Shown: piece after piece, positions 1 through 64,000 of the stretch | Layout of the letters: every line of letters begins with the position of its first letter | Numbering within the stretch: position 1 is the stretch's first letter | Sequence record: NC_005859.1 | Direction: 5' to 3' (one strand) | DNA from: Escherichia phage T5 | Length of the DNA: 64,000 bases | The notes under the pieces: model-generated | The model's database searches: none | Seen by the model: the letters and a program-made list of their open reading frames with translations, nothing else | Told to the model about the DNA's origin: nothing | Program-made: the position numbers and the translations under genes

Positions 1-5
1 CAATA

Positions 6-344
6 ATGATTGTTGGGGTATCTTCATGGTTCTCTGTCAGGAATGAGATGGAGAACGTTCAGATTATGACCGGGTTAGGTCTTATAGACCGTTTTCTTGG
101 TACAACGGATTTTACTGGTGGTGGGCTATCTAGGGGTAATTCTGTTCTTCGCTTCGTTGAAAAGCATAAGCTCAAACATTGGTGTGTGCTGGATGATGCT
201 GGTGCTATGATGTATCAGTATCCAACGGTTATAGTCAATGGTAGAACTGGAATAAATCTTCAAGATTTAAGAGCTGTTAGCTATATGTTAGAATTTAGTC
301 CAGATCTTGAAATGTGTAAAGCCCTACAACAATTTAAGGTGTAA
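6..344 (+). CDS. hypothetical protein (may be 5'-truncated by window edge)
   Basis: 112-aa ORF; tightly packed with downstream gene (stop 344, next ATG 347). Confidence 0.45.
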   Translation: MIVGVSSWFSVRNEMENVQIMTGLGLIDRFLGTTDFTGGGLSRGNSVLRFVEKHKLKHWCVLDDAGAMMYQYPTVIVNGRTGINLQDLRAVSYMLEFSPDLEMCKALQQFKV

Positions 345-346
345 AT

Positions 347-775
347 ATGTTTAATAATGTATTCTCTAAAGAAGCTAATCCAATATTGGTTAATTTTTGG
401 CGTACTCTTCCAGCCAACCTGTACAATGAGGCTATTAATGCTCTAAAAATATGGTGTGAGAATAATGAAATCTCCTTTGCTTTTAAAGGCGAGATTGAAG
501 AAGCTCCCTGTATTGGTTTAATTGTGCAGGTAGAGGATGGTCTTGAAGAGATTGTCGGCTGGAAAGAGTTAGATGAAATGGGCTTGGTTTTTGCATTAAA
601 CTATAAGCTGTTTATGCCTAATAAACACCGTATTGTTGTTAACTATAAAACCAGTGAATCTCCTGGCTTTCAAGTTAATGAACATTACGGTTGGTCTTAC
701 TCACCGGAAGAAGTAAATGATGGTATCCAAAAACTTCGTCGTTTTGGTTATCAAATTCCGGGTTTAACTGCCTAA
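347..775 (+). CDS. hypothetical protein, tandem paralog A
   Basis: 142-aa ORF; shares PCIG...W.EL..MGL..ALN..LF.P...RFGY.IPGL pattern with next ORF. Confidence 0.6.
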   Translation: MFNNVFSKEANPILVNFWRTLPANLYNEAINALKIWCENNEISFAFKGEIEEAPCIGLIVQVEDGLEEIVGWKELDEMGLVFALNYKLFMPNKHRIVVNYKTSESPGFQVNEHYGWSYSPEEVNDGIQKLRRFGYQIPGLTA

Positions 776-784
776 GGAGGCACA

Positions 785-1177
785 ATGGAACAAATATATT
801 GGCGTCAGATTGATCCTAGTTTGGTGAAGTGTGCAGAGAAGCTGCTACAACGTTGGTTGGGGGTAAGACAAGCCTCCTTCACTTTTCCGGAGCAGCAAAT
901 AGACGATCCCTGTATTGGTGTTTTCCTATCAGGCTACGCTGGGGAATGGGAATTGGATTGGAATGAATTGTCTGCTATGGGTTTAATTGTTGCACTAAAT
1001 TTCTCTTTGTTCCATCCACGTGGTTTGGCTATATGTCGTGTGCCTGATGATGGTTGTTCGCCCCATCTTTTACGGGTGGAAGATGATATTTGGGAGTACA
1101 CTCCAGATACTCTCAAAGAAGCTAAAGAACAGTTAAACCGTGTTGGGATCTATGTTCCAGGCCTGAATGATGAATGA
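785..1177 (+). CDS. hypothetical protein, tandem paralog B
   Basis: 130-aa ORF; RBS aaggagg upstream; clear similarity to 347..775 product. Confidence 0.6.
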   Translation: MEQIYWRQIDPSLVKCAEKLLQRWLGVRQASFTFPEQQIDDPCIGVFLSGYAGEWELDWNELSAMGLIVALNFSLFHPRGLAICRVPDDGCSPHLLRVEDDIWEYTPDTLKEAKEQLNRVGIYVPGLNDE

Positions 1178-1200
1178 TTTTTATTAGCTGAACTCTGATT

Positions 1201-1227
1201 ACCGAGTCATTTTGGCTCGGTTTTCTC
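1201..1227 (+). terminator. rho-independent terminator
   Basis: stem accgagtc/ggctcggt with following T-run, just after stop of 785..1177. Confidence 0.55.
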
Positions 1228-1268
1228 TGTACTCAAAGACACTGATAGCACCATCCGGAAAATTTTAC

Positions 1269-1297
1269 TTGCAGGATGCCCAAAATCTTGATATAAT
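1269..1297 (+). promoter_or_regulatory. sigma70-type early promoter
   Basis: -35 TTGCAG, 17-bp spacer, extended -10 TGaTATAAT, followed by T5-early-like ATTTATATTGAATTGAGAGA tract. Confidence 0.5.
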
Positions 1298-1794
1298 ATT
1301 TATATTGAATTGAGAGACATTAGTAAAAATTGATTTTGCTAATTTTTCTTGTTTACAATCCGCGATACGGAACAGTTAGGCTGCCCCATTAAGGGTTGTT
1401 TTAACTGTTACTAGTGTTTATATTGCATTAGTTAATATTCAATTAAGTGATCTGTGTACCCTGAATTCGGAAAGGTAAATCCAAACCGTGCATATTTAGC
1501 TCGTTATATAGGCAGAGTTTTATATGGGGGTGCGAACGAAAAGAGCAGCGAATGGCGGCACGTACAGTAGTCACCTACCAATAGGATAGTGAGGACAAAT
1601 AGAATCGGCTTAGCGGCCAATGACCTAGGTTCTATTCTGTATATGAGCGAAGAGAGCACAGCACTGAGATATGATAACTTATTCATATTGTTTGATGATA
1701 ATTGATGTTTACGTAAATAGTAGTAATAGTTGTTCTATTCTTTCTGAATAGTCCTAAAGAAAAGATTTCGATTAACCAACACAGGAGTATTGTT

Positions 1795-4581
1795 GTGTTT
1801 TCTATCCTCCAAGGTCACGCCGGATTTTCTCGTGATTTAGCAACAGGTATTTGGCGAGAAATCAAAGCGGAAGATTATACCTTTGCCAAGCGATTCTCGA
1901 AAGAGCATCCAGAAGGTAAACCAGCTTCTATGCCCTTCAAATTTGATGTAATAGAAGAGCACGACCCACAAAGCCTTGCCGAAATGTTACCCCTCATGAG
2001 ACGTTTAACGTCTGACCCTCATATCGTTGCGGTGCGAGGTCGATGTCTCGCACCTAAAAATAATGTGCGACGTAAGAAAGGTAACTTTAATGTATCTAAT
2101 CCTAGTAATATTATTGCTATGGACGTGGATGGTATCCTAGATACCGGTGGGTATGACAAATTTAATCTTGTTGGTATGGCCCGCCACATTATTAAGATGT
2201 TGAATAGTATTAGTGAGGATATGTTTCCTCTTGATGCAGGGTTTATTGCTCATGCATCGTCTTCGGCTGGGCTAAAACCAGGTATCCGAATGCACTTAAT
2301 GCTAGAATCTAACGTCAAGGTAACTCAGGGTCAGCTAAAGTTCTTATTTACATCTATCAACGATAGTAGTAAGCAAAAATTTGGTTTTGATATTGCCGAC
2401 CTAGCTTATTATTCATCTGTCCAGCTCCACTATTTTGCCGACCCCTTATTTAGCGATGGTATTGTTGATCCGTTTAAAGCGGAGAGTAAGCCACGTCTGG
2501 TGTATGTTAAAGGTTCGAAAGTAAATTTGCCCAATAATCTGGTTGACTATGAAACAACTAGAGGGGAGTTTAAGGAAGAGTTTTATTCTTTACTTGATCA
2601 AATTAAAGGCAAAAAGATTGCTTCTGATAAAGTAGAAGAAACCATCAGCGAGTTAGAAGAGGCTGATGATGGAGTGTATTTGCGTATTATCCCCAAACTA
2701 TACCATAGAGCATTAGAGGATGGTGTTGATTTTGCATGGCTAGAACGTGAGATTAAACCAGCTTTATCTGAATATATTGCAACTAAAGATAACAGTCGTA
2801 ATATTCAAGATTACTTTAATAACGGTCGTAAGCAGGCTCTCAAAGCGTTTGTTAATAATTCTAAACGTGAGATTCCATTAAATCTGAAAGGTGTTCCACT
2901 TAAGAAATTAGAAGTGGATTCTCCACCAGAAGTTCCATACCTGAAGATTAACATTGTGCCCCCAAAAGGCCATATAACATTTGTTAAGGCAAGTCTTGGT
3001 ACTGGTAAAACTACGGCAGTAACTAAATGGCTGGACGCAGGTGTTCTTCCAGGCAACTTTTTAGCAGTTACAAATACTAGAGCACTGGTATCTTCAAATG
3101 CCAAGAAATTTAGTGCAGGACAATACGATAAGTCTGTAGATATGCTCAACTTTAAACGTGGAGCTATCGATCGTATGTCCACAACTATTCACTCTTTGCA
3201 TAAGTTCAAAAGTTTTATTGGGCAAATAGACACCATTTTTATTGATGAATGTGACGCTGTAATGAATGACCTATTATTCGCCCCTGTTGTTAAACAACGT
3301 CGCGAGTGTATTCAAGTTCTACGTGACATCCTTATGACAGCTAAGACTGTAATCTTATCCGATGGTGATATTAGTGCTGAGACGATTGAAGCATATGGTT
3401 CTCTAATTGATTTTGATAAACCAGTAGCATTTTATAATCATCACCGTAAAATGCTGTCAAAAGCACACGCTTATGAGTTTCCTGATGAATCCAGTATTTG
3501 GGTTGCACTTCAGACTTCTCTAGAGATGGGTGAGAAATCTATTCTAGTATCTGATTGTGGCCCGGATGAGCTGAATGAGAAGGGTATGGCACTGCGTCGT
3601 AATACGGGTGCGTTAGTTAAGGAAATCCATTCAAACTCCACCTCAGATGTGGATATTCGACGTATTCTGGATTATACAACTAATGAGCTAATTGATCAAC
3701 AAATTGATTGCTTATTATGTAGTCCATCCGTAACGAGTGGCGTTGACTTTAACTATTTCGATAATGTGTTTGTTATTACTAGAACCAGTAATCAAGCGCC
3801 AAACATGCGTTTCCAAGCAATCAGGCGCGACCGTGGTGCCCAGAACATCTATTATTTTATTGATAAATCTACGAGTGGATTCTCTGCAGGTTCTGAGCAA
3901 TATAATATTGATGAAGGTTGGCTGGAGTTAGCACAGCAATTATACGCACGTCGTAGAGAGCTGGAATCTAGAAACTATACTAGTACCTTACGTTATTATT
4001 TGCTTGATCAGGGTGCAACTATTGATATTTTCAGCGAAAGCTGGGGAACTATTGAAGGTGCTGGTAAAGAATATACAGAAGAGCGAATCAAAGCTATTCT
4101 GCATTCAACTCCAGATTATTGTGCCCCACGTCATGCAGATGCATATGAAGCTAAACTACTTCTTGTTCGCTATTATCATCTTGAGTCTATTAAAGATGTA
4201 ACAGTTGAGCATGTCGAACAATATATCAAAGATAAACCGAATGATCGAGCTGCATTCTTCCATAAGATGCACGAGATGTTCTGGGAAGATATTAAGAAGT
4301 GTTCAAATGTGACCATTAAACCATTCATAGAGGCTCTGAAAGGTAAGAAGAAAGACTTCTTCCTTAAAACAGGTCAGAGTGCCAACCCAAAATATGCTAG
4401 AATGTATCTTGGTATGATGGGTATTGGTAAGGATATGAACACTGAAAATATTGTAGACTGGTACAGAACCTATTGTAAAATCGAGTGTATGCCAATTCCT
4501 TTCAAATTCATGACAGAGGAAGAGAGGGCTATGGCAGAAGAAGTAATGTCCGAACTTGGAGCAACTAATGAAGATGCATAA
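1795..4581 (+). CDS. large P-loop ATPase, putative replication/origin-binding helicase-like protein
   Basis: 928-aa ORF, GTG start with RBS aggag; Walker A LGTGKTT; Walker-B-like FIDECD. Confidence 0.7.
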   Translation: MFSILQGHAGFSRDLATGIWREIKAEDYTFAKRFSKEHPEGKPASMPFKFDVIEEHDPQSLAEMLPLMRRLTSDPHIVAVRGRCLAPKNNVRRKKGNFNVSNPSNIIAMDVDGILDTGGYDKFNLVGMARHIIKMLNSISEDMFPLDAGFIAHASSSAGLKPGIRMHLMLESNVKVTQGQLKFLFTSINDSSKQKFGFDIADLAYYSSVQLHYFADPLFSDGIVDPFKAESKPRLVYVKGSKVNLPNNLVDYETTRGEFKEEFYSLLDQIKGKKIASDKVEETISELEEADDGVYLRIIPKLYHRALEDGVDFAWLEREIKPALSEYIATKDNSRNIQDYFNNGRKQALKAFVNNSKREIPLNLKGVPLKKLEVDSPPEVPYLKINIVPPKGHITFVKASLGTGKTTAVTKWLDAGVLPGNFLAVTNTRALVSSNAKKFSAGQYDKSVDMLNFKRGAIDRMSTTIHSLHKFKSFIGQIDTIFIDECDAVMNDLLFAPVVKQRRECIQVLRDILMTAKTVILSDGDISAETIEAYGSLIDFDKPVAFYNHHRKMLSKAHAYEFPDESSIWVALQTSLEMGEKSILVSDCGPDELNEKGMALRRNTGALVKEIHSNSTSDVDIRRILDYTTNELIDQQIDCLLCSPSVTSGVDFNYFDNVFVITRTSNQAPNMRFQAIRRDRGAQNIYYFIDKSTSGFSAGSEQYNIDEGWLELAQQLYARRRELESRNYTSTLRYYLLDQGATIDIFSESWGTIEGAGKEYTEERIKAILHSTPDYCAPRHADAYEAKLLLVRYYHLESIKDVTVEHVEQYIKDKPNDRAAFFHKMHEMFWEDIKKCSNVTIKPFIEALKGKKKDFFLKTGQSANPKYARMYLGMMGIGKDMNTENIVDWYRTYCKIECMPIPFKFMTEEERAMAEEVMSELGATNEDA

Positions 4582-5086
4582 ACCAATGCCTCCTATGGCA
4601 TTTATCCTAGAAAAGCTTAGGTATGACGAAAGTACCGGGGACTTAATTTGGTTATCTGGCCCAAGGAAGGGAAAGGTGGCGGGCTCCAAAATGAAAACTG
4701 GAAGACAGTTAGAGTTTACGATAAATGGGGAGCGGACAGCTTACTTAGCCCATAGAATAATCTGGTTTATAAAGACAGGCGAAGATCCTGGGGATAAAAC
4801 TATCGACCACAAAGACGGTGATAGTTTAAACAACTTGTGGGATAATTTACGTAAGGCTACCTATTCCGAAAATGGAAAGAATAAGAAGTGTTCTACTAAT
4901 TCTACCGGATTCACTGGAGTTGTAAAACGAGGTAATAGATATATGGCCTACGCTTACTGCGAGGGAAAGCAGCATATTTTTGGTAGACGAGATACCCCGG
5001 AAGAAGCCCATCAGCTATACCTTAGGGGAGTTAAAGAACTGTTTGGTGAATTTAATCCCTCGGAGAGATATGACAGTGAAGAATAA
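4556..5086 (+). CDS. HNH homing endonuclease with AP2-like DNA-binding domain
   Basis: 176 aa; AHRIIW...IDHKDGDSLNN..NLR.AT..EN HNH motif; C-terminal TGFTGV..RGNRYMAY AP2-like segment; start overlaps preceding gene. Confidence 0.75.
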   Translation: MEQLMKMHKPMPPMAFILEKLRYDESTGDLIWLSGPRKGKVAGSKMKTGRQLEFTINGERTAYLAHRIIWFIKTGEDPGDKTIDHKDGDSLNNLWDNLRKATYSENGKNKKCSTNSTGFTGVVKRGNRYMAYAYCEGKQHIFGRRDTPEEAHQLYLRGVKELFGEFNPSERYDSEE

Positions 5087-5303
5087 AAAATGGGAAACAA
5101 GGAAGTTTCCAGTAAAAGAACGTAAAGTTCCTGTTTATGATACTTCGGAGAAGCTATGTAGGGTGGTACCGCACAGATTAGCTGGCATCCCTAACATATC
5201 CGAATGGTTACTTAAACAACGGAGGACTAGCGTATCCCTTCGCATAGGGTTTGAGTTAGATAAAGTATATGCTGAACTTTCTTCTTTGCTCAAAGAATCA
5301 TAA
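5070..5303 (+). CDS. hypothetical small protein
   Basis: ATG overlapping HNH stop, RBS ggagaga; longer upstream start at 4980 would overlap HNH coding. Confidence 0.3.
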   Translation: MTVKNKKWETRKFPVKERKVPVYDTSEKLCRVVPHRLAGIPNISEWLLKQRRTSVSLRIGFELDKVYAELSSLLKES

Positions 5304-5312
5304 AAAATTTAT

Positions 5313-5341
5313 TTGCTTTCAGGAAAATTTTTCTGTATAAT
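5313..5341 (+). promoter_or_regulatory. T5 early promoter, sequence matches PN25
   Basis: -35 TTGCTT 5313-5318, 17-bp spacer, -10 TATAAT 5336-5341, AT-rich upstream and ATAAATTTGAGAGAGGAG downstream; identical to my memory of PN25. Confidence 0.85.
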
Positions 5342-5371
5342 AGATTCATAAATTTGAGAGAGGAGTTAAAT

Positions 5372-6076
5372 ATGGCTGGTTCTCGCAGAAAGAAACATAT
5401 CCATGAAATCCCGGATGAAGTCTTTAAAAAAGTTATAGAGCATCTGGAAAACGGTGGTACTAAGAAAGCAGCATGTGAAATGCTCGGCGTATCATCCAAT
5501 CCAACTATGGAAAGGATGATTGAAGAGTGGCAAGACCGCCAGATTCAAGTTGCCGAAATGAAGAAAAAGAAACGTGGTACACTCATTGAAGGTATTGAGT
5601 TGGCCAACGTTATTGAACAGTATCTATCTGGCGATTCTTTCGAAGAGATTGCCGATCGTAATTACCGCTCTGTAGCAATGGTTAAATCTGTTCTGGAACG
5701 CTATGGTGCTCTGCTTCGTTTGAACGATATTGTAGATCCATTGAATCCACCAATTATTCCTGATGATGCTGTAGCAGAAGAATTTGAGGTAGGTGAGCTT
5801 GTTTGGGTTCCTGGATACCAGTGTATTGGTGAAATCAAAAAAGCAATGGATAACCCTGTTGGTTGTTACCGTGTTTGGCTTCTATCAGAAGGCAAACAAC
5901 AGAACGTTCATTATATGAATTATGAGCTGGCCTCTGTTAAACACCTGGAAAAGTTAGGGGTTGATGTAAAATCTCTGGGGTATAAATGGACTCGGGAAGA
6001 AGTCATTACGTTGATTAACGAAGCTGTTAAGGCCGCCTTGAAACTTGATAAAGAAAAAGGAAAACGCCGTGAGTAG
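5372..6076 (+). CDS. hypothetical protein with probable N-terminal helix-turn-helix
   Basis: ATG at 5372 sits 6 nt after RBS gagaggag and downstream of the PN25 start site; the track start 5354 lies at the transcription start. Confidence 0.7.
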   Translation: MAGSRRKKHIHEIPDEVFKKVIEHLENGGTKKAACEMLGVSSNPTMERMIEEWQDRQIQVAEMKKKKRGTLIEGIELANVIEQYLSGDSFEEIADRNYRSVAMVKSVLERYGALLRLNDIVDPLNPPIIPDDAVAEEFEVGELVWVPGYQCIGEIKKAMDNPVGCYRVWLLSEGKQQNVHYMNYELASVKHLEKLGVDVKSLGYKWTREEVITLINEAVKAALKLDKEKGKRRE

Positions 6077-6320
6077 ACTAACTGATTTACTTAAAGATGG
6101 GGAAGTAAAAACACTATATCGTAGAAGCTGGGATAACGATAATAACGGCTTAGTGTTACTAACTTTAGATGCTGACTCGGATGTAGCTACTCAGCATACC
6201 TGGGTAGCCGGTAATTATCCATATAGCGAGGTTGTTTCATTAACAGTATGCGAAGCTATTGCAGACGATTGGGAGGTTGCCAGCATTGAGGGTATGCTCG
6301 CTGTTGGCCTGGTGGAGTAA
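6045..6320 (+). CDS. hypothetical protein
   Basis: 91-aa ORF overlapping upstream gene; true start may be GTG near 6070. Confidence 0.45.
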   Translation: MIKKKENAVSRLTDLLKDGEVKTLYRRSWDNDNNGLVLLTLDADSDVATQHTWVAGNYPYSEVVSLTVCEAIADDWEVASIEGMLAVGLVE

Positions 6321-6337
6321 CTACTTAAAAATTTCAG

Positions 6338-6366
6338 TTGCTTAATCCTACAATTCTTGATATAAT
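6338..6366 (+). promoter_or_regulatory. sigma70-type early promoter
   Basis: -35 TTGCTT, 17-bp spacer, -10 TATAAT. Confidence 0.6.
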
Positions 6367-6423
6367 ATTCTCATAGTTTGAAAGAACTATTCTGTTTTAT
6401 TCTTAATTAAGGAAATATAAAAT

Positions 6424-6834
6424 ATGACTACTCCAACTCAGTGGACTGATGAACTGTTCGAAAAAATGTCTTCCGAATACGTTGCTCGTATGGAGCAATT
6501 CCCAGAGGATGAACGTCCGGGTGTTAGCATGGAAATTGTTAGCGAAATTGCCCAGGAAAATGGTGTAACTCCGAACGGTTTTCGTATGAAGCTGACTAAA
6601 GCAGGTTTGTATATTAAGAAAGCTGCTGGTTCTACTTCTAAATCTAGCGCATCTACTGGAGAAAAAGCTTCCGGTGGTTCTCGTACCTCCAAAGCTCAAG
6701 CCCACGCCGACCTTCGCGCAGCATTCTCTGATGCTGGCTTAGCACCAGATTTTCTGGATGATGCAATTATCGACAAACTGACCGGTAAAGCGGCTGCTCA
6801 TCTGGCAGAAGCAATCCGAGCTATCACTAAGTAA
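6424..6834 (+). CDS. hypothetical protein, probably abundant
   Basis: 136-aa ORF with E. coli-preferred codons (ctg, cgt, ggt); promoter plus RBS aaggaaa upstream. Confidence 0.65.
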   Translation: MTTPTQWTDELFEKMSSEYVARMEQFPEDERPGVSMEIVSEIAQENGVTPNGFRMKLTKAGLYIKKAAGSTSKSSASTGEKASGGSRTSKAQAHADLRAAFSDAGLAPDFLDDAIIDKLTGKAAAHLAEAIRAITK

Positions 6835-6870
6835 TTTTAGATAAATCCACCAACAAAAGGAACTATAGCT

Positions 6871-7167
6871 ATGACTAAAGCTGAAATTATTGCACAGTGC
6901 GAAAAATTTGGTGAGTTTTATCTTCATTACGAGAAACTTCGTCAGAAAGGAACCACGTACCTTCAGGGTACAATGGAATTTGATCCGGCCCAAGATAAAT
7001 ATCTGGCTGAGCGTATTAAACGCGAACGTATTCGTAAAGCGAAAGATGATGAAATCCTTGTCTTCTCTCGTACTAATGATAGCTTCCGTTTTATTCCTGT
7101 CGAGAAAGTCCGTCGTGTGACTAGCCTCCAATCAGAGTTAGATCGTGCTTCTCCAGTAGGCCGATAA
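6871..7167 (+). CDS. hypothetical protein
   Basis: 98-aa ORF, RBS aaaggaa. Confidence 0.55.
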   Translation: MTKAEIIAQCEKFGEFYLHYEKLRQKGTTYLQGTMEFDPAQDKYLAERIKRERIRKAKDDEILVFSRTNDSFRFIPVEKVRRVTSLQSELDRASPVGR

Positions 7168-7177
7168 GAAAACAATT

Positions 7178-7199
7178 AGCCCCTATATGGGGCTTTTTG
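7178..7199 (+). terminator. rho-independent terminator
   Basis: agcccc-tatat-ggggct hairpin followed by TTTTT. Confidence 0.7.
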
Positions 7200-7217
7200 T
7201 GTATTTGGGATATGTAA

Positions 7218-7526
7218 ATGAGCGAACAGGTAAATCAAAACTATGAAGGACACGTTGATGACCAGTCCATCATACTTTGGGAGAAGGAGGGGGAACAAGT
7301 AAGATTAACAGTATCTGAATTTCGTGGGAATCTATACATGGGTATTCGTTACTGGCTTCTTGATATTAATGATGAATGGTTTCCAACGAAATCTGGCTTC
7401 TCTTTTCCTTACACCCTAGAAACAACATCACAGCTTTTCTATGCGTTTACACAGATTCTTAGCGAATCTGAGGTTTTACATGAAGTACAGAAACGAGCTG
7501 AAGAACTCAAAGCCAAGAATGCCTAG
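7218..7526 (+). CDS. hypothetical protein
   Basis: 102-aa ORF. Confidence 0.55.
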   Translation: MSEQVNQNYEGHVDDQSIILWEKEGEQVRLTVSEFRGNLYMGIRYWLLDINDEWFPTKSGFSFPYTLETTSQLFYAFTQILSESEVLHEVQKRAEELKAKNA

Positions 7527-7540
7527 TTCTTGGCTTTTTC
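7511..7540 (+). terminator. rho-independent terminator
   Basis: gccaagaa-tgcctag-ttcttggc hairpin overlapping stop codon, then TTTTT. Confidence 0.65.
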
Positions 7541-7553
7541 TTTATAAATGTAT

Positions 7554-7582
7554 TTGCTTTCAACTCAGTTTTGTTATATAAT
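7554..7582 (+). promoter_or_regulatory. sigma70-type early promoter
   Basis: -35 TTGCTT, 17-bp spacer, -10 TATAAT, ATTTATATAAATT downstream. Confidence 0.6.
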
Positions 7583-7613
7583 ATTTATATAAATTAATGA
7601 GAGATATAAATAA

Positions 7614-8585
7614 ATGACTAATGTAAAAGAATTTATTAAACGCTGTCAAGAAGCATATTATCAAGGCATGTCTTTAATCTCTGATGAAGAATATGATCGC
7701 CTGGTAAAACGCTTCCCGTTAGAGGAAGAGATCGGGCCTAAGGGTGATATTCCACATCTATATCGTATGTATTCTTTACAGAAAGTTTACTATAACCGTG
7801 GTGATAAACCACCATTCAATCCTTTAGGTCAGGTGGAAACCGATAAGTTAGATGGTTGTGCAATTTCTCTGCTATATATTAACGGCGAATTTGTTCAAGC
7901 ATTAACCCGCGGTAATGGTATTCTGGGGAATGATGTCACAAGCAACGTAAGATTGCTGAACATTCCTAAAAAGATTTCCCAAAAAGTACCTACTCAAATC
8001 ACTGGTGAAGTTCTAATTACAAAAGAAGTAGAAAATAAACGTAACTTTGCCTCTGGTGCTATTAACCTCAAAGATAGCGATGATTTCGTACAACGTATCG
8101 GGGAAGGTGGTTTAATCTTCGTTGCATACGGTATCCAGTGTTCTGCTGAATCTGTAGGTATTACAGAAGCATATTTAAAAGATATGCTTTGGCTAGAGAA
8201 TGAGAACTTCTTAACAGTTGTTAATGTGCGTTCCTTCTTTAAATGGATTCCGACGGACGGTAAAGTTGTTCGTATTAATGACAACAACAAATTCTTCCGT
8301 GAAGGCTGGACTAATAAATTCCCTCGTGGAGCATTCGCTATTAAAGAGGATGAAGAAGGCGAGATTACAACTCTTACTAAAGTTGAATGGCAGGTAGGGG
8401 CTTCGGGTAAAGTAACTCCAGTTGGTTATTTTGAACCGGTAATTATTGATGATGCTACAATTGTTAAAGCAACTCTTAATAACGTTGATTATATTAACTC
8501 TCTCGATCTAGAGATCGGTTGCCAGATTCGAGTGATTCGTGCTGGTGGTGTAATCCCGTGCATAGTAGAGCGAGTATACGATTAA
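7614..8585 (+). CDS. NAD-dependent DNA ligase, N-terminal part (adenylation and OB domains)
   Basis: 323 aa; LigA-like N-terminus and KLDG adenylation-lysine motif. Confidence 0.8.
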   Translation: MTNVKEFIKRCQEAYYQGMSLISDEEYDRLVKRFPLEEEIGPKGDIPHLYRMYSLQKVYYNRGDKPPFNPLGQVETDKLDGCAISLLYINGEFVQALTRGNGILGNDVTSNVRLLNIPKKISQKVPTQITGEVLITKEVENKRNFASGAINLKDSDDFVQRIGEGGLIFVAYGIQCSAESVGITEAYLKDMLWLENENFLTVVNVRSFFKWIPTDGKVVRINDNNKFFREGWTNKFPRGAFAIKEDEEGEITTLTKVEWQVGASGKVTPVGYFEPVIIDDATIVKATLNNVDYINSLDLEIGCQIRVIRAGGVIPCIVERVYD

Positions 8586-8728
8586 TACATAACCCTTTGC
8601 TACCCATCTACCATATCGGAATTATAAAGTGGTTATTGACATTTTCGCCGCTTAGGTATATACTATTATCATTCAGTTGAGGGATAGAAAGTTATGGCGA
8701 GGGTAAGCAAAGTTAGTTAAAATTGTAG

Positions 8729-8757
8729 TTGCTAAATGCTTAAATACTTGCTATAAT
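8729..8757 (+). promoter_or_regulatory. sigma70-type promoter between ligase halves
   Basis: -35 TTGCTA, 17-bp spacer, extended -10 TGcTATAAT. Confidence 0.55.
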
Positions 8758-8787
8758 ATTTATATAAATTGATAAGGAAGAAATTTG

Positions 8788-9567
8788 ATGAAAATCGAAA
8801 TTCCAACACAATGTCCCTCTTGTGGTTCTAAGCTAGATCTTGTCAACGGACAATTATTCTGTCGTAATAAGTCCAACTGTCCAGCGCAATCAAGTAAGTT
8901 AATTGAGAACTTCTGTACAAAAATGAAGTTAAAGGGCTTTGGCCCGAAAACTATTGAGAAGCTGGAGCTGACGAAGATTTCAGAACTATTTTACCTAACC
9001 GAAGAAGATTTGGTTAGAGCCGTGGGTAGCAAGGTTGCCGCTAAGTTAATTAGCGAATTAAATACTAAAGTTCGCGGAGACATTGACTTTGGTTCAGTTC
9101 TCGGTTCTTTAGGAATCCCTCTAATTGGAGAGGTTGCAGCAAAGAAATTATCCCAAAATTGCACTAGCTTTCAAGATGTGAAGGCTGACGGCAAGGCTGG
9201 AGAAAACTATAAAGCCTGGCTAAATTCCCCACAAGGCAAGGATGTAATCGAATTACCGTGGAAATTCTCAAAGGGTATTAAGGGTGCTAAAGCTGAGGTC
9301 ATCATCACTGATGGTCTAGTAGCCCAGCCAAATGGAATCACGGTGTGTATTACCGGATCTTTGCAAGATTTTGCAAATCGAACGGATGCAACAAACTATT
9401 TAGAAGGTCTAGGATATACGGTTAAGAAATCCGTTACCAAAGACGTCAAATACCTAATCTGTGAGGATGAATCGAAGCGTTCTTCCTCATCTTATAAGAA
9501 AGCCGAAACGAATGGGATAGAAATCCTGTCGATTAAAGAACTATTGGAGAAAAATAATAATGTCTAA
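8788..9567 (+). CDS. NAD-dependent DNA ligase, C-terminal part (Zn finger, HhH, BRCT-like)
   Basis: Cys4 motif CPSCGS...CRNKSNCPAQ typical of LigA zinc finger; separate ORF about 200 bp after the N-terminal part. Confidence 0.75.
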   Translation: MKIEIPTQCPSCGSKLDLVNGQLFCRNKSNCPAQSSKLIENFCTKMKLKGFGPKTIEKLELTKISELFYLTEEDLVRAVGSKVAAKLISELNTKVRGDIDFGSVLGSLGIPLIGEVAAKKLSQNCTSFQDVKADGKAGENYKAWLNSPQGKDVIELPWKFSKGIKGAKAEVIITDGLVAQPNGITVCITGSLQDFANRTDATNYLEGLGYTVKKSVTKDVKYLICEDESKRSSSSYKKAETNGIEILSIKELLEKNNNV

Positions 9568-10327
9568 ACTGAACTGGAACGTAGAAGGTGTAACCGAGTC
9601 TCTGAAAGCAAAAGCCACTGCTCTGGGTGTTGATGTAATCTCTCAAGAACAAGTAGCTGCTATCGCTGCTGAACTGGCTGCTGAAACTGGCAAAGACGTT
9701 ACCGCTCGCTCTGTTGGCTCTAAGCTGCGTAAAGAAGGTTTCGAAGTACAGAAAGCTAACGAAGTACAGAAATCCCCGTGGACTCCTGAGCAGGAAGCTG
9801 AACTGGTTGATTTCCTGAACGCTCATGCTGGTCAGTATACTTATGCTGAAATCGCTGCTGCTGTAGCTGGTGGTCAATTTGGTGCTAAGCAGGTACAGGG
9901 TAAGATCCTGAGTCTGGAAATGACAGCATCTGTTAAGCCGACCGAAAAAGCTGCCGCTGTTCGTTCCTTCACTCCGGATGAAGAAACTGACTTTGTTAAT
10001 CAGGTTGTTGCTGGTGCTACTATTGAAGCTATCGCTGCTCACTTCGGTCGCAATATTAAGCAGATCCGTGGTAAAGCTCTGAGTCTGCTTCGTGAAGGTC
10101 GTATCGCGGCTATGCCGGTACAGGAAACTTCAAGTGCTAAAACTCGTGAAGATCTGCTAGAAGGTCTGGATCTGGTTAACATGACCGTTGCTGAGATCGC
10201 TGAGAAAACTGGTAAGTCTGAGCGTGGTGTTAAATCTATGCTGTCTCGTCGTGGTCTGGTTGCTAAGGACTATGATGGTGCCGCTAAGCGTGCTAAACTG
10301 GATGCAAAAGCTGCGGCTGCTGAATAA
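9560..10327 (+). CDS. hypothetical abundant protein with internal repeated HTH-like modules
   Basis: 255 aa; strongly optimised codon usage; repeated ~45-aa units (TPEQEAELVDF / TPDEETDFVNQ / MTVAEIAEKTGKSERGVKSML). Confidence 0.7.
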   Translation: MSKLNWNVEGVTESLKAKATALGVDVISQEQVAAIAAELAAETGKDVTARSVGSKLRKEGFEVQKANEVQKSPWTPEQEAELVDFLNAHAGQYTYAEIAAAVAGGQFGAKQVQGKILSLEMTASVKPTEKAAAVRSFTPDEETDFVNQVVAGATIEAIAAHFGRNIKQIRGKALSLLREGRIAAMPVQETSSAKTREDLLEGLDLVNMTVAEIAEKTGKSERGVKSMLSRRGLVAKDYDGAAKRAKLDAKAAAAE

Positions 10328-10358
10328 TCTGGTAAATTAAACCTAAGGGGAGGGGGCT

Positions 10359-11867
10359 ATGCTCCTTCCCCTTTTTGCATTTAGAAGGCACGAAAGCGTG
10401 CAAAGGAGAATGACCTTGTTTAACGTGCAAGCTGTAGTGTTGAAGATGCTTCTAGCTTCCGAACAGAAGCAAATAGCATTGGAAACATTCTCAAAACTGC
10501 ATAAAGATCATTTTAATGACGCTTTCTCCTCAATTTACCAAGCCGTCCAGAATTATTATAAAAAATATAACACAATGCCGTCCATTGACGCACTGATGCT
10601 TGAGGCTAATAGGAACGCCCGCCTTTCTCAAGCTCTAGTCGTTTTAGCTAACACTCAAATTCCAGAAGTTAGCATGGAACAGGCACTTGAAGTCCTAGAG
10701 GCCGAGTATACACAGGATTTATTCCTGAAGCTTCTAGAAACAGACGTGCTTCAAGATTTAACAATGCTGGATCAGGGAGAAATTCTTAACCGAGTTGCCT
10801 CCCTTCACTTAAAATTAGAAGAGAAAGTAACGAATACTGGAAAAGTATTCAACGCAGATAACATGCGTATTTTCCAGAGAGAAGAAGATACCAAACTGAA
10901 CTTAATCGCTCTTGGTATTTGTAATGAGTTCGACGCTCAAATTGGTTTAGCTCGCACAGAAACGTTACTGCTTGGTGGTTGGCGTGGTACTGGTAAATCC
11001 ATTATCTGTTCAAACATACAGGTTGGAGATATTGCTCCATACTTCTCAATTGAGATGAAAGAACATGAAGTATTTAGACGTAATCTAGCCATGTTAGCTG
11101 GTGTATCAGCACTAGCAATGCGAAATAATACTCTAGAAGGTGCAGCTCTGTTGAGATTAGCCAGAACTAGAGCTAGAATGTTTAACGGTGGTGAAGAGCT
11201 TTTCGATAACTTCGTTAAACAATACACAATGGCTAAGATGAGTGATTTCTACGATATGGAAAGTAAGCTAATAGAAGGATATGAGCTACATACTCCTATG
11301 ATTATTGTTTATGATCCTGAGCTGTCTATTACAACAGTTGACGTAGAATTAAATAAATTAGTTGCTAGATATGGGGATAAAGTTACAGTAGCTTTACTTG
11401 ACTATATTAACCAAACCCGACTTCCAGATTCTAAAACCATTGATATGTATGACTGGAAAGAACAGATGGTTGTTAGCTCGTCTTTCAAATCCATCTGCCA
11501 GAAACATAACGTGGCTGGTGTAGCTCCTTACCAGATTGATCAAGATGGTAGAACACGTATGTCAAAAGGGATTCTTGATTCCGCAGACATGGCTGCTAAT
11601 CTTAATGCTGCAAAAGCTGATAATGGTCAAGGTGCTATTATGTTTGACTTCGTTAAGACCCGTTCTTCTGATAGCGTGAAGTTTATGCCTAAAATGAACT
11701 GGGAAACCCTGCGGATGGATAACACTACCAACCTAGCAATGGAAGATATATCTCAAATGGAAGCTGAGTTCGTTATCCCTATTGAGAAGGATAAGCCGGC
11801 TCAATCTAAACGTGCTAAGAAAGACAAAGCTGAAAATTCAACAGGTGAACAGGCCAGCGATATATGA
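10359..11867 (+). CDS. DnaB-like replicative helicase
   Basis: Walker A GGWRGTGKS; RecA-like C-terminal half; exact start uncertain (10359 has ggagg RBS, alternatives 10410/10416). Confidence 0.75.
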   Translation: MLLPLFAFRRHESVQRRMTLFNVQAVVLKMLLASEQKQIALETFSKLHKDHFNDAFSSIYQAVQNYYKKYNTMPSIDALMLEANRNARLSQALVVLANTQIPEVSMEQALEVLEAEYTQDLFLKLLETDVLQDLTMLDQGEILNRVASLHLKLEEKVTNTGKVFNADNMRIFQREEDTKLNLIALGICNEFDAQIGLARTETLLLGGWRGTGKSIICSNIQVGDIAPYFSIEMKEHEVFRRNLAMLAGVSALAMRNNTLEGAALLRLARTRARMFNGGEELFDNFVKQYTMAKMSDFYDMESKLIEGYELHTPMIIVYDPELSITTVDVELNKLVARYGDKVTVALLDYINQTRLPDSKTIDMYDWKEQMVVSSSFKSICQKHNVAGVAPYQIDQDGRTRMSKGILDSADMAANLNAAKADNGQGAIMFDFVKTRSSDSVKFMPKMNWETLRMDNTTNLAMEDISQMEAEFVIPIEKDKPAQSKRAKKDKAENSTGEQASDI

Positions 11868-12397
11868 TAACACAGGAAAGGCTAAAAGAGTTATTTGATT
11901 ACTCCCCAGGAACTGGGGAGTTTACTAGAAAAGTATCTAGAGGTAATCAGAAAGCTGGTAGTATAGTAACCAGAAAAGACTCTAACGGTTATATAATTAT
12001 TGGTATAGATGGCAAGGATTACAAAGCCCATCGGATGGCTTTTCTATTTATGGAAAATACATTACCGGAAAAAGTAGACCATGTAAATAGAATACCCTTT
12101 GATAATAGGTGGTGTAATCTAAGAGATGCCACAGCCCAGGAAAATAGTAGAAATAAAACCGCATGTAGTAAGTCTGGATACTTGGGAGTTGCTTGGGATA
12201 TCGAAAAACAAAGATGGAGAGTTCAGGTAAGAGACTCTAATAGCACTCTTAAAAATGGTGGCAGATTTAAGTATGAGGAGCTAGAGCTAGCTGTAAATTC
12301 AGCAAATATACTAAGGACTAAGTTACATGGAGAACGTGCTGTTATAGAAATTTTTGATACATCTAATTATCCTTCACTGGAGGAGTTAAATTCATGA
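11864..12397 (+). CDS. HNH homing endonuclease with AP2-like domain
   Basis: 177 aa; AHRMAF...VDHVNRIPFDNRWCNLR..T..EN HNH motif; YLGVAWD...RWRVQV AP2-like; ATGA overlaps with both neighbours. Confidence 0.75.
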   Translation: MITQERLKELFDYSPGTGEFTRKVSRGNQKAGSIVTRKDSNGYIIIGIDGKDYKAHRMAFLFMENTLPEKVDHVNRIPFDNRWCNLRDATAQENSRNKTACSKSGYLGVAWDIEKQRWRVQVRDSNSTLKNGGRFKYEELELAVNSANILRTKLHGERAVIEIFDTSNYPSLEELNS

Positions 12398-13284
12398 GTC
12401 GAATAACAGAATTACTTGATCTTAAGGGAATTGAGTATAAAGATACTGGTGGAGATATTTTAATCTGTTGTCTCAATCCAGATCATGACGATAAACACCC
12501 AAGTTTGCGTATTGACCCTGAAACAGGTATTATGCACTGCTTGAGTTGTGGCTTCGGTAAAGGTATACCGAGCATTTACCATTATTTTAATGAGACTCAG
12601 TACCGACAGTCCCCAAGGCTATCGCAAGTACGTAAAAAGATTTCAGAGATTAGGAATGGATCAACGAATCTTGCAATTCCTGAATCTGCTTACCTTTTCG
12701 AAGGTGATTTCCGAGGTATAAGTTCTAAGACCTTGAAGAAATATTTTGCTTTCCAACACCAAGCAGACTGGGAAGGCAGAATTGTATTCCCAATCACAGA
12801 TGCTGTTGGACGCAATATCCTATTTTTGGGTCGTTCTATAAACAGTTCTGCCCCTCCTAAATACTTAGTAAAACCAAAACAAGTTTCACCACCAATTTTT
12901 CCTGTACGATATAATACTCCGGTTCTTATTCTAGTTGAAGGCATCTTTGATATGCTGAACCTAGAGGATAATGGTATAGACTATGCTTCTTGCTGCTTTG
13001 GTACACATCAGTTTACTTCGGATAACATTGCAGATAAGTTCAGTCCTTATATTATTGCCGGTGTAAAAGTTGTTGTTATCTTACTAGATAATGATGCTTC
13101 TGGTAATAAAGCTGCACAAGCATTGGCCAAGCTAATTCGTACAAAAACGCGTTTAACACCTGTAGTTGCTAACTTTCTTCTGCCTGAAGGTAAAGACCCG
13201 GGTGACTTAAATAAAGAAGAGATTGATACGTTAGCAAAACGTATTGAAATTTTAGTTGCTGAATCGCTTAAAGATTTGGTATAA
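12394..13284 (+). CDS. DNA primase (CHC2 zinc finger plus Toprim)
   Basis: C..NPDH...H..LSCGFGKG zinc finger; Toprim-like ILVEGIFD and LLDNDASG motifs. Confidence 0.8.
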   Translation: MSRITELLDLKGIEYKDTGGDILICCLNPDHDDKHPSLRIDPETGIMHCLSCGFGKGIPSIYHYFNETQYRQSPRLSQVRKKISEIRNGSTNLAIPESAYLFEGDFRGISSKTLKKYFAFQHQADWEGRIVFPITDAVGRNILFLGRSINSSAPPKYLVKPKQVSPPIFPVRYNTPVLILVEGIFDMLNLEDNGIDYASCCFGTHQFTSDNIADKFSPYIIAGVKVVVILLDNDASGNKAAQALAKLIRTKTRLTPVVANFLLPEGKDPGDLNKEEIDTLAKRIEILVAESLKDLV

Positions 13285-13288
13285 TATA

Positions 13289-13333
13289 TTGGTAAGTTAG
13301 AGAAGAAACACTGAAGTTATACTTACTTACCAA
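13289..13333 (+). promoter_or_regulatory. leader hairpin immediately 5' of DNA polymerase RBS
   Basis: 9-bp stem ttggtaagt / acttaccaa with ~27-nt loop ending 1 nt before SD aggaga; possible extended -10 TGgTATAAT at 13277-13285. Confidence 0.35.
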
Positions 13334-13346
13334 GAGGAGATTAAAT

Positions 13347-15914
13347 TTGAAAATCGCAGTAGTTGATAAAGCTCTAAACAACACTCGTTATGATAAACAT
13401 TTCCAGCTATACGGCGAGGAAGTTGATGTATTCCATATGTGTAACGAGAAGTTGTCCGGTCGTTTGCTCAAAAAGCATATTACTATCGGAACTCCGGAAA
13501 ACCCATTTGACCCGAATGATTATGATTTTGTTATACTGGTAGGTGCCGAACCTTTCCTGTACTTTGCAGGTAAGAAAGGTATTGGTGATTATACCGGTAA
13601 ACGTGTAGAGTATAATGGATATGCTAACTGGATTGCGAGTATCAGCCCAGCCCAGTTACACTTTAAACCTGAAATGAAACCAGTTTTTGATGCAACAGTA
13701 GAGAATATCCACGATATTATCAATGGTCGTGAGAAGATTGCAAAAGCTGGTGATTACCGTCCTATTACTGACCCTGATGAGGCTGAAGAATATATCAAGA
13801 TGGTGTATAATATGGTTATCGGACCCGTCGCATTCGACTCCGAAACCTCAGCACTATACTGTCGAGATGGTTATCTGCTTGGTGTTTCTATTTCTCACCA
13901 AGAGTATCAGGGTGTATATATCGATTCTGATTGTCTCACAGAGGTTGCAGTATATTATCTCCAGAAAATTCTGGATAGTGAAAACCACACTATTGTTTTT
14001 CACAACTTGAAGTTTGATATGCACTTTTATAAGTACCATCTGGGACTTACTTTTGATAAAGCACATAAAGAACGCAGGCTCCATGATACCATGTTGCAGC
14101 ACTATGTTTTAGATGAACGTCGTGGTACTCATGGCTTGAAATCTCTAGCAATGAAGTATACCGATATGGGTGACTATGACTTCGAACTAGATAAGTTCAA
14201 AGATGATTACTGTAAAGCACATAAAATCAAGAAAGAAGATTTCACCTATGATTTAATTCCGTTTGATATTATGTGGCCATATGCTGCGAAAGATACGGAT
14301 GCCACTATACGTTTGCACAACTTCTTTTTACCAAAAATTGAGAAGAATGAAAAACTTTGCAGTCTGTATTACGATGTTTTGATGCCTGGTTGCGTATTCT
14401 TGCAACGTGTTGAGGATCGTGGAGTACCTATCTCTATTGATCGTTTGAAAGAAGCTCAGTATCAGTTGACTCATAATTTGAATAAAGCCCGTGAGAAACT
14501 GTACACTTATCCAGAAGTTAAACAGCTAGAACAAGATCAGAATGAAGCATTTAACCCGAACTCTGTTAAGCAGCTACGTGTTCTTCTGTTTGATTACGTT
14601 GGCTTAACTCCAACAGGTAAACTGACGGATACTGGAGCAGATTCTACGGATGCAGAAGCTCTAAATGAACTGGCTACGCAGCATCCAATTGCTAAAACTC
14701 TGCTAGAGATTCGTAAGCTGACTAAGCTGATCTCTACTTATGTTGAGAAGATTCTACTGAGTATTGATGCAGATGGTTGCATTCGTACTGGTTTCCATGA
14801 ACATATGACTACTTCTGGTCGTCTGAGTTCTTCTGGTAAACTGAACCTGCAACAGTTACCCCGTGATGAATCTATTATCAAGGGTTGTGTAGTAGCTCCT
14901 CCTGGGTATCGTGTAATCGCGTGGGACTTAACAACTGCGGAAGTTTATTATGCTGCTGTTCTATCTGGTGATAGAAATATGCAACAGGTATTTATCAACA
15001 TGAGAAATGAACCCGATAAATACCCAGACTTCCACTCCAACATCGCACACATGGTGTTTAAGCTGCAATGCGAACCCCGTGATGTTAAAAAGCTGTTCCC
15101 AGCTCTGCGTCAGGCTGCTAAAGCAATCACCTTCGGTATTCTGTATGGTTCTGGCCCAGCTAAAGTAGCGCATTCTGTTAACGAAGCATTACTAGAACAA
15201 GCAGCCAAGACGGGCGAACCGTTTGTTGAATGTACTGTTGCAGATGCTAAAGAGTACATTGAGACTTACTTCGGTCAGTTCCCACAGCTTAAGCGTTGGA
15301 TTGATAAGTGCCACGATCAGATCAAGAATCATGGATTTATCTATAGTCACTTTGGTCGTAAACGTCGTCTGCATAATATCCATTCCGAAGACCGTGGTGT
15401 TCAGGGTGAAGAAATTCGTTCTGGATTTAATGCAATCATTCAGTCTGCTTCTTCTGATAGTCTCCTTTTAGGTGCTGTAGATGCAGATAATGAGATCATT
15501 TCTCTTGGTTTAGAACAAGAGATGAAGATTGTTATGTTGGTTCATGACTCCGTAGTTGCTATTGTTCGTGAGGATTTGATCGACCAATACAATGAAATCC
15601 TGATTCGTAATATTCAGAAAGACCGTGGTATCAGTATTCCTGGCTGTCCGATTGGTATTGATTCAGATTCTGAAGCTGGAGGTTCTCGTGACTATTCTTG
15701 TGGTAAGATGAAGAAACAGCACCCATCAATCGCTTGTATTGATGATGATGAATATACTCGTTATGTCAAGGGTGTATTACTTGATGCAGAATTCGAGTAT
15801 AAGAAACTAGCTGCAATGGATAAAGAGCATCCAGATCATAGCAAATACAAGGATGATAAGTTTATTGCTGTATGTAAAGATTTGGATAACGTGAAAAGGA
15901 TTCTCGGTGCTTGA
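13347..15914 (+). CDS. DNA polymerase, family A (PolA-like with 3'-5' exonuclease)
   Basis: 855 aa, TTG start with RBS aggaga; exo motif DSETSALY; motif B KAITFGILYGSG; motif C VHDS; length matches T5 polymerase. Confidence 0.92.
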   Translation: MKIAVVDKALNNTRYDKHFQLYGEEVDVFHMCNEKLSGRLLKKHITIGTPENPFDPNDYDFVILVGAEPFLYFAGKKGIGDYTGKRVEYNGYANWIASISPAQLHFKPEMKPVFDATVENIHDIINGREKIAKAGDYRPITDPDEAEEYIKMVYNMVIGPVAFDSETSALYCRDGYLLGVSISHQEYQGVYIDSDCLTEVAVYYLQKILDSENHTIVFHNLKFDMHFYKYHLGLTFDKAHKERRLHDTMLQHYVLDERRGTHGLKSLAMKYTDMGDYDFELDKFKDDYCKAHKIKKEDFTYDLIPFDIMWPYAAKDTDATIRLHNFFLPKIEKNEKLCSLYYDVLMPGCVFLQRVEDRGVPISIDRLKEAQYQLTHNLNKAREKLYTYPEVKQLEQDQNEAFNPNSVKQLRVLLFDYVGLTPTGKLTDTGADSTDAEALNELATQHPIAKTLLEIRKLTKLISTYVEKILLSIDADGCIRTGFHEHMTTSGRLSSSGKLNLQQLPRDESIIKGCVVAPPGYRVIAWDLTTAEVYYAAVLSGDRNMQQVFINMRNEPDKYPDFHSNIAHMVFKLQCEPRDVKKLFPALRQAAKAITFGILYGSGPAKVAHSVNEALLEQAAKTGEPFVECTVADAKEYIETYFGQFPQLKRWIDKCHDQIKNHGFIYSHFGRKRRLHNIHSEDRGVQGEEIRSGFNAIIQSASSDSLLLGAVDADNEIISLGLEQEMKIVMLVHDSVVAIVREDLIDQYNEILIRNIQKDRGISIPGCPIGIDSDSEAGGSRDYSCGKMKKQHPSIACIDDDEYTRYVKGVLLDAEFEYKKLAAMDKEHPDHSKYKDDKFIAVCKDLDNVKRILGA

Positions 15915-16404
15915 TTTCAAATTGCCCGTCTATGCGTTACGGGCGTTTGTATCAATTGAGCAAGAAGGTGATTATTCCGTAATTACAACAAGATATAATA
16001 AATATGTGCTAGATAACAGGAAGTTGCCTGGCACGTTTTCTCAACGTAGGCTTATTCTATTTGAGAAACGGAAAGAATTACCATACAAGCTCTATCCTAT
16101 TAGGGGTAGAATATCAATGTTGTCTCAATTAGTTGGGTCAAAGCGTAACCAATTTATAGATTCTGATGGAAATCTTATTAATTGGAAGAAAACTACGTTC
16201 TATGATGTTGTCACCTCTAAAGTTTTGCATTCAGCTAGAATTTATAATGGAAAATACCAATGCTATGTGGCTAAAGTCCCTTATCCATTTGTATTATCCT
16301 ATGTTCCAGCTTATATAAGCTATATTCTGGTAAATAATAGCCCTGTTATTTATCAAGTCCATCAAGAGGAGCCTGAAATTCCTAGACTTAGAATAAAATT
16401 ATGA
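15907..16404 (+). CDS. hypothetical protein
   Basis: 165-aa ORF coupled between polymerase and helicase; GTG start overlapping polymerase stop. Confidence 0.5.
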   Translation: MLDFKLPVYALRAFVSIEQEGDYSVITTRYNKYVLDNRKLPGTFSQRRLILFEKRKELPYKLYPIRGRISMLSQLVGSKRNQFIDSDGNLINWKKTTFYDVVTSKVLHSARIYNGKYQCYVAKVPYPFVLSYVPAYISYILVNNSPVIYQVHQEEPEIPRLRIKL

Positions 16405-17753
16405 AGGTTGTTATATCTAATAAAGCCTATTTCAAGCCCGATGATGAACTTTGGGATTATTGTAGTAAGCAAACCACTTATCACATAGAGACAATGACTA
16501 GTAAATACCCTATTATGTATAAGAATAGTGGTGTTGTTGCCAAAGAGATTAAGTGGATTCCTATTACGCGTCTGGACTTATTAGATGCTAAAGGAATAAA
16601 ATACGAATTAGTCGATAAACGCACACTAGCACCGGTAGATATACCAAAACCTAAGTTCAAGCTGCGTGAAGAAGATCAGCTTCCAATATACGAAGAATGC
16701 GATGATACCTGTATTATTAATGGTAAGCCTGGGTTTGGTAAAACTATCCTAGCACTTGCACTTGCGTATAAATTTGGCCAGAAAACTTTAGTAATCTGTA
16801 CGAATACATCCATTCGTGAAATGTGGGCGGCAGAAGTTCGTAAATGGTTTGGGTTTGAACCAGGTATCATAGGTTCTGGGAAATACAATATTGATCCGCC
16901 AATTGTAGTCAGTAATATTCAAACAGTGAATAAACATGCGAATAATCTTTCTAAAGTATTCGGTACTGTTATAGTTGATGAAGTTCACCATTGTGTGGCT
17001 ACAACTTTCACTAACTTCCTAGAAATATCATGTGCTCGCTATAAAATTGGACTATCCGGTACACTAAAACGAAAAGACGGTTTACAAGTTATGTTCAAAG
17101 ATTTCTTTGGATATAAGATATTTAGCCCGCCGGTTAATAATACTGTTGCACCTACAATCCATAGGTACTCCGTGCCTGTTGAGCTATCAGGAAACCAAAA
17201 CGTACCGTGGGCATTACGTGCTAACGATGTGTATAATCATCCTGAATATCGAGAGACTATTATAAACCTAGCACATTTATATGTGAATATGGGACATAAA
17301 GTACTCATTGTAAGTGATAGAACAGAGTTAATCCAAACAATACTAGAAGCTCTTACACAGCGTGGTGTTACAACCTATGAAATTATAGGAGCAACCCACT
17401 TAGATGACCGATTAAAAATTCAGGAAGATATAGCAAAAGGCGGGCCGTGTGTGCTTGCAGCAGCTCAAAGCATCTTCTCTGAAGGTATTTCACTTAACGA
17501 GCTGTCTTGTTTAATAATGGGAAGCCTCATTAATAATGAATCTCTCATTGAACAGCTTGCAGGCCGTGTTCAACGTATTGTCGAGGGTAAACTCGACCCA
17601 ATCGTTGTAGATCTAATTATGAAAGGTGGCACTGGGTTAAGGCAGGCTTCTGGACGTATGGCAGTATATCGTAACAACGGGTGGAAAACTATTACTATGA
17701 CTCCGGAGAAAGCAGTTCAATTAGCTAAAATTGCATTTGGCAACAGCTCATAA
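16401..17753 (+). CDS. SF2 helicase (DEAD/DEAH-like), T5 D10-like
   Basis: 450 aa; Walker A GKPGFGKT; Walker B DEVHH; helicase C-terminal region. Confidence 0.8.
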   Translation: MKVVISNKAYFKPDDELWDYCSKQTTYHIETMTSKYPIMYKNSGVVAKEIKWIPITRLDLLDAKGIKYELVDKRTLAPVDIPKPKFKLREEDQLPIYEECDDTCIINGKPGFGKTILALALAYKFGQKTLVICTNTSIREMWAAEVRKWFGFEPGIIGSGKYNIDPPIVVSNIQTVNKHANNLSKVFGTVIVDEVHHCVATTFTNFLEISCARYKIGLSGTLKRKDGLQVMFKDFFGYKIFSPPVNNTVAPTIHRYSVPVELSGNQNVPWALRANDVYNHPEYRETIINLAHLYVNMGHKVLIVSDRTELIQTILEALTQRGVTTYEIIGATHLDDRLKIQEDIAKGGPCVLAAAQSIFSEGISLNELSCLIMGSLINNESLIEQLAGRVQRIVEGKLDPIVVDLIMKGGTGLRQASGRMAVYRNNGWKTITMTPEKAVQLAKIAFGNSS

Positions 17754-17765
17754 ATGATGTATAAT
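17737..17765 (+). promoter_or_regulatory. sigma70-type early promoter
   Basis: -35 TTGGCA, 17-bp spacer, -10 TATAAT, then ATATACATAAATTTGAGAGAG. Confidence 0.55.
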
Positions 17766-17836
17766 ATATACATAAATTTGAGAGAGAAAGTTTCGGATTG
17801 ATAAGAAAGTCCGAAGCAGAAAAATAAAAATTTTAG

Positions 17837-17866
17837 TTGCTAAATTCTCTCGAAATCTAGTATAAT
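17837..17866 (+). promoter_or_regulatory. sigma70-type early promoter (second of a tandem pair)
   Basis: -35 TTGCTA, ~18-bp spacer, -10 TATAAT, then ATATACATAAATTCGAGGAG; near-duplicate of the promoter 100 bp upstream. Confidence 0.55.
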
Positions 17867-17973
17867 ATATACATAAATTCGAGGAGAAAACAAAAATTAA
17901 ATTCTTCGATTATGAAAAGCTATACTTACTAGCTAGAGGAAATTCCGACCTAATTATTAAGCTATTCAAAAGA

Positions 17974-18258
17974 ATGCTTACAGAGCCTGATGCTCACCAA
18001 TTATTGGTCGGTTCCTCATTCATTTTGAATGAATCAACAATAGTTGATAATCCAAATAAATTGTCTAATAGGCAACTGGCAGAATATCTAGGAATTTTAA
18101 GTCTACGAAATTATGCCGAATACAAGTTTACAAACGATCCTAGTTTGGACATACAATATGTTCCAGTATGGATACCACGTTTAGTAATCGACACTAACCC
18201 ACTAATCGCAATTAACAAATCGAAATTAATCTTTAAAGAGGAAATAAAATATGGCTAA
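17974..18258 (+). CDS. hypothetical protein
   Basis: 94-aa ORF; poor codon usage. Confidence 0.4.
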   Translation: MLTEPDAHQLLVGSSFILNESTIVDNPNKLSNRQLAEYLGILSLRNYAEYKFTNDPSLDIQYVPVWIPRLVIDTNPLIAINKSKLIFKEEIKYG

Positions 18259-19024
18259 GTCTTGGGGCGAAACTACTGGCGGTTCTAACGATAAAATCGA
18301 ATTCCTGAAGTTCAACAACGGTATCACTCGTGTTCGTATCGTTTCTGGTGTTCTTCCACGTTATGTCTATTGGCTGACTAATAAAGAGGGTAGCGTAGCT
18401 CCTTTCGAATGTCTCCGTTTTAACCGTGACAAAGAGAGCTTTGTTCGTGGTAAAGCTGATCCGGTTCATGAGTTGGGCTTCTTTGAGAAAGAGCTGGATA
18501 AAGATGGCAATCGTGTACCGCTGAAACCGAAGAAAAACTATATCGCTTTTGTTATCGACCGTTCTGATAACAAACTGAAAGTAATGGAAGTCAAAGCTAC
18601 TATTCTGAAAGGCATCCAGTCTATCATGAAGCAGTTGAATCTGGCAACTCCGTTTGATATTGATATTTCTATCGAGAAAAAAGGCAAAGGTTTCGATACT
18701 GAGTATGATGTACAGCAGATTGCTGCTATGCAGTTCCAGATTAAGCTGCAAGATCCTAACAGTGCAGAATCTAAGCAATATGCTGCAGATGTAGATCTGA
18801 TTGGTGAAGCTATGTGTGACGAAGATGGCGACATCATTAAGTTCGAGAAAGTTCCTTCTCTGGAACAAACCTATCCGGTTCCTACCTATGAAGAGCAGAA
18901 AGAAGCAATTCAAGCCTTCATGGAAGGTCGTGAGAATAAAGATGACGATGCCAAGTCTGGTAACAGCAATGCTGGTTCTCAGAAAGGTATTGACCAGGAA
19001 GCTGCAAGCGATCTGGATGACTAA
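18251..19024 (+). CDS. abundant acidic-tailed protein, possibly ssDNA-binding
   Basis: 257 aa; strong RBS agagga; optimised codons; acidic C-terminus DQEAASDLDD as in many SSBs; function inferred only. Confidence 0.65.
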   Translation: MAKSWGETTGGSNDKIEFLKFNNGITRVRIVSGVLPRYVYWLTNKEGSVAPFECLRFNRDKESFVRGKADPVHELGFFEKELDKDGNRVPLKPKKNYIAFVIDRSDNKLKVMEVKATILKGIQSIMKQLNLATPFDIDISIEKKGKGFDTEYDVQQIAAMQFQIKLQDPNSAESKQYAADVDLIGEAMCDEDGDIIKFEKVPSLEQTYPVPTYEEQKEAIQAFMEGRENKDDDAKSGNSNAGSQKGIDQEAASDLDD

Positions 19025-19030
19025 TAAATA

Positions 19031-19055
19031 GAGGGGCTTCGGCCCCTTTCTTTTT
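19031..19055 (+). terminator. rho-independent terminator
   Basis: aggggc-ttcg-gcccct hairpin followed by T-run. Confidence 0.75.
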
Positions 19056-19060
19056 AATAT

Positions 19061-20038
19061 ATGAGAATATTATTTAGTGCTGATCATCATATCAAACTAG
19101 GACAAGATAAAGTTCCAAAGGAATGGCAGAAGCGTCGCTTCCTGATGCTAGGAGAACGGTTAAATGATATATTCCATAATCATAACTGTGATCTTCATAT
19201 TGCTGGTGGTGATATACTTGATGTTGCCGACCCGTCGTCAGAAGAAATAGAACTGCTTGAACAGTTCATGTCAAGACTTGACCATCCAGGCAAAATTTTT
19301 ACTGGAAATCATGAAATGTTAACTAAAACCATTTCGTGTCTGTATCATTACGCAGGGGTTATTAATAAAGTAACTAGTGGGAAGTGGGAAGTAATTACCA
19401 AACCATATCGTTCCCCTGAATTTGATATTGTTCCGTATGATGAGATCCATAAAGCTAAGTGGAAACCTCCGGTATCAAAACTATGTTTCACGCATGTTCG
19501 TGGTGAAATCCCTCCACATGTAAAACCAGAAATTGATCTAACTAAGTACAACTGTTATGATACTGTAATTGCTGGCGATTTACATTCTTATACTAATAGC
19601 CAGACTATCGGATCTACTAGACTCCTCTACCCAGGGTCTCCATTAACTACATCGTTCCATAGAGAACGCACAAAAGGTACAAATGGTTGCTTTATTATTG
19701 ATACCGACACATTAAAAGTAGAATGGATTGAACTAGGTGATTTACCACAACTGATTCGTAAAACAATCGGAGCAGGTGAAGAGATGGAACCTAGTGATTA
19801 TGATCGTGTAGTCTACGAAGTTACTGGTGACGTTGTTCAATTAAAGTCTATCAAAGACTCTGATTTATTAGATAAGAAGATTAACCATCGAGTTACTAAA
19901 GACGCTAAGTTAAATCTTGTTGATCTTGATATGTTAGGTGAACTTGAACTTTACTTCCGTGAAGTCGAGAAGCTATCTCAAGGCGACATTGATAGAATCT
20001 TGGCTAGAGCTGCGAAATATGTCAAAGATTACAATTAA
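19061..20038 (+). CDS. SbcD/Mre11-like metallophosphoesterase nuclease (T5 D12-like)
   Basis: 325 aa; N-terminal ILFSADHH and GGDILD calcineurin-like motifs. Confidence 0.8.
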   Translation: MRILFSADHHIKLGQDKVPKEWQKRRFLMLGERLNDIFHNHNCDLHIAGGDILDVADPSSEEIELLEQFMSRLDHPGKIFTGNHEMLTKTISCLYHYAGVINKVTSGKWEVITKPYRSPEFDIVPYDEIHKAKWKPPVSKLCFTHVRGEIPPHVKPEIDLTKYNCYDTVIAGDLHSYTNSQTIGSTRLLYPGSPLTTSFHRERTKGTNGCFIIDTDTLKVEWIELGDLPQLIRKTIGAGEEMEPSDYDRVVYEVTGDVVQLKSIKDSDLLDKKINHRVTKDAKLNLVDLDMLGELELYFREVEKLSQGDIDRILARAAKYVKDYN

Positions 20039-21857
20039 GACACTAAAATTTAGTAACGTTATGTCTTACGGTAAGGACATCGTAATTCATTTCGATAAGA
20101 ATCCAGTTACTCAACTAATTGGGGGCAATGGGCTAGGGAAATCCACCATCGCTACGGTTATCGAGGAGTTGTTTTATAACAAGAACTCTCGAGGTATCAA
20201 GAAGGATGCATTGTTCTCTTGGAATGCCCCTAAGAAAGAATACGATATGCACGCTTACTTCTCAAAAGATGAAGATGAGTATGAATTGCATAAAGTAGTT
20301 AAATCAACTGCTAAAGTTACACTCATTAAGAATGGAGAAGATATTAGTGGGCATACGGCAACCCAAACATATAAGATGATTGAAGAGATTATGGGTGGTG
20401 ACTTTCAAACATTCACCAAACTAATTTATCAATCAGTGGGTTCCAACCTAGATTTTCTAAAAGCAACGGATGCAACACGTAAGGCTTTTCTTGTTAACTT
20501 GTTCAATCAAGAGCAATACAAAGAAATGTCGGAAACTATTAAGGCTGACCGTAAAGAAATAGCAAATACCTTAAATAATTTGCAGGGCCAGATGGCTGTA
20601 ATTACGAAAATCCTTAATGGGAAAAATAATCTAGGAACTTTGCAGGAACCTGTAGAAGTACCGGAGTTTGATGAAGAGCCATTAGCACAAGAACTTACTG
20701 AATCGAAAATTAAGGCGGCATTAGCCAAGTCTCAAGAGGCTAATATTACTAAGTTGCGTAATTTGGACAAAGCTGTACAAGTTGCCGAACAATCTTTCGA
20801 ACCTTTCAAAAATTTGCCCGCGCCCACCGACCAAAATGAAGAGATCTCGAGTGTTACGCGTGACCTAACGATTGTGACCTCACGTGCGAGCGAAGTTAAG
20901 AAACGTTATCAGAAGTTCAAGCAAGAGGCTTCAAATACTGAATGTCCTACTTGCGGTACTCATCTGAATACAACTGCTGCTCAAAAAGCCATGGATATGG
21001 CTAGAGTAGAATATGATCCTCTGTTCAAAGAGAAGCAATCTCTTGAAGCTAAGCTAGAACAGTTGAAGAAAGAACAACTTGAGTACGTTGCGTATACTAG
21101 AGCAAAGGATGCTTTGGATAAAGCAGTGGTAGCTAGAGACGAGTTCAAAAATTCAATGAGTGATGCTTCTTTTGAAGAACTCAATGTGCAAATCCTACAG
21201 GTGCAAATCCGACAATTAGAGCAGGAAATCGCTGATGGCCGTTCTAAGGTTGCAATTGCCAAAGAGCATAATGCAACTGTCGAATTAGCCAATGCAAAAT
21301 ATAAAGCAAAGCTAGAACAGATTGAGAAAGCAGAAGCAGAAATGACTGAGATTACCTCCAAACTGGATGGAGTATCAGAAGCTGTTGCTGATCTCGATAT
21401 TCTAATTGCTGCATTGAAAAATCTGGTGGGGTATAAACTAGAGCATAGTGTGAAAGTATTTGAAGAGCTAATTAATAAATATCTTTCTATTATGACTGGC
21501 GGTAAATTCGCACTTGGATTTGAACTTGATGAAACAAAATTACAAGTAGTAATCTTCAATGATGGAAATCGTACCAGTATGGAGAACTGCTCTACTGGTC
21601 AGCAAAGTCGAATTAATCTAGCAACCCTGTTAGCTATTCGGATGCTGTTAACATCTATTAGTAAAGTTAATATTAATCTTCTATTCCTTGATGAAGTAAT
21701 TAGCTTTATTGATACGAAAGGACTTGATACTCTCGTTGAACTATTAAATGAGGAAGAAAGTCTAAATTCTATCATTGTTTCTCATGGGCATACGCATCCA
21801 TTAGCTCATAAGATTACTGTCAAAAAAGATGCAGAAGGATTTTCCTACTTAGAATAA
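20019..21857 (+). CDS. SbcC/Rad50-like ATPase (T5 D13-like)
   Basis: Walker A GGNGLGKST; long coiled-coil middle; signature/Walker B region LFLDEV; start set at internal ATG 20019 (track start 19938 overlaps D12 by 100 nt). Confidence 0.8.
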   Translation: MSKITIKTLKFSNVMSYGKDIVIHFDKNPVTQLIGGNGLGKSTIATVIEELFYNKNSRGIKKDALFSWNAPKKEYDMHAYFSKDEDEYELHKVVKSTAKVTLIKNGEDISGHTATQTYKMIEEIMGGDFQTFTKLIYQSVGSNLDFLKATDATRKAFLVNLFNQEQYKEMSETIKADRKEIANTLNNLQGQMAVITKILNGKNNLGTLQEPVEVPEFDEEPLAQELTESKIKAALAKSQEANITKLRNLDKAVQVAEQSFEPFKNLPAPTDQNEEISSVTRDLTIVTSRASEVKKRYQKFKQEASNTECPTCGTHLNTTAAQKAMDMARVEYDPLFKEKQSLEAKLEQLKKEQLEYVAYTRAKDALDKAVVARDEFKNSMSDASFEELNVQILQVQIRQLEQEIADGRSKVAIAKEHNATVELANAKYKAKLEQIEKAEAEMTEITSKLDGVSEAVADLDILIAALKNLVGYKLEHSVKVFEELINKYLSIMTGGKFALGFELDETKLQVVIFNDGNRTSMENCSTGQQSRINLATLLAIRMLLTSISKVNINLLFLDEVISFIDTKGLDTLVELLNEEESLNSIIVSHGHTHPLAHKITVKKDAEGFSYLE

Positions 21858-21860
21858 AAC

Positions 21861-22343
21861 ATGGCTGTAGATAGTAGAGAGAAAGGTAAACGTGGAGAAT
21901 ATCAGGTAAGAGATATTCTACGTGAGCGTACAGGTCTTGAGTGGGAACGTGTTCCTGGCTCTGGTGCTTTTGGCCAGAGCCACGGACTGAAAGGTGACAT
22001 CTACCTTCCACCACAAAGTGGACACATTAGTAAATACTGCTTCGAAGTTAAGTGGTATAAAGATGATAATATATCAAGTAATTTATTTAATGTTGGTGAA
22101 TCCACTCTAGAGAAGTGGTGGCAGCAGTGCTCACGTGAAGGTGAGCAGATGAACTCCAAACCTGCATTAATATTCAAAAAAGACAGAGGACAGTGGTTAA
22201 TAGCTTTGGATAGCTCAGACCCGATGGTTGACAACTTAATGAGTCGTACCCATATGGTGTTAAATAAGAAAGACATGGAAATCGTAATTGGTTTATTTGA
22301 GCCGTGGCTACATCATGCATCTGTTGAGGACTTAATTAAATAA
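21861..22343 (+). CDS. hypothetical protein (T5 D14-like position)
   Basis: 160-aa ORF between SbcC-like and FEN genes. Confidence 0.6.
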   Translation: MAVDSREKGKRGEYQVRDILRERTGLEWERVPGSGAFGQSHGLKGDIYLPPQSGHISKYCFEVKWYKDDNISSNLFNVGESTLEKWWQQCSREGEQMNSKPALIFKKDRGQWLIALDSSDPMVDNLMSRTHMVLNKKDMEIVIGLFEPWLHHASVEDLIK

Positions 22344-23218
22344 TGAGTAAATCCTGGGGAAAATTTATTGAAGAAGAGGAAGCTGAAATGGCTTCCCGTC
22401 GTAATCTAATGATTGTCGATGGAACTAACTTAGGCTTTCGCTTCAAACATAACAATAGTAAAAAACCATTTGCCTCAAGTTATGTTTCAACTATTCAATC
22501 TCTGGCAAAATCCTACTCTGCCAGAACTACGATTGTTCTAGGTGATAAGGGAAAATCCGTATTTCGTCTAGAACATCTACCAGAGTATAAAGGTAATCGT
22601 GATGAAAAGTACGCACAACGTACGGAAGAGGAGAAAGCGCTAGATGAGCAGTTCTTTGAGTATTTGAAGGATGCTTTCGAGTTGTGTAAAACTACATTCC
22701 CAACTTTTACCATTCGTGGTGTAGAAGCAGACGATATGGCAGCTTATATTGTTAAGCTCATCGGGCATCTTTATGATCACGTTTGGCTAATATCTACAGA
22801 TGGTGACTGGGATACTTTATTAACGGATAAAGTTTCTCGTTTTTCTTTCACAACACGTCGTGAGTATCATCTTCGTGATATGTATGAACATCATAATGTT
22901 GATGATGTTGAGCAGTTTATCTCCCTGAAAGCAATTATGGGAGATCTAGGAGATAATATTCGTGGTGTTGAAGGAATAGGAGCAAAACGCGGATATAATA
23001 TTATTCGTGAGTTTGGTAACGTACTGGATATTATTGATCAGCTTCCACTGCCTGGAAAGCAGAAATATATACAGAACCTGAATGCATCGGAAGAACTGCT
23101 TTTCCGAAACTTGATTCTGGTTGATTTACCTACCTACTGTGTGGATGCTATTGCTGCTGTAGGTCAAGATGTGTTAGATAAGTTTACAAAAGATATTTTG
23201 GAGATTGCAGAACAATGA
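22343..23218 (+). CDS. D15: flap endonuclease / 5'-3' exonuclease (T5 D15-like)
   Basis: 291 aa, same length as T5 FEN; N-terminal LMIVDGTNLGFR and acidic metal-binding residues. Confidence 0.85.
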   Translation: MSKSWGKFIEEEEAEMASRRNLMIVDGTNLGFRFKHNNSKKPFASSYVSTIQSLAKSYSARTTIVLGDKGKSVFRLEHLPEYKGNRDEKYAQRTEEEKALDEQFFEYLKDAFELCKTTFPTFTIRGVEADDMAAYIVKLIGHLYDHVWLISTDGDWDTLLTDKVSRFSFTTRREYHLRDMYEHHNVDDVEQFISLKAIMGDLGDNIRGVEGIGAKRGYNIIREFGNVLDIIDQLPLPGKQKYIQNLNASEELLFRNLILVDLPTYCVDAIAAVGQDVLDKFTKDILEIAEQ

Positions 23219-23661
23219 TTAAAATTAAGTTAACTCATCCAGATTGTATGCCTAAGATTGGATCTGAAGATGCCGCAGGTATGGATCTGCGAGCATTCTT
23301 TGGTACTAATCCTGCAGCGGATTTACGAGCTATTGCACCAGGCAAATCCCTAATGATTGACACCGGTGTTGCGGTAGAAATTCCGCGAGGTTGGTTCGGT
23401 TTGGTGGTTCCTCGTAGCTCTTTAGGTAAGCGCCATTTGATGATCGCAAACACCGCAGGAGTGATCGACTCAGACTATCGTGGTACTATTAAGATGAACC
23501 TCTATAATTATGGTTCTGAAATGCAAACTCTAGAGAATTTCGAAAGACTTTGTCAGTTGGTAGTGCTACCACATTATTCAACCCATAACTTTAAAATCGT
23601 TGACGAACTAGAGGAGACTATTCGTGGAGAAGGCGGATTTGGAAGTTCAGGAAGCAAATAA
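23215..23661 (+). CDS. dut: dUTPase
   Basis: 148 aa; dUTPase motifs AAGMDL, RSSLGKR, GVIDSDYRG. Confidence 0.85.
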   Translation: MIKIKLTHPDCMPKIGSEDAAGMDLRAFFGTNPAADLRAIAPGKSLMIDTGVAVEIPRGWFGLVVPRSSLGKRHLMIANTAGVIDSDYRGTIKMNLYNYGSEMQTLENFERLCQLVVLPHYSTHNFKIVDELEETIRGEGGFGSSGSK

Positions 23662-23887
23662 TTTTACTGATCCTAATATAGTAGGTACTGATACTAGTAC
23701 ACCAACTTATCAGACTAAAACTACAGAACCAGAAACGTTTGTACTAAAAACAGACAAAGAAGGTAATGTTACTTTCTGGGATCCTGAAGGTTTTGTAGAG
23801 CTTTGTACTAATACAGATAATGATCAGTTAAAATTACTACTAACTATTTATAATCTTGGTATTATAGAAGGTTGTAGAAGTGAATAA
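23624..23887 (+). CDS. hypothetical small protein
   Basis: 87-aa ORF overlapping dUTPase end; followed by terminator. Confidence 0.4.
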   Translation: MEKADLEVQEANNFTDPNIVGTDTSTPTYQTKTTEPETFVLKTDKEGNVTFWDPEGFVELCTNTDNDQLKLLLTIYNLGIIEGCRSE

Positions 23888-23895
23888 TAGAAAAA

Positions 23896-23930
23896 CCCCA
23901 GTGGACAAAATCCACTGGGGTTTCTTTTTT
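23896..23930 (+). terminator. rho-independent terminator ending the plus-strand module
   Basis: 10-bp stem ccccagtgga / tccactgggg, loop caaaa, then 10-nt T-run. Confidence 0.85.
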
Positions 23931-24084
23931 ATTAAACCTTACTAGCAAGTAAAGAATTAACTACTTGGGTTAAGTCTGCTATTTGCTTTTTAAAATCTCT
24001 ATTAGACAATTAGCTGAGTGTTTGTCATATAATATTGCTATTGAATACCTAGCTCGATGATGTTTCCCTGTAAAATGCTATGTG

Positions 24085-24116
24085 AAAATAAAGGGGCCTA
24101 ATGACCCCTCTTTTTT
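24085..24116. terminator. bidirectional terminator-like hairpin at convergent junction
   Basis: aggggcc..gacccct hairpin flanked by A-run on one side and T-run on the other; directly 3' of tail fibre gene. Confidence 0.55.
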
Positions 24117-27100
24117 ACATACCTAATTTATCCTCAATTGCAGATAACCTCGCTTCAAATCCTTTTGCGATAAAAAGGTTTAACTCTTCAAGGCGGAATG
24201 AGTAATGATCGCCAGCCGGGATTGTTTTGTAGATCGGGTTTTCAGTTCCATCTTCATTTGCAGGGCCGTATTCAGAAACAACCGTATGTTCATCCCATTT
24301 GTCATAGCAGATGAAACCATATTTGAACGGATCAAGCCCAAAACTTTCCATGATCTCAATTGCACGCTGCACGGTCAAACCGCAGTGTTCGCGAATATCA
24401 TTCATGTCAGCTTGCTCCTTCCACGTCCAAAACCCAATCTCCTTCGCAATAGCTTTGGCCGCTTCGGTTTCAGGATCGCTCATGGCTCGAACATCGTTCT
24501 TCAATCTAGCATCGGAGGTGTTAATTGTACCATTTACGGCGTAAACCTGCTTAACCCTACCAGATCCCCAGCCTAAGTTATATCTGTTATCTGCCATCGG
24601 CATTAACGTTCCGTTATGGTCAACCCCCCACCGTGGGAGACGAGAGATGCTTCCAGACTCACATGTCTCCAACACAACCTGTGTTGGCGTTGAAGTTGGA
24701 CCCCACCCCCCAGCGGACTTAATTGCTACACTACCACGCATTGAGTCGAACTTCTCTCCATCATGACCAGACGCACCAATATAGAAAGTCGAACCGGGTT
24801 GTGTAGCGCCAATATATCGCGTCGTATCTGCTAGACTACCATCACACCACATAGCTCGAATAGCTGGCGCCGAGGCCCCAGAACCACGTGGCGCAATCAA
24901 GTCAATCTCTGGTGCCTGGGGTGCAACAATTTTCAGCCCTCGTCCATCCTGTATACTCGGGGCGTTAAACCTAGGCACAGCAGCATTTAGTGTTTCAATG
25001 CTACGCACCAACCCAAGATCTGAGTGCATAGCTCCATCTGGAACTAGCCAAAGATCTCCATTATCTGACAGTCTGAATGCCGGAACCCTATCGCTAATCG
25101 TCTTACCTTTAGGAGTGACAAGTAAACGAATCCACCCCCCGTGATTGGTTGCCGATGTATCGCCAGCCCCCAGGAAATGCAATGCTGCATTGCTATGTTC
25201 AGTATATGTAGAACCTAACCACGGGCGTGAACCATAACCACCTAAAAGCTGGTTGTTCTTCGTTACGCTATTGGACGCTCCGCGAGTGTAGTTATGGAAC
25301 ACGGCAGAACCTCCAGCCGTATTCTCAATACCAAAAGAACACTCCGTTGCGCTATCGCCGATAAAGTTAACGCCAATCCCGGTTGTCGCGGTTGTCTCCT
25401 TCAGTGGTAAGCTCTGTGACGCGGTAACATCAATCTCTTTGCTATTGACACCACCCTTAACAACCAAATCACCATTTGGTGAAAGAATCATCTGACCTTC
25501 CGATATCCCATCACCATTTGGTCGAAAATATATCATTTGACCAGCTTTTGCGCTAATGATTGGAGAGCCTGCATTGTTGCAACGAATTGCCGCACCTTGA
25601 CCAAATGAGATTTTTGTGTCTCCAGCGCTGGCCGATGTGCAAGAAATTTCAACCTGGTTATCTAGCGACGTTGCCCCCGCTGGACGAAGCTGCAATAGTC
25701 TATCAGTTCCGCCAGAGGAAGATAAAATCAATCTACCTTCACCACCTTCACGAACTATAGAGCCGCGACCAATTACGATCCCCTTATCAGACGATGGCAT
25801 TTTTGATGTAGCGCCGCCACCAACACCGAGGTTTCCGTTCAGAACGCCAGCGCCACCAACCGAAAGCTCATTACCAGACAGGCGACCTGATACGCTCATT
25901 GACTTAACACTCACATCTTGGTTCATGCCGCTGACAACAGACTCACGCCAGGCTGACCACGTGCCATTGCTACAATAACGTGTAAACTCACGATTTAAGT
26001 CAGTGCCAAAAAGTCGCTGGCGGTTAGTGAAATCAGTGTCACCCACTTTGCGGATTGACTCGACGTAAAGAATGAAGTTACCACCTATTCCGCTTGGCTT
26101 GTTGGTAATGTTGTTGCCGCCACCAGCACTAACGCACTGGTAAACACGAATCGACCCGGGATCGCTTTTCTTAATCATCAAGGAGTTAAGATCAAGTTCC
26201 TGGTCACTAATGTTTTTAGCCTCCCAAGGTCCGGCGAATCCATTAGTAAAATCCATTAGCCCAGCAACAGAGAAACCAGCATCCATCATCTTGCGCGTTA
26301 CAATCTTGCTGTTTTGTTTATGATCAGGATTCTCACCAAAAGCTAGATCTCCATCAATATCAATACCTAGAAGCTTTGCGTTCATGTTATTGAGCTTGAA
26401 TCCAACCGACACATTAGAATCTGAGTCGCGCACTAACATGATGGGCGTATGTTGCTTACCACTGACTCGCAGGTTTGTAGCAGCTGTGTTTGTGTCATCG
26501 TTGGAAAATTCAGCAGTCCGAGATGAGATCTTATAACTGATCTTTGCATCTTTCGCTTCGATTCGCCCATCGTGACGCACGATAAAATCTCCAGTACTGG
26601 TGCCGTCGGAAGTCTTAGCCCTGATGTGGATTTCGCCAAGTGAGCCATTGTTTGGTGGTGACCAAATAACACCGCGCTCGCCTCCGTCGTTGTTCATGAA
26701 CCACAGATGGGCGTTTCCTTGTGTTGATTTTAACCTGATAGACGGCGTTTCTTTCCGTATATCAAGATCACCTGACATAACATCGCCTGCTTTTTTCACC
26801 TGCGCATCGTTAGTTACGTTGCCAAGTCCAACGTCCGATTTCGACGGTTTGTTTGCCGTGCCGTAGAGAGTGTTGGCGTAAACAATGTCACTTGCAAGGT
26901 TGCGGTCAGTGGTTGCTAGCACCTTAACGATTCCAGTGTTGTACTGCACGTTAATTGCAGCATGGGTATCTCCGCAATGAGAGTAAAAGCCAGAACCGTG
27001 ATCGTTAATATCAACGTTTGCACCTGATTCGCGAGCCGCTCGCCAGTATTGACCGCCATTAGCTTTAAGCTTGTTGATCAAGTCTACGTTGCTCTGCACG

Positions 27101-28305
27101 GAGCTATAGGAAAGACCGTTACCGCCAAGACCGAAAGCGCCTACAAGCATAGCATTTTCAAGGCCCAAGTCTGCCTTAGTAGGCTTATTTACCTGGTCGT
27201 AAATCCTTGCGGCTAGGCTTTCAATAAATCCTGATGGTTGAGTATCTTGACTAACAAATCCTTCTGGAATGTATAATTCAGTCCTGCCAGTCTGTGCCAG
27301 TACTGCAACCCTTGTTTCTTTAATAAAGGCTCGCTGATAGCACCAGACTTCGAAATAGCCATCACCTTCTACAAGGCCGTAACGCAGTTGGTTATCCCAG
27401 GCAAGGTTTGGTGAACCGAGTCGGCGAACACTTAAAAATTTAGTTATATTTTCACTGGTTACCCCTCTTGCATCGTTAAGACCGCGAGCAGATATCTCTA
27501 CAAAGTCAATATTACCGTAACTTGAACCGTAGTTACCGCCATTTGTAATCATTAGCGTTAGGTGACAGCTTACTGCACCTGGATCGGTAAGTTTAGCTAT
27601 CTTGACGTAAACGCTATTGTTGTTTGTACCGACGGGCCAGTCGTATTGCGTTACTGGGCTTACGAGTTCACTTGCCATATCGAGATATTCTTTCGCCTTA
27701 TTCTCTGACGTTTTGGCATTGGTTTCGCTTGTTTTTGCTGCTGTCTCGCTTTTCTTTGCATTGGTTTCTGATGTTTTTGCTGCTGTGGCAGAGTTTGCAG
27801 CCGCTGTTTTTGATGCATCCGCCGCCTGAGCGCTATTACCAGCATTTGTTTCAGATGTTTTTGCGGCCCTCGCGGAATTTTCTGCCGCCGTTGCAAAGGA
27901 AGATGCGCTACTAGCACTTGATGCTGCGTTCGTTTCTGAAGTTTTTGCAGCATTTTTACTATTATTGGCGTTAGTCTCGGAAGTTTTTGCAGCTTTAGCA
28001 CTATTAGCAGAAGCAGTAGCAGAGGAGGCAGACTGAGTTGCAGATTGCTGAGAAGATGTTGCGGAAATTTCTGCCTCATTCTCAGAATCTTTGGCATTTA
28101 ACTCTGATTGCTTAGCATTAATTTCAGACTGCTTAGCTGCAGGGCCGGATGCTTTAGAAGACTCTATCGCAGAGGTTACGTCTGCAGCAGTAATAGAGCT
28201 AATGGAATTAGAAAGCACAACTGTATACTTAGGATATTTACTTGCAGTTATACTATTCTGGTCCATAGTGACCATTTGCTGTAGAATTATTTTAGTTATA
28301 GCCAT
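24115..28305 (-). CDS. ltf: L-shaped tail fibre protein (pb1-like) with C-terminal intramolecular chaperone domain
   Basis: 1396 aa, same length as T5 pb1; N-terminal AKTSETNA-type repeats; C-terminal ...AMSDPETEAAKAIAKEIGFWTWKE... chaperone/autoprotease-like segment. Confidence 0.85.
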   Translation of the reverse strand: MAITKIILQQMVTMDQNSITASKYPKYTVVLSNSISSITAADVTSAIESSKASGPAAKQSEINAKQSELNAKDSENEAEISATSSQQSATQSASSATASANSAKAAKTSETNANNSKNAAKTSETNAASSASSASSFATAAENSARAAKTSETNAGNSAQAADASKTAAANSATAAKTSETNAKKSETAAKTSETNAKTSENKAKEYLDMASELVSPVTQYDWPVGTNNNSVYVKIAKLTDPGAVSCHLTLMITNGGNYGSSYGNIDFVEISARGLNDARGVTSENITKFLSVRRLGSPNLAWDNQLRYGLVEGDGYFEVWCYQRAFIKETRVAVLAQTGRTELYIPEGFVSQDTQPSGFIESLAARIYDQVNKPTKADLGLENAMLVGAFGLGGNGLSYSSVQSNVDLINKLKANGGQYWRAARESGANVDINDHGSGFYSHCGDTHAAINVQYNTGIVKVLATTDRNLASDIVYANTLYGTANKPSKSDVGLGNVTNDAQVKKAGDVMSGDLDIRKETPSIRLKSTQGNAHLWFMNNDGGERGVIWSPPNNGSLGEIHIRAKTSDGTSTGDFIVRHDGRIEAKDAKISYKISSRTAEFSNDDTNTAATNLRVSGKQHTPIMLVRDSDSNVSVGFKLNNMNAKLLGIDIDGDLAFGENPDHKQNSKIVTRKMMDAGFSVAGLMDFTNGFAGPWEAKNISDQELDLNSLMIKKSDPGSIRVYQCVSAGGGNNITNKPSGIGGNFILYVESIRKVGDTDFTNRQRLFGTDLNREFTRYCSNGTWSAWRESVVSGMNQDVSVKSMSVSGRLSGNELSVGGAGVLNGNLGVGGGATSKMPSSDKGIVIGRGSIVREGGEGRLILSSSGGTDRLLQLRPAGATSLDNQVEISCTSASAGDTKISFGQGAAIRCNNAGSPIISAKAGQMIYFRPNGDGISEGQMILSPNGDLVVKGGVNSKEIDVTASQSLPLKETTATTGIGVNFIGDSATECSFGIENTAGGSAVFHNYTRGASNSVTKNNQLLGGYGSRPWLGSTYTEHSNAALHFLGAGDTSATNHGGWIRLLVTPKGKTISDRVPAFRLSDNGDLWLVPDGAMHSDLGLVRSIETLNAAVPRFNAPSIQDGRGLKIVAPQAPEIDLIAPRGSGASAPAIRAMWCDGSLADTTRYIGATQPGSTFYIGASGHDGEKFDSMRGSVAIKSAGGWGPTSTPTQVVLETCESGSISRLPRWGVDHNGTLMPMADNRYNLGWGSGRVKQVYAVNGTINTSDARLKNDVRAMSDPETEAAKAIAKEIGFWTWKEQADMNDIREHCGLTVQRAIEIMESFGLDPFKYGFICYDKWDEHTVVSEYGPANEDGTENPIYKTIPAGDHYSFRLEELNLFIAKGFEARLSAIEDKLGM
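27660..28100 (-). repeat. in-frame tandem coding repeats in tail fibre N-terminus
   Basis: reiterated gcattggtttc.gatgtttttgc.gctgt DNA units encoding AAKTSETNA-like peptide repeats. Confidence 0.7.
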
Positions 28306-28568
28306 TATTGAGTTACTCCATCACTAATATAAACCTTGCCTTCCATAATACGGAAAGAACTAGCAGCACTACCAACAGCTGTTCTAGTAATAATTACATC
28401 ATAGTATCCAGCCAATCTCTGTCTAGGGTTATATCTATCTCTTTCTTTGGATGCTTTGGAAGCAATAGTAGTTACAGCACTAACAGGTAGGCTTATAGAT
28501 GCTACACCTTGTGCAGCATCAACAATAGCTGTAGTAAAAGATGCTACAGTTTCAGCCCCATCTTCCAA
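28305..28568 (-). CDS. collar protein-like, C-terminal fragment (frame 2 of an apparently split gene)
   Basis: 87-aa ORF with weak TTG start; overlaps the end of 28544..28729 in a different frame. Confidence 0.4.
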
Positions 28569-28729
28569 GCTGCTTTTAATACTCCCTCTAAGAGAGAGAA
28601 ATCAGTAAGATCTACTGGTTTGGATGTAGATGGGTAAACACTATCATCTACGTCCATAAATTGCATAAGTAAACCATAAGGTACGTTCTCGTCTACCACT
28701 AAATCAATAACTCTATTTTCTGTACTCAT
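28544..28729 (-). CDS. collar protein-like, N-terminal fragment
   Basis: 61-aa ORF with ATG start; with the next ORF would make ~140 aa if fused. Confidence 0.4.
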
Positions 28730-28733
28730 TATT

Positions 28734-30800
28734 TTACCTTATATGGATATACCCGTTTTGCAGGTCTATCTTCATTTTGTAGGATCCCTCTGGGTTAGAG
28801 GATAGTGCTGCTGCACGATCATATATAATATTTACACCAATTTGTGATAAGAAAGCATTGTTAGCAACAATTTTACTAGCAGTTACCGTGCCATTAACTA
28901 TCATATCTCCGTGTAAAACCATTGCAGGGCTAGTCCACGCCGAACCATTCCACTGTCTAGTAAAAGCTGTCCCAGGAGCACCACTCTTATATTCAGTTAA
29001 TACGTCATATTTAACAGGACCACTGCCGAAATTAGATGTAAAAAATGAATTAGCTTGTGAGTCATTCCATGCTGTTAAATTAGCAATAGCAAGAGAATAC
29101 ATTCCAGGACCACGTTGTCCTGTAGCCCCCGGCCTGCCATCAACACCTTCTGTACCACTCCATTGAACTACGTCAGACCAACTAGTTCCCGATACTAATT
29201 GATTAGTAACTGGGTCCAGAGTACCTGTAGAACAGTAAATATTCTGAGTATTAGATGTTCTATTTGGTGGAGTTTTAGACCAACCAGAAGGTGGGTATGC
29301 AGGACTTGTTGGTTTAGCAGGTAATGAAGTACCTATAATATAGATAAATACTGTTTGCTTCCCTTGTATACCCGTCTGTATATCAATATCACCATTTGGG
29401 GTACCAATTACAACCTCACTAGAGATCCTAAGTATATTACCATCATAACGAATATACTGTGTAGCATTACCAATATCTAATTTTGGTTTAGCAGTAACAT
29501 TATCCATGCCCATCCAGATACCGGATTTTGTATCGCCCCAAGTTTTACCCTGTGTATAAATTGCTGGGTTATCTTGACCGGTTAAATTAGTCATGACAAA
29601 GTTAGCAGCATTAATAGTTTTAGTTATTACACTCCCATCAACGTTAACTATCTTTTTAACAGGGTCAAAGGATATTGGTGCTTTTCCTTCTGCGTCTAGA
29701 AGACCTATATTAATAGCACCAGTTGCAGCGTCAATTAAGAAAGTTTGTTTCCAGGTAGATCCATCTTTAATTTTACCCTTAATGTACGCATAGTTTACTT
29801 CGATACCAGTTTCATTAACAAAACTATTGTCTAATGGTGTACTCTCATTTAATATAAATGTCTGTACTGCGGAATCAGTAACATCTTGAGCATCTGGTCC
29901 CCAGGCAATAGATGACACTTTAAATTTATGCTCTACTTTCCACGGGAATGATATAATTGTTGCCGACTGAGCAGCCCCCACGTTGATTTTTTGTGCCTTA
30001 GTCCATCCAGTTCTTACAAACTCTGCCGAATCTATATAAGATAGAACGAACTCACGAACATTAGCACCCGCACCCCTATTCCAGTCCCACTGCACACGTA
30101 AATCATAACGCTCTTTACCGTCTGCTATGCGCGCAGCTTTAAACACAATATTAATAGGAGCCGCAGGAGGTACAAAGTTATATCTAACTTCAAAGACATT
30201 AGGATATTCATAGTATCCTGATGAATCAATAGTAACACCGTCTGGTAGGCTTATTTGACCAGAAATTCTTACCTTATAGGATCCAATTGGCACACCACCA
30301 AACATAATAGTAGGCATTAGTGCACCAACGTAATATTTAACCCATGGATTATTGGCATTAGAATTATCTTTTAATTCTATAGTGCAATAATCGGCCTCCC
30401 CTGTAGTATCTATATAAACTATTGGTGCTCCAACACCAACATCTACTGGTTCTGACTCGCATCGAGCACCAGTGATTCTAGGTGCTGATTTCATTTTAAA
30501 AGTTTGCTTATCAGATAGATTAATTCCTATCTGTGCATTAAGAAGTTCAGAGTCTATTATGGAATCATAAAATGCACCCTGAACTTCATAAGTTGTTGTA
30601 GGTTTTAAGTTATTAATAGTTACAGAGAAAGTATCAATACCCGTGAAATCCCTACGAGTAACGTTGCTGCCTTCTTTAAGCCAAAATGATCTACCTATAA
30701 CGTCGTAATCAGAGTAGATAGAATGCTGGATATACGCCAACGTATATCCAGTTAAGACGCTATTTAGAACCATTTTAGCTGGTGCATTATTTGAAATCAT
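28734..30800 (-). CDS. baseplate/tail tip protein pb4-like
   Basis: 688 aa, same length as T5 pb4; beta-rich, fibronectin/Ig-like repeats. Confidence 0.75.
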
Positions 30801-33650
30801 TTAAATAGTAGCCCAACCAACAGATTGCTCTCCGTTTTCCCCTTCAGCTCGTATTCTAAACCGTAATTTACGATTGATACCTAGAGCCCCCGAGTTTAGT
30901 AAAGCAAAATCCGCCTTATTATATGTTAATAGATAATCATAGGTATAGACATCTTCTATTCTAACACTACGAAGCATTCTATCTTGAGAATCATAAATTT
31001 CCAAAGTATAGTAAATTTCAGGAATTATTTCTTCCTCTGGAATCTTATCCCAAGCAAGTTTAACATCCGGTCCAACAAATTCAGTTACGTCTCCTGAAGC
31101 AGTATTAACAACCCTAAAGTTACTAACTACGCTTAAGTTCTTTGCGGAGTTAAGATCTACAGATAGTGTAACTGGAGAACTACGTCTACCATTAATATCT
31201 ACTGCGCGTAGCTCAAAAATAGCTAAACCAGCAGGCTCCCCTATAATCTCCTGAATCATTCTCTCATTAGGATTATTTTCCAGTTGTTGAACTATGTAGG
31301 GATTAACATGTCCAGAATGTGCAATAGAATAGTATACTACGTTATTTGTAAGACTAGGAAGCCAGGATAGCTCACCATTCTTACCTATAGCACCAACTAC
31401 GCCACCTGGAGTAGGGGTGTACTTAAAGTCTCTAGGCGGTAGAACGTTATTACTAATATCAGGAATATCATTACCACTATTATCTACCTGTTCGGAATTA
31501 ATAAATACATCTTCTCCATACTCTTGGAGGACTAGATTAATTTTACCATCACGAGTATTTTCTACTTCGTCAACCAGGAAGAATTTGTCCTTCCAGCCGT
31601 AACGTTCATATGTGAAAGCAATAGGATCGTTAGGCTCTATACCTATAAATTTATAGGGTACGGAAAAACTTAAAGTACGGGAGTATCTAGATTTCTTAAG
31701 TTCCCTATCTGCGTAACTCCTAGCAGTGTAGTAATTAGTAATATTAGCAAAAGATAACTGAAGTTTCTTGTCAAGACCTTTATCCTGCTCTTTAAACTTC
31801 GAGTTATAGAACGTAATAGAGTTTGTTTTCCAGCTTAGTGCAGGGTCTACTAAGGATGCCTGTACTGAGTTAAACTTATTTCTACCAGTAGTATCAGATA
31901 AGTCTAAATCTCCATAAGTATCTAGAAAATTTATTCTCAGAGGATTCGTAGAATATTTTTCTACTGTTATTCTATACTCACCTGATAGGTTATTTATAGC
32001 TCCACCAAAGGATTCTAATATACCTTGAACGTTTTTAAAAACTGATTCAGAAGTATCCAGTATAGTATTTAGTTGAACTATTTGACGATTCTCAGATAGG
32101 GGGTCATTCCACCCAACGTAACGCCAGTAGGGCTGCCAACTAGTCTGGTAGGACTCGTCAATTATATCAAGTATTTTTGCCTCTGATATTACTTTTTGTA
32201 GCGGGAACTGATCTAAAGTAATATCAGCACCATAACGATCTGAAGTCAGGTAATCCATAAGTTGCCAGATACCATTTAAGCTAGTCTTATCTGCTTTTAT
32301 AGTACCATCAGAGTTGTATACTTTAACTTTCTTACCCTGCACTTCTGCGCTAATTTCAGGAATTTCAGTTCTATTCTCATTAATAGTAAATCTAACTATA
32401 GCATAAGCTGTATCCAATAACTTATAACGAGAATCCCAGTATTCCGGTCCGTTGCCGTTCTGATTCTGTAGATAAAATCCTTTTTTCTTAGCAATGTCTA
32501 CAAGTACTTGTGCAGCAGTCTGGTCTGGTTTTCCATGAAAGGTCCAGATTCTTATATCCCCATTACCATCGTTATACTTATATTCTTGTCCATGAACAGA
32601 AGGTTGAGATGTACTTGTACCAGCAGCTAGACGGTGCATTGTATCACCGACTATCTTTTTACGTCCAAAACAAGTTCTAGTATCGGAGTCTGTTTCATCA
32701 AAACATATCATAGGGCTATCTCCGATATAGAAATCTAGAAATCCATCTATCTCACCTTCTGCAAAAGCATATACTACGTATACTATATTAGGGTTATTTA
32801 GTTCCGTATCTGCAAAAATAGGTATACCAGGAATTTTCTGAACACCATATACTACAGGTATAAATTTAGCTGCTAAGTTAAAGTCTAGGTCAACTTCTTT
32901 AGTTACAGTCTCATAGTATTTTTTAAGGCTGTAGCTTCTAGACAGACCAAATAACTTTTTCTTAGACTGTAATTTATATCGTTCTTCTTTAACTTGGTAT
33001 TTAGCTAGAATAGTTGTACTTTTATTAGAGTGGAAGAATCCATAGTCTTCTTGGTACTCAGGACGTTTAGCCCCATTTGATGGCTGAAGAGTTCCATTAA
33101 CAACTTCAAGACCTCTATGAGATGCATCATCTGTATACCTGCCGTTTACTCTATCAAAATCATAAAATTGATTAGAACAGTTCCAAGTAATAACTGATGT
33201 ACCTATTCCGGAAGTATTAACGTTATCTTTTATTCCGCCTCCGGTAATTCTACCGCGGAAGAATAATAAAGGGCCATCTGTATCAGGATCTACAGGAAGA
33301 ATATTTCCTTCTTCATTGATTATTGCCTGATGGATAGTTATACCCCTATCTAGGAAAGATACTCCATTTTGAACTAGCTTTAGTACCTCATCTTCGGCAG
33401 TACCAGTTATTGTGAAGGATAGACTACCAATAGATAATTGACGGTTCTGTTTATGGGAGCTTATACTTTTTACTTTACCTGATCTGTACAAAATACCATT
33501 ATATGTAACATCTCTAAAATAATCTGTTAAGTAGATATAAGTAGCTGCGGAACCAGATGAACTTGGCAATTCAAGAGCTATAAGACATGCTGTCTTTAAT
33601 TTATCATGGGTATTCAGGTAATTTTTAGCACTATCGAGTATTTTCTTCAT
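30801..33650 (-). CDS. baseplate hub protein pb3-like
   Basis: 949 aa, same length as T5 pb3; directly downstream of Dit-like gene. Confidence 0.75.
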   Translation of the reverse strand: MKKILDSAKNYLNTHDKLKTACLIALELPSSSGSAATYIYLTDYFRDVTYNGILYRSGKVKSISSHKQNRQLSIGSLSFTITGTAEDEVLKLVQNGVSFLDRGITIHQAIINEEGNILPVDPDTDGPLLFFRGRITGGGIKDNVNTSGIGTSVITWNCSNQFYDFDRVNGRYTDDASHRGLEVVNGTLQPSNGAKRPEYQEDYGFFHSNKSTTILAKYQVKEERYKLQSKKKLFGLSRSYSLKKYYETVTKEVDLDFNLAAKFIPVVYGVQKIPGIPIFADTELNNPNIVYVVYAFAEGEIDGFLDFYIGDSPMICFDETDSDTRTCFGRKKIVGDTMHRLAAGTSTSQPSVHGQEYKYNDGNGDIRIWTFHGKPDQTAAQVLVDIAKKKGFYLQNQNGNGPEYWDSRYKLLDTAYAIVRFTINENRTEIPEISAEVQGKKVKVYNSDGTIKADKTSLNGIWQLMDYLTSDRYGADITLDQFPLQKVISEAKILDIIDESYQTSWQPYWRYVGWNDPLSENRQIVQLNTILDTSESVFKNVQGILESFGGAINNLSGEYRITVEKYSTNPLRINFLDTYGDLDLSDTTGRNKFNSVQASLVDPALSWKTNSITFYNSKFKEQDKGLDKKLQLSFANITNYYTARSYADRELKKSRYSRTLSFSVPYKFIGIEPNDPIAFTYERYGWKDKFFLVDEVENTRDGKINLVLQEYGEDVFINSEQVDNSGNDIPDISNNVLPPRDFKYTPTPGGVVGAIGKNGELSWLPSLTNNVVYYSIAHSGHVNPYIVQQLENNPNERMIQEIIGEPAGLAIFELRAVDINGRRSSPVTLSVDLNSAKNLSVVSNFRVVNTASGDVTEFVGPDVKLAWDKIPEEEIIPEIYYTLEIYDSQDRMLRSVRIEDVYTYDYLLTYNKADFALLNSGALGINRKLRFRIRAEGENGEQSVGWATI

Positions 33651-34261
33651 AGACTTTCCCTCAAGGAAAGTGAAATACCAGAGTAAGTACCATTGTTATT
33701 TAGGGTAGAACCGAAGGAATCTCCGTTCATTAGCTTAGTTCTAAATAAGATACCATTAAAAACTGGTTTTTCACTACCCGTAGTAGTAATAAATAGATCA
33801 GGATACAGGGAAATATTCCATACGTTTCCTGAACTACTAAAATTTGTTATTTTATAAACTTTAGGATGAGTAGATAATTTAAATAAATCCCCAGCTTTTG
33901 GCTGCCCAGTTAGGGTTCCATTAGTATTTAGTATAATTTGAGAACCTTTTTGACCGGCGGGTATGGTAACACTCTTGGTATCACCACGTACTCTAAATGC
34001 TTCATACTGAGGCAGGAGTACATCTAAATAATCTCCAGTTCTTTTATACTCTAAAAGCCTAGAGTCTAGAAATGCATATTCATCCGGGAAAAGTTCCGGG
34101 TATGAGATATTAATTCCCCAGTATTGAGCAGATATTTTAACCTCTTTGACTTTACCATTAGGTAATTCATCACGAATCATAGGGTCGTTATCTACTAAAT
34201 TGACGCTTTCAAAACCTAACCCTGGGTACTCTGGGTTCGTGTATGGATCTGGTAGTCTCAT
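33647..34261 (-). CDS. distal tail protein (Dit, pb9-like)
   Basis: 204 aa, same length as T5 pb9; between tape measure and hub genes. Confidence 0.75.
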   Translation of the reverse strand: MRLPDPYTNPEYPGLGFESVNLVDNDPMIRDELPNGKVKEVKISAQYWGINISYPELFPDEYAFLDSRLLEYKRTGDYLDVLLPQYEAFRVRGDTKSVTIPAGQKGSQIILNTNGTLTGQPKAGDLFKLSTHPKVYKITNFSSSGNVWNISLYPDLFITTTGSEKPVFNGILFRTKLMNGDSFGSTLNNNGTYSGISLSLRESL

Positions 34262-34288
34262 AGTTAATTTCTCCTCTTTAATAACAAT

Positions 34289-34317
34289 ATTATAATAGTA
34301 TTGGAAAATTTTATCAA
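34289..34317 (-). promoter_or_regulatory. sigma70-like promoter upstream of Dit gene
   Basis: minus strand -35 TTGATA, 17-bp spacer, -10 TATAAT, then RBS gaggag. Confidence 0.35.
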
Positions 34318-34332
34318 GAAATTTTTATTTTT

Positions 34333-34363
34333 CCATAAAGAAAAGGAGGACATAAAGTCCTCC
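34333..34363 (-). terminator. rho-independent terminator after tape measure gene
   Basis: minus-strand hairpin ggaggac-tttat-gtcctcc followed by TTTTCTTT. Confidence 0.6.
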
Positions 34364-34370
34364 TCCAATA

Positions 34371-37300
34371 TTAAGAATTACCAAGAGATTTCAGGGTGGT
34401 TCCATTCTCATTAAGAGCCAGTTCCACGGCATCTCTGAAAGCAGTACTGTTATTCGATGCAAAATCTCTGAAGCTTGCCGCATCCATAGTGCTGATATTC
34501 AGGATAATAGGTCTTCCAGAGGTAGTCTTTGATCCATCGGAAAGCTGATCATTAGGTGTAGCTTTCATAGGAACCATAGGAGTTACTACTTCGGTACCAT
34601 GCTCACCCATTTGATAACTAACTCCAGGGTACATCATACCGCCCTCAGCACGCGGAACAAATGAGTTGGCATTACCAATACCTTTATCACCGCGTAGGTA
34701 GGATAGTTCTCCTGAACTAGCTTGCATAGATACATCAACATTTTTCTGTCGCTCACCTAGAGTTAAGTACTGAGTAGTATCTGCCCCAGAATCCGCAATA
34801 GAAGACATGCCAGATGCAGAAGATGCTTGAGCAAGAGCTAACGCACCTGCTAAACCTGCCGCCACCATCAAAGGAATAGAGAACGGGTATGGTACAGCTG
34901 TTGCTGCTTGCATTACTGCTACTGCTGTCTGAATGATGATCTGTTTCTTAGCTGCATCTTGCTGAATCTTCAGCTTTTCAGCTTCTAATTTTTTCAGCTT
35001 AGCTTTAGATGCCTCAGATTTGCCATCACGCTTCTGTTCTGCTGCAATAGCCTGATCAATTGCACTAACCTGCTGACTAGTACTGTATTGAATCATAGAA
35101 GCTACAGTCTGCATACCGGAAGCAATCATAGACGTAGTATCTAAAGATCCCTGAGAGAACTGAATCATAGCATTAGTTAAATTACCCATGCTTTGAGCCA
35201 CAGCGGTTGCTTCGGAATTTAATTCAGACAACTTAGAGATCGCCTGGTCATAAGAAGCCATTCTATTTTGCATATCAGCAAAATCTTTATCTTCTCCGAT
35301 TAACCCAGTAGTAGGAGTATAAGTAGCCCCAACAGAAGATCCTACCTGTTGCTGCATTTGACTTTCTCGCTGCTTTTTAAGCTGCTCTAAAGCTGCTGAA
35401 GTTTTATAAATCTCATTACGATACTTAAGCTCCTCTTCCGTATTACCCTTAGATAGTTCCAGCTGTTGCTGGAGAATGGATAATCTCTCCGTAAGAATTT
35501 GAGATTGACCAGTAACATTTCTCTGCGTTTGACTGACCTCTAGTGCATCCATGAGGGCTGATACATGTGAGGCTGTTCCCTGTTTCTCCGCTTCCCATAT
35601 TTCTCTACTTATTTGTGCTTGAGCACGTCTAGACTGCTCTACTTTAGCTTGACCATCCGCTTGTTTAGAGTATAATTCCGTTTTTTCCTGCTCTAACTGC
35701 AGCTCTAGTCTTAACTGCGCCAAACGATACTGAGTACTCGTCATAGTGCGGTCATTCAGAAGAGCTATTTCTCTATCAACACCAAGAATCTTATCAGTAT
35801 AGTCTTTAGTCTTCTTAGCATTTTCGAATCCCTGGGCTTTAGTATTAAGAATTTCTGTCTCTATCTTAGCTACTTGTTTTAATGCTTCGGGATCATTAGG
35901 GTTAATAGCTAGCAACGCTTTTGCCGCCGTAAGCTGTTCCTGCTGTTGTCGTAGTAACACCTCTCTAGCTGCTGCTTCTGCCTTGGCCTTATCCTTAGTC
36001 TGGTTGTAAACCTCATCTTTACGCTTAGCTACTTCCAGTGCATTTTGCTCACTCTTATCCATAGCAGTTACATATTCTGATAGACCTTTCTGTGCAGCCT
36101 TCATTTGGTCTAGGCTTGAGAAACCTAGATTTAGGTTCTTAACTAGAGTATCCGCACTTTGCCCGGTTACTTTAGAAGTATCTTCTACTGCTTTTACAAC
36201 ACTATTTAGGTCACTAGAGGCTTTTTTAGCGTTAGTAATACTACTTGCCGCCATTCTTATGTTATTTGCAGTATCACTAGAGCTTTTCTTCAGGAAATCA
36301 AAGTTCTTCTGTATCTCTGATACAGCTTTGAGGTTATTAGGATCAACTTCGAATACTCCTTTGTCTCCTGGAACAGCAGTATCAGCATACTTCATCTTAG
36401 CGCCTAACTGCTCAGCTAGTTTGCCATTACGTAACAGAGCTTCTCCAGTATCCTGTACCGCTTGTCTTAGAACCTTCTCAGTTTTAGTGCGTTCTTCTAT
36501 CTCTTTGTTTTGACGAGCCAATTCATTAGTGAGTTGTACTACTAACTTATTACTCTCATCACCACCAATACCGCCAGCAGTAAGGGCATTGGCGATAGGA
36601 GCAGTAGCCGCCTGTTTTGCCTTAAGATCATCCAATTGCTGCTTAAGCTCTTGAGCTTTCTTAACACGTTCTTCGCTTTCTTTAAGATATGTATCTAGAT
36701 CTTCTCGCGCCCCTACAGCATTCTCTATTAAAGCTGTAACGTTTTCAGCTGGAGTAGTTTTAGCGGATGCACTACGTGCCATTGCGGAAACTCTCATCTG
36801 GGAAGATTTAGTTTGGTATAAGAAAGTATTAAGGGTATCCATAACAGGATTTAAGTATGTAGCAGCACTTTGTTGTAAACTTCTTAGAGCTGAGTTAGCA
36901 TTGGCAGCAAATTGTTCCCAAGAGGTTGCCTTAAGAGCATCATCTAGGTATCCAAATCTACGAGTAGACTCTGCAATAACTTCATTTGCATACGCTTGTT
37001 GTTTCTGGTATGTAGTTAAACTATCTACAGTATATTTAATACCTGTACTGGTAGCATTTAATTGTTTAACGTAATTTTCATACGCATCGTTAAGACGAAT
37101 AGTAACACCAAGTTCATCCAGAAGTTCGATTTCTTGTTTTGATACACCCTTAATTACACGGTTAAGTGCATCAGTCATATCAACACCAAGAACAGCAGCC
37201 GCACGACGTGCTACTAAACCGAACTGCTCTAGTTGTTCGCTGTCAAATCCATAAGCGGAAGCAGAGGATGCTTGACGCATAGCCTCTTCAAAGGATATAG

Positions 37301-38030
37301 CACCATTAGTAGCGTTTTGTAGTGATAAAGCTAGTGTCTGTACCGGTGTACCTGTCATGGTGCCGACAATAGTACCGAACTGTTCCAGCCTATTTAGCTG
37401 GTCACCTACTTTTAGGCTCTCAAAAGCAGTCTGTAGGACGAATACGTTAGAAGCAAGAGCTGCGTACATAATAGGTAACCTACCGCCGATCTTAGCCATT
37501 GCTGCAAAGTCACGAGTAGCTCCGCGTGCGGAACCGGAAGTATTACCTAAAGCTCTAGAAGCCCTACCAGCAGCACCAGCAGTGTCATTAAAACCCTTAG
37601 ATGTACCACCTAAAGCTCTATTGGTGTCATACAATCTATCTTGAACTTTCTCTGTTGCAGCTGCAACATCATTACCCATTGCTTTAACAGATCTAGAAAC
37701 CCCATCGAATCCAATTTCTAGTTTATCTGTTACTTCAATAAGTTGGATAGCCAGGTAATCTAGCTTATCACCAATACCATCAATGGATTTAGTGATACCA
37801 GCCATACCCCTACTAGCCTGCATTTTAGTAAGACTTTTTGCTGCTCTATCTGCTGCCCTCTCAATGGAGTATAGAGTTCTGGGCATTTTACCTAACTGTT
37901 CATTTGTCAGTTCGGAAGCAGCAGCAGCATTTTCTAATGCATCAGATACGTTTTCAATAGACTTTGCAGTACGGGTTGCCCCCTTCTGTTTAACGTCTAT
38001 TAGTAATTCTCGTATTAGCTTATCAGTCAT
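34371..38030 (-). CDS. tape measure protein (pb2-like)
   Basis: 1219 aa, same length as T5 pb2; long coiled-coil; hydrophobic segment near C-terminus. Confidence 0.85.
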   Translation of the reverse strand: MTDKLIRELLIDVKQKGATRTAKSIENVSDALENAAAASELTNEQLGKMPRTLYSIERAADRAAKSLTKMQASRGMAGITKSIDGIGDKLDYLAIQLIEVTDKLEIGFDGVSRSVKAMGNDVAAATEKVQDRLYDTNRALGGTSKGFNDTAGAAGRASRALGNTSGSARGATRDFAAMAKIGGRLPIMYAALASNVFVLQTAFESLKVGDQLNRLEQFGTIVGTMTGTPVQTLALSLQNATNGAISFEEAMRQASSASAYGFDSEQLEQFGLVARRAAAVLGVDMTDALNRVIKGVSKQEIELLDELGVTIRLNDAYENYVKQLNATSTGIKYTVDSLTTYQKQQAYANEVIAESTRRFGYLDDALKATSWEQFAANANSALRSLQQSAATYLNPVMDTLNTFLYQTKSSQMRVSAMARSASAKTTPAENVTALIENAVGAREDLDTYLKESEERVKKAQELKQQLDDLKAKQAATAPIANALTAGGIGGDESNKLVVQLTNELARQNKEIEERTKTEKVLRQAVQDTGEALLRNGKLAEQLGAKMKYADTAVPGDKGVFEVDPNNLKAVSEIQKNFDFLKKSSSDTANNIRMAASSITNAKKASSDLNSVVKAVEDTSKVTGQSADTLVKNLNLGFSSLDQMKAAQKGLSEYVTAMDKSEQNALEVAKRKDEVYNQTKDKAKAEAAAREVLLRQQQEQLTAAKALLAINPNDPEALKQVAKIETEILNTKAQGFENAKKTKDYTDKILGVDREIALLNDRTMTSTQYRLAQLRLELQLEQEKTELYSKQADGQAKVEQSRRAQAQISREIWEAEKQGTASHVSALMDALEVSQTQRNVTGQSQILTERLSILQQQLELSKGNTEEELKYRNEIYKTSAALEQLKKQRESQMQQQVGSSVGATYTPTTGLIGEDKDFADMQNRMASYDQAISKLSELNSEATAVAQSMGNLTNAMIQFSQGSLDTTSMIASGMQTVASMIQYSTSQQVSAIDQAIAAEQKRDGKSEASKAKLKKLEAEKLKIQQDAAKKQIIIQTAVAVMQAATAVPYPFSIPLMVAAGLAGALALAQASSASGMSSIADSGADTTQYLTLGERQKNVDVSMQASSGELSYLRGDKGIGNANSFVPRAEGGMMYPGVSYQMGEHGTEVVTPMVPMKATPNDQLSDGSKTTSGRPIILNISTMDAASFRDFASNNSTAFRDAVELALNENGTTLKSLGNS

Positions 38031-38839
38031 CTAATGTTTTCCTGTATAAAACTATTAGTTAAAGATAGTATAGTTTCTAGCTCAGAGTAGTGACAAGTTT
38101 CGGTGTACCCATCTGGAAGGATACGTTTATCTAATACTCCTGTGTTTACTGAGTCCTTTACTACTTTTTCTAGCCCCCTAGCCATAGAACCATAAGAAAA
38201 AGTATGAGAAAAAATTACCGAGTGCTCGCATAGTGATTTATTGCTCTGCTGCCTCATTCTCTCTAGTACATCCTTACCAGTGATCCCAAATTTTAGAAAG
38301 TGAGTCCCTTGATACGTTAATTTCTGTATATAAAAAGTAGCTGGTATATTAGGATTAAATCCTCCTGAAGCACAATCAGGACACCCTGTATCGTGATTAA
38401 TAAAATGGTGTATAGACACATCCCAGATACAACCATCTTTTAAACACTTAAGTATAATCTTAGAATCTTTATTAATATAGGTGGAAGACCAAGATAGAAA
38501 GTTATATCCTTTCTCGGCACACTTACTTTTTATTTGTTCTTCTCTTTCTTCCTTCGTCCATCTAGCTTTGCCTGCGCATGCAGGGCATTTTTGGGCAGTA
38601 ATCCGTAAAAAGTTATCCAACCTAGGAGACCAGGTGTAATAACATTTATTACACTTAAGTGTAAGGGTGCTTTTAATATTAGTGTACTCACCTATCCAGC
38701 CAACAAAGGATAAATTTTTATCATTGCAAATGTTGCTTATCTGAGACTCTCTATCCTGTTTAGTAATCTTCTTTCCCATACTATACCAACCTATATGTTT
38801 ATAAATAAAAAAGGCTCTGGGCATATCACCCAGAGCCAA
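38027..38839 (-). CDS. putative homing endonuclease-like protein (two zinc-ribbon modules, T5orf172/GIY-YIG-like C-terminus)
   Basis: 270 aa; two CxxC...CPxC modules; paralog of 48023..48856. Confidence 0.55.
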   Translation of the reverse strand: MALGDMPRAFFIYKHIGWYSMGKKITKQDRESQISNICNDKNLSFVGWIGEYTNIKSTLTLKCNKCYYTWSPRLDNFLRITAQKCPACAGKARWTKEEREEQIKSKCAEKGYNFLSWSSTYINKDSKIILKCLKDGCIWDVSIHHFINHDTGCPDCASGGFNPNIPATFYIQKLTYQGTHFLKFGITGKDVLERMRQQSNKSLCEHSVIFSHTFSYGSMARGLEKVVKDSVNTGVLDKRILPDGYTETCHYSELETILSLTNSFIQENIR

Positions 38840-38873
38840 GCCTCATCGTGGAACGCCCCATTGGAGGAAACTT

Positions 38874-39242
38874 TTACCGTGCTCGAGATTTGGCATGTGG
38901 CTTAACGTTAGGTATTCTACCGTTTTGCGGCTTATGCTTCTCAGCACGTTTACGTGCAGCGTCTACAGCTTTAGCATCAAATATATTGATAATGTGTAGA
39001 ACAAATTCTTTCTCTATAGGATCTGTAATCCCATAAATATCAAATAAAACACCTAAAGCAGCCTTGTCTTTACCTATAAAGATAGGGAAGTCACCAGGTA
39101 TGAAACAGTCAACTAGACTATTATAAATATTCATACTAATAGCTACAATAGGTGGAAAGTCTTCAAGTTCAACAGGCATGGCCTTAGGATCAGGCTCTAT
39201 ACCCATTGATTCACAAAGTATTAAATATTGTTGTTTAGTCAT
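38874..39242 (-). CDS. putative tail assembly chaperone
   Basis: 122-aa acidic ORF upstream of tape measure region; position-based. Confidence 0.4.
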   Translation of the reverse strand: MTKQQYLILCESMGIEPDPKAMPVELEDFPPIVAISMNIYNSLVDCFIPGDFPIFIGKDKAALGVLFDIYGITDPIEKEFVLHIINIFDAKAVDAARKRAEKHKPQNGRIPNVKPHAKSRAR

Positions 39243-39303
39243 TTTAGATGCTGAGCTTTTAATACACTTATCTGCAAAATCAGCAACAGCATCTAGTAAT
39301 TCT

Positions 39304-39708
39304 TTACGCTTTTGAGCTACGAAAAGTATCTAGGTGGAACACTGTCTGGTTGATCCAAGAATCAAACGCAGCAGAGTTCTGCATAAGCATTACAGCATTA
39401 TCACGACTAAATGGAACTTCAGTAGCAGGATCAGCATCTGTTTCAATCAGCATCAGTTTTTCAACGTCACCTACAGTCAAACCAGTCCAACCTTTAATCG
39501 CAGCATCAACGAAAGCTTCAATAAACTTATCATCATCCTGTACCTGAATCAAAGTACCATTAACCCACTCGTCACGCTTAGCAGAGGTGATAACTCGTTT
39601 AGAAGTAGCACGAGACATATAATTAAGCTCTAGCTTAAAGTTTGGCATACCTGGGTATGAAAGAGTGACAGTACGAGTTTCTAAAGTAATATCTTTTAAG
39701 TTAATCAT
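39304..39708 (-). CDS. hypothetical tail-associated protein
   Basis: 134-aa ORF between tail tube and chaperone genes. Confidence 0.5.
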   Translation of the reverse strand: MINLKDITLETRTVTLSYPGMPNFKLELNYMSRATSKRVITSAKRDEWVNGTLIQVQDDDKFIEAFVDAAIKGWTGLTVGDVEKLMLIETDADPATEVPFSRDNAVMLMQNSAAFDSWINQTVFHLDTFRSSKA

Positions 39709-40604
39709 TATTTTCTTTCTCCAAAGAAGTTTATTTCTACAGGGTCTGAATCAGCAGTAGGGATTACGTCATACTCTACCTGATACAAATCTGAGAAGTT
39801 TAGGCGTTTTGAAATACGTGCTAAAGGGAATGTTATAGAAACATATTTATTTTTAATAATTAGTGGAGTTCTTGTTTCAGGATCTAGATTCAAGAACTTA
39901 TCTCCTACCAATCTCTTAACATAATAGAAAGCTAGCGTTGCGGAAGCATTCATCTCATTGACATAAGCTCGTTTATTAGTATAAATTTTATTTATATCAA
40001 ATATATTTCTATCTTCTCTCCAAGAACATTGTTGCTGGAAAGACATAGATGCTGAAATTAGCGCTGGCAACGGAGAGCTATTAGTGTACACAGCAGGAGC
40101 GCTATATGGAAGAACTTCACCCTGTGTAATTGTATATCCATCTCGGAAAGTAGATACTTCAGAGAATTTTCCAGACTCAATACCAACATTTAGGATCGGT
40201 ATACTCTTATCTAGAGAAAAATCAACTGTTGATACATAACAGTTTTCGAAATAAATACAGCTATTATTATGATTAATAATATACATATTGAACATAATAG
40301 GTTCAATATTGGGAGTATTTCTTGGCAAAAATAAAGAATTTCCCTCACGCGTGAATCCCATCCAATCAAAGAAGTTAGATTCAATAAGCGTAGTACTGAA
40401 ATTTATTGCCAATGAAATAGATGAAGGATCTTGAGCATTAATAATAGAGTCTGCATAGTTTGTACGATTATGAATAGTACGTCTAAGAGTTTTAAACTCT
40501 TGAAAAGACGTACTAGCGTCATAGTTAGAGAGGGCATCGAAATGATACCCTCTACCGTCATACTCAATAACTATTTTAGACTCTCGCATGAGAGAATAAA
40601 ACAT
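39708..40604 (-). CDS. hypothetical structural protein
   Basis: 298-aa ORF coupled downstream of tail tube gene. Confidence 0.55.
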   Translation of the reverse strand: MFYSLMRESKIVIEYDGRGYHFDALSNYDASTSFQEFKTLRRTIHNRTNYADSIINAQDPSSISLAINFSTTLIESNFFDWMGFTREGNSLFLPRNTPNIEPIMFNMYIINHNNSCIYFENCYVSTVDFSLDKSIPILNVGIESGKFSEVSTFRDGYTITQGEVLPYSAPAVYTNSSPLPALISASMSFQQQCSWREDRNIFDINKIYTNKRAYVNEMNASATLAFYYVKRLVGDKFLNLDPETRTPLIIKNKYVSITFPLARISKRLNFSDLYQVEYDVIPTADSDPVEINFFGERK

Positions 40605-40608
40605 TTAA

Positions 40609-42003
40609 TTAACCACCTGCTGTTACAGTAATAACTTTAGTGCCTTTAACACCAGAGCCGTCTTTAGCCGTGGCTTCAACAGTTACCGCACCGGTTTTAC
40701 TAGCATCTGCTCTTAGTAACCCTGTTGCATTGATAGTAGCTGCATCACCGGCAGTGATAGCCCAAGTAACTTCCTTATTCCTTGCGGAAGAAGGAGTAAC
40801 TTCAACACTCATCTGAAGAGTAGCTGATCGATTTAATGTAGTAACATTTCCAGCAGACTTAACAGTAATTGCGGTTACAGCATCAGTAGCACCGTCACCA
40901 TTAACAATTAGATTATTAATAGTTGTTCTAGTATACTTACTAGAGAAGCCTAAGTAACCTTCGTCACCAGCATCCAGATCTGACGGAATAGCCTTAAATT
41001 CTACTGAAGTACCAAGTACATCATCAGTCTCAATAGTAGGAATATTAACGTGCGCCTGTTTAGCTACTAGAATAGCTGCAGGACGTTCATCATCATACTC
41101 GCCACCAAGTACTAGGGCGATTTCAAAGCGGTTAACTACCTTCAGAGTTTTGATAAGATCTTTATACAGTTCCATAGAACCAAGAGATTTATCATTCAGG
41201 TAAGCAGTTAATGAACCAGTTAATTCAAAAGCACCAGTAAAGGAACCAATTGGAATAGTAACACGGGACATTACATTAGGTGTTAGGTAAGTAATGTTGT
41301 TGTTAATAGTAAAAGTACCACCGGTAATTGGTATATCATAAGACTTATTGGTATCCATGTCCTTGATCTTCAAGATCGTTAGTTTGTTCTTAATGTAAGA
41401 ACCCTGGATAGTCATATAAGTTTCATCATCAATACCTATTTGATCTGGATCAAATGGTTGCTCATCCAGTGGGATTAGCTGGTTACCATTACCAGACCAA
41501 GTTACACGACCAATATCTTCAATATCAACGTTAACTTCTGCCTGATTAATCTGACAGGAATCGATATAACTCCACGTTTTATCAGTCAGAATGTAAATAT
41601 GTAGCATTGCTAACTCATGATAGGAATTATCTTTAAAGTTAACCATGAAGTTAGTAGCATTATTATGTGCTCCAGTAGTTCCTTCAAGATTAATAGCTCT
41701 ACCACTAGAAAGTGCATGCCATAACATATAGTCAGGAACAATTTGTTTGCTAGTATTTTTATCTTTATACGGCAGGATATAAGTAGAGAAACTCCACTCA
41801 GCTGCGTTTAAAGAGTCGTTAAAACGTTTAGAACCACGAGTTGGACGCGGACCAGCTTCATTAACAGTAATATCTGTTGAGTTACTGTCCTGACCCCAAG
41901 AAATATCATCCTGAACTAGAATCTCTTGCGTGTTGGTCTTATTATGACCAGTCTTAACCGTAGACACGAAGATTCGAGTATTACGTAATAGTTGTAAAGA
42001 CAT
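40609..42003 (-). CDS. major tail tube protein (pb6-like) with C-terminal Ig-like domain
   Basis: 464 aa, same length as T5 pb6; C-terminal Big_2-like ...VTVEATAKDGSGVKGTKVITVTAGG. Confidence 0.8.
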   Translation of the reverse strand: MSLQLLRNTRIFVSTVKTGHNKTNTQEILVQDDISWGQDSNSTDITVNEAGPRPTRGSKRFNDSLNAAEWSFSTYILPYKDKNTSKQIVPDYMLWHALSSGRAINLEGTTGAHNNATNFMVNFKDNSYHELAMLHIYILTDKTWSYIDSCQINQAEVNVDIEDIGRVTWSGNGNQLIPLDEQPFDPDQIGIDDETYMTIQGSYIKNKLTILKIKDMDTNKSYDIPITGGTFTINNNITYLTPNVMSRVTIPIGSFTGAFELTGSLTAYLNDKSLGSMELYKDLIKTLKVVNRFEIALVLGGEYDDERPAAILVAKQAHVNIPTIETDDVLGTSVEFKAIPSDLDAGDEGYLGFSSKYTRTTINNLIVNGDGATDAVTAITVKSAGNVTTLNRSATLQMSVEVTPSSARNKEVTWAITAGDAATINATGLLRADASKTGAVTVEATAKDGSGVKGTKVITVTAGG

Positions 42004-42029
42004 TTAATTATTTTCTCCTAATCTGTAAC

Positions 42030-42515
42030 TTATCTGCGAAGTGACCTACGTGGAGGCTGATACCTCACTGTTACATTTATTTCTGCTAAACCATATGGGG
42101 CCAGTAGACCCTCATCTGTACTAACTGATGTAATGATCATATCAGTTGCCTCACATGGGAAGGTCGATCCATTAGGTTTACTAACAGTATATTCTAAATT
42201 TCCACCTGTGTCAATAACGGTTTTTATATCCGCTACGAGTTTTTCAAGTTGCTCTTGAATGTCTGTTTTCTCTTTATCGTACACCAGGATTGGAAGTTCT
42301 AAAAACATCCACTGTTGGCCTGAAGGAAGATACTGCCCAGTTTCAGTTCCGATATGAACTGCTACATAAGGAAACTCTCGTATTTCCTCAAATTTATAAG
42401 TTTGACGAGAAACGTTTCCATATAGGTTATTAAAATATTCGTCAGGTTGAGAACCATCCATTTGTTTAGAGATTCGGTCAACCATAGCTTGTGCAATACT
42501 TGTTCTATGATCCAT
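42030..42515 (-). CDS. tail terminator-like protein
   Basis: 161-aa ORF directly upstream of tail tube gene. Confidence 0.55.
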   Translation of the reverse strand: MDHRTSIAQAMVDRISKQMDGSQPDEYFNNLYGNVSRQTYKFEEIREFPYVAVHIGTETGQYLPSGQQWMFLELPILVYDKEKTDIQEQLEKLVADIKTVIDTGGNLEYTVSKPNGSTFPCEATDMIITSVSTDEGLLAPYGLAEINVTVRYQPPRRSLRR

Positions 42516-42518
42516 TTA

Positions 42519-43286
42519 TTAGGTTCCTTGATTAACCTTAATTTTATATCTGGAGTGAATCAGGTCTCTTGCAGCTTTTGCTATAGCCTCACCAATAAGT
42601 TTTTGTGGGTTTCTAGCGCCAGGATAAGGTCGTAGGGATAATCTTCTATATGTAGATACTGCCGGATTGAACACAGAATATGGACGAGTCATATAGTTAT
42701 ATGTTACGTTTAATTCAGGAGAGCCTTTACTAGTTTCAGAATCACGAAGCATAACATCTTTAATTTTTAAAGAGTTTGCAAAGCGACCAGTTCTAAACTT
42801 TAATGGTGCTCCAGCTTTTTTCATATCCTTTATTAAGTATTCTTTAGCAACTATTTCTAGTATAATCTTCATATTGCTGTTAGACACAAAACGTCCAGAA
42901 GCACCTGTTACTGCACCAGAATATCCATCTTCAACATCACTAGGATCACCAAAGTTTACCTGTACCCTACCAGTAGAACGTTTTTTACCTACTGAGGATT
43001 TTTTACCGGCGGTTGCTTGTATTAGATTCTCCAGAGCACCTAAATCTCCAGAAAGATCTAAACTAGAGGATACAGCTTTTAGTATAGAAGCTGTCCTAAT
43101 GTTAAGGAGATCTTGTGATACAGGTTTTGAAAACTTAAAGGATACTTGAGCAACAGTACCATCTCTGGTAGGATCTTTTAACCCTGTTTCAACAGAGTAT
43201 ACAACAGTATTCTTATTGTTTTCAGATCGGCTTGCAGTATCTAGCTGCTCTTTAATAATTTGTCTAGCTAGATCAGAAAGAGACAT
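42519..43286 (-). CDS. tail completion / neck protein
   Basis: 255-aa ORF in head-tail joining position. Confidence 0.5.
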   Translation of the reverse strand: MSLSDLARQIIKEQLDTASRSENNKNTVVYSVETGLKDPTRDGTVAQVSFKFSKPVSQDLLNIRTASILKAVSSSLDLSGDLGALENLIQATAGKKSSVGKKRSTGRVQVNFGDPSDVEDGYSGAVTGASGRFVSNSNMKIILEIVAKEYLIKDMKKAGAPLKFRTGRFANSLKIKDVMLRDSETSKGSPELNVTYNYMTRPYSVFNPAVSTYRRLSLRPYPGARNPQKLIGEAIAKAARDLIHSRYKIKVNQGT

Positions 43287-43798
43287 TATACTCTCCTATA
43301 CACTTCAATAATAGTACGAATATGCTCTGGAATACCAGATTTAGTGTTATTGAAGGTTACTGTTTCACCACCAATTGTTCTAGCTTGGCGATAATCTTGT
43401 TTGTGCCAATGATCTACTAGCATACATGCTGCAAGTTTGAGATCCTCAGGCATTGGGTTAAACCCACCCTGTGTATATTCTACGTCCATATAACCTTCTG
43501 GAGGATTAAATTTAAGAAGTATAACCCCATCAGAATACAACTTATACTGTTCAGGATCTATCTCCTTATCATTAATAGTCATTTTGGTTACTGAAGTAGC
43601 TGAGGGAGAACTTAAAAAGTATTTTTTACGAGTAGGTTTTGTAGTGATTAACTGGTCTACTGCGTCAGCATCATCCATACCTAAAAGGCTAGTAATCAGC
43701 GCATTGGCAGCAGTAATCATCACCTCTACTCCAGATTCTAGTTCCGGTCGTTTTAAACCACCATATAATCTATAGTCTTCAGCTGTGATTATTTGCAT
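43286..43798 (-). CDS. head completion / head-tail connector protein
   Basis: 170-aa ORF; first gene after the post-capsid terminator. Confidence 0.5.
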   Translation of the reverse strand: MQIITAEDYRLYGGLKRPELESGVEVMITAANALITSLLGMDDADAVDQLITTKPTRKKYFLSSPSATSVTKMTINDKEIDPEQYKLYSDGVILLKFNPPEGYMDVEYTQGGFNPMPEDLKLAACMLVDHWHKQDYRQARTIGGETVTFNNTKSGIPEHIRTIIEVYRRV

Positions 43799-43810
43799 TT
43801 ATTTTTCCCA

Positions 43811-43838
43811 ATAAAAAAGGAGAGCCGAAGCTCTCCTT
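43811..43838 (-). terminator. rho-independent terminator after major capsid gene
   Basis: minus-strand hairpin aaggagagc-ttcg-gctctcctt followed by TTTTTTATT. Confidence 0.8.
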
Positions 43839-43857
43839 ATCGGCTGAAAAGCCTGTA

Positions 43858-45234
43858 TTAAGACGCAGCGTAAGTACCAGATACAACGCCATTTGCAAAG
43901 TAACGTTGCAGGTTAACACGCTGAGTAACGTAGTACGCATCACGCTGTTTACCAGCTTGGCGCTCACGTTCAACAGTAACAGCGCGCTGACGTGGCATTA
44001 CGAAGTTATCTTTATAAACAATAACTGCGAACTCTGCTGAGTTAGCTTTAGCTGGGAAATACTCGGAAACTACAACCGGCAGACCATAAATACGACCAAC
44101 CTGACCTTGCAGTTTAACAGAATCGTTACCAACCTGGGCAACATCCTGCCATTCTTCATCTTCCAGCAGATCGTAGTAAGCATCCATAGATACGATCAGT
44201 ACCAGTTTGCTCAGTTTCAGACCATGACGACCCAGTTTACGACGCAGTTTGGAGATAGTTTTAGCAGTTACTAGAACAGAACCATCAGCTTTAGCCTCAG
44301 TAACAACCTTAGCACTATCTTCACTAGCAAGGGTCAGCAGACCTTTCGGCTTACCAGAACCATCACCAGTCATGAAAGCTTCTTCGATAGAAACAGCGTG
44401 TGCTTCAATCAGACGCTTACGCAACAGCGGCAGCAGGGAGAAGATTGCATCTTCTTCAGTTTCATCAGTAATAAAGGACTTGGCAGCCAGTTTGTAAGTA
44501 CTGAAGTGGATTTCTTTAAGAGCTCCTTTAACTTCCTCACCAGTAGTTGTATCGGTACCATAAGTAGAAGCAGCAACCCAAGTAGCTTTACCAGCATCCG
44601 GTTCAACCAGCATAGTAAGAATCTTACTGGACATCGGCAGTTCTTCGAACAGTGCGCCAACTACCAGCTCTTTCTGCAGGTCGCGGATAATACGCTGAGA
44701 GAAAATAGTTTCATAGCTTTCACTAGAAACTTCTACGGAAGAAGACTGATTCACTGCTTTCAGGTGTCTCTGACCATGCTCGGTCTCGAATACGCCTTTT
44801 TCCATTACATAAGATAACAGAACCAGTTTTTCTACTTCGTCTTCAAAGTTTTCCTGAGTACCATACAGTGCTTTAGCTACGCTATCACCGACGAAGGAAC
44901 GACCTTCACGAGCTGTCAGCAGAGATTTGATTTCATCCTGAAGACCAACAATAGTTTCCTGCTGTTTTTCTACTGTCTGCGCAAACAGTTCATTACTCTT
45001 CTTAGATTTCTCATCCAGCGACTTAACCAGTTCCAGAGCCTCTTCCAGACGCTTACGGTCTTCGCCAACTGCTTTAGAAACCAGGTCATTCATACGAGCC
45101 AGTTCTTTTTCTTCCTGCTCTTTACGCATACGTTCAGCTTCCTGAGCTTTCTGAGCAGCGGTCAGACCTTCCAGAGATTTAGCCAGATCACCCAGACCAA
45201 GTTCTTCTTTCAGCTTATTAATATCAATAGTCAT
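43858..45234 (-). CDS. major capsid protein (pb8-like, HK97 fold expected)
   Basis: 458 aa, same length as T5 pb8; optimised codons; strong terminator downstream. Confidence 0.85.
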   Translation of the reverse strand: MTIDINKLKEELGLGDLAKSLEGLTAAQKAQEAERMRKEQEEKELARMNDLVSKAVGEDRKRLEEALELVKSLDEKSKKSNELFAQTVEKQQETIVGLQDEIKSLLTAREGRSFVGDSVAKALYGTQENFEDEVEKLVLLSYVMEKGVFETEHGQRHLKAVNQSSSVEVSSESYETIFSQRIIRDLQKELVVGALFEELPMSSKILTMLVEPDAGKATWVAASTYGTDTTTGEEVKGALKEIHFSTYKLAAKSFITDETEEDAIFSLLPLLRKRLIEAHAVSIEEAFMTGDGSGKPKGLLTLASEDSAKVVTEAKADGSVLVTAKTISKLRRKLGRHGLKLSKLVLIVSMDAYYDLLEDEEWQDVAQVGNDSVKLQGQVGRIYGLPVVVSEYFPAKANSAEFAVIVYKDNFVMPRQRAVTVERERQAGKQRDAYYVTQRVNLQRYFANGVVSGTYAAS

Positions 45235-45251
45235 TTTTAAATAATTCTCCG

Positions 45252-45884
45252 TTATTCTTTAACGTAGCCTAAAGCTATCGCAAGTTTTTCTAGTTCAGAA
45301 AGATTACGTTCTTGAGCTGGGACAGCTTTAGAACTTATTGCAGTAAAAGATTTACGCCATTCAGTATAATCATGACCATTCATGCTCTTAGCGAGATTGA
45401 ATGTTGAGTCCTGATTACAAGGTACAGAAACTACCGAAACTTCGTATAGTTCTAAATCTTTAATAATAAATATATCAGTAGCTTCATCCCACTCTGCATC
45501 TAGGCAGCGGAATCCGATACTAAAAGTTTTCAGTACACCGTTTTTAATTAGTGAAAAGATAGCCGGGTCAGAACTTTCATTGATCTCACATTCGATTTCG
45601 AGACCCATTTCAGTAGGGTTAAGATCAATACACTTACCGATTGGACGACGATGATCGTGTCCGAAAAGAATAATCGGGTTTTTCATGTAGTTAGTAAGTG
45701 CATTAGACGTTTTCCACGCAGAAGCAGGAATTACATCACCAGCGCGATCTTTACTAATTGTGTTAGCGAATCCACGGATTTTTACAACACCTTCTTTGGA
45801 TTCGCTATCAATAGATTTAATATAAGCATCTAAATGAACGGGTGCTGATTTTAACTTGTTATAGTCAATAGCAGCTTGTGTCAT
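45252..45884 (-). CDS. prohead maturation protease (pb11-like)
   Basis: 210 aa, same length as T5 pb11; adjacent to capsid gene. Confidence 0.75.
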   Translation of the reverse strand: MTQAAIDYNKLKSAPVHLDAYIKSIDSESKEGVVKIRGFANTISKDRAGDVIPASAWKTSNALTNYMKNPIILFGHDHRRPIGKCIDLNPTEMGLEIECEINESSDPAIFSLIKNGVLKTFSIGFRCLDAEWDEATDIFIIKDLELYEVSVVSVPCNQDSTFNLAKSMNGHDYTEWRKSFTAISSKAVPAQERNLSELEKLAIALGYVKE

Positions 45885-45887
45885 TTA

Positions 45888-46382
45888 TTAGCCTCCAGGA
45901 ACAGTAGGATTAACTGTCACAGCACATGTAGTAGAATCCTTACTTACTTGCTTACTATCTGTTACAGTTACTTTATAAGAGCCGGCATCCTCAGCTGCTG
46001 CTGTAGGCTTAGTATAGGTAGCTCCTGAAGCATCCGGAATAGGAGAACCATCTTTAGTCCATGCATAAGTATATGGACCAGTACCACCAGTTGCAGTAAC
46101 AGAAAGTGTTAATGCTGCTCCCTCTTCAACTGACATGCTAGCAGTTAAATCTTTAGAAAGAGTTAATGGTGGAGCCGGTGGGGCCGGAGGAATTGCTTTA
46201 CCATAAGCCTCTACAAATTTCTTCCATACTTTACGGTTAGTATGCGCAGATGAAAGCCCTAGTTCTCTACGCAGAAAAGCATAGCTAGGAACATATTTAT
46301 GCGCAGCAACCGTAGCAAAGAAGATATGAGATTCTGGTAGTTTTTCACCAAAAATGGTCCTTAGACCACTATAATCAATCAT
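45888..46382 (-). CDS. capsid decoration protein (pb10-like) with Ig-like domain
   Basis: 164 aa; C-terminal TLSVTATGGTGPYTYAWTKDG Ig-like segment. Confidence 0.7.
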   Translation of the reverse strand: MIDYSGLRTIFGEKLPESHIFFATVAAHKYVPSYAFLRRELGLSSAHTNRKVWKKFVEAYGKAIPPAPPAPPLTLSKDLTASMSVEEGAALTLSVTATGGTGPYTYAWTKDGSPIPDASGATYTKPTAAAEDAGSYKVTVTDSKQVSKDSTTCAVTVNPTVPGG

Positions 46383-46384
46383 TC

Positions 46385-47596
46385 TTAATCTCCCTCGGTG
46401 GAACCTTTAGGTCTACCACCTTCTTGACCAGATACACCTGTTGCAGAACCAGCGACGTTAGCAGGAATACGGATCTTATTCATCTGCTCATCATCTAAAG
46501 GCTCCAGGTTCAGCTCTGAACGAGCTTCGTTACCGGTTATAATACCATTATTAACCAATGAGGTTAAATGTTTAGCCTCTGCTTCTTTATCTGGTGTTAA
46601 TGCTGCGACTTCCTTAGTATTAGGAGTGATCTTATAACCAAAAAAGAAAGTAAGAGAACTAGTCAGTTTGTTCAGCATAGGAATGATAGTCATATAATAG
46701 AACAATTCGATGTTTGGTCGAATATTCGCATTATTACCACCATCAAGCAGTACTTGCGGAACTCCAAAGGCTAGACAAATAGATTTATTAAACCCTTCTA
46801 TGTCTTCCTTAAAGTCTAGATCTTTAAAAGAGGATATTTGGGAGTACGGTTTAGCTTTCATACCACCATCTAGAATCAGGACAGAGGACTGACCCGTACT
46901 AGGATTATAATCGAGTTGTAATTCTTCTTGTTTACGCTCACGCAATTTCTTGTTCAGGATTTCATCCGTCTCAAGAATAAGACCAATCACGGTTCCGTTA
47001 TCGAGGAATTTCTCTTTAAAGTTAAGCATCTTAGAACGCTTCTCAAGAGAATCAATAACAGTAGCAACACGAGATTGGCCAGAAATTTGAGAGTTTGTGC
47101 CACACACGTAACTGTTATCCTTTATAAAGATAATCTCATCTACGCGATAGTTTATCTGATTATTAAATATAAATTTTTTGATAAACTTATTGGCATCTGC
47201 CTCGACCTGCATAAGAGCGGCCGGGACATGGTAAAGCGATGTGCCATCCCAATAGATGTATGCACAACCTTCAAAAAGTAGGTCAGTGACTACAAGTCTA
47301 CGGAATGTGCTTATATCCATGAATGGATTAGGTCGTACATTTAAGAGAGTGTCTAGAGTCTTTGTTTTGACGCCATTAGCGTACGTAACAATATTATATT
47401 TATCTCCGACAGTATAAGAACACTCCGCCGCACTATCTATAACCATATTAGCAGTTCTATTGAGAATCTCAATTTTACTGTAGGCTTGTCCAGTGGTAAA
47501 AGGCTTACGGTTAGTGCGATGACTAACTGGTTCCATGTCTCTTATAATACGTTGACCCGGATTTAGCTTTTCAGTAATCCAGCTTTTAAAACCCAT
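46385..47596 (-). CDS. portal protein (pb7-like)
   Basis: 403 aa, same length as T5 pb7; between terminase and protease. Confidence 0.8.
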   Translation of the reverse strand: MGFKSWITEKLNPGQRIIRDMEPVSHRTNRKPFTTGQAYSKIEILNRTANMVIDSAAECSYTVGDKYNIVTYANGVKTKTLDTLLNVRPNPFMDISTFRRLVVTDLLFEGCAYIYWDGTSLYHVPAALMQVEADANKFIKKFIFNNQINYRVDEIIFIKDNSYVCGTNSQISGQSRVATVIDSLEKRSKMLNFKEKFLDNGTVIGLILETDEILNKKLRERKQEELQLDYNPSTGQSSVLILDGGMKAKPYSQISSFKDLDFKEDIEGFNKSICLAFGVPQVLLDGGNNANIRPNIELFYYMTIIPMLNKLTSSLTFFFGYKITPNTKEVAALTPDKEAEAKHLTSLVNNGIITGNEARSELNLEPLDDEQMNKIRIPANVAGSATGVSGQEGGRPKGSTEGD

Positions 47597-48048
47597 TATA
47601 AGAACCTTGCGAATCCTGATTTTGTTTCAGTCTTGACTTGTGTCTTTTCTTGAGGATTCTGTATTTTGTCTTTCTGCTTTTGAACCCATGCTTTCTGTTT
47701 ATTAGCAGAAAATAATGGAGGTTCTTTCGTGTAAACCTTATGTAATAATTGGTGATGGTGCTGGCACAATGTTACCACGTCCCTAACTAACTCATGCTCA
47801 TATTTCTTGTAGAATGCTTCCCTATTTGAAAGGACGATATTCTCATCAGTGAAATCCAGCTGGAGTTCTTTAGCAAATTTTTTTATTAGCTGAGATATAG
47901 TATGATAGTGATGAAGTTCTAGGTCTTCACTACTACCACATATAGCACAGCAACCATCCTTACTATACCTAGATTTTATACCATCCCTCATTATGGAAAT
48001 GGCATCACGTTTGTACTTAGTATTAGTGGCCATACTCCTCCAATCCAA
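47596..48048 (-). CDS. HNH endonuclease
   Basis: 150 aa; CxxC...HHYH...HHHQLLH zinc/HNH motifs. Confidence 0.7.
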   Translation of the reverse strand: MDWRSMATNTKYKRDAISIMRDGIKSRYSKDGCCAICGSSEDLELHHYHTISQLIKKFAKELQLDFTDENIVLSNREAFYKKYEHELVRDVVTLCQHHHQLLHKVYTKEPPLFSANKQKAWVQKQKDKIQNPQEKTQVKTETKSGFARFL

Positions 48049-48856
48049 AGCTATTTAGAAAGATTACTATATCCTCAGGAGCAACATTAAAAAATTCCGT
48101 GCTTCCTGTAAAATTAGAAAACCCACAGTTTTTATTATAATATTCTCTGTGAACTTCCTTTTCTAAATCTAAAGCAGTCTCTCTATCTGGCAGATGATAC
48201 ATGGTGAACAAGTACAGGTCAGAAAATCCAGATTCTCTTTTAACTTCATTCAACCGTTTCTCGGGATATAAGCTTATGCCTACTTTAGTACCGCTAGAGA
48301 AGGACATGATATAGAGGAATCCACCATTCTCCCACTTAAGAGAACAATAAGGACATCTCTTACCTTGAGTCAATCCATCTAAGGTAATGAAACAGTCATG
48401 CCCATTATTGCAGCGTAGATGTAGTTTTGTTTTAGCATTAGTATAGCTGCTTAACAGAGTATACCCTATATTAGATATTCTGTTACTAACTTCATCTAAC
48501 GATATTGTATTATTGGAGCAGTGTGGACAACCTCTCCTCATATGGAGTATAGAATGTGGTGTTGCTTCCCAAACGTGTGCTCTCTGGCATTTAAATACTG
48601 TTTTTGTACGTTGGTTTACATATTCACCGACAATTTGGATTCCACGATCAGCTAATCTAATATTTATATCTTTTATTGTTAGCTTTTGTCGACCCATAGA
48701 ATCTCCTACACCCATGTAGAGCATTAATTTTTCTTGTTTACGTTCTATTATGGGAGAAGTTCTCCCGATCAATGAATATAGTATACATAATCGTATCGAA
48801 TTTGTAAAGGGGATTTTAAAATACAGGAATGGGATACCAACTGAGTAGTATCCCAT
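48023..48856 (-). CDS. putative homing endonuclease-like protein (two zinc-ribbon modules, T5orf172/GIY-YIG-like C-terminus)
   Basis: 277 aa; KCQRAHVW...GCPHCS and RCNNGH...RCPYCS modules; paralog of 38027..38839. Confidence 0.55.
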   Translation of the reverse strand: MGYYSVGIPFLYFKIPFTNSIRLCILYSLIGRTSPIIERKQEKLMLYMGVGDSMGRQKLTIKDINIRLADRGIQIVGEYVNQRTKTVFKCQRAHVWEATPHSILHMRRGCPHCSNNTISLDEVSNRISNIGYTLLSSYTNAKTKLHLRCNNGHDCFITLDGLTQGKRCPYCSLKWENGGFLYIMSFSSGTKVGISLYPEKRLNEVKRESGFSDLYLFTMYHLPDRETALDLEKEVHREYYNKNCGFSNFTGSTEFFNVAPEDIVIFLNSFGLEEYGH

Positions 48857-48867
48857 CCTATACTTAT

Positions 48868-50184
48868 TTATTTACCACGGGAAATAGAGTAAATTCCATA
48901 GCGGAGCGCATCACAAAGGTGAGAGTTAGCATCATGACGTGGTTTTTCACGTGATAATTTCTCTTCGCCTTCTTGGAAGTCCCACTTATAGTTCTGCAAT
49001 GCATGAATTAAGGAGGAACATGAAGCATCTACAATAATCTTGCCCTGCTGGAATAGCGCTTGCAGGCATGCTAGACCATCTAGGACAGACTTTTTAGCTG
49101 GAGCAGATGCAATTTCATGCTCATATGCTAAATCCTGGCGGAACTGAGCTGCTGCAGAGTCAACAAAAATACGATCAACTTTATAACGATCTATACAGTG
49201 CTGAATATAAGCAGCATGCTGAGCTGTAGTTTTCTCCGCCTGCTGGTACTCTTCTAATACATAGTAAGTATCCGTATCGTAATGATATTTAATAGTAAGA
49301 ACTGCTGTAGGATCACGATAACCAACGTCAATACCAAGCAACGTTTCGAATGCTTCATCATCTTTAAAGAAGTGACGCATACCTTTGAGGTCTTTAACAT
49401 GATCGATAGCATTAAAGGTATCAAAGATCTGGCCCTCGAATACAGAGAAGTCAGCCTCGTATTCTTGGCGGAAGTAGTTTTTACTAACTGTACGGCGTGC
49501 TTCCTCAATATCATTCAAGTCAGCACGTGGGTTATCACGATATGTACCATGAATAGATACCCAGTTAGGCAACGTATCATCAAATCCGTAGGCGTAAAAC
49601 TCTTTAAACCAGTTACCTCCACGAGGGGTGGAAATAAATAGAGCCTTAGAATTAGGTTTATCCAGAGTAGGACGCAGCTGAACCCTGAAAGCATCACCAC
49701 CCACATCGGAAATTGCCGCTTCGTCAAAGATGATAAAATCATATGAACGTCCAACTGCGGAGTCAGCCTGCGCCGCAGAAGCTAGTTTGAAGAGCGAGCC
49801 GTTTGCCAGCTCAATCTCTTTATCTTTGGCGTTTTCACGTTCGGTTTGTAGGCCATACTTCTTGATAAGACCACGAATCTGTGACCAACCAATGTTAGCC
49901 AGTGAGTAGTTAGGGGCAACTACTAGTACCTTCACATTAGGTTCCAGCAATTTTAGGAACCCAAGTGTGTATGCGATGAAGGATTTGCCTACACGACGTG
50001 ACACACACGCTGTTACAAAACGATGTCTAGGGTCCTCTAGGGCATTAATAATCGCTATTTGAGGACCATTAGGTGTAATACCTTCTTGTGCTAGTATTCC
50101 TGAAACAGGTAGACGAAAGAAACGTTTATCTATCCCGAAATCGATAACATCTACTGTATTAACGTAGGGTCTTGATACTTCCAT
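48868..50184 (-). CDS. terminase large subunit
   Basis: 438 aa; Walker A CVSRRVGKS; Walker B IIFDEAA; C-terminal RNaseH-like nuclease region. Confidence 0.85.
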   Translation of the reverse strand: MEVSRPYVNTVDVIDFGIDKRFFRLPVSGILAQEGITPNGPQIAIINALEDPRHRFVTACVSRRVGKSFIAYTLGFLKLLEPNVKVLVVAPNYSLANIGWSQIRGLIKKYGLQTERENAKDKEIELANGSLFKLASAAQADSAVGRSYDFIIFDEAAISDVGGDAFRVQLRPTLDKPNSKALFISTPRGGNWFKEFYAYGFDDTLPNWVSIHGTYRDNPRADLNDIEEARRTVSKNYFRQEYEADFSVFEGQIFDTFNAIDHVKDLKGMRHFFKDDEAFETLLGIDVGYRDPTAVLTIKYHYDTDTYYVLEEYQQAEKTTAQHAAYIQHCIDRYKVDRIFVDSAAAQFRQDLAYEHEIASAPAKKSVLDGLACLQALFQQGKIIVDASCSSLIHALQNYKWDFQEGEEKLSREKPRHDANSHLCDALRYGIYSISRGK

Positions 50185-50666
50185 TACTTCTTACCTCCAG
50201 TAGCTAGGGAAGTAATTAAGTCCATGTAGTTTTGATCCCCAGCTCCAGCAATAATATTATTCTGGATGTTGGTCTGGTTAGCTGGAGTACGGGCTGCTGC
50301 CTTCACTTTCTCCAGTTCTACCATCATTTTCATTTCTTCCATTTTCATTTTATGTGCTTTCCAGAGAATATCCATAATATCTTGGTCAGAACCCATGCCA
50401 GTTTCTTCCAGTTCCTCTAGTTTACGCTTGATAACTTCATCCAGAACACCAAATAAACGATCTCTGTTACGGAAACCACTCTCCATAAAAATATCATTTA
50501 AGTAGTTCTTAACTTCACTACGATTCATAATATCTCGAAAAGCAATTTCGGACATTCCAAGACTACGTGCGGCAGAAGGCACGTCGCTGCCACACTGTAA
50601 ATAAGCTTCAATCACATCCATCCCTTCAGGGGACATAAGATCTGGTACTAATACATCATTTGCCAT
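50184..50666 (-). CDS. putative terminase small subunit
   Basis: 160-aa ORF coupled upstream of terminase large subunit. Confidence 0.5.
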
Positions 50667-50676
50667 ATTTCCTCCT

Positions 50677-52599
50677 TTAGGTAAGGCGTTGAATTATAAG
50701 TTTAATATTAGGTAAGCATGCTTTCATGCCAATTATATTACTCATGGAAGAATCTAACCAAATAGAGATATTATTATTTCCATCATTTCTCATATAGTAA
50801 GTTAGAGTATAGTATCCTGTTTGCCCAACAGATCCAGGCAACCCAGATACCCAATATGGTGTTGGATTATACGCAGCAGCCTGCAATTTACAAGCGTTTA
50901 CAACTGTACCTTTTATAGTAAAGAATGGAACGTATTCTCCGGCTGGTAGAGATAGTATTTGATGCAGTTTTTTATTTATGGTATTCCCCCCTATCCTAAA
51001 TCTACTATCACCGTATTCTGCCCCTTGGGATAACATTTCTGTAGGATTGAAGCAACCAATACCGCCTGCGGATAGCCATGTATCATCTATAAACTCCATA
51101 GTACATACAATAGCACCATTTCTACTGCTATTAAGATCTAACCCCACAGTACCAACATGTACAGATCCATTACCCTGGAATACTATGTTTCCAGATAATA
51201 TAGTGCTACCACTACCTCCCAGGAGTCTTAATGGTAATAAATTCTCACTCCAAACGTCGCCATAGTTATTACCTATTTTTGGTGGATTACTAGATACATA
51301 CCAAGATGCTGAAGGTAAAAAATTATAAATACTAACAACATTAGCATGTAAGCCACCAACATTACCACCTTTAATACTAGGAGCATTATTGCTCTCTGTG
51401 GTTGGTAGCCCAAATGTTGCTATACCTGATATTCCTGTTGAGGGAGAATCTTTACTTAGATTACAACCAACATCACGAAAATCAGCTCTGTTACCAACGT
51501 TGAAATTTTTCTCTATAAAATTAATAAATTTCCAAGATGTATTATTAACATTAACCCCTTTAATAATAAATTCTCTTGGGCTGAGCTTAATGTCATTACC
51601 GTTAAATAACCCACCGTCTATATTATACCCAGAACCATTGTATACTAGGTTAGTAACATACCATGTAATTTTAGATGGATAAATGCCTAAATGTTCGCTG
51701 TAGATACCTATAGGTCCATTGGCAGAATCATTAGGATCTCCCATACTTTCCCAGTAAGCATAGTTAGTAGGATCAGCACGTGCGAAACCTACGGAATACT
51801 TTGGTGATTCTGGATTACTGGGGTTATACGTAAAGTTAAGGGCTCCAGAGCTCGAAGCTCCCTGCACAGCCCCACCGGTAGTATAGTTTGGTCCTTCCAT
51901 ACCATAAAGAACCCTATTACAAGACCTACCACGAACGTATATAGCATTAAAACCAAAGTTCCTAGCTCCTGGGTGTCTAACATAATCACTAGGGATAGTT
52001 AAGGTTCCTGCATCAGCCACCACATAACCGGAACCACTCCACGCAGATTTGTAAAGAGCAGCACCACCTAAGTACATTGCACTTGATGCAAACCCCCTTC
52101 TCCCACTAAAAGCACCGAACATATGTTGACATCCTGTGCCATCTCTTAACTTTTGTGGTATAGTGCCACTAGTACCCGTATTAAAATAACCTACATCAAG
52201 TGAAAGATCGGCACTAGCTGTTATTTGTGTTTTTAATCCACCCTGAGACATAATCTGAGGATTTATAATACCATAGGCTTTTGCACCTACTCCCATAGAC
52301 ATGCCAGATAGCATATGTCTAGAGCCATCAGAAAACTCAATCTCTGTTAATACAACTCTATTAGGGTCATTATTATGTAGCTGTGTAACTCTACTAGGCA
52401 TTTCAGACCAGTAATAGTCACCAGCCCCCTGATCCAATCTTAATCCAGTAGAATGAGTTTCCGTTATAATTACGTGCGACATATCTGAATGAAAGATGGT
52501 TTGGGAATCAGGGTTGATATGTTGGTTAGTATCTCCACCACTACCCCTTCGCAGTGAGAGTATAGATTTGTTATTTAGCTTGCCAGCGAAAAAACTCAT
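50677..52599 (-). CDS. oad: receptor-binding tail protein (pb5-like, FhuA-binding)
   Basis: 640 aa, same length as T5 pb5; Gly/Asn-rich beta protein; adjacent to llp. Confidence 0.75.
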
Positions 52600-52618
52600 A
52601 AGTTCTCCAAAAATTTAG

Positions 52619-52647
52619 TTGCTTATACTGCCATAATTCTGTATAAT
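52619..52647 (+). promoter_or_regulatory. sigma70-type early promoter for llp
   Basis: -35 TTGCTT, 17-bp spacer, -10 TATAAT, PN25-like TAGTATTATAAATT downstream. Confidence 0.6.
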
Positions 52648-52678
52648 AGTATTATAAATTAAATAGGGGAGAATGTAA

Positions 52679-52912
52679 ATGAAAAAATTATTTTTAGCTA
52701 TGGCAGTGGTACTTCTTTCGGCTTGCTCTACTTTTGGACCTAAAGATATTAAATGTGAGGCATACTATATGCAGGATCATGTGAAATATAAGGCTAATGT
52801 TTTTGATAGGAAAGGGGATATGTTTTTGGTGTCACCAATTATGGCCTATGGATCTTTCTGGGCCCCCGTAAGCTACTTTACCGAAGGAAATACATGCGAG
52901 GGAGTTTTCTAA
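52679..52912 (+). CDS. llp: lytic-conversion lipoprotein Llp (receptor-blocking superinfection exclusion)
   Basis: 77 aa; signal peptide with lipobox LLSAC; same length and position as T5 Llp. Confidence 0.8.
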   Translation: MKKLFLAMAVVLLSACSTFGPKDIKCEAYYMQDHVKYKANVFDRKGDMFLVSPIMAYGSFWAPVSYFTEGNTCEGVF

Positions 52913-53075
52913 GTAAAAACCACCTTAGTAACCATCACCACTTAAGATGAACCTAGTGCAGAATTAGTTCAGGATACCACACAAGACACTATGGAAGGTG
53001 TGATGGGAATATTTACACTAATCACTGCAATTGCTAGAGTATTTTAAATACCACACTTATAGGAGCATGAAAGAT

Positions 53076-53204
53076 ATGTCAAACAAAAGAAAGAGCAGAC
53101 GTGGAGAAGTGTACGATAGCTGGATTAATAGCTTTGGATTAGGAACTATTTTATTCTTTATTTTCGTAGGTTTTTGGTTAGCAGCTATGGCGGGGTGGAT
53201 TTAA
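53076..53204 (+). CDS. small membrane protein (42 aa)
   Basis: hand-translated; RBS aggag 10 nt upstream; basic N-terminus then hydrophobic helix; not in ORF track (<60 aa). Confidence 0.45.
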   Translation: MSNKRKSRRGEVYDSWINSFGLGTILFFIFVGFWLAAMAGWI

Positions 53205-53311
53205 TGGAATGGGTAATTATTGCGTTGCTAGGGGTTGTGATTATTGGACAATGTATTTTAGATAATCACTTAGCTAGAATTGAAACTTTATTAACGGAGA
53301 AGCGTAAATGA
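53204..53311 (+). CDS. small membrane protein (35 aa)
   Basis: hand-translated MEWVIIALLGVVIIGQ...; ATG overlaps upstream stop (TAATG). Confidence 0.4.
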   Translation: MEWVIIALLGVVIIGQCILDNHLARIETLLTEKRK

Positions 53312-53502
53312 TGGAAGTAGTAGCTATAATAACAGTAATACTAGTCTGGGCAATTTTCATTGCTTCTTGCACCGTGTACGTTCGCCTAAAAACTCTAGAA
53401 GCTCAAGTAAAACAACAACAATTTGCTATAGAAAAATTAGTAGAACTCCAACGTTGTGATAGCATTCGTATTCTGCAAATTGAGAGGGAATTAGATGTTT
53501 AG
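53308..53502 (+). CDS. small membrane protein (64 aa)
   Basis: N-terminal transmembrane helix then coiled region; start overlaps upstream stop. Confidence 0.5.
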   Translation: MMEVVAIITVILVWAIFIASCTVYVRLKTLEAQVKQQQFAIEKLVELQRCDSIRILQIERELDV

Positions 53503-53740
53503 CATTATAGTTGCTTTTATTATCGGAATAATCGCGGGAGTTTTCGGAATGACTGCGGCTATTAACAAGCATCGTAAATACATTGCGGAAGTATCGCGGG
53601 AGATTGCGGAAAGGGAGCGGAAGTTTGACGAAAAACGTGCGGAGTTTGAGCGGGAGTGGTCGGACGGTTCTCGGGCGTCGCGGAAGAGATTCCGTGAGTT
53701 CAGACCAAAATACGGAGTTGATGACCATTCTATGCGCTAA
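53495..53740 (+). CDS. small membrane protein (81 aa)
   Basis: N-terminal transmembrane helix then charged ER-rich tail; start overlaps upstream stop. Confidence 0.5.
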   Translation: MFSIIVAFIIGIIAGVFGMTAAINKHRKYIAEVSREIAERERKFDEKRAEFEREWSDGSRASRKRFREFRPKYGVDDHSMR

Positions 53741-53850
53741 TTGGGAAATCTCGAAATTTCATAAGATTACACATGAAGGTGTGTCCACTGCCTCCGGCGA
53801 AAATACTTAGTCTGCTAACCGCCACCCCCGTTACTATTACCATGCTAACT

Positions 53851-53887
53851 GTTTCACCCTGCAACCATTTTAATTGCAGGGTGAAAC
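53851..53887. other. perfect 14-bp-stem hairpin at late / pre-early junction
   Basis: gtttcaccctgcaa - ccattttaa - ttgcagggtgaaac; no adjacent U-tract. Confidence 0.6.
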
Positions 53888-53904
53888 AATTTCAACTTTA
53901 ATTA

Positions 53905-54639
53905 TTACGCAACTTTTAATTTCTCAATATATTGTTGCGGGCTGCAACTATATTCTGCGCGTTCTTCTTCGGTCATACCTTCCCAACATAATTGCAGGCG
54001 GTCGGCTAGGAACTGATAATCATTATCATCCTCAAGAGATTCATCAATAAAGGTTTCACCTATCAATGTCACGCCGATTGATAGAATATCATTAACGGCT
54101 TGTGCGTCCAGCGTTTTAAATCCGTATGACGCTGCCGCTGATAGCACGCCTTTATGATCATCAATCATTGTAAAATCAGCGTTCGGATATAATTGTTTGA
54201 ATAGCCCAAAATAGTAACTTTTATAAACTGCGTCTTTGCTGTGGTATATCTCGCTAACTTTATCAGCCTCAAAATATTTGTGTAGTGTATCGCGGGAAAA
54301 TACACGGATATTACTATCACCACGACCGCGCAACCCTTGTTTACGCAAATAATAATAGTCCGACTTGCTCATTAGTCGAGCGGTGCAAATAATGTTTAAA
54401 GTATTTGCGTCATTCATGCACTGGCGCATATATGTAACAAGGGGCAATAGTGTATCTTGCATTATTAAATCATGTTTGCAGGCTTCATTTTTATACTTAT
54501 TTAAATCTAAATTGCCCTCGCTATCAAAGCAAGGCGCTACACGATGAAACGAATTAATGATAGTGCCGTCCAGATCCCAAATCATGACGCGGGAAATATG
54601 CGGGAAATTACGGGTAATATTCGTTTTAACTTGATTCAT
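53905..54639 (-). CDS. dmp: 5'-deoxyribonucleotidase (HAD family), Dmp-like
   Basis: 244 aa; HAD motif I IWDLDGT; terminal-repeat-like position next to A1. Confidence 0.75.
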   Translation of the reverse strand: MNQVKTNITRNFPHISRVMIWDLDGTIINSFHRVAPCFDSEGNLDLNKYKNEACKHDLIMQDTLLPLVTYMRQCMNDANTLNIICTARLMSKSDYYYLRKQGLRGRGDSNIRVFSRDTLHKYFEADKVSEIYHSKDAVYKSYYFGLFKQLYPNADFTMIDDHKGVLSAAASYGFKTLDAQAVNDILSIGVTLIGETFIDESLEDDNDYQFLADRLQLCWEGMTEEERAEYSCSPQQYIEKLKVA

Positions 54640-54719
54640 TTTGTTACGTTCTCCATTTGAGGGATTAGATTAATTCAGCATTACCCGCTATTAAATAGCG
54701 GGTAATAATAAATTAACTA

Positions 54720-55115
54720 TTAAAGGCCATACGCTAGCGCATCAGCGATAAAACTAACATCCTCGCCCGATACGCTGGAACGAATGCCAGCGCATGTATA
54801 CACCTTTGCGCTCATTAGCTGATCATCAAGGCAAGCGGGGCAAGGTGCGACTACTGCGAAAGCTAAACCGGATTTTACCGCGTCAATAATGATTGTTTCC
54901 TGTTTCATAGTGTCAACATAAACACCTTTTGCTTTAATATGGCTTGTTAGTTTGCCCTGCATATATGCAAACGTTGTAACTTGCATCGCGTCATTGAAAT
55001 CTAATAGCTCATCAATAACGTGACCGGCCTCGACGTGATAACGCTGACCATTAGAATAAACCAGAACAATAGAAGACTGAGCGCGATCGAATGGGATACG
55101 GTTAGATTTAGCCAT
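54720..55115 (-). CDS. hypothetical pre-early protein
   Basis: 131-aa ORF between dmp and A1. Confidence 0.55.
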   Translation of the reverse strand: MAKSNRIPFDRAQSSIVLVYSNGQRYHVEAGHVIDELLDFNDAMQVTTFAYMQGKLTSHIKAKGVYVDTMKQETIIIDAVKSGLAFAVVAPCPACLDDQLMSAKVYTCAGIRSSVSGEDVSFIADALAYGL

Positions 55116-55151
55116 GTTTATAACTCCAATTAGTTTAATAAGGGATTTAAT

Positions 55152-55430
55152 TTATTTGCTAGCTTCAAGACTTACAACAAAAGCGAGATTTGTTTCTTTC
55201 CATACGTCAGGAATATCATTTTCCTGTAAATGGTCTTTCGCTTCATACTCATTTTCAAAAGAATAAAAATCGCCGGACTCAATTATATAAATATGCCCGT
55301 TTAGTTCATTTTGATAAATATAACAATTATTATCTTTTAAATTGCGGTATACAGTACCATGCCGTAAAACATCAAGCGACCATGTATCAGCGGTGTTTTT
55401 CATGCTGGGAAGATTAATTTTAATAGCCAT
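55152..55430 (-). CDS. hypothetical pre-early protein
   Basis: 92-aa ORF. Confidence 0.5.
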   Translation of the reverse strand: MAIKINLPSMKNTADTWSLDVLRHGTVYRNLKDNNCYIYQNELNGHIYIIESGDFYSFENEYEAKDHLQENDIPDVWKETNLAFVVSLEASK

Positions 55431-55486
55431 TTAATTTAGCTCCTGTAATAGCGGCTATATCTCAAGCCGCTAGGGGAATAATTTAA

Positions 55487-57157
55487 TTACGCAAAGAATT
55501 TACCATTCTTAAAGTCAATCAAAGTGCGTTGACCGTTTGCATAGGTAATAATATGCGTTTGAGTCCAGCTAGACGCGCCAACGTTGTAACCCATGTCCAG
55601 ACTACCAGTCACGCCAGCGGTATAAACGCCGCCGTAAATGCTGGCGGTGTGGGTGTGTCCGGTGTTTAATTTGCCCAATTTCTTAAACTGTTTCGGGTTG
55701 CCACGGCTCCCGTTAATGCCGTTGTGACCGTGTACGCCGCATTCAATGCCTGCAATCTTGAAAGATTGGTCAGTGGTCAGGAAAATGGCGTTAAATTCAC
55801 AGCCTGCAACCTTGCGCAGCGCATAATCAAGCACGTTAAAAGTATCGTCTTTTTCTGCAATAGCTCCATAAATCGCAGCATTCAGGCGGTGATATAGTTC
55901 CGCGTTTGCTGGGTCGTCTTTAATGTTAGCATTACGATCATCTAACCAGCGGGATAGCGCCAGATCATGATTAGATTCAACAATGATTGTTTGAGAAAAA
56001 TCACGCTCCATTGATTCCAGTACGCGCCCCGTATCGATAAGATCATCTAATACCTTATCACGTCCGGCGGCATATTGTTTCGCTAGGAATACGCCAGATG
56101 CGCGGTTGTGATGGTTGCGTGATGTAAAATCATGCACGTCGTGTACAAACTGATATTTTGGTTTAAGAATATCAACAAGCCCGTAGGTGTCACCATGCCC
56201 CCAAGACGCAGCGGCGCACTCCTCATCTAATTTTTCAGCGTGAATGTCGCCATATTGTAAACCTAAAACGTGCCCCGTTGTTTCATAACATCCGGCAGGA
56301 GTGGCGCAAGTATTCAAATCATAAAACACGCCGCTCTCGTCCATCGTTTCAAGCTGGCGCACAAAAAACTCACCGTCCTCGTCAAACTCAACAATAAGCG
56401 CACCGAAGTTATGCAGCGCCTCGGCCTTTTGTCCTGCTTTCTGCTGGATGTAATTTTTTAGCGTTGCCGTTCCGGTTGAATACATACGGCGCACAATTTC
56501 ACCTTTTAAAGCTGGCACGCTTTCGGCGGTGATTTTAGCCGCTCCAATTGCTAGACCTTCAAGATTCAGCGCGGTTGCAGTTTCAGCGAATCCAGAAAGC
56601 GGATAATCTGCGGTGGGTAAAACGTTAATTTCAGCCATGAAAGCAAATCGGCGATTATTTAAAAACACGTTTTTATTGCAGATATATTTGTCAAATGCGG
56701 AATCGTATCTGATACCGTCGGCGCCCTCGCCATTTTGAAAACCGTTTTTGTTATAGATAAACTTGCTAACCAGCAAATCAGCGCCGATAAATTGGGCGTA
56801 TTGTTCAAGTGAGGCTAAAAAGTTTTTATGCGGGAACGTATTATTCTGAATCGATGTAATAATAAAGCGTTTACCTTGTTTTACTTCCCATTGCTCAACC
56901 GTGCTAGAAACAATCCCCGCCGCTTCTGGGCGCTCATCGTTTTTAATGGCTTTTGCTACTTTCGCCGCTTTCGGTTTCGCTGGTTTATTTGCTTCCAGCC
57001 AGTCACAAATTGCGGTAGAGTGTTTTGTTGTATCGTAAACCATTTTTGAAATATCGTCGCAAACTTCCAATTTAGTAGCGCGCAGACGTTTACCGTAGAA
57101 ATTAAAGTCAGCGGCCATTTTCAGGATAACGGTTTGTTTTTCTGCGGAAATAACCAT
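55487..57157 (-). CDS. A1: A1-like pre-early protein with metallophosphoesterase domain
   Basis: 556 aa, same length as T5 A1; calcineurin-like motifs GDIH, GDTYG, ESNHD, GHNG, HTHT in C-terminal half. Confidence 0.75.
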   Translation of the reverse strand: MVISAEKQTVILKMAADFNFYGKRLRATKLEVCDDISKMVYDTTKHSTAICDWLEANKPAKPKAAKVAKAIKNDERPEAAGIVSSTVEQWEVKQGKRFIITSIQNNTFPHKNFLASLEQYAQFIGADLLVSKFIYNKNGFQNGEGADGIRYDSAFDKYICNKNVFLNNRRFAFMAEINVLPTADYPLSGFAETATALNLEGLAIGAAKITAESVPALKGEIVRRMYSTGTATLKNYIQQKAGQKAEALHNFGALIVEFDEDGEFFVRQLETMDESGVFYDLNTCATPAGCYETTGHVLGLQYGDIHAEKLDEECAAASWGHGDTYGLVDILKPKYQFVHDVHDFTSRNHHNRASGVFLAKQYAAGRDKVLDDLIDTGRVLESMERDFSQTIIVESNHDLALSRWLDDRNANIKDDPANAELYHRLNAAIYGAIAEKDDTFNVLDYALRKVAGCEFNAIFLTTDQSFKIAGIECGVHGHNGINGSRGNPKQFKKLGKLNTGHTHTASIYGGVYTAGVTGSLDMGYNVGASSWTQTHIITYANGQRTLIDFKNGKFFA

Positions 57158-57253
57158 AATAATAAAACTCCATTAAAGGGATTAAAAAACGTTTGTTATT
57201 GGCAATATTGCCAAATATAACGCCTTGAATAATAGGCGTTATAATTTGCAACA

Positions 57254-57451
57254 TTAATTTAAAGGCATAAGGCTAGAACTAACACCACAAGCAACGGCGG
57301 CAATAAAACAAATCAGACCTAAACGCTTTGCTAACTTAGATTTACGTTTAAAATAATACGAATCTAAATCATTTTGAAAATAAGCGAACAATAACGAGGC
57401 CGCCATAATAAACAAGCCTAGAATGAGGGATTCAGTAGGGTAAAAGATCAT
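57254..57451 (-). CDS. small membrane protein
   Basis: 65 aa with two hydrophobic helices. Confidence 0.45.
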   Translation of the reverse strand: MIFYPTESLILGLFIMAASLLFAYFQNDLDSYYFKRKSKLAKRLGLICFIAAVACGVSSSLMPLN

Positions 57452-57507
57452 TTTAAAACTCCAGTCAAAGGGAAATTATAGTGGGGAATATTCCCCACTA
57501 ATTAAAT

Positions 57508-57915
57508 TTATTCGCCTGCGGCTTGTTTTACTTCATCGGCAACGCCTAACAGTTGCGCCACGGCGTCCAGCGTTTCCAATTTTGCACTTTCCAGTGATGC
57601 CAGATCGTCAGCGTCTTTGATAATACCGGAATCGATGGCATGTTTTGCAATCACACGCACGTAGTGCGCTTTGCGGATAGAACTGCCGCCGCCAACCTTG
57701 CGAGGTTTATCGCTTTTCTGATACGCTTTCGCGCTGGTCAATTTTGAGCGAACAGACACGGGAGAAGCCGCGCCAACTGCTTTTGCAATCTCTTTTAAAC
57801 CGTCGCTATTTGCGAAATCTAAACCGTTTTCATTAATTAACTGCTGGTACATGGAAACAGCTTTCTGAGTGTTTTCTTCATTCCAAGCGAATTTTGCGGT
57901 TTTAGCGTTAGTCAT
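57508..57915 (-). CDS. A2: A2-like pre-early DNA-binding protein
   Basis: 135-aa ORF immediately after A1 in transcription order; size and position match T5 A2. Confidence 0.65.
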   Translation of the reverse strand: MTNAKTAKFAWNEENTQKAVSMYQQLINENGLDFANSDGLKEIAKAVGAASPVSVRSKLTSAKAYQKSDKPRKVGGGSSIRKAHYVRVIAKHAIDSGIIKDADDLASLESAKLETLDAVAQLLGVADEVKQAAGE

Positions 57916-58010
57916 GATGTAACTCCTGTTTATTTAATTTAAGGGATAAGATTAACATAATGTTAATCGTTATATCCCCCGAACTACTGGGGGATATAAA
58001 AGTAACACTA

Positions 58011-58262
58011 TTACGCTACGGCTTCCCATTTTTCGTTACGCTGGGCAACCTTTACAACGTCGCCGGATTTAACCCGAACGTTGTAAACAGTTTTTCCGTT
58101 GTTACTCCGTTCCGTTTCAGCGTATACCGCATCAATTACATCAAACGGCATAAGCGCCGCGCCTTTAATGCGTTCGGTTTTTCCGGTTACCTCATCCGTT
58201 TTAGTAACGAAAGGGATAAAAACGGATTGACCAATTTTTGGCGCAGTAGTAACGTTTTGCAT
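58011..58262 (-). CDS. hypothetical protein
   Basis: 83-aa ORF; GC-richer codon usage like the A1/A2 block. Confidence 0.5.
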   Translation of the reverse strand: MQNVTTAPKIGQSVFIPFVTKTDEVTGKTERIKGAALMPFDVIDAVYAETERSNNGKTVYNVRVKSGDVVKVAQRNEKWEAVA

Positions 58263-58495
58263 AATATAAACTCCAGTTTATTAAGGGGGATTGTTCCGCA
58301 TTACCTGCTGTAAAAGTAGTGGCAGGTAATAAGCAACAATCCGCTCGCCAATATAATCAATTTAAAGAACTCCACTCAGGCCGCTATATCCCAGTTAGGG
58401 GGCGGGACACATTATGGTAAGTGCCGACCGTCATATTTTATCAAGTTATCGCTCTCATCGAACTGGGTACATCTTAAAGCCTATCGGCTAGGGTG

Positions 58496-58699
58496 TCAAA
58501 CTATTTTTTGCAGTTTTTTATGATTTTCTTTCAAGTCAATCATAATGTTTCGCCAGATCATTTCCAGACCTTGCTGGCGGCCTTTCTTGTACTGCCTAAA
58601 TCGATATTTTACCGATTGCTGGGCTATTGTCAACAATTTTTTAGTAGTACCATCTAATTTTTTAGCTGGTTTACCAGTGATCAATAAAGTTTGTTTCAT
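58496..58699 (-). CDS. hypothetical basic small protein
   Basis: 67-aa Lys/Arg-rich ORF in an otherwise non-coding stretch. Confidence 0.3.
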   Translation of the reverse strand: MKQTLLITGKPAKKLDGTTKKLLTIAQQSVKYRFRQYKKGRQQGLEMIWRNIMIDLKENHKKLQKIV

Positions 58700-59191
58700 A
58701 TCGTCGATTCCTTATAATATATAAGTTTACCGCCGATAGACTTTAAGATGTACCCAATTTTTAAAGAGCGTGGCGGTAAACTTCCCGCCGTGTAGTTCGT
58801 CATTGCCGCCCTACGAGATAAATAATAGGGGATACCCAAAAATGGCGCAACCTTATTTTTGTAAAGAAACGTAAAGAAGGCAACACGTCCGGCGCTCACC
58901 TAAGTTTAAAGGAAACGGGCGCGCGAATACCATAAAACCTAGCAGGTTGGCAAGTAATTTTTTCCTTTATATTTGCCTTGCCCTAGTTGACAAATCTTAG
59001 AAAGCTCGTGGTGACGATAAACGGGTTATCCCCTTATGATGGGATGCCTGAAAAATTTACCGCGTCAGAAAGCGTTTTAGGCGGCTTATTTTCGATTTAA
59101 CAAATATTTAACAAAAGCAAAATTGAAAAATAGTTGGAAAAGATATTGACTTTTAAAAATCAAGACTAAACGAGTTATTTTATAAAATTAA

Positions 59192-59710
59192 TTAATTGAC
59201 AATTCCAAATTCAGCTTTTTTAGTTTCTACCCATAATAATAACTCTTGTAAATCATAACCTGATTTACTAACACTTTTGTTACTAGTAGGATCTTTAACT
59301 ATAGCGCGCAAATAGTTTCTTCCGTTATTATCAACTCTAGAACCATTATAATAGATATGCTTAGGCAACTTATTAGCACGCTTATAATCTTTCTTGTTAT
59401 TCATATTCTGCTTATGGTCTACTAAGCGAAGATTATTAATGTTATTATTAGCACGGTTACGATCATTATGATCGATTGTTAGATTGCTATCAATCTCACC
59501 ATTAAATAATACCCATATTATTCTATGCACTGCGTATTGTTCGCCTGCTAACTTTACTCGATAGTAACCTGTGTTACTATAATGCCCTGCAATATCACCC
59601 ACCTTACTATTACCTTTCTGTACTTTCCATCTTAGAAATGATGGGGATGTTTCATCATAATAAAAGTTATCATTAGCAAGCGAATAATCTATATCTTTAA
59701 ATAGACCCAT
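59192..59710 (-). CDS. HNH homing endonuclease with AP2-like domain
   Basis: 172 aa; AVHRIIW...IDHNDRNRANNNINNLR...HKQN HNH motif; third member of the family at 4556 and 11864. Confidence 0.7.
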   Translation of the reverse strand: MGLFKDIDYSLANDNFYYDETSPSFLRWKVQKGNSKVGDIAGHYSNTGYYRVKLAGEQYAVHRIIWVLFNGEIDSNLTIDHNDRNRANNNINNLRLVDHKQNMNNKKDYKRANKLPKHIYYNGSRVDNNGRNYLRAIVKDPTSNKSVSKSGYDLQELLLWVETKKAEFGIVN

Positions 59711-59876
59711 TGTTATAGTTTCCTTATGTTATTAATTTAATCTCTATTATATTATATCAAAACCATTAGCAAACTACCTAATGAGTTTTTCAGGTTTAAT
59801 TAGCAGACTCATAATCACTTTAAAATCCTATTAGCCAACTAACTATATTTTGTTATATAATAACTGCATAAATTAG

Positions 59877-60010
59877 TTAGTGAGAAACACTATCATTTAA
59901 GTTATCCACAGCCTTATACATTTTGTAAATTAACTTGACACAATAGGAAGGCTTTATAGCACTTTTACACAGACTTATCCACAGGTTATTCCACTGTATA
60001 AATATACAGG
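59877..60010. repeat. left arm of ~130-bp imperfect inverted repeat, with DnaA boxes and 16-bp palindrome
   Basis: TTATCCACA at 59903-59911 and 59975-59983; palindrome ctgtataaatatacag 59994-60009; reverse complement aligns by eye with 63192-63320. Confidence 0.65.
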
Positions 60011-60275
60011 GTAAATGGAAAACATATTATAATGATGCCCAAAATAAGCGGCCTAAAACGCTTTCTAACGAGCAAAACGCTATAGGGTAATATTAAAGTA
60101 AAGCCTCAACGCGTCGCCCTGGTGGCTTCGCCGTGTTTTGCTCTTTACTATACCGCTGCGCGGTTAGCATAAAACTAGGCGCTAGGCAAGGAAAATAAAA
60201 AGGTAAAATAATATTTGCCTATGCTAGAAAATTACCTTTATCATTCACTCACCGATTAACGAGGGAGGCCAACAA

Positions 60276-61286
60276 ATGCGGCTATATAAACCAGATAACG
60301 CAACCGTCTTAAAGGGCGCCTTGCGCAACCTGCTGGATGGTAGCAGGACAACCAGCATTAAACATTTTATTAACAAGGCTGAAACTATTCACCAAAACTT
60401 TTTTAATGATTATGATGCCTATGATATGGATAGTTTTCTACCCCTATATAAGCAGGGGGCAACGATTATCTTATATAATCGTGATTGCCATATCTTTACG
60501 GGCAGGGGAGCGGGGCCGGATACTGATTTTATTGTTGCGCAGGGTAATAATATCGTTGCGTATCATAGCAATTCAGGCCGTCAATCATTTAATATAAATA
60601 ATTTTGAGCTTGTTGGGCTTGAATTAATAAACGGACTTTCTAGCCTTGAGGGATTTTTAGATGTTATCTGGAAGTATTTATCTGCTGGATGGCATAGACC
60701 TGATAGTGATGGATCTCAATATACGGCTGTAATGGCTTTTGATGGCGACGGTAATTTTTTATTACCATCGGAATTATATCCGTATGTATATAATGAGCTA
60801 GTACAAGAAGCGGGTTTTATTTTCTGGAAAGATGAGAATCAGATCATTGACAACACGGAAAAACATGCTGTAAATTCTAACACTCAAAGCGTTAACACTC
60901 AAATCACTGAAAACAAAGGAAAAAATGCCATGACCAAGATCGCTAATATCGTTGCCGCTAATAAATCCGCCGTTGTAAATGCTGCAAAACTGGAAGCGGG
61001 CAAAATTGCATTAACTCAAATCACGAAAGTAGCGGCTAAAAAAGCACCATTTATGATTAAAGGTTATATTGATACGCCTATTGGTCGGGTAGTTATTGCT
61101 AACCTGCTGAGCGTAGCGGTTGACCAGTACGCCCCTAGCAACCAAAAGGCGAAAGCGGTAGCGGGTGCAGCTATGGAAGCGGCTATGCTAGAAATGGTGC
61201 AAAGTTTTAACATCGCTGAAATGATTGATGAAATGGTGAAAGGTATTGATATTTCTACTTTTACCGTTAACACCGAAAGCGAGTAA
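60276..61286 (+). CDS. hypothetical protein (336 aa), first gene of inverted-repeat-bounded cassette
   Basis: RBS gagggagg; mixed alpha/beta N-terminal domain, Ala-rich helical C-terminus. Confidence 0.65.
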   Translation: MRLYKPDNATVLKGALRNLLDGSRTTSIKHFINKAETIHQNFFNDYDAYDMDSFLPLYKQGATIILYNRDCHIFTGRGAGPDTDFIVAQGNNIVAYHSNSGRQSFNINNFELVGLELINGLSSLEGFLDVIWKYLSAGWHRPDSDGSQYTAVMAFDGDGNFLLPSELYPYVYNELVQEAGFIFWKDENQIIDNTEKHAVNSNTQSVNTQITENKGKNAMTKIANIVAANKSAVVNAAKLEAGKIALTQITKVAAKKAPFMIKGYIDTPIGRVVIANLLSVAVDQYAPSNQKAKAVAGAAMEAAMLEMVQSFNIAEMIDEMVKGIDISTFTVNTESE

Positions 61287-61314
61287 TAATTAACCTAATG
61301 TAAAGTTTTGTAAA

Positions 61315-61340
61315 GGTCGCCATAATCGGCGGCCTTTTTT
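61315..61340 (+). terminator. possible terminator/attenuator
   Basis: short GC stem (tcgcc/ggcgg) followed by CCTTTTTTG. Confidence 0.35.
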
Positions 61341-61404
61341 GTTATAATGCCTTTACACCGTTTGAGGACGGTTGAAAATTTTCCCAAAATTTTGGAGGCT
61401 TAAA

Positions 61405-61635
61405 ATGGTTGCTTATTCTTCTTCTGACGCTCTTTTCACTGGAAAAGGCTGGGTATCAAATCGCTGGATCATTCAAGAAATGGTGCAGGAGTTCGGCATT
61501 GCTAAAACTTACACTACCATTCAGGCGCTTTATGATAATGATCAAATCGATCAGCAAACGGCGGGCTTTTTGCTGGATACCCTGAAAGCGGAACACTGTA
61601 CTAAAAAACAAGCCGCCAAAATTGTTTTAATGTAA
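61405..61635 (+). CDS. hypothetical protein
   Basis: 76 aa from ATG with RBS ggagg 6 nt upstream (track start 61372 is TTG). Confidence 0.55.
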   Translation: MVAYSSSDALFTGKGWVSNRWIIQEMVQEFGIAKTYTTIQALYDNDQIDQQTAGFLLDTLKAEHCTKKQAAKIVLM

Positions 61636-61684
61636 TTAATAACGGGGCGTTACTTTCGCCCCACTAACTAGGGGAGTATTACAA

Positions 61685-61849
61685 ATGGTTATTTTTCGAG
61701 CTATTCTGGCAGGTATCTTGGGCGCTATTCTGACCCTTTTTGCTACCGCTTACGGTATTCAAGATTCTTATTGTGGTTTAGTAAATACTAAACCTATGGT
61801 TATTATTGGCGCGGGTATCGCTGTATTTTCTTATCTGCTGGGCTGCATG
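61685..61849 (+). CDS. small membrane protein (54 aa)
   Basis: hand-translated MVIFRAILAGILGAILTLFATAYG...; RBS gggag; not in ORF track. Confidence 0.35.
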
Positions 61850-61866
61850 AATAAAGGAGAATAAAA

Positions 61867-62079
61867 ATGATCCGCAACGTTTCTCTTGCTCGTTCAAAGG
61901 GTTTTAAGCTGGTGGATGTTAACACATTCGAGCGGGAAGATTGTAAAATCGAATATGTAGCACGTAATAAAAACGCCTTTCGTGTTACAGAAAAGAAATT
62001 TGATAAGCGCGGCAACGTGATAGCTGAAACGGTTAAACATTTTGCCACCTTTTACGCGGCTTTTCGTGGAGTGTTATAA
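61867..62079 (+). CDS. hypothetical protein
   Basis: 70-aa ORF, RBS aaaggaga. Confidence 0.55.
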   Translation: MIRNVSLARSKGFKLVDVNTFEREDCKIEYVARNKNAFRVTEKKFDKRGNVIAETVKHFATFYAAFRGVL

Positions 62080-62080
62080 A

Positions 62081-62425
62081 ATGGTAATTTATGAAGGCAA
62101 TCGCTTTGTTGCTATTTGCCGACCGGGATTATTAGCAAACTACTTAAATCAGGTGTCACCTGAATATAAAGGCGTCATTAATATTTATGAGGGCAAGGCG
62201 CATTATAAGATTAATGCGGTCGTTGCCCGTGAATTAGCATTTCAATTTTTGACTTTCGCATCTTGTGATATTCAGGTCATGGGTGAAGCGTTAATTGCAG
62301 AAAATGAAGATGATTTTATTAATATCTTCCGCAAGGTATACACCGAGCGCCTGATAATGAAAGGCGCATATATTCAGTCAACTGCGGAAAGTATTGAAAC
62401 AGCTTTCAGAAAGGTGGCGCAATGA
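62081..62425 (+). CDS. hypothetical protein
   Basis: 114 aa from ATG 62081 (RBS ggag), 1 nt after upstream stop. Confidence 0.55.
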   Translation: MVIYEGNRFVAICRPGLLANYLNQVSPEYKGVINIYEGKAHYKINAVVARELAFQFLTFASCDIQVMGEALIAENEDDFINIFRKVYTERLIMKGAYIQSTAESIETAFRKVAQ

Positions 62426-62440
62426 AGCTATATATTTTCG

Positions 62441-62719
62441 TTGGTAATGTTGAGGCTGCGAATGATTCCGCTGGTGGCGATAACGTTCGCCACTATTGGC
62501 AAAAATATATTTACTAGGGTTATTATGATTACACTGATTTGCGTTAAAGCCGAAGGCGACACGATAGCGCGAGAAGGGCAAAAATATAAAGCCCAAAAAG
62601 ATCAATTACTCAAAACAATTGAGCGTTACAAAATACCCGATCTCAAGTATTCCGTAGTAGGACGCGATGGGATTCTAAGGGCGACACTTGAGAACGCTAT
62701 CTTTGAGATAGTCAACTAA
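62441..62719 (+). CDS. hypothetical protein (start uncertain)
   Basis: track ORF begins with TTG; internal ATG at 62525 would give 64 aa. Confidence 0.35.
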   Translation: MVMLRLRMIPLVAITFATIGKNIFTRVIMITLICVKAEGDTIAREGQKYKAQKDQLLKTIERYKIPDLKYSVVGRDGILRATLENAIFEIVN

Positions 62720-62734
62720 TAACGGGGCGTTATT

Positions 62735-62938
62735 ATGAGCAATAAAATTATTGTGACCAAAACTACCACAATGGTAGACGTTTTTTATGTGCCCGATACG
62801 CCGGAGAATCGGGGAGCGGTCGAGCGGGGCGAGTATGATAGCGTTATTTATGATGCCGATGGTTATTATCAGCATTTGGTCGATTCCTACGGGGAAGAGG
62901 AGAAGATCACGCATCGATTACCCGAGGGGGATTTATGA
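62735..62938 (+). CDS. hypothetical acidic small protein
   Basis: 67-aa ORF. Confidence 0.5.
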   Translation: MSNKIIVTKTTTMVDVFYVPDTPENRGAVERGEYDSVIYDADGYYQHLVDSYGEEEKITHRLPEGDL

Positions 62939-63048
62939 AACGATGGTTTAATCACTGGTATAAACGGTTTTTAGTACGGCATCGCAAGTCTAGACAGCAA
63001 GATGATTGGCGGGAAATGGCAAAGCGTAACAATTGCCCACTTCTCTGA
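62935..63048 (+). CDS. small basic protein (37 aa)
   Basis: hand-translated MKRWFNHWYKRFLVRHRKSRQQDDWREMAKRNNCPLL; ATGA overlap with upstream stop; followed by terminator. Confidence 0.35.
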   Translation: MKRWFNHWYKRFLVRHRKSRQQDDWREMAKRNNCPLL

Positions 63049-63055
63049 TAACCGA

Positions 63056-63077
63056 CGGGGATCAGCTCCCCGTTTTT
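63056..63077 (+). terminator. rho-independent terminator closing the plus-strand cassette
   Basis: cgggga-tcagc-tccccg hairpin followed by TTTTT. Confidence 0.7.
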
Positions 63078-63191
63078 CACGCCTCCAGTTAAATCCCCCT
63101 TTGTTTTAGTATCCCCATCAAAATTAAACGCGTTAGAATGCGATCTAGGACGTTTTAGGCATATATTAGAATTATTCACTGCGTAGGAATA

Positions 63192-63320
63192 CTGTATAAA
63201 TATACAGTAGGATAACCTGGGGATAAGTCTGTTGATAACGCTTCAAAATGGCTAGGATTTTGTCAAGGCGAATCGTGCTGTTGATAAGTCTGTGGATAAC
63301 TTAAATAACAGTGTTTCTCA
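63192..63320. repeat. right arm of inverted repeat, with DnaA-box cluster and 16-bp palindrome
   Basis: palindrome ctgtataaatatacag 63192-63207; DnaA-box-like 9-mers (rc TTATCCACA at 63291-63299; variants at 63209-63239 and 63279-63287); tail cttaaataacagtgtttctcac mirrors the left arm. Confidence 0.65.
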
Positions 63321-63323
63321 CTT

Positions 63324-63480
63324 CCGTTTTTAAATACGAATCATTATCATTCGTATTCCGCTTTTTAAATGAGAATCATTCCGCTTTTTAAATGAGAATC
63401 ATTTCACTTCCTGAATAGTTCTCATTCCCTTTCTTAAATGAGAATCATTATCATTTGCATTTCACTTTTTAAATGAGATT
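63324..63480. repeat. array of ~22-bp direct repeats (CCGCTTTTTAAATGAGAATCATT)
   Basis: two perfect tandem copies 63358-63403 plus three degenerate copies; each holds the small dyad AATGA-n3-TCATT. Confidence 0.75.
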
Positions 63481-63509
63481 GATTCTCATTATCATTCGCA
63501 TTCAGGCGA

Positions 63510-63527
63510 GCAGGGCAATTGCCCTGC
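63510..63527. other. perfect 18-bp palindrome
   Basis: gcagggcaattgccctgc followed by gcttttg. Confidence 0.7.
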
Positions 63528-63533
63528 GCTTTT

Positions 63534-63756
63534 GTGCAAATCCGACATTTGCCCCCATGGATTACGCGTGGGCGTGTATGTGCAAATCCGACAATTTTTG
63601 GTAGTGTGCGAATCCGACCCGAAAAATTTTTATAGTGTGCAAATCCGACAATGAATTTTCCCAAAAACTCCAGCAATCACGAACTGCGTTCGAATCCTGT
63701 GGAATTAGCTAGAGTATGTGCAAATCCGACATGTGTTGAGATGTGCGAATCCGACA
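63534..63756. repeat. iteron-like array: six copies of 14-bp GTGC(A/G)AATCCGAC(A/C)
   Basis: copies at 63534, 63580, 63606, 63646, 63718, 63743 with irregular 25-72 bp spacing, all same orientation, non-coding. Confidence 0.8.
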
Positions 63757-63892
63757 AGATTTTTGTGACTTCGATGGGAGGGTGTGTGATTGTATGGGTT
63801 TGAGGGGAAGATGAGAGAGCGAGAGAAATTTGGGAGGCTAGAAGGATATGGGCGCAGGATTGGTGCGGAGCACCTGATTTGCGGGGATTTTG

Positions 63893-63936
63893 GGGAAGAG
63901 TTGAGATAATTTGGGAAGATTTGAGATAGGTGCAGA
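63893..63936. repeat. purine-rich tandem repeat (TTTGGGGAAGAGTTGAGATA-like, 2 copies)
   Basis: within a strongly G+A-skewed plus-strand tract 63770-63940. Confidence 0.5.
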
Positions 63937-64000
63937 AAAAGTAAAATTTTATTAGCTAAAGGGGGCAAAATAGCTTGACAAGTGAAAATTTCTGTGGCTC

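Follow-up and report, generated by a model that had tools for sequence, protein, structure and literature searches.

Comparative evidence for a large structured leader RNA upstream of the D2 gene of bacteriophage T5

Autogenous and ligand-responsive leaders, such as those of T4 gene 43 and gene 32, of E. coli rplT/L20 with its long-range pseudoknot, and of the T-box and large riboswitch systems, place an RNA structure between a promoter and an open reading frame. The interval preceding the D2 gene (obp) of Escherichia phage T5, analyzed here within a window of 64,000 nucleotides of NC_005859.1, occupies the same position, likewise contains covarying helices, some of them long-range, and likewise precedes the gene of a replication protein that binds nucleic acids and for which its own leader is a plausible target. 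It is, in contrast, much larger than phage translational operators, and differs from riboswitch and T-box leaders in that we found neither a covarying expression platform nor an Rfam match. Antitermination RNAs (HK022 put, the rrn leader boxA/boxB, EAR) similarly open long operons with a structured RNA after a strong promoter, but put and EAR span 70-120 nt, and the T5 RNA bears only a weak by-eye likeness to boxA, none of it convincing.

Among phage RNAs that act as discrete molecules, the phi29 pRNA resembles the T5 element in being phage-encoded, promoter-driven and structured, with covarying helices and conserved loops, and in that the T5 element, too, could partner an ATPase motor; pRNA is, however, a discrete 174-nt RNA dedicated to packaging, whereas the T5 RNA sits in an mRNA leader, is linked to replication and has no Rfam match. 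The GOLLD and ROOL RNAs share its large size, multihelix architecture, phage residence and lack of a biochemically assigned function, yet their covariance models do not match it, the T5 RNA is rich in A and T and keeps a fixed place ahead of obp, and the tRNA genes beside which GOLLD and ROOL typically lie are absent from the 64-kb window. Finally, as at ColE1 RNA II, T4 oriF/oriG and the T7 origins, an untranslated RNA, ~500 nt long and conserved in its fold, is made from a strong promoter; it adjoins replication functions and lies near a mapped central origin, and its diverged "alleles" recall the specificity and incompatibility variants of ColE1 RNA I/II. Unlike ColE1, the T5 site lacks an RNA I-type antisense promoter and its transcription runs on into the initiator gene; moreover, an origin role at this site is putative, and origins in T4 and T7 work without an elaborate RNA fold.

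The promoter-to-D2 interval and its coding capacity

The elements that frame the interval are as follows.

1201..1226, + strand: intrinsic terminator closing the upstream operon (T5p103-105), found by terminator scan; hairpin ACCGAGTCA/TGGCTCGGT with a T-run after it
1269..1297, + strand: early promoter P32, from sequence, GenBank annotations and conservation across Demerecviridae lineages
1304..1794, + strand: D2 leader RNA, whole element, ~491 nt (about 490), untranslated
1780..1797, + strand: predicted translation-initiation hairpin, CACAG (1780-1784) with TTGTG (1793-1797), from RNAalifold
1795..4581, + strand: D2/obp, a 928-aa UL9-like SF2 helicase and putative replication initiator

The upstream operon ends at a rho-independent terminator that is annotated as such in AY587007 and BF23 and kept in relatives, where its stem covaries. 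P32 follows, with a -35 element TTGCAG (1269-1274), a 17-nt spacer and an extended -10 TGaTATAAT (1289-1297); it carries the label "putative early promoter T5P32" in AY587007 and "putative promoter" in AY692264, which is 100% identical to the window. The first-pass annotation had called it a consensus early promoter, a description that holds for the promoter but is slightly generous as to consensus: the -35 hexamer matches TTGACA at 3/6 positions, which is why a generic promoter scan missed it. Distant relatives nevertheless keep the TTGC..-17-TATAAT core together with the downstream TTGAGAGA, and three further lineages (L043, L047 and L051) have equivalent promoters, scoring 10-12/12, at the same place. 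Transcription from P32 probably starts near A1304. AT-rich stretches with a GC content of 0.27-0.29 lie on both sides of the structured core described below.

Scans of the + strand of 1298-1794 returned no terminator and no D2-proximal promoter, which makes the RNA, in T5, physically part of the D2 mRNA as its leader. One promoter-like arrangement, TTGATT-18-TACAAT (1330-1359), falls inside the SL1 hairpin and the SL1-SL2 linker (see below) and was treated as fortuitous; its -10 is not conserved in phage DU_PP_V, as read by eye from the alignment. At the distal end, the D2 Shine-Dalgarno sequence AGGAG (1783-1787) overlaps the 5' arm and loop of the initiation hairpin, with the GTG start at 1795; this hairpin is weakly supported, since its changes are one-sided (C to U). 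Within D2, residues 389-533 match the Pfam family Herpes_ori_bp, and the protein's biochemistry and its proposal as replication initiator have been described (PMC3632103).

A gap of this kind is a family-wide feature. About 900 deposited Demerecviridae genomes have obp, and in every lineage examined the gene is preceded by an ORF-free stretch of 430 to at least 1400 nt, which persists even where the upstream neighbors differ and begins with a strong promoter wherever checked. In T5 itself, the earlier observation of some 500 nt downstream of the promoter with no credible ORF is borne out: the interval comprises ~490 nt and no conserved ORF. An overlooked small-protein gene, which would account for the eight ORFs of 20-60 aa that overlap 1298-1794 and for the small ORFs called here by some annotators in relatives, is very improbable. 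The central ORFs are all interrupted by stops in Epseptimavirus relatives or missing in type B relatives, while in the invariant 5' part two ORFs of 20-21 aa, each starting with TTG, have no Shine-Dalgarno sequence, and their start codons are absent in DU_PP_V (read by eye). None of the interval's ORFs combined a start and a ribosome-binding site with an intact frame in relatives, and the substitutions are governed by base pairing rather than codon structure.

Nor does the interval correspond to a described RNA family: it is a large structured RNA absent from RNA family catalogues. A cmscan of the T5 interval against Rfam 15 gave at best snoRNA and miRNA noise (11-16 bits, E >= 3), with nothing in type B or DU_PP_V and nothing relevant in eight distant loci; riboswitches, T-box, pRNA, GOLLD, ROOL, 6S, RNase P, tmRNA, group I/II introns and ribozymes were all without a match. 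ARAGORN found no tRNA or tmRNA in the 64-kb window. The Rfam searches gave no backing to likenesses noted by eye with RNase P CR-V, group II domain V or the rrn boxA leader, and the Rad anti-retron factor of the T5 family, a protein from the tRNA region, is unrelated to the interval. A blastn search with the interval as query found no match among 5,426 E. coli genomes, making host mimicry or antisense targeting through extended similarity unlikely.

A covarying fold on the sense strand

The predicted sense-strand architecture consists of a 5'-terminal hairpin, SL1, an irregular hairpin, SL2, and a ~330-nt multihelix domain closed by the long-range helix P1, with the following elements.

1311..1351, + strand: SL1, 5'-terminal hairpin; outer TGAGAGA/TTTCTTG, inner ATTAGTAAAA/TTTTGCTAAT
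1355..1399, + strand: SL2, irregular hairpin, ACAATCC...GGGTTGT with apical CAGT-TAG-GCTG, from RNAalifold
1403..1445, + strand: P1 5' strand (P1a 1403-1413, P1b 1415-1420, P1c 1439-1445), inverted repeats I1 and I3
1446..1457, + strand: P2 5' strand (P2a AGTG 1446-1449, P2b CTGTGT 1452-1457)
1456..1533, + strand: P3 three-way subdomain; P3 GTACCC (1456-1461) with GGGTGC (1528-1533)
1468..1470 with 1486..1488 and 1498..1502 with 1515..1519, + strand: P3a and P3b, respectively, within the P3 subdomain
1598..1636, + strand: P5 hairpin; outer stem (P5o) AATAGAATC (1598-1606) with GGTTCTATT (1628-1636)
1607..1618, + strand: P5 inner stem GGC (1607-1609) with GCC (1616-1618) and hexaloop TTAGCG (1610-1615)
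1656..1665, + strand: P2 3' strand, GCACAG (1656-1661) and CACT (1662-1665)
1669..1688, + strand: P6 hairpin, ATATGA/TCATAT; 5/6 pairs compensatory across six lineages
1699..1731, + strand: P1 3' strand (P1c 1699-1705, P1b 1714-1719, P1a 1721-1731)
1735..1751, + strand: P7 hairpin, CTATTC/GAATAG, directly after P1 and without a U-tract

Folding energy by itself distinguishes the sense strand modestly from shuffled sequence (z = -2.15, for a single sequence; antisense z = -1.48). It is rather the covariation that we regard as decisive comparative evidence that the fold exceeds chance, and the structure-conservation analysis that had been proposed as a check on the first-pass annotation thereby supports a conserved sense-strand fold. 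A de novo RNAalifold prediction from 29 T5-like sequences contains 84 pairs, 18 of them with compensatory changes. For P1a, P2, P5 and P7 in the T5-like phages, 97.9% of cells pair, as against 30-47% with a slid partner, and nine pairs are altered on both sides, as against 0-2. SL1 and SL2, taken over four lineages, give 33 pairs with 12 compensatory ones (RNAalifold), and a covariance model of P5 and P6 over six lineages has both sides changed in 15/18 pairs, with a covariation score of 0.508 versus 0.07-0.19. Across eight representatives, where the helices are collinear while their sequences differ, 624 Watson-Crick and 71 G-U pairs stand against eight mismatched ones; the lineages with compensatory substitutions include Escherichia, Salmonella, Klebsiella, Pectobacterium and Providencia phages. 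The fold is assigned to the sense strand because its frequent G-U pairs, like its U-A to U-G switches, would read as A-C mismatches in a fold of the opposite strand. It is important to note that whole-length alignment across lineages, whether by plain MAFFT or by segment-anchored MAFFT and then RNAalifold, did not align the core correctly, so within-type alignments, a helix-by-helix table and the P5-P6 covariance model were used instead; a P5-only alignment (A4) was out of register and left unused.

The same data bear on whether the interval could be a nonfunctional spacer whose hairpins arose by chance in AT-rich DNA. The modest single-sequence z of -2.15 would fit such a spacer, as would the fact that one of the two hairpins first proposed is indeed not conserved. 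Against it, the interval is better conserved than its flanking genes (99% and 91.8% identity to Epseptimavirus, compared with 74% and 86.6% in flanking coding DNA), its many independent compensatory changes far exceed what slid-partner and shuffle controls give, and the long gap lasts across the whole phage family. We therefore give the spacer reading next to no credence, and on comparative grounds it is already refuted: together, the alignments show strong selection, both purifying and compensatory, on a sense-strand RNA structure. The predicted fold, its strand, its conservation and the lack of coding capacity can be taken as established at the level of sequence comparison.

Individual helices differ in how they vary. 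SL1, predicted de novo by RNAalifold with compensatory changes among sequences from four lineages, had its pairs verified in the eight representatives. SL2, which holds the nearly invariant GATACGGAACAGTTAGGCTGCCCCAT, does not differ between type A and type B phages (100% identity); Pectobacterium and Klebsiella phages keep ~70% identity to it, with compensatory changes in its outer stem. The three segments of P1 add up to ~24 bp; P1a pairs at 100% in the 29 sequences, with AU/GC/GU covariation at 1407:1725, and P1 holds its position with different sequence in IME260, DU_PP_V and My1, while in L039 a one-sided U-A to U-G change preserves pairing. P2 has both sides changed in 4/10 pairs among T5-like phages (CTGTGT/GCACAG, CTGCGT/GCGCAG, CTACAY/GTGTAG) and reads CTAGAA/TTCTAG in the Klebsiella phage. 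The helices of the P3 subdomain occupy collinear positions with differing sequence in five lineages, and P3 shows a compensatory G-C to A-U change in type B (L030, L038); being hand-derived, this subdomain is less secure than P1, P2 and P5. P6 is ATATGA/TCATAT or GTATGA/TCATAC in type A and AAGTGG/CCACTT or AAGGGG/CCCCTT in type B, and P7 keeps its position as CTATC/GATAG in the Klebsiella phage and CTTTCC/GGAAAG in DU_PP_V.

The two stem-loops singled out at first reading fared differently. The inverted repeat aacagtta..taactgtt exists (AACAGTTA at 1371-1378 and TAACTGTT at 1402-1409, I13), but as a structure spanning 1371-1409 it gives way to the conserved fold, in which its arms go to SL2 and P1a instead; G1407A, present in most type A phages, disrupts the hairpin and improves P1a. 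The second, ATAGAA/TTCTAT within 1598-1636, is real and forms P5o of the UUAGCG hairpin, with compensatory changes in 4/9 pairs among T5-like phages and, over six lineages, in both sides of 8/9 outer-stem and 2/3 inner-stem pairs. In P5, CTTAGCGG is invariant and the UUAGCG loop is kept in every clear homologue. A UUAGCG:UGCUAA pseudoknot drawn by eye was dropped, its partner not being kept in Klebsiella or Providencia phages.

Core exchange and candidate roles

Two deeply diverged "alleles" of the core domain, type A and type B, lie between conserved flanks that are 92-100% identical; the same cassette-exchange pattern is seen in the Vibrio phages, and the core appears to behave as an exchangeable specificity cassette. 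Its alleles track D2 variants, with N-terminal identity of 87-89% versus 92-100%. An optional expansion segment of 88-96 nt is present in 51 genomes. Such segments are typical of structured RNAs. Beyond the Providencia phages, homologues of the covariance model R1 were not convincingly detected: scores were marginal for Aeromonas TS3 (E = 0.067) and L043/L044 (E = 0.28), and there was no match in the Vibrio and Serratia phages.

In light of these results, the RNA in T5 is most likely a binding platform tied to D2 expression, a role that we infer and hold tentatively, somewhat short of an even chance. P32 would transcribe the ~490-nt untranslated RNA as the 5' part of the D2 mRNA; SL1, near the presumed 5' end, may stabilize it against 5'-end-dependent decay; and the P1-closed ~330-nt domain, with its three-way junction and conserved UUAGCG-loop hairpin, would serve as a platform to which a trans factor binds, the most plausible candidates being D2 and other replication proteins of the phage; this binding would act in cis to set the amount or timing of D2, as in autogenous leader control. 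The T5 locus does present a conserved structured domain between promoter and D2 within one transcription unit, and of the earlier suggestion of a "regulatory leader or small RNA" the structured D2 leader stands on covariation and position, whereas "small" does not suit ~490 nt and a ~330-nt domain. We found no covarying helix that sequesters the Shine-Dalgarno sequence and no terminator/antiterminator switch in the T5 leader, and our literature search found no published transcript, end-mapping or binding data for the T5 interval. Vibrio phages do carry, close to the 5' end, an invariant UCUCCU with complementarity to GGGAGA, the Shine-Dalgarno sequence of obp. Several observations sit less easily with a cis-acting leader: a 330-nt multidomain fold far exceeds known translational operators, homology past the Providencia phages is marginal, and obp has its own promoter in L043/L044 and terminators ahead of it in Vibrio D233 and, by eye, Aeromonas TS3.

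The promoter and terminator arrangements also favor another reading, in which the P1-closed domain acts alone in trans, perhaps processed from the D2 transcript near P7, as an RNA subunit or scaffold of a replication complex in the way that pRNA serves the phi29 packaging motor, as a decoy for a host or defense factor, or as a GOLLD/ROOL-like ornate RNA. The L043/L044 lineage has a perfect 12/12 promoter between the RNA and obp, and D233 has tandem terminators ahead of the gene; if the D233 and TS3 upstream RNAs are homologous, the RNA need not belong to the obp mRNA. The domain is also self-contained behind its ~24-bp helix, is exchanged as a cassette between 92-100% identical flanks, in Vibrio phages too, accepts the optional 88-96-nt segment, exceeds the usual cis operators in size and complexity, and is followed immediately by the positionally conserved P7, where a 3' end would fall. 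We nonetheless consider such autonomy improbable: T5 has no terminator after the domain, neither complementarity nor similarity to E. coli genomes suggests a target or mimicry, pRNA, GOLLD, ROOL, 6S and the other Rfam models do not match, the usual tRNA companions of GOLLD and ROOL are lacking nearby, and strict linkage to obp is unneeded for a trans-acting RNA. The TS3 hairpin, seen by eye, is a terminator-like structure matching the D233 arrangement.

Another possibility is that the interval lies at or next to the primary T5 origin. The promoter-driven RNA, with its fold, would then serve to switch the origin on or to prime DNA synthesis via a persistent R-loop; in a variant, the fold would form in single-stranded DNA as a D2 loading or priming site. 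The interval directly precedes the putative initiator gene (PMC3632103) in every lineage examined, a position that holds even in lineages with a separate obp promoter or a terminator for the RNA. It falls at ~59.1-59.6 kb of the 121.75-kb genome (48.5-49%), and T5 origins were mapped near the center of the DNA, as relayed in a preprint by Davison that cites Bourguignon 1976 (10.1101/866236). The AT-rich stretches flanking the core point the same way, as does the tracking of D2 variants by core alleles, which would fit an initiator-origin specificity pair but may equally be simple linkage. The D2 N-terminus is, in addition, weakly like AEP primases such as RepB' (a lead only, from a low-confidence model with pLDDT 55.9). 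RepB'-like AEP primases recognize structured single-stranded sites. On the other side, a search for iterons (three or more conserved direct repeats, as at lambda ori and in plasmid and SaPI origins) and DnaA-like repeats yielded only weak two-copy families with 73-100% identity, and the longer direct repeats, including TTTATATTG-like boxes, are not kept in type B. No promoter-like site of the RNA I antisense kind occurs on the - strand of 1000-2100, where the sole signal is a weak terminator-like hairpin (1621-1604); the window has no GC-skew inflection at the site; the GC-skew estimate for phage phiLLS, a crude method, places its "origin" ~3 kb away (PMC5519627); and known phage R-loop origins do without a conserved 330-nt fold. 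We regard an origin function as possible, though unlikely.

Whichever function applies, a strongly selected fold that is kept in several T5-like genera and lies right before D2 provides a concrete, mutable handle on origin and initiator control in a classical model phage. A bolder proposition, which we think rather doubtful, is that T5-like phages carry an ornate RNA of ~330-490 nt integral to replication initiation, either as a central-origin primer or R-loop transcript or as a D2-bound cofactor; if true, initiator and genome would be matched through the exchangeable core, acting as specificity determinant. As an uncatalogued large structured RNA, the element joins the short list of ornate phage RNAs, and its evolution is unusual in that the flanks are invariant and the core is swapped wholesale while the architecture is retained. 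In the records inspected, the stretch before obp is either unannotated or given spurious small ORFs, which the present RNA model would correct.

The untranslated interval upstream of D2

Features of the D2 locus
347-775: T5p104 (142 aa), upstream of the terminator
785-1177: T5p105 (130 aa), upstream of the terminator
1201-1221: intrinsic terminator (terminator scan and GenBank annotation), 3' of T5p104/T5p105, which end at 1177
1269-1297: promoter P32, read from the sequence as TTGCAG (1269-1274), a 17-nt spacer and TGaTATAAT (1289-1297)
1795-4581, + strand: D2, a 928-aa ORF annotated in GenBank as 'replication origin binding protein'

The first-pass annotation had described a promoter at 1269-1297 followed by roughly 500 nt without a credible ORF, and both elements are borne out. 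P32 is listed as T5P32, a putative (early) promoter, in two GenBank records, and its core and the following TTGAGAGA are kept in distant relatives; it is absent from a generic sigma-70 scan because its -35 hexamer matches TTGACA at 3/6 positions only. The 491 nt between the inferred transcription start near A1304 and the D2 GTG start codon at 1795 hold only ORFs of 20-60 aa, the central ones each stop-interrupted in Epseptimavirus relatives or missing from relatives with the type B core (the diverged version of the domain described below), and a protein-coding role for the interval is effectively excluded.

The window is bacteriophage T5: over positions 1150-1850 it matches AY692264 (T5 st0) at 100% identity and AY587007 at 99.9%. 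By blastn the interval is present in 532 phage records. Between T5 and one Epseptimavirus (L026), identity reaches 99% in the first ~100 nt of the RNA and 91.8% in the P1-closed domain, against 74% in the T5p105 coding DNA of the upstream flank and 86.6% in the D2 coding DNA downstream; the non-coding interval is therefore more strongly constrained than its coding neighbours. In every Demerecviridae lineage examined the D2 orthologue (obp) is preceded by a long ORF-free gap with, wherever checked, a strong promoter at its opening, and the genes upstream of the gap vary in some lineages. The gap measures ~600 nt in Klebsiella Sugarlandvirus and in Pectobacterium DU_PP_V and My1, ~715 nt in Providencia Priunavirus, ~820 nt in an unassigned lineage (L043/L044), 433 nt in Serratia Kamaji, ~710-830 nt in Vibrio Thalassavirus-like phages, ~860 nt in Vibrio D233 and at least 1400 nt in Aeromonas TS3. 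The TS3 region carries three hairpin-like UUAGCGG copies (~296, ~541 and ~1118 of locus L053), which points to duplication or expansion of the RNA there.

D2 itself matches Pfam Herpes_ori_bp at residues 389-533 and is known from biochemical work as an SF2 helicase of unusual, bipolar type, for which the role of T5 replication initiator has been proposed (PMC3632103). Residues 1-400 (1795-2994) are without a Pfam match, and their low-confidence AlphaFold model (pLDDT 55.9) has weak Foldseek matches to ASFV PrimPol, the RSF1010 RepB' primase and the LigD polymerase domain (E 2e-3 to 0.3); by eye, AMDVDG and GIRMHLM are similar to AEP motifs I and II, and on this modelled likeness D2 may be a primase-helicase fusion. 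T5p104 and T5p105 look like tandem paralogues, sharing by eye PCIG, MGL[IV].ALN..LF.P and a C-terminal G[IY]..PGL. A further promoter-like site (1330-1359, TTGATT-18-TACAAT, 9/12) falls within SL1 and the linker to SL2; in DU_PP_V the -10 is not conserved. In Escherichia phage YJin-2024a (L006, 938-1390) and in Stokescottia (L008, 316-768), a homing-endonuclease gene of the HNH type, bringing a promoter-like sequence of its own, has been inserted after the upstream terminator and ahead of the leader; the insertion corresponds to ~1222-1290 and replaces all sequence upstream of the TATAAT -10, the -35 included, and the leader RNA is intact despite it.

Architecture and covariation of the leader RNA

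The architecture was derived by comparing five deep lineages.

Elements of the leader RNA
1311-1351: SL1, hairpin near the inferred 5' end
1355-1399: SL2, irregular hairpin holding the nearly invariant GAUACGGAACAGUUAGGCUGCCCCAU
1403-1445 with 1699-1731: P1, long-range helix in three segments, closing the core
1446-1457 with 1656-1665: P2
1456-1533: P3, P3a and P3b, a three-way sub-domain
P4: weak hairpin
1598-1636: P5, its inner stem closing the conserved UUAGCG hexaloop (1610-1615)
1669-1688: P6
1735-1751: P7, directly 3' of P1
1780-1797: small hairpin at the Shine-Dalgarno sequence and start codon

In eight representatives of the five lineages the helices occupy collinear positions with differing sequences (the 5' and 3' strands of P2b, for instance, fall at RNA positions 140-150 and 340-356), and their pairs total 624 Watson-Crick, 71 G-U and 8 mismatched. 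Since hand-picked helices are open to bias, four independent checks were run. RNAalifold, applied without our input to a MAFFT alignment of 29 type A (the T5 version) and type B sequences, recovered P1a, P2, P5 and P7 and added SL2 (84 pairs, 18 compensatory). In the same 29 sequences the in-register helices are 97.9% paired, against 30-47% when the 3' partner is slid by 1-3 columns, with both partners changed in 9 pairs against 0-2 and a covariation score of 0.250 against 0.03-0.06, a value reached by 0/500 shuffles. RNAalifold on the first 100 nt of four lineages predicted SL1 and SL2 (33 pairs, 12 compensatory), and a P5-P6 covariance model from 28 loci of six lineages has 15/18 pairs altered on both sides, 84.9% pairing against 39-53% when slid, and a score of 0.508 against 0.07-0.19.

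Unambiguous within-type helix variants
P2b: CUGUGU/GCACAG, CUGCGU/GCGCAG, CUACAY/GUGUAG
P3, type B: UCCCGU/ACGGGA and UCCCAU/AUGGGA
P4, type B: GGAGU/ACUCC and AGAGU/ACUCU
P6, type A: AUAUGA/UCAUAU and GUAUGA/UCAUAC
P6, type B: AAGUGG/CCACUU and AAGGGG/CCCCUU

The structure-conservation analysis that the first-pass annotation had suggested as a check thus finds compensatory pairing across lineages, and chance as the source of the structure is effectively excluded. Both inverted repeats named there exist, with different fates: the second (ATAGAA...TTCTAT) is the strongly supported outer stem of P5, whereas the first (1371-1378 with 1402-1409) is not supported, its 5' arm lying in SL2 and its 3' arm being the start of P1a. 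In most type A phages A replaces G at 1407, which disrupts that hairpin and turns a P1a G-U pair into A-U; the same P1a pair is G-C in type B phages, and the hairpin has no counterpart in Pectobacterium or Klebsiella phages.

The many G-U pairs and several U-A to U-G substitutions (e.g., in the P1 3' strand of L039, another relative's locus) would be A-C mismatches on the complementary strand, which identifies the + strand, sense to D2 and transcribed from P32, as the structured one; folding relative to shuffled sequence gives z = -2.15 for sense and -1.48 for antisense. Covariation alone is also compatible with the same fold in single-stranded DNA, but the UUCG, YNMG and GAAA-type tetraloops that we read in distant members favour RNA.

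GTTCTATTCT occurs twice, at 1629-1638 (P5 3' strand) and 1732-1741 (P7 5' strand), and the P5 5' strand could alternatively pair with the P7 region in type A only; type B lacks this pairing, which makes a conserved switch improbable. An optional 88-96-nt segment, flanked by TTTTTCTT on each side, can be inserted into SL1 on its 3' side (insertion point 1343-1351); it is found at ~966-1062 of L007 and at the same site in L024, L031 and L046, in type A and type B backgrounds. By blastn it occurs in 51 phage genomes, each time single-copy at the SL1 site with 90-100% identity, and it has the look of a facultative expansion hairpin in the RNA rather than of a multicopy mobile element.

Exchange of the core domain

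Roughly 40% of the T5-like loci sampled carry the type B core. Relative to T5, their 5' 100 nt are 100% identical and their last 60 nt 92%, whereas the intervening 330 nt, almost unchanged in length, are 62.6% identical; in two such loci (L029, L009) the whole counterpart of 1403-1731 has been exchanged (about 60% identity), with 92-100% identity in the flanks. The two deeply diverged versions occur between near-identical flanks in Tequintavirus and Epseptimavirus. The type A core resembles the Providencia-phage RNA (common strings, by our reading, include UACCUGAAAUCCG and GGGUAACGAUAAGAAC) and type B the Pectobacterium-phage RNA (CCCGUAGG, GAGAAGUG and GUUGCCACCCC among others), and these sequence likenesses indicate that the core versions are ancient and are exchanged through recombination within the conserved flanks. 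Vibrio phages have swapped cores between kept flanks independently of the enteric phages (L051, L054 and L056 versus L055), and Pylo differs from Brizo, Kronos and VF16 within the core alone. Enteric core type tracks the D2 variant (N-terminal identity 87-89% versus 92-100%), which may reflect co-adaptation or mere linkage.

Possible roles of the RNA

Rfam 15 gave no family match for T5, type B, DU_PP_V or eight distant loci, ARAGORN found nothing, E. coli genomes contain nothing similar to the interval, and the full-text literature searched describes neither an RNA nor an origin at the site upstream of D2. A classical model phage has, ahead of its replication-initiator gene, an uncatalogued, large, conserved structured RNA, the function of which is directly testable. 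The RNA fold of the interval is promoter-proximal, non-coding, on the sense strand and strongly selected, and in T5, where neither a + strand terminator nor a D2-proximal promoter lies between RNA and ORF, the leader is continuous with D2. The first-pass finding is in this sense real and its reading as a candidate regulatory leader or small RNA is supported, and the interval is very probably a functional structured RNA. We tentatively propose, at a little under even chances, that the fold would serve as a platform for binding and influence D2 expression in cis, with SL1 as a putative stabiliser of the 5' end.

This cis-leader model, in its pure form, is weakened by distant lineages. L043 has two perfect 12/12 sigma-70 promoters, at 705-733 (RNA start) and 1435-1464 (immediately before obp); in D233 a tandem pair of terminators separates the upstream region from obp (L052, 1382-1429); and TS3 has, by eye, a terminator-like hairpin with a T6 run before obp (L053, ~1278-1325). 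D233 and TS3 also share a promoter-like TTGCAC...ACTTACGT string 3' of the terminator region. Homology of these RNAs to the T5 RNA is only marginal: covariance-model matches to the UUAGCGG hairpin have E = 0.067 in TS3 and 0.28 in L043/L044, and no covariance-model match to the T5 RNA was obtained in Vibrio or Serratia phages. The interval further lies at about 48.5-49% of the 121.75-kb T5 genome; the literature places T5 origins no more closely than near the genome centre (preprint 10.1101/866236, citing Bourguignon 1976), and a crude GC-skew estimate in phage phiLLS puts the origin about 3 kb away (PMC5519627). With separate obp transcription, marginal homology, invariable adjacency to the initiator gene and central position, two rival roles stay in contention. 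One, which we regard as rather unlikely, is at a replication origin, where the interval would give a primer or activator transcript or act as an ssDNA site; the other, in our view slightly less likely still, is as an autonomous ncRNA or RNP cofactor.

In four Vibrio phages (L051, L054, L055, L056) a UCUCCU some 40 nt into the RNA (columns 39-44 of their alignment, A7) is complementary to the obp Shine-Dalgarno sequence GGGAGA about 740 nt downstream (columns 783-788), and the two, each without variation in the four loci, could possibly form a long-range helix sequestering the latter.

Follow-up and report, generated by a model that had tools for sequence, protein, structure and literature searches.

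T5p107 of bacteriophage T5, a probable free-standing HNH-AP2 homing endonuclease gene inserted between obp/D2 and T5p108

Genes and signals between obp/D2 and the PN25 promoter

The window analyzed here is a stretch of 64,000 nucleotides of Escherichia phage T5 (NC_005859.1), which was found to be 99.9% identical to the phage T5 records AY692264 and AY587007. On its plus strand, which carries the genes and signals described below from obp/D2 to PN25, an open reading frame (ORF) extends from TTG 4556 to a stop at 5086; in these two records it is labeled T5p107 and annotated as "HNH endonuclease" or "putative endonuclease". TTG 4556 is merely the mechanically longest start of this ORF, and ATG 4568 is more likely to be the true one, because it is preceded at a distance of 6 nt by a GGAG Shine-Dalgarno (SD) sequence (4558-4561), because AY587007 and records of BASEL phages use it, because the resulting N-terminus, MKMHKP, aligns with the MANHKP that opens a 43%-identical homologue, and because the alternative annotated start, ATG 4586 (AY692264), has no visible SD. 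With this start, T5p107 occupies 4568-5086 and encodes a protein of 172 aa, to which the domain matches, annotation, structural model and fold matches described below assign the character of a free-standing HNH(HNN)-AP2 homing endonuclease.

Upstream of T5p107 lies the native gene obp/D2 (1795-4581), identified by its ORF, T5 annotation and Pfam (Herpes_ori_bp, E 1.3e-7) as encoding a replication origin-binding protein that is similar to SF2 helicases. Its stop codon is at 4579-4581, and the last 14 nt of the gene, this stop included, fall within T5p107. An overlap with a large ATPase gene had been claimed in the original prediction; the overlap itself is real, and its size depends on the start codon, being 14 nt, not 26, with the best-supported start.

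Downstream, T5p108 (5070-5303, about 77-78 aa) had been thought to be a possible remnant of the insertion, a view that is refuted by several observations. The gene is placed alike, overlapping obp by 17 nt, in DT57C, HildyBeyeler, ESCO40, BF23 and EPS7, all of which lack the insert; it belongs to a family of its own, phrog_5291 (E 9e-43); its dN/dS of 0.05-0.2 indicates purifying selection; and it is recognizable, at 46% identity, in Klebsiella phages of the genus Sugarlandvirus. Pfam and NCBIfam contained no family matching T5p108, and its predicted structure, built from an alignment of 10 sequences, was poor (pLDDT 62, pTM 0.29). T5p108 is, judging from these comparisons, a native phage gene and not debris. 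As had been stated, the locus lies just upstream of PN25: AY692264 annotates this early promoter ("promoter P-N 25", 5293-5366) directly after T5p108, and the sequence contains a -35 element TTGCTT (5313-5318) and a -10 element TATAAT (5336-5341) separated by a 17-nt spacer. PN25 drives the next gene (5372-6076). A consensus promoter scan did not flag it, the -35 element matching at 3 of 6 positions only.

Nuclease and AP2-like domains of T5p107 and its relatives in T5

The N-terminal and central part of T5p107 resembles HNH nucleases. Pfam HNH_3 (PF13392) matched residues 59-103 (4742-4876) over profile positions 1-45 of 46 with an E value of 1.3e-12 and a score of 47.6 bits (cut-off 24.8), and phrog_99, "HNH endonuclease", matched the full length of the protein (E 3e-52); NCBIfam gave no match for any of the four proteins searched. 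When PDB sequences were searched with T5p107, the only near-significant match was I-HmuI, a nicking HNH homing endonuclease of Bacillus phage SPO1, and this match was marginal (E 0.038); firmer evidence for the link came from structure comparison. The AlphaFold model of T5p107 (pLDDT 89.8) found I-HmuI (1u3e) as its best PDB match in Foldseek, with a probability of 1.0 and an rmsd of 3.1 A over 86 columns, at a modest E value of 4e-3 and 27% identity. Residue by residue, D80, H81 and N102 of T5p107 align with D74, H75 and N96 of I-HmuI, so that the D-H...N active site is common to both; in the paper on 1u3e, the D-H pair of I-HmuI is reportedly the general base and the Asn binds the metal. H81, N93 and N105 are invariant across 19 relatives in the family alignment. 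The two proteins also have similar N-terminal beta domains. In contrast, I-HmuI is encoded by a group I intron and ends in a helix-turn-helix module, whereas T5p107 is free-standing between two genes and carries a predicted AP2 fold instead. These data bear out the original call of an HNH endonuclease, resting as they do on an HNH_3 match above cut-off, phrog_99 and an I-HmuI-like fold.

The AP2 half was less readily recognized. Pfam AP2 (PF00847) was absent from T5p107 even at E values up to 10 and stayed below threshold (E 0.032) in the protein of the gene at 11864; of nine aligned relatives, four matched it, with a best E value of 1.4e-7. The C-terminal region, approximately residues 113-162 (4904-5053), is modeled as three strands (118-121, 124-131 and 134-141) followed by a long helix (144-162), and Foldseek matched it to the plant AP2 domains 7et5, 7wq5 and 1gcc with a probability of 1.0 and rmsd values of 1.2-2.2 A over 50-62 columns. 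The C-terminal domain is accordingly placed, by predicted structure and by relatives, in the AP2 fold, a DNA-binding domain; the "HNH-AP2" type that had been proposed holds on these grounds, and not by a Pfam match in T5p107 itself.

This architecture is that of the HNH(HNN)-AP2 class, which derives from Magnani et al. 2004 as far as the citation in PMC10448857 goes, and which has been described for the Xanthomonas phages Xp10, OP1 and Xop411 (PMC2248197); "IPA-HNH" relatives of these genes are also known (PMC10448857). In T5p107 the parts are arranged alike, an N-terminal region being followed by an HNH_3 domain of HNN type and a C-terminal AP2 domain; the HNH_3 motif boxes (AHRxxW ... DH ... 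NLR ... EN) are the same, and in both groups the genes are free-standing, occur as several scattered copies per genome and vary among closely related phages. T5p107 differs in that its Pfam AP2 match is not significant, the fold being seen in the predicted structure. Neither T5p107 nor its insertion junction was analyzed in these works (PMC2248197; PMC10448857).

Three members of the family are present in the window, namely the genes at 4568, 11864 and 59192. All pairs of their proteins were significantly similar in BLASTP (E 2e-8, 6e-7 and 2e-7; 29-36% identity over 61-71 aa), and a profile of 16 homologues from outside the window matched exactly these three ORFs within it (2e-50, 2e-39 and 1e-25), the 59192 protein aligning with the N-terminal and HNH part of the profile only, which leaves its AP2 domain putative. 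The proposed kinship of the three genes was supported by BLASTP, the profile and Pfam/phrog assignments. They had also been described as paralogous; membership in one family stands, but the term is a loose one, global identity being only 22-25%. On these comparisons, the three genes appear to be distinct members of the family that were acquired separately, not recent duplicates that arose within T5. T5p107 was carried by 22 of 465 T5-like records; the corresponding counts were 60 of 443 for the gene at 11864 and 22 of 484 for that at 59192, and clean empty sites for each exist in other records, a pattern of presence and absence as expected of homing for all three. The 11864 gene parallels T5p107 in its anatomy (an ATGA repeat and a supplied SD); one of its flanks has 13 mismatches, which are confined to the first 68 nt, with none in the next 232, and its homologue in phage Gostya9 is annotated as "HNH nicking homing endonuclease F-TflVIII".

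Insertion junctions and the obp flank

The junctions were compared between four carriers and five non-carriers plus EPS7, and the junction of T5 against DT57C was derived by anchoring on conserved flanks. Relative to phages with an empty site, T5 contains an insertion of 502 bp (4568-5069), the edges of which are marked by a repeated ATGA (4568-4571 and 5070-5073); owing to this repeat, 4572-5073 is an equally valid choice of boundary. The span across the site is 1301 nt in carriers versus approximately 799 nt in the others. Precise empty sites were found in DT57C, HildyBeyeler, ESCO40, JLBYU43, phC11, EPS7 and BF23, and the empty obp/T5p108 junction, in DT57C or BF23, contains ...GAGCTAGGTGCTAGAAATGACAGTGAAGAATAAAAAATGGG...

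The point of insertion is the ATG that opens T5p108 inside the end of obp, and T5p107 has taken over the former start and SD positions of T5p108: the GGAG at 4558-4561 corresponds to a GGTG in empty-site phages, where it serves T5p108. The first 14 nt of the insert give obp/D2 a new stop codon, and the 3' end of the insert supplies, at 5062-5065, a GGAG for T5p108 that replaces the one taken over. Beyond it, the sequence ATGACAGTGAAGAATAA (5070-5086) is host-derived according to the junction comparison and family alignment. In empty-site phages it encodes the last obp codons (DSEE) and the stop; in T5 it both ends the endonuclease ORF and opens T5p108, and the ERYDSEE at the end of T5p107 is an extension relative to family members, which end at GEFxxx. 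With a new stop for obp, SDs that are partly reused and partly fresh, and a run-out of T5p107 through the old stop of obp, both neighbors would be expected to stay expressed. T5p107 itself would be translated from the early obp transcript, with no promoter of its own.

All 22 carriers among the 465 T5-like records have T5p107 at the obp/T5p108 site, at 96-100% identity, and the next relatives fall below 60%. In the nine genomes (four carriers and five non-carriers) used for distances and fixed differences, in which recombination among T5-like phages alone could scramble flanks, the carriers did not form a clade by flanking obp, and the flanks nearest to those of the carrier IrisVonRoten were found in ESCO40 and HildyBeyeler, both of them non-carriers. 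In five of the six carrier pairs the gene differed by 1.2-3.9% and the flank by 5.0-7.7%, a result to which background recombination could likewise contribute; in the sixth pair the two were about equal (4.0% versus 4.3%). The ORF was intact in all four copies examined.

In the same genomes, the 3' end of obp proved to contain a short tract that has been recoded (4544-4566). Eight differences between carriers and non-carriers were fixed, at 4544, 4551, 4554, 4557, 4560, 4563, 4565 and 4566, all of them at a distance of 2-24 nt to the left of the ATG, within the last 28 alignment columns up to the end of the repeated ATGA; no fixed difference was found elsewhere in the approximately 1,400 nt compared, that is, in the other ~1170 nt leftward or the 200 nt rightward. 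Five of the eight alter the third positions of five consecutive codons and are synonymous. Among Tequintavirus, the tract at an identity of at least 95% was exclusive to the 22 carrier records, and it is identical at 23 of 23 nt to the native obp end of the T5-like Klebsiella phage vB_Kpn_3; it also has GAACTTGGAG in common with Sugarlandvirus. New mutations conferring immunity were rejected as the primary origin of the tract because vB_Kpn_3 has these 23 nt as its native sequence and Sugarlandvirus shares GAACTTGGAG. Given the match to the Klebsiella phage, the tract was probably co-converted as part of the donor flank and also changes the target of the endonuclease, although a donor allele could merely have hitch-hiked, in which case the tract would be uninformative on the recognition site.

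Homing, alternative explanations and significance

Taken together, T5p107 very likely belongs to the selfish, mobile genes for free-standing HNH(HNN)-AP2 homing endonucleases and came to lie between obp/D2 and T5p108 by insertion. In a co-infection with a relative lacking the gene, a monomeric single-site enzyme would meet the empty obp/T5p108 junction and recognize it through its AP2 and N-terminal beta domains. By likeness to I-HmuI and the F-Tfl enzymes of T5, it would probably nick one strand, and replication or processing would convert the nick into a break, the recombinational repair of which off the carrier genome would copy the gene together with a short flank. The carrier would be protected because the insert splits the site and 8 of the 23 positions across 4544-4566 are changed.

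We consider it unlikely that T5p107 is a decaying or already inactive relic, with an ORF that is still intact but a product that no longer cuts or moves, and that it is kept only for being harmless. The seven-residue C-terminal extension ERYDSEE, partly the old last codons of obp and missing in relatives, would fit such a gene; decay of genes of this kind has been documented in other phages (PMC2248197), and at the same locus DaisyDussoix carries a probably frameshifted HNH gene (120 + 70 aa, versus 190 aa in JLBYU43). However, the catalytic residues of T5p107 are conserved, each of the four copies that were examined is intact, the amino-acid changes numbering only 1-8, and recent lateral spread is suggested by carriers that form no clade and by the finding that, in most pairs of carriers, the flanks have diverged more than the gene. 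It is less probable still, indeed very improbable, that the nuclease has been domesticated, for example for making the single-strand nicks of the T5 genome or for degrading host or competitor DNA. T5p107 does follow obp in the early replication operon, within which it is expressed, HNH_3 enzymes like it are usually nickases, and a passage in PMC10644984 describes site-specific nicks in T5 DNA; but about 95% of T5-like records lack T5p107, the locus suggests no partner or regulatory tie, and BF23, which has neither T5p107 nor the 11864 gene, is stated in the same source to have nicks of the same type. T5p107 as the maker of the T5 nicks was rejected on account of BF23, and a literature search on sciA and the T5 nickase yielded nothing useful. 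Finally, a mobile unit covering 4556-5303, with the 78-aa ORF as its leftover, is hardly credible: this ORF abuts T5p107 with a 17-nt overlap and lacks a Pfam or NCBIfam family, but it follows obp with the identical overlap in endonuclease-less phages, has the phrog, dN/dS and other-genus support given above, and begins downstream of the insertion boundary at 5069/5070.

T5p107 can be compared with better-studied systems. In the accounts of Akulenko et al. [quoted passage not shown] They, and the annotated F-TflVIII and P-TflX, share with T5p107 the phage, the broad HNH class and a free-standing homing or nicking nature; the characterized enzymes are encoded in the tRNA region, whereas T5p107 lies between obp/D2 and T5p108. 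The mobE and seg genes of T4, which encode free-standing homing endonucleases and lie between conserved genes, resemble T5p107 in that they are inserted next to essential genes of DNA metabolism, between these or at their ends, and in being variably present among relatives; as the T4 genes spread, flanking markers are co-converted (PMC2330249; PMC3326045). In contrast to T5p107 with its HNH-AP2 architecture, however, the seg genes are of the GIY-YIG type and mobE is an HNH gene without an AP2 domain, and for the T4 genes the cut sites and the tracts of co-conversion are known from measurements, while those of T5p107 are inferred. We found no paper characterizing cleavage, nicking or biased inheritance by T5p107 in our literature search.

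According to passages of PMC10644984 and PMC12639943, T5-like genomes differ from one another mainly through their homing endonuclease genes. T5p107 is already annotated and is an ordinary insertion of a known sort of T5 homing endonuclease gene; because it and its relatives already bear the labels HNH or putative homing endonuclease, the finding has little significance beyond a tidier annotation, including the correction that T5p108 is native. What is added here is a base-pair description of the insertion, covering its start codon, the translation signals that it borrows and supplies, and a linked 23-nt flank that predicts the whereabouts of the T5p107 target. Users of the PN25 region should be aware that the sequence directly upstream of it is a hot spot for insertions of this kind.

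A further reading is offered tentatively, and we regard it as possible but doubtful: the conserved N-terminal His-Lys-Pro codons (CAT AAA CC) may double as an out-of-frame TAA that ends the upstream gene, within a self-contained, seamless cassette that brings a GGAG for the downstream gene in its 3' end and inserts where a stop and a start overlap; its origin would be cross-genus, the 23 nt identical to the Klebsiella phage then recording a jump into Tequintavirus. The out-of-frame TAA was seen both in T5p107 and in a 43%-identical relative at another site, and the genes at 4568 and 11864 each have an ATGA repeat, with one copy at either end. If this reading were general, it would amount to a rule by which such genes invade tightly packed operons without polar damage.

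Identity and architecture of T5p107

Positions 4300-5600 were found to be 99.9% identical to the phage T5 genomes AY692264 and AY587007, the sole difference being one missing T at 5366 (GAGGAGTTAAATATG versus GAGGAGTTTAAATATG in both records), which shortens a T-run in the SD-ATG spacer of the PN25-driven gene. The landmarks named in the original prediction match the gene order of the T5 records, all on the + strand: obp/D2 (1795-4581; replication origin-binding, helicase-like; Pfam Herpes_ori_bp, E 1.3e-7), T5p107 (ORF 4556-5086; 'HNH endonuclease' or 'putative endonuclease'), T5p108 (5070-5303; 'hypothetical protein'), the annotated promoter PN25 (about 5293-5366) and the next early gene (5372-6076). 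T5p107 was therefore already annotated before the present analysis. TTG 4556 is merely its earliest possible start; ATG 4568 appears better supported, because GGAG lies 6 nt 5' of it, the BASEL phage records and AY587007 place the start there, and the resulting N-terminus, MKMHKP, aligns with the MANHKP that starts a 43%-identical relative. The predicted overlap with the upstream "ATPase gene", that is, obp, is present, and given this start it extends over 14 nt.

The assignment to the HNH-AP2 family was borne out. T5p107 protein matches Pfam HNH_3 (E 1.3e-12, far over threshold) and, over its full length, PHROG 99 'HNH endonuclease' (E 3e-52), and its D80-H81...N93...N102 correspond in the alignment to D74-H75...N87...N96 of I-HmuI, a nicking homing endonuclease of solved structure. 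A Pfam AP2 search of the C-terminal part gave no match in T5p107, although it matched the corresponding part in four of nine aligned relatives. In a confident AlphaFold model based on 19 relatives (pLDDT 89.8), I-HmuI was the best PDB match for the N-terminal two-thirds, and residues ~113-162 matched the plant AP2/ERF DNA-binding domains 7et5, 7wq5 and 1gcc (probability 1.0, rmsd 1.2-2.2 Å). On these grounds an HNH(HNN)+AP2 architecture is accepted, its AP2 part coming from the predicted structure.

The insertion junction and a candidate target

Phages without the insert read ...GAG CTA GGT GCT AGA A-ATGA-CAGTGAAGAATAA AAAATGGG..., where T5p108 starts at the ATG and obp stops at the TAA, and T5 reads ...GAA CTT GGA GCA ACT A-ATGA-AGATGCATAAACC...(gene)...TCGGAGAGAT-ATGA-CAGTGAAGAATAA AAAATGGG..., an insert of 502 bp with ATGA repeated at both boundaries. 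The obp product now ends in NEDA in place of NDSEE, at a TAA lying out of frame within the His-Lys codons of T5p107. The former T5p108 start and SD position are used by T5p107, and the 3' end of the insert provides a new GGAG for T5p108 (5062-5065). Because the T5p107 ORF continues through the former last four codons and stop of obp, the protein carries a C-terminal extension, ERYDSEE, beyond the usual family end GEFxxx. The insertion is tidy and non-polar.

The nearest distinct relative (43% identity) was found in the unverified record OR846838, 'Listeria phage LM 4-11-1' (2296-2998 of the compared stretch L013). It begins ATGGCAAATCATAAACC, its CAT-AAA-CC (His-Lys-Pro) gives an out-of-frame TAA terminating the upstream ORF, and it overlaps that ORF by 14 nt, as T5p107 overlaps obp. 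The neighbouring ORFs looked T5-like by eye; if so, the Listeria host label is doubtful.

Comparison of four carriers with five non-carriers over 1,200 nt of left and 200 nt of right flank identified eight fixed differences, all within 4544-4566; elsewhere in these flanks there were none, and the background difference between groups equalled that within groups. Five of them are synonymous, each at the third position of one of five codons in a row (TCA>TCC, GAG>GAA, CTA>CTT, GGT>GGA and GCT>GCA). At ≥95% identity the tract occurs in the 22 carrier records only, apart from Klebsiella phage vB_Kpn_3, in which the same 23 nt are native and precede a Sugarlandvirus-type T5p108; GAACTTGGAG is common to Sugarland and Roth37. 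The tract is read as donor flank co-converted with T5p107. Since it alters eight of 23 positions beside the insertion, self-cleavage would be blunted, and from its position the candidate target and cut site likely lie within ~30 nt of ATGA in the empty allele. On the right side, 5070-5120, where the T5p108 start lies over the former obp end, is nearly invariant across T5-like phages (0.6 differences per 50 nt versus 4.5-6.8 further downstream), which fits the targeting by such enzymes of highly conserved, here dual-coding, sequence.

The vB_Kpn_3 record (MZ079855, L012 1-1816) is a 'Sugarlandvirus' partial genome, in which a T5-like obp with a carrier-type 3' end, split into several ORFs, is fused to a Sugarland-type T5p108, and the switch falls precisely on the ATGA that marks the place of the endonuclease gene in T5. 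The record represents either a natural recombinant joined at a nuclease-gene boundary or a chimeric or low-quality assembly.

T5p108 and other insertions before PN25

The suggestion that the 78-aa ORF, T5p108, is an insertion remnant did not survive: it occupies the identical place in insert-free phages, belongs to phrog_5291 (E 9e-43), has a dN/dS of 0.05-0.2 and is conserved in Sugarlandvirus at 46% identity, all of which rules out debris. Searches of Pfam and NCBIfam gave no match for it, and its predicted structure is not reliable (pLDDT 62). At the equivalent of window ~5303, directly 3' of T5p108 and just 5' of PN25, HNH_3 genes of other kinds are inserted in further T5-like phages, namely JLBYU43 (L006 2002-2574) and DaisyDussoix (L004 2504-3084), both of the NUMOD4+HNH_3 type, and phC11 (L007 1998-2456). 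These varied insertions make the obp-PN25 interval an insertion hot spot. The DaisyDussoix gene, in two pieces of 120 and 70 aa versus 190 aa in JLBYU43, looks like a frameshifted, decaying copy.

Related genes in the window and probable spread by homing

The kinship proposed with the genes at 11864 and 59192 was confirmed. Pairwise BLASTP among the three proteins gave E values of 2e-8, 6e-7 and 2e-7 (29-36% identity over 61-71 residues), all three match phrog_99, and a profile built from 16 homologues from outside the window matched exactly three of its six-frame ORFs (2e-50, 2e-39 and 1e-25). Against this profile the 59192 protein matched in its N-terminal and HNH part only, with no AP2 region detected. 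Global identity is 22-25%; the three are distant family members and, most simply, arrived independently.

The 11864 gene (11864-12397, and L014 765-768), between a dnaB-like helicase and the primase, has an insertion anatomy like that of T5p107, with ATGA at both ends (11864-11867 and 12394-12397); empty-site phages have a single ATGA as a stop/start overlap. Its insert provides GGAGGAG immediately 5' of the primase start, and the primase gene differs from that of ESCO40 at 13 of its first 68 nt and at none of the next 232. Of 443 records, 60 carry the gene; the Gostya9 record names it 'HNH nicking homing endonuclease F-TflVIII'. The 59192 gene (59192-59710, - strand; 22 of 484 related records) lies within the T5 terminal repeat, and the genome therefore has two copies (two places in AY692264).

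The homing idea was upheld by presence and absence. T5p107 was found in 22 of 465 flank-matching T5-like records (~15 distinct phages), at 96-100% identity and always between obp and T5p108; by translated search, all its remaining relatives in the phage collection are <60% identical. In DT57C, HildyBeyeler, ESCO40, JLBYU43, phC11, EPS7 and BF23, T5p108 follows obp directly with a 17-nt overlap. Over 1,150 nt of obp flank the carriers do not group: the carrier IrisVonRoten has its nearest neighbors in two non-carriers, ESCO40 and HildyBeyeler, and T5 is equally near to DT57C and IrisVonRoten. T5p107 diverges less than the flank in five of six carrier pairs (1.2-3.9% versus 5.0-7.7%) and about equally in the sixth (4.0% versus 4.3%), and it is intact in all four copies compared. 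These data, from a small sample, favor recent horizontal movement of T5p107.

The insertion anatomy is directly visible, and the nicking and repair steps are inferred from the family. T5p107 would be translated from the early obp message and, as a monomer of the I-HmuI kind with a single active site, would most likely nick one strand of the empty junction during co-infection; once the nick had turned into a break, its repair on the carrier genome as template would copy in T5p107 with a short flank. T5p107 is unlikely to contribute to the nicks in the T5 genome itself and was rejected as their maker, because BF23, which has neither T5p107 nor the 11864 gene, is reported to carry nicks of the same kind (PMC10644984).

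The finding is real but ordinary. Variability of such endonuclease genes among T5-like phages has been reported (PMC10644984, PMC12639943, PMC3326045). T5p107 is a member of the free-standing HNH(HNN)-AP2 homing endonuclease class described in phages (PMC2248197; PMC10448857, citing Magnani et al. 2004), with I-HmuI as the nearest known counterpart of its nuclease half; it is a sibling in kind of the T5 F-Tfl enzymes and analogous to the mobE and seg genes of T4.

Follow-up and report, generated by a model that had tools for sequence, protein, structure and literature searches.

PN25 of bacteriophage T5 at its native position upstream of D3

The closest described counterpart of the locus analysed here is the T5 promoter PN25 itself, which combines a −35 element (TTGctt), a 17-bp spacer, a −10 element (TATAAT) and a 6-bp discriminator with G at −5 (Hsu & Han 2025, PMC12464699). 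The same study assigns to it a canonical UP element, centred at −49 and showing about 66% homology to the UP consensus, and a UP-like AT-rich element within the spacer, centred at −19. Promoter strength is attributed to the UP element, the consensus −10, the spacer and the discriminator (PMC12464699). With a kon of 2.9e8 M−1 s−1 and an open-complex half-life of 180 min (Hsu & Han 2025, PMC12464699), PN25 is rate-limited in initiation at the step of escape, and the authors describe its native initial transcribed sequence (ITS) as having evolved for rapid escape (PMC12464699). Transcription from the T5N25 construct is primed with the dinucleotide ApU (bioRxiv 10.1101/042432), and the primer IM103 is described as carrying the “strong coliphage promoter PN25” (PMC4447248). 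Wherever the binding kinetics, the start site and the escape-limited behaviour of PN25 are referred to below, they are taken from this literature.

We compared these descriptions with a 64,000-nt stretch of Escherichia phage T5 DNA (sequence record NC_005859.1), hereafter the window. Our comparison indicates with very high confidence that window positions 5289–5367 are PN25, an early promoter of T5, in its native genomic place. This identification is based on sequence identity, position, conservation and resemblance to the sibling T5 early promoters, and no evidence contradicting it was met.

Identity of the element and of the window

A sequence-only reading had recognized PN25 in a 66-nt string, and had presented it as the native promoter of the gene at 5372–6076 and as support for the window being T5 or a very close relative rather than as a novelty. 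The string occurs once in the window, at 5302–5367 (string search); the TAA stop of the upstream ORF begins with base 5301, and the AAAT at 5368–5371 is the rest of the 5’ leader ahead of the ATG at 5372. The primer IM103 (PMC4447248) is identical to window 5299–5367 at 69 of 69 positions, covering −49 to +20, and the T5N25 insert (bioRxiv 10.1101/042432) is identical to 5303–5366 at 64 of 64 positions, each with one site in the window. At the level of sequence, exact identity over 66–69 nt with a published promoter cannot be chance. In addition, the regulatory feature “promoter P-N 25” of AY692264 (T5 st0), located at 54987–55061 (75 nt), corresponds to window 5293–5367 and is followed by D3; AY587007 carries at the same site the annotations “putative early promoter T5P33” and “repeat c copy 6”. 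The element lies directly upstream of D3 (T5p109), and the first D3 codons, ATGGCTGGTTCTCGC, are also present in extended laboratory N25 templates. Comparison with T5 sequence returned the match to PN25 that the sequence-only reading had anticipated, and bore out its view that this is no novelty; the sequence, the position and the mechanism are already known.

The support that the promoter had been said to lend to a T5 origin is borne out over the full length of the window. Segments 1–25000, 20001–42000 and 39001–64000 share 99.9–100% identity with both T5 records, AY692264 and AY587007, and the next-best phages reach at most 96%. The D3 gene lies at 63122 of a 121,750-bp T5 contig in IMG/VR (L030), which places the window at 57751–121750 of that contig; the window is thus the right-hand 64 kb of T5 and ends in the right terminal repeat.

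Two other accounts of the match concern the origin of the DNA. Since engineered E. coli chromosomes and one cloning vector contain PN25, it is conceivable in principle that the promoter string is a contaminant from a cloning vector or an engineered construct and not native phage DNA. This account is already refuted by the colinearity of both flanks with two independent T5 genomes (99.9% over 25–30 kb); furthermore, the flanks have no match to vector backbone, native D3 start codons follow the promoter, and hundreds of T5-like phages share the arrangement, so that contamination is next to inconceivable. It is also extremely improbable that the window derives from a close T5 relative with an orthologous but distinct promoter. 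Many Tequintavirus genomes do carry near-identical promoters (97.8–98.9% identity), and at the promoter site a single base separates the window from the two T5 records of the collection. However, over the first 30 kb the window departs from AY692264 by only 13 substitutions and 3 indels, the whole-window identities given above leave the next-best phages well behind, and the exact form of the promoter found in the window occurs in IMG/VR solely in the 121,750-bp T5 contig itself.

With PN25 assigned to T5 DNA in its native place, its value here is that of an anchor only: it fixes the window as the right-hand 64 kb of phage T5 with the early genes on the + strand. Position 5348 is an experimentally characterised landmark from which PN26, PK28a/b, D2, D3, ligA/B and D5–D15 can be placed, and through this anchor the T5 literature becomes a yardstick for other findings in the window.

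Promoter anatomy and conservation

The anatomy of the element, which lies on the + strand, agrees point by point with that reported by Hsu & Han 2025 (PMC12464699). The UP element, CTCAAAGAATCATAAAAAATTT, occupies about 5289–5310 (−59 to −38; sequence reading and PMC12464699), includes an A6T3 tract and has the A/T-rich composition in the −60 to −40 region that is expected of such elements. The upstream gene, T5p108 (5070–5303, + strand, 77 aa), runs into it, so that the 3’ end of the gene and its stop codon TAA (5301–5303) sit inside the UP region of PN25. The −35 hexamer TTGCTT (5313–5318) keeps the TTG of TTGACA and matches this consensus at 3/6 positions, yet at a spacing of 17 bp, within the usual 16–18 bp, it is still called the −35 element in the literature (PMC12464699). 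The 17-nt spacer (5319–5335) contains an A4T5 tract at 5324–5332 (−24 to −16) and leads to the −10 hexamer TATAAT (5336–5341), a 6/6 match to consensus. It is followed by the 6-nt discriminator AGATTC (5342–5347), in which the G at −5 is base 5343. The transcription start, +1 A, is taken from the literature: the ApU initiating dinucleotide places +1/+2 at the AT of 5348–5349. The initial transcribed sequence ATAAATTTGAGAGAGGAGTT covers 5348–5367 (+1 to +20), the “P-N 25” feature of AY692264 ending at 5367, and contains the Shine-Dalgarno sequence AGGAG for D3 (5361–5365), which is located 6 nt before the ATG at 5372 (sequence reading) in the window and 7 nt before it in all other sources. A direct read of 5101–6200 shows ...TCATAAAAAATTTATTTGCTTTCAGGAAAATTTTTCTGTATAATAGATTCATAAATTTGAGAGAGGAGTTAAATATGGCTGGT....

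On this anatomy, the host E. coli σ70 RNA polymerase would bind the UP element, the TTGCTT −35 and the TATAAT −10 across the 17-bp A/T-tract spacer, together with the G(−5) discriminator, and RNA would start at the A of 5348. The A/U-rich native ITS at 5348–5367 would favour quick promoter escape and would also provide the AGGAG ribosome-binding site for D3.

A generic σ70 consensus scan of 1–12000, which required at least 4/6 matches at −35, does not list PN25, because TTGCTT reaches only 3/6; this reflects the scan threshold and is no counter-evidence. Assignment to the extended −10 (TGn) class was considered and rejected: the junction reads CTG-TATAAT, with the TG at −14/−13 abutting the hexamer and CT at −15/−14. 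The leader from +1 to +83 folds no better than shuffled sequences (z −0.99), and an Rfam search over 4000–8000 gave nothing relevant to the PN25 leader.

Conservation was assessed by fetching 46 loci that encode D3 relatives and aligning their upstream regions. Among the 25 loci of Tequintavirus level that share the upstream gene, the 32 columns 5333–5364 (−15 to +17) contain no substitution, the sole changes being a (GA) expansion in two loci and a T-run indel, against a background of about 3–8 variable columns per 20 in flanking coding sequence. By comparison, 11 of the 19 columns at 5316–5334, including the upstream half of the spacer, are variable in these 25 loci. This half occurs as two sharply different haplotypes, TTGCTTTCAGGAAAATTTTT and TTGCATAGTGCAAAAAATTT, both of which retain the A/T tract. 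TTGC and TATAAT are invariant in all 31 homologous sites, and TTGC, TATAAT and ATAAATT are still present in L031 and L033, where the D3 homologues are 68% and 73% identical. In L006, L016 and L027, which have an unrelated upstream gene, homology starts exactly at the UP A-tract; the upstream edge of the promoter is therefore a mosaic boundary. This conservation pattern is what a functional promoter held in place should leave behind.

Several further variants were observed among the relatives. The spacer haplotypes can also be written TTTCAGGAAAATTTTT versus ATAGTGCAAAAAATTT, with a −35 of TTGCTT or TTGCAT; the divergence at 5316–5334 concerns loci L008, L009, L018, L020–L022, L027 and L028. 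The flanking UP element and the −15 to +17 block are fixed among the Tequintavirus genomes, and L028 has an 18-nt spacer. In some relatives (L006, L016 and L027, about 1430–1440; matches H62 and H84) the upstream gene has been swapped or a homing-endonuclease gene inserted. In L010 and L011, the (GA)n run in the ITS is longer by one GA (GAGAGAGAGGAG) at the position equivalent to 5355, and leader length thus varies among natural PN25 alleles.

Transcription unit, leader and downstream genes

D3 (T5p109; 5372–6076, + strand, 234 aa) is the first gene downstream of PN25, with its ATG at 5372 and its TAG at 6074–6076. The stop codon is overlapped by the second gene of the unit, annotated as T5p110 (6069–6320, + strand, 83 aa), and the sibling early promoter PN26 is nested within the unit at 6318–6392 on the + strand, as mapped from the “promoter P-N 26” feature of AY692264. 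The first terminator-like hairpin with a T-run downstream of PN25 on the + strand, at 7178–7194, and a second one on the + strand at 7509–7537 are the likely 3’ ends of PN25/PN26 transcripts; at the second, AY587007 has a putative rho-independent terminator at about 7512–7534. A scan of 1–12000 gave no + strand terminator-like site between 1221 and 7178. The transcript would most likely cover D3 and T5p110 and read through the nested PN26 into T5p111–T5p113; transcripts from PN25 and PN26 would end at 7178–7194 after T5p112, or pass T5p113 to 7509–7537. PN25 transcripts thus probably continue beyond D3, to an extent that we infer from these sites. The region 7155–7198 also gave a sub-threshold Rfam match to the Streptococcus sRNA SpF51 (28.7 bits versus a gathering score of 50), which overlaps the hairpin and T-run at 7178–7194, a sequence that reads as a terminator on both strands; the match is almost certainly a mere terminator resemblance.

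The window differs from the other sources by one base in the leader. At 5366–5367 (+19 to +21) it reads GGAGTTAAATATG (TT), and elsewhere the sequence is GGAGTTTAAATATG (TTT), namely in AY692264, AY587007, 28 relatives and the two laboratory N25 templates that extend past +20 (bioRxiv 10.1101/2021.05.08.443277 and 10.1101/2022.08.30.505822). The TT form shortens the SD–ATG spacing from 7 to 6 nt. A second difference from AY692264 and AY587007 lies at 28591–28592, where two inserted nucleotides, AG, in a (GA)n run split the 140-aa ORF of the minor tail protein T5p132 (minus strand) into ORFs of 61 aa and 87 aa. The T5p132 product has been identified by N-terminal sequencing, according to a note in AY692264, and the insertion is likely a sequencing error or frameshift in NC_005859.1. 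At window 11024, a 15-nt in-frame deletion relative to AY692264 lies within the putative replicative helicase gene (dnaB/T5p117).

The missing T is probably a record or sequencing error rather than biology, because the same record frameshifts T5p132 in a (GA)n run. That it is instead a genuine strain polymorphism, altering D3 translation through the shorter SD–ATG spacing, seems rather unlikely to us: the TT form is seen again in the deposited contig of 121,750 bp, and leader length does vary in relatives through the (GA)n expansion of L010 and L011, but TTT stands in the two other T5 records, the 28 relatives and both extended templates, and the T5p132 insertion points to short-repeat errors in this record. 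D3 may also be reached by read-through, since there is no + strand terminator between an upstream promoter at about 1257–1324 and PN25. A stronger version, in which D3 in infected cells is expressed mainly from about 1257–1324 via D2, the HNH gene and T5p108, with PN25 minor in vivo, is improbable. It is favoured by the stretch from 1221 to 7178 without a + strand terminator-like site, and by a study that obtained primer-extension products for 11 of 19 promoters identified in vitro, in a text that does not mention PN25 by name (Klimuk et al. 2020, PMC7472727). By contrast, the 32-nt substitution-free block at −15 to +17 and a promoter that keeps its place ahead of distant D3 homologues speak for selection acting on promoter function, PN25 open complexes are very stable in vitro (PMC12464699), and PN25 drives genes in engineered strains.

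Many phage records name D3 homologues “helicase”, “D2 protein” or “transposase”, and PHROG 3611 also bears the helicase label. A helicase assignment was rejected: Pfam gave sub-threshold HTH matches only, the AlphaFold (AF2) model has neither a P-loop nor a RecA fold, and a search of PDB folds gave no RecA-like match. The model, computed from a 10-sequence alignment (pLDDT 82.7), contains two HTH modules, a small beta-barrel (Tudor/KOW-like) and a C-terminal helix, with weak matches (E of at least 0.013) to Tudor, KOW, ribosomal eS4 and paired-domain folds; a PDB sequence search gave no match for D3. The helicase label therefore looks propagated and unsupported, and D3 is more plausibly a DNA-binding protein, as predicted from this model. 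For T5p110, full-length but sub-threshold matches to the Tad2-like domain (Thoeris anti-defence 2, PF11195) were obtained with three of four family members. T5p110 has very few relatives and its model is poor (pLDDT 65.6); a structure search with this poor model gave no Tad2 match, and the PDB sequence search gave no match either. A Tad2-like anti-Thoeris role for T5p110 is an unconfirmed lead. The position following D3 is taken in distant relatives by unrelated small ORFs, as expected of an accessory-gene slot. The probable one-base leader error, the frameshifted T5p132 and the “helicase” label of D3 are curatorial matters and not biological ones.

Sibling promoters, engineered uses and comparison with known systems

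Within the window, the pattern TTGCT-N17-19-TATAAT has 7 matches on the + strand, compared with 0.5 expected from shuffles. PN26, PK28a, PK28b and several putative promoters align with PN25, and all of these siblings, the putative ones being at 1257, 7542, 13244, 17760 and 17825, lie on the + strand as PN25 does. PN25 shares with them the upstream AAAAATTT tract, the TTGCT-type −35, TATAAT and the ATAAATT(T/G)GA-type start region; PK28b, unlike the others, has TTGACA at −35. PN25 accordingly carries both hallmarks of the T5 early-promoter class, a TTGCT-type −35 and an ATAAATT(N)GA-type start (“repeat c” of AY587007). The spacers of the siblings are unrelated in sequence. A further difference is found in the discriminator, which is of the ATATT/ATTTAT type in the siblings (TATAAT-ATT... 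or TATAAT-ATAT...) and AGATTC with G at −5 in PN25. According to Klimuk et al. 2020 (PMC7472727), every T5 early promoter identified has ATATT in its discriminator region, a motif that PN25 lacks. On this comparison PN25 is an outlier of its class at the discriminator alone, and its identity as PN25 is unaffected.

The −10/ITS block of PN25 recurs at 17760–17784 with 2 mismatches and at 17861. Downstream of D10, two tandem early-type promoters are found at 17760–17784 and 17837–17866, about 100 nt apart, both with a PN25-like −10/start region (TATAATATATACATAAATT...); AY692264 annotates the second only. The −15 to +17 block is thus present at other T5 early promoters as well (17760 and 17861; “repeat c”). 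Beyond serving as a start region optimised for escape, the substitution-free block might double as an operator or 5’-leader signal for a phage factor that shuts off or tunes early transcription or translation. One example would be gpT5.026, which binds RNAP and acts on the discriminator region; the G−5 discriminator of PN25 would then respond differently from those of its siblings. We regard this dual role as a very doubtful prospect.

Beyond the phage, PN25 is found on the chromosome in 10 of 5,426 complete E. coli genomes, which are laboratory strains. Two of the ten were inspected (L051, NZ_CP025268.1, and L052, NZ_CP114896.1), and both contain engineered cassettes. One has PN25-tetR(B) beside rexA, rexB, a LexA-family repressor gene and a TEM beta-lactamase gene, and the other has PN25 ahead of a Dam-family methyltransferase gene. 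This engineered use confirms PN25 as a portable promoter. PLSDB, a plasmid collection with few cloning vectors in which the absence of pQE-type plasmids is uninformative, yielded one partial match, pCAPs (L050, NC_025010.1), where the segment −48 to −27 of PN25 is fused at 151–193, upstream of crp, to a PN26-like spacer and −10.

Our comparison reveals that the element in the window is identical from −49 to +20 to published PN25/T5N25, a promoter used in promoter-escape studies and as a strong constitutive promoter, with the same genomic position and the same anatomy of −35, 17-bp spacer, −10, discriminator and ITS. The extended published templates and the other T5 genomes differ from it by one base, TTT versus TT at +19 to +21. 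The pCAPs promoter is exactly that of PN25 at −48 to −27, and a PN26-like half replaces its spacer and initial transcribed region. The T5 promoter/lac-operator sequence generally given for commercial expression vectors of the pQE type is identical to PN25 over the UP/−35 and the −10/discriminator parts when the two are aligned, with lac operators taking the place of the spacer and the initial transcribed region. Native PN25, unlike the pQE-type promoter, has no operator. The lambda PR promoter resembles PN25 in its near-consensus −35/17 bp/−10 arrangement, a UP element near −49, a 6-bp discriminator with G at −5 and very stable open complexes (PMC12464699). The two promoters are nevertheless unrelated in sequence, and PN25 differs from lambda PR in its additional AT-rich spacer element and its weaker −35 (TTGctt versus TTGACt).

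Follow-up and report, generated by a model that had tools for sequence, protein, structure and literature searches.

In the DNA of Escherichia phage T5, the parts of an NAD-dependent DNA ligase are found in two consecutive ORFs (positions 7614–9567 of the window, by which we mean the whole stretch of 64,000 nt analysed here). This locus raises the question of whether the enzyme is really made and used as two polypeptides, or whether the two halves act on their own, are rejoined after transcription, or are the remains of a broken gene. Positions 7400–9800 were 100% identical to the T5 record AY692264.1 by megablast, in which the two ORFs are annotated as ligA and ligB (T5p114 and T5p115; AAU05253 and AAU05254) with promoters P-K28b and P-K28a in the gap between them. 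In the independent T5 record AY587007 the second half is also annotated separately, as dnlj2. The two-gene NAD-dependent ligase of T5 is thus real but already known: the GenBank record of T5 shows the split together with the intervening promoters, and the subunits are named in hundreds of related genomes. A T5 helicase paper (PMC3632103) lists both subunits by accession. Our literature search found no paper on the heterodimeric ligase of T5 or of phage PR1, nor on P-K28a/b; the relevant papers just name both subunits, none treats the split mechanistically, and we came across no biochemistry of the T5 enzyme and no mapping of its transcripts. Locus, CDSs and promoter features are the same here as in AY692264, and the sole change is the start of ligB, which we place at ATG 8788 and not at TTG 8785. 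The features of the locus are as follows.

7509..7537, + strand: terminator-like hairpin with a 12-bp stem and a T run; lies after T5p113 and closes the upstream unit
7554..7582, + strand: putative ligA promoter, TTGCTT-17-TATAAT; annotated as 'putative promoter' in AY692264
7614..8585, + strand: ligA, 323 aa from an ATG; domain Ia, nucleotidyltransferase domain with KLDG, OB fold
8636..8664, + strand: core of P-K28b, TTGACA-17-TATACT, 11/12; annotated feature 8616–8690
8729..8757, + strand: core of P-K28a, TTGCTA-17-TATAAT with an extended -10 TG; annotated feature 8709–8783
8774..8780, + strand: Shine-Dalgarno sequence AAGGAAG, spaced 7 nt from the ATG of ligB
8788..9567, + strand: ligB, 259 aa when read from the conserved ATG (260 aa from the annotated start, TTG 8785); Cys4 zinc finger, HhH, BRCT
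9560..10327, + strand: T5p116, D5-like gene (DNA-binding or transcription factor); start codon (ATG) inside the 3' end of ligB
10345..10373, + strand: strong terminator-like hairpin with a 13-bp stem (8 G-C pairs) and a T run; ends the ligB–D5 unit

The first ORF has the catalytic domains of a LigA enzyme. Pfam matched it to the adenylation domain (PF01653, 2.2e-23) and to the OB fold (PF03120, 3.8e-22), which together with the ORF list bears out the sequence-only reading of an adenylation/OB half with a KLDG motif encoded as a 323-aa gene of its own. KLDG occupies LigA residues 78–81, aligns to K115–G118 of E. coli LigA and is invariant in 7 genera; K78 corresponds to the active-site lysine K115. 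The OB fold (residues 214–320) aligns to E. coli residues 284–390. At residues 14–30, the sequence AYYQGMSLISDEEYDRL aligns to the NMN-binding motif of LigA domain Ia (YY...D..YD), with Y15, Y27 and D28 unchanged throughout the family; the pairwise HMMER score of this short segment by itself was not significant. The NMN-binding residues of domain Ia confer NAD+ specificity.

The second ORF has the remaining domains. Its BRCT match in Pfam was clear (1.6e-8), and the HhH match (1.9e-5, 25.2 bits) fell just below the 27-bit cut-off. LigB residues 3–123 align to E. coli LigA 402–530 with all four zinc-finger cysteines in register, and residues 174–253 align to the E. coli BRCT domain (591–666). 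The earlier reading of a separate zinc-finger/HhH/BRCT gene therefore stands, and its length of 260 aa probably does not. The aligned start of ligB is ATG in four of the five other genera and TTG in DU_PP_V, and chain B of the crystallised orthologue described below starts with MKIQIPT; a product of 259 aa is therefore likely, with the true start at ATG 8788 rather than TTG 8785. The purine-rich Shine-Dalgarno block in front of this ATG is kept in relatives.

Comparison with the single-chain enzyme of E. coli (PDB 2OWO) locates the break precisely. Both enzymes have the domain order Ia, NTase, OB, Zn, HhH and BRCT, the KxDG lysine and the Cys4 zinc finger, whereas the T5 enzyme consists of two polypeptides cut in the OB–Zn linker. 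LigA residue 320 aligns to E. coli residue 390 and LigB residue 3 to residue 402, leaving only about six linker residues unaccounted for, so the break lies inside the short linker between the OB fold and the zinc finger. The claim that the ligase is encoded as two separate genes is thereby confirmed and made more exact. A gap of 202 nt with stop codons separates the two ORFs, which differ in frame and have a ribosome-binding site each. Sequence identity of the T5 halves to E. coli LigA is only about 25%, and they total 582 aa versus 671 aa, the NTase and HhH regions of T5 being shorter. In the LigA family all domains are on one polypeptide, which is not the case in T5; the other sequence features of the family are all present (KxDG NTase, domain Ia, OB, and Cys4/HhH/BRCT with HhH sub-threshold). 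With its domains on two ORFs, the T5 ligase is thus a two-subunit variant of the LigA family. It also has the characters of the PR1-type ligases of Demerecviridae, namely adjacent genes, a split between OB and Zn, and full-length similarity to the solved chains.

The same two-gene layout was found in 428 phage records at a query coverage of at least 80%, and the split point was the same in the 8 phages aligned. Lineages inspected, in all of which the split was present, were DT571/2 (Tequintavirus), rutana (Epseptimavirus), VAC51 (Sugarlandvirus), PSTCR5 (Priunavirus), DU_PP_V (Hongcheonvirus), Thalassa (Thalassavirus) and the unclassified Vibrio phage D375. Sequencing error is therefore excluded by these 428 records together with AY587007, and a single continuous ORF, which would have spoken against the split, was not seen. 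Every sampled genome with one ligase half also had the other. LigA-like sequences were present in 1193 phage records and LigB-like sequences in 930; the excess of LigA-like sequences comes from distant phages, mainly jumbo phages, with ligases at most about 32% identical. Ligases of jumbo phages (for example Pseudomonas phage phiHQ and Klebsiella phage N1M2) are also phage-encoded and NAD+-dependent, but they reach at most 32% identity to the LigA part and 27% to the LigB part of T5, compared with at least 39% within the Demerecviridae clade. LigB had 590 homologues in the database, of which the best 120 were all 190–263 aa long, none with an adenylation domain.

Selection has acted on both halves. 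Ratios of dN/dS (Nei-Gojobori) were 0.02–0.05 for ligA and 0.06–0.11 for ligB, indicating that both are under strong purifying selection. Moreover, amino-acid identities of LigA and LigB to their T5 counterparts matched at each depth of divergence (0.96/0.96, 0.73/0.73, 0.54/0.55 and 0.50/0.53). The halves are thus equally conserved and diverge in step, which is the opposite of the conservation of one half alone. Fission of the ligase would be ancient, predating divergence of the Demerecviridae lineages sampled.

Evidence that the two halves work together comes from an orthologue. PDB entries 9HU3 and 9I5I each contain a 339-aa 'DNA ligase (NAD(+))' as chain A and a 248-aa 'DNA ligase subunit B' as chain B, 52–54% identical to the T5 halves by Foldseek. 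Chain A matched T5 LigA residues 4–323 (8e-104) and chain B matched LigB residues 1–255 (3.8e-80). Their titles are 'PR1 phage heterodimeric DNA ligase in complex with 21-mer nicked DNA containing phage nick sequence' and '...(random sequence)', with release dates of 2026-01-14 for the phage nick sequence and 2026-02-18 for the random sequence. The PR1 ligase (Providencia, Priunavirus) is an orthologous two-chain enzyme that differs from that of T5 in genus and host; it has a solved structure, whereas the T5 counterpart is known here from sequence. Chain B is 100% identical to the protein of Providencia phage PSTCR5, a phage close to PR1 with a T5-like gene order, a gap of 192 bp and the same tandem promoters. 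From this orthologue we infer physical association of T5 LigA and LigB, and NAD+-dependent nick sealing by the T5 enzyme has indirect support in that the orthologue was solved on nicked DNA. The proposal that a split ligase implies assembly in trans gains its support in the same way. An AlphaFold model of an end-to-end LigA+LigB fusion built from 7 sequences was of low confidence (pLDDT 64.7, pTM 0.35), too low to inform on the interface or to carry any other structural claim.

Other explanations of the two ORFs can be weighed against these data. The halves might be partly independent, with LigB produced in excess by strong promoters of its own and acting alone in binding of nicks or DNA or in BRCT-mediated recruitment, or with LigA serving as a minimal ligase without LigB. 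Such independence would fit the two dedicated promoters of ligB, of which ligA has no equivalent, and the Vibrio phages in which as much as 1360 bp and three other genes intervene between ligA and ligB. However, the sampled genomes do not have one half without the other, the halves diverge at the same rate, and crystals of the orthologue contained the heterodimer on nicked DNA. In addition, removal of the zinc finger and HhH domains from LigA abolishes nick sealing and leaves self-adenylylation intact; we consider partial independence very unlikely. A broken gene, whether a pseudogene or an assembly error, has virtually no chance of being correct, given the low dN/dS in both halves and the recurrence of an identical architecture in the second T5 record and in hundreds of genomes sequenced independently.

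Rejoining of the two ORFs after transcription, by trans-splicing of a split intein, ribosomal bypassing or RNA splicing, has in its favour only that the halves are adjacent and collinear, and we give it next to no credence. The linker is exactly where LigA stops and LigB starts, which leaves no extra residues for intein fragments, and the absence of surplus sequence at this junction rules out split inteins. The gap of 202 nt changes frame and carries two promoters followed by a Shine-Dalgarno sequence and ATG of its own; different frames and separate initiation signals argue against bypassing. Whole genes lie in the gap of Vibrio phages, and the PDB entries contain two separate chains. An Rfam search of 7300–9900 with E up to 1 returned two chance matches, both outside the gap, and thus no intron or ribozyme. 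The gap had no endonuclease ORF and no intein sequence, and ORFs touching it were 37–53 aa long, none of them wholly within it. Rfam, the ORF list and the alignments therefore agree with the earlier observation that there is no intron-like structure or embedded endonuclease, and the check for protein splicing and bypassing that it called for comes out against both. Nor did we find support for a split caused by a mobile element: the Vibrio gaps contained ORFs that were DprA-like (phrog_768), phrog_7775 or unmatched, and no endonuclease was among them. Synthesis of the T5 ligase as two polypeptides that associate non-covalently on nicked DNA, with an ancient split, is thus the reading that we hold with high confidence.

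The gap itself carries two sigma-70 promoters, not one. The sequence-only reading had correctly picked out the consensus promoter TTGCTA-17-TGcTATAAT, which is P-K28a, and had missed the stronger P-K28b upstream. The raw number of promoter-like sites in 7300–9900 was not above that in shuffled sequences (5 versus 6.8) in this AT-rich region, and a scan of this kind is by itself no proof. Support for the promoters comes instead from the T5 record, which names P-K28a and P-K28b, and from cross-genus alignments of the gap, in which the promoter hexamers are invariant columns among otherwise diverged sequence. That P-K28a/b were established by experiment is suggested by their GenBank feature names, which fit a set of T5 promoters reportedly characterised by the Bujard laboratory in the 1980s.

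Positions of the two promoters relative to ligB are also fixed. The first promoter (11/12 in each case) was found 145–156 nt upstream of ligB in all six lineages scanned, that is T5 (about 150 nt), PSTCR5, DU_PP_V, Vibrio D375, VAC51 and Thalassa. The second lies 59 nt upstream of ligB in T5 and DU_PP_V and 58 nt upstream in PSTCR5 and Vibrio D375; in VAC51 it was seen in the alignment with a -35 below the scan threshold, and in Thalassa the scan did not pick it up. The gap shows 97% identity between T5 and rutana, against a synonymous divergence of 41% in ligA and 20% in ligB, which points to constraint on the gap. In Vibrio phages, extra genes (DprA-like phrog_768, phrog_7775 and unknowns) are located between the ligA stop codon and the promoter module, so the module travels with ligB and not with ligA. 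Since the fission, the module would have kept its fixed spacing to ligB.

The DprA-like gene (phrog_768, 2.2e-49) lies between ligA and ligB in Thalassa (L007 1140–2343) and upstream of ligA in DU_PP_V (L008 783–1346). Its presence on different sides of ligA indicates that the surroundings of ligA are a variable insertion site, and that the block of promoters, ligB and D5 is fixed. In the record of D375, an annotated 'hypothetical protein' of 43 aa (L006 2380–2511) overlaps the conserved tandem promoters ahead of ligB and was probably annotated in error.

The promoters head a larger unit. The ATG of T5p116 overlaps the end of ligB, suggesting that the two genes are co-transcribed and probably translationally coupled, and the order of ligB and the D5-like gene was the same in all relatives inspected. 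Equivalents of the hairpin after the D5-like gene were found in VAC51, PSTCR5, DU_PP_V and Vibrio D375; in Thalassa no terminator was called by the scan after this gene. The split, the promoter pair at its fixed distances (about 150 and 58 nt) and the terminator after D5 were each present in five or all six of the Demerecviridae lineages scanned. These data suggest a conserved unit of tandem promoters, ligB, D5-like gene and terminator, into which ligA may read from its own promoter. The promoters would then probably serve the D5-like gene as much as ligB. No terminator was predicted in the gap by the terminator scan; the only one nearby is that upstream of ligA (7509–7537), an equivalent of which also precedes the ligA block in VAC51. 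The proposed order is the ligA promoter (7554–7582), ligA, no terminator, P-K28b, P-K28a, ligB, the D5-like gene and the terminator at 10345–10373. LigB and the D5-like protein would be made from transcripts of up to three promoters, and LigA from those of one.

Several other observations were made around these promoters. A 19-nt box, TATAATATTTATATAAATT, with the -10 hexamer at its start, has the same sequence at the ligA promoter (7577–7595) and at P-K28a (8752–8770), and occurs with 2 mismatches at 17760–17778 and 17861–17879, where it marks a second pair of tandem promoters (17737–17765 and 17837–17866) about 100 bp apart. There were 7 matches in all against 0.19 expected, and the box looks like a shared signature of T5 early promoters and their initially transcribed regions. 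In T5, the putative leader RNA of P-K28b folds unusually well (-29.4 kcal/mol, z = -4.49, positions 8671–8772), with a long hairpin that pairs the region around 8690–8702 with the -10 region of P-K28a. This leader is identical in Salmonella phage rutana, and the fold is weaker in VAC51 (Sugarlandvirus) and absent in four other genera. RNAalifold gave no consensus pairs, so a structured leader or small RNA was rejected as a feature of the family and is kept as a curiosity of T5 and Epseptimavirus. An eight-codon mini-ORF behind P-K28b (ATGGCGAGGGTAAGCAAAGTTAGTTAA, from 8695) was likewise set aside, as it showed no conservation in PSTCR5 and DU_PP_V.

Downstream, the annotated start of the dnaB helicase gene (AY692264; 10359) falls in the loop of the terminator hairpin 10345–10373. 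The relatives of this helicase begin with M(Y/F/I)NVQAVVLK, which corresponds to T5 residues 20–29, and thus the T5 protein probably starts at ATG 10410 (MTLFNVQ...), 17 codons downstream. Within dnaB, at 11025, the window goes out of register with AY692264; the ORF has 502 aa in the window versus 507 aa as annotated, which fits an indel of 15 nt. Identity to AY692264 does not extend to the whole window, which may derive from another T5 record or isolate.

According to our working model, the two polypeptides divide the work of a single-chain ligase. LigA, with its NMN-binding domain Ia, its adenylyltransferase domain with active-site K78 of KLDG and its OB fold, would perform the chemistry, and LigB, with its zinc finger, HhH DNA-binding domain and BRCT, would act as a nick-binding clamp. 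Together they would close around nicked DNA in the manner of the single-chain enzyme. The roles given here to LigA and LigB are drawn from the orthologous structure and from the domain biochemistry of LigA.

Virion DNA of T5-like phages carries site-specific single-strand nicks, and the 'phage nick sequence' used as substrate by the PDB depositors indicates that a link between ligase and nicks is already being examined. Two further observations bear on the nick biology in the PDB titles. Between the helicase and primase genes, T5p118 is annotated as an ORF that has an HNH endonuclease motif (AY692264 61574–62107; window 11879–12412, nominal in view of the 15-nt indel), and AY692264 also annotates a 'major DNA single-chain interruption' at record positions 70533–70534. 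Fission and tandem promoters might set the levels of LigB and D5 apart from that of LigA, and the two-piece enzyme might be tuned to a T5-type genome, for example in sparing or handling the nicks of the virion. We regard this as unlikely, and a link among two-piece design, subunit dosage and site-specific nicks of the T5 type is speculative.

The split, the promoters and the heterodimer of the orthologue are already recorded, and thus the finding in T5 opens no new question. What is added here is small: a second promoter, a conserved ligB–D5 transcription unit and two corrections of start codons. The tandem promoters at a position fixed across the family, the unit from promoters through ligB and D5 to the terminator, and the corrected starts could help annotation of T5 and design of expression studies. 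A replicative ligase divided into a catalytic and a DNA-clamping subunit is an unusual case in which nature has tried out domain fission, and it may bear on how T5-like phages handle their nicked genomes.
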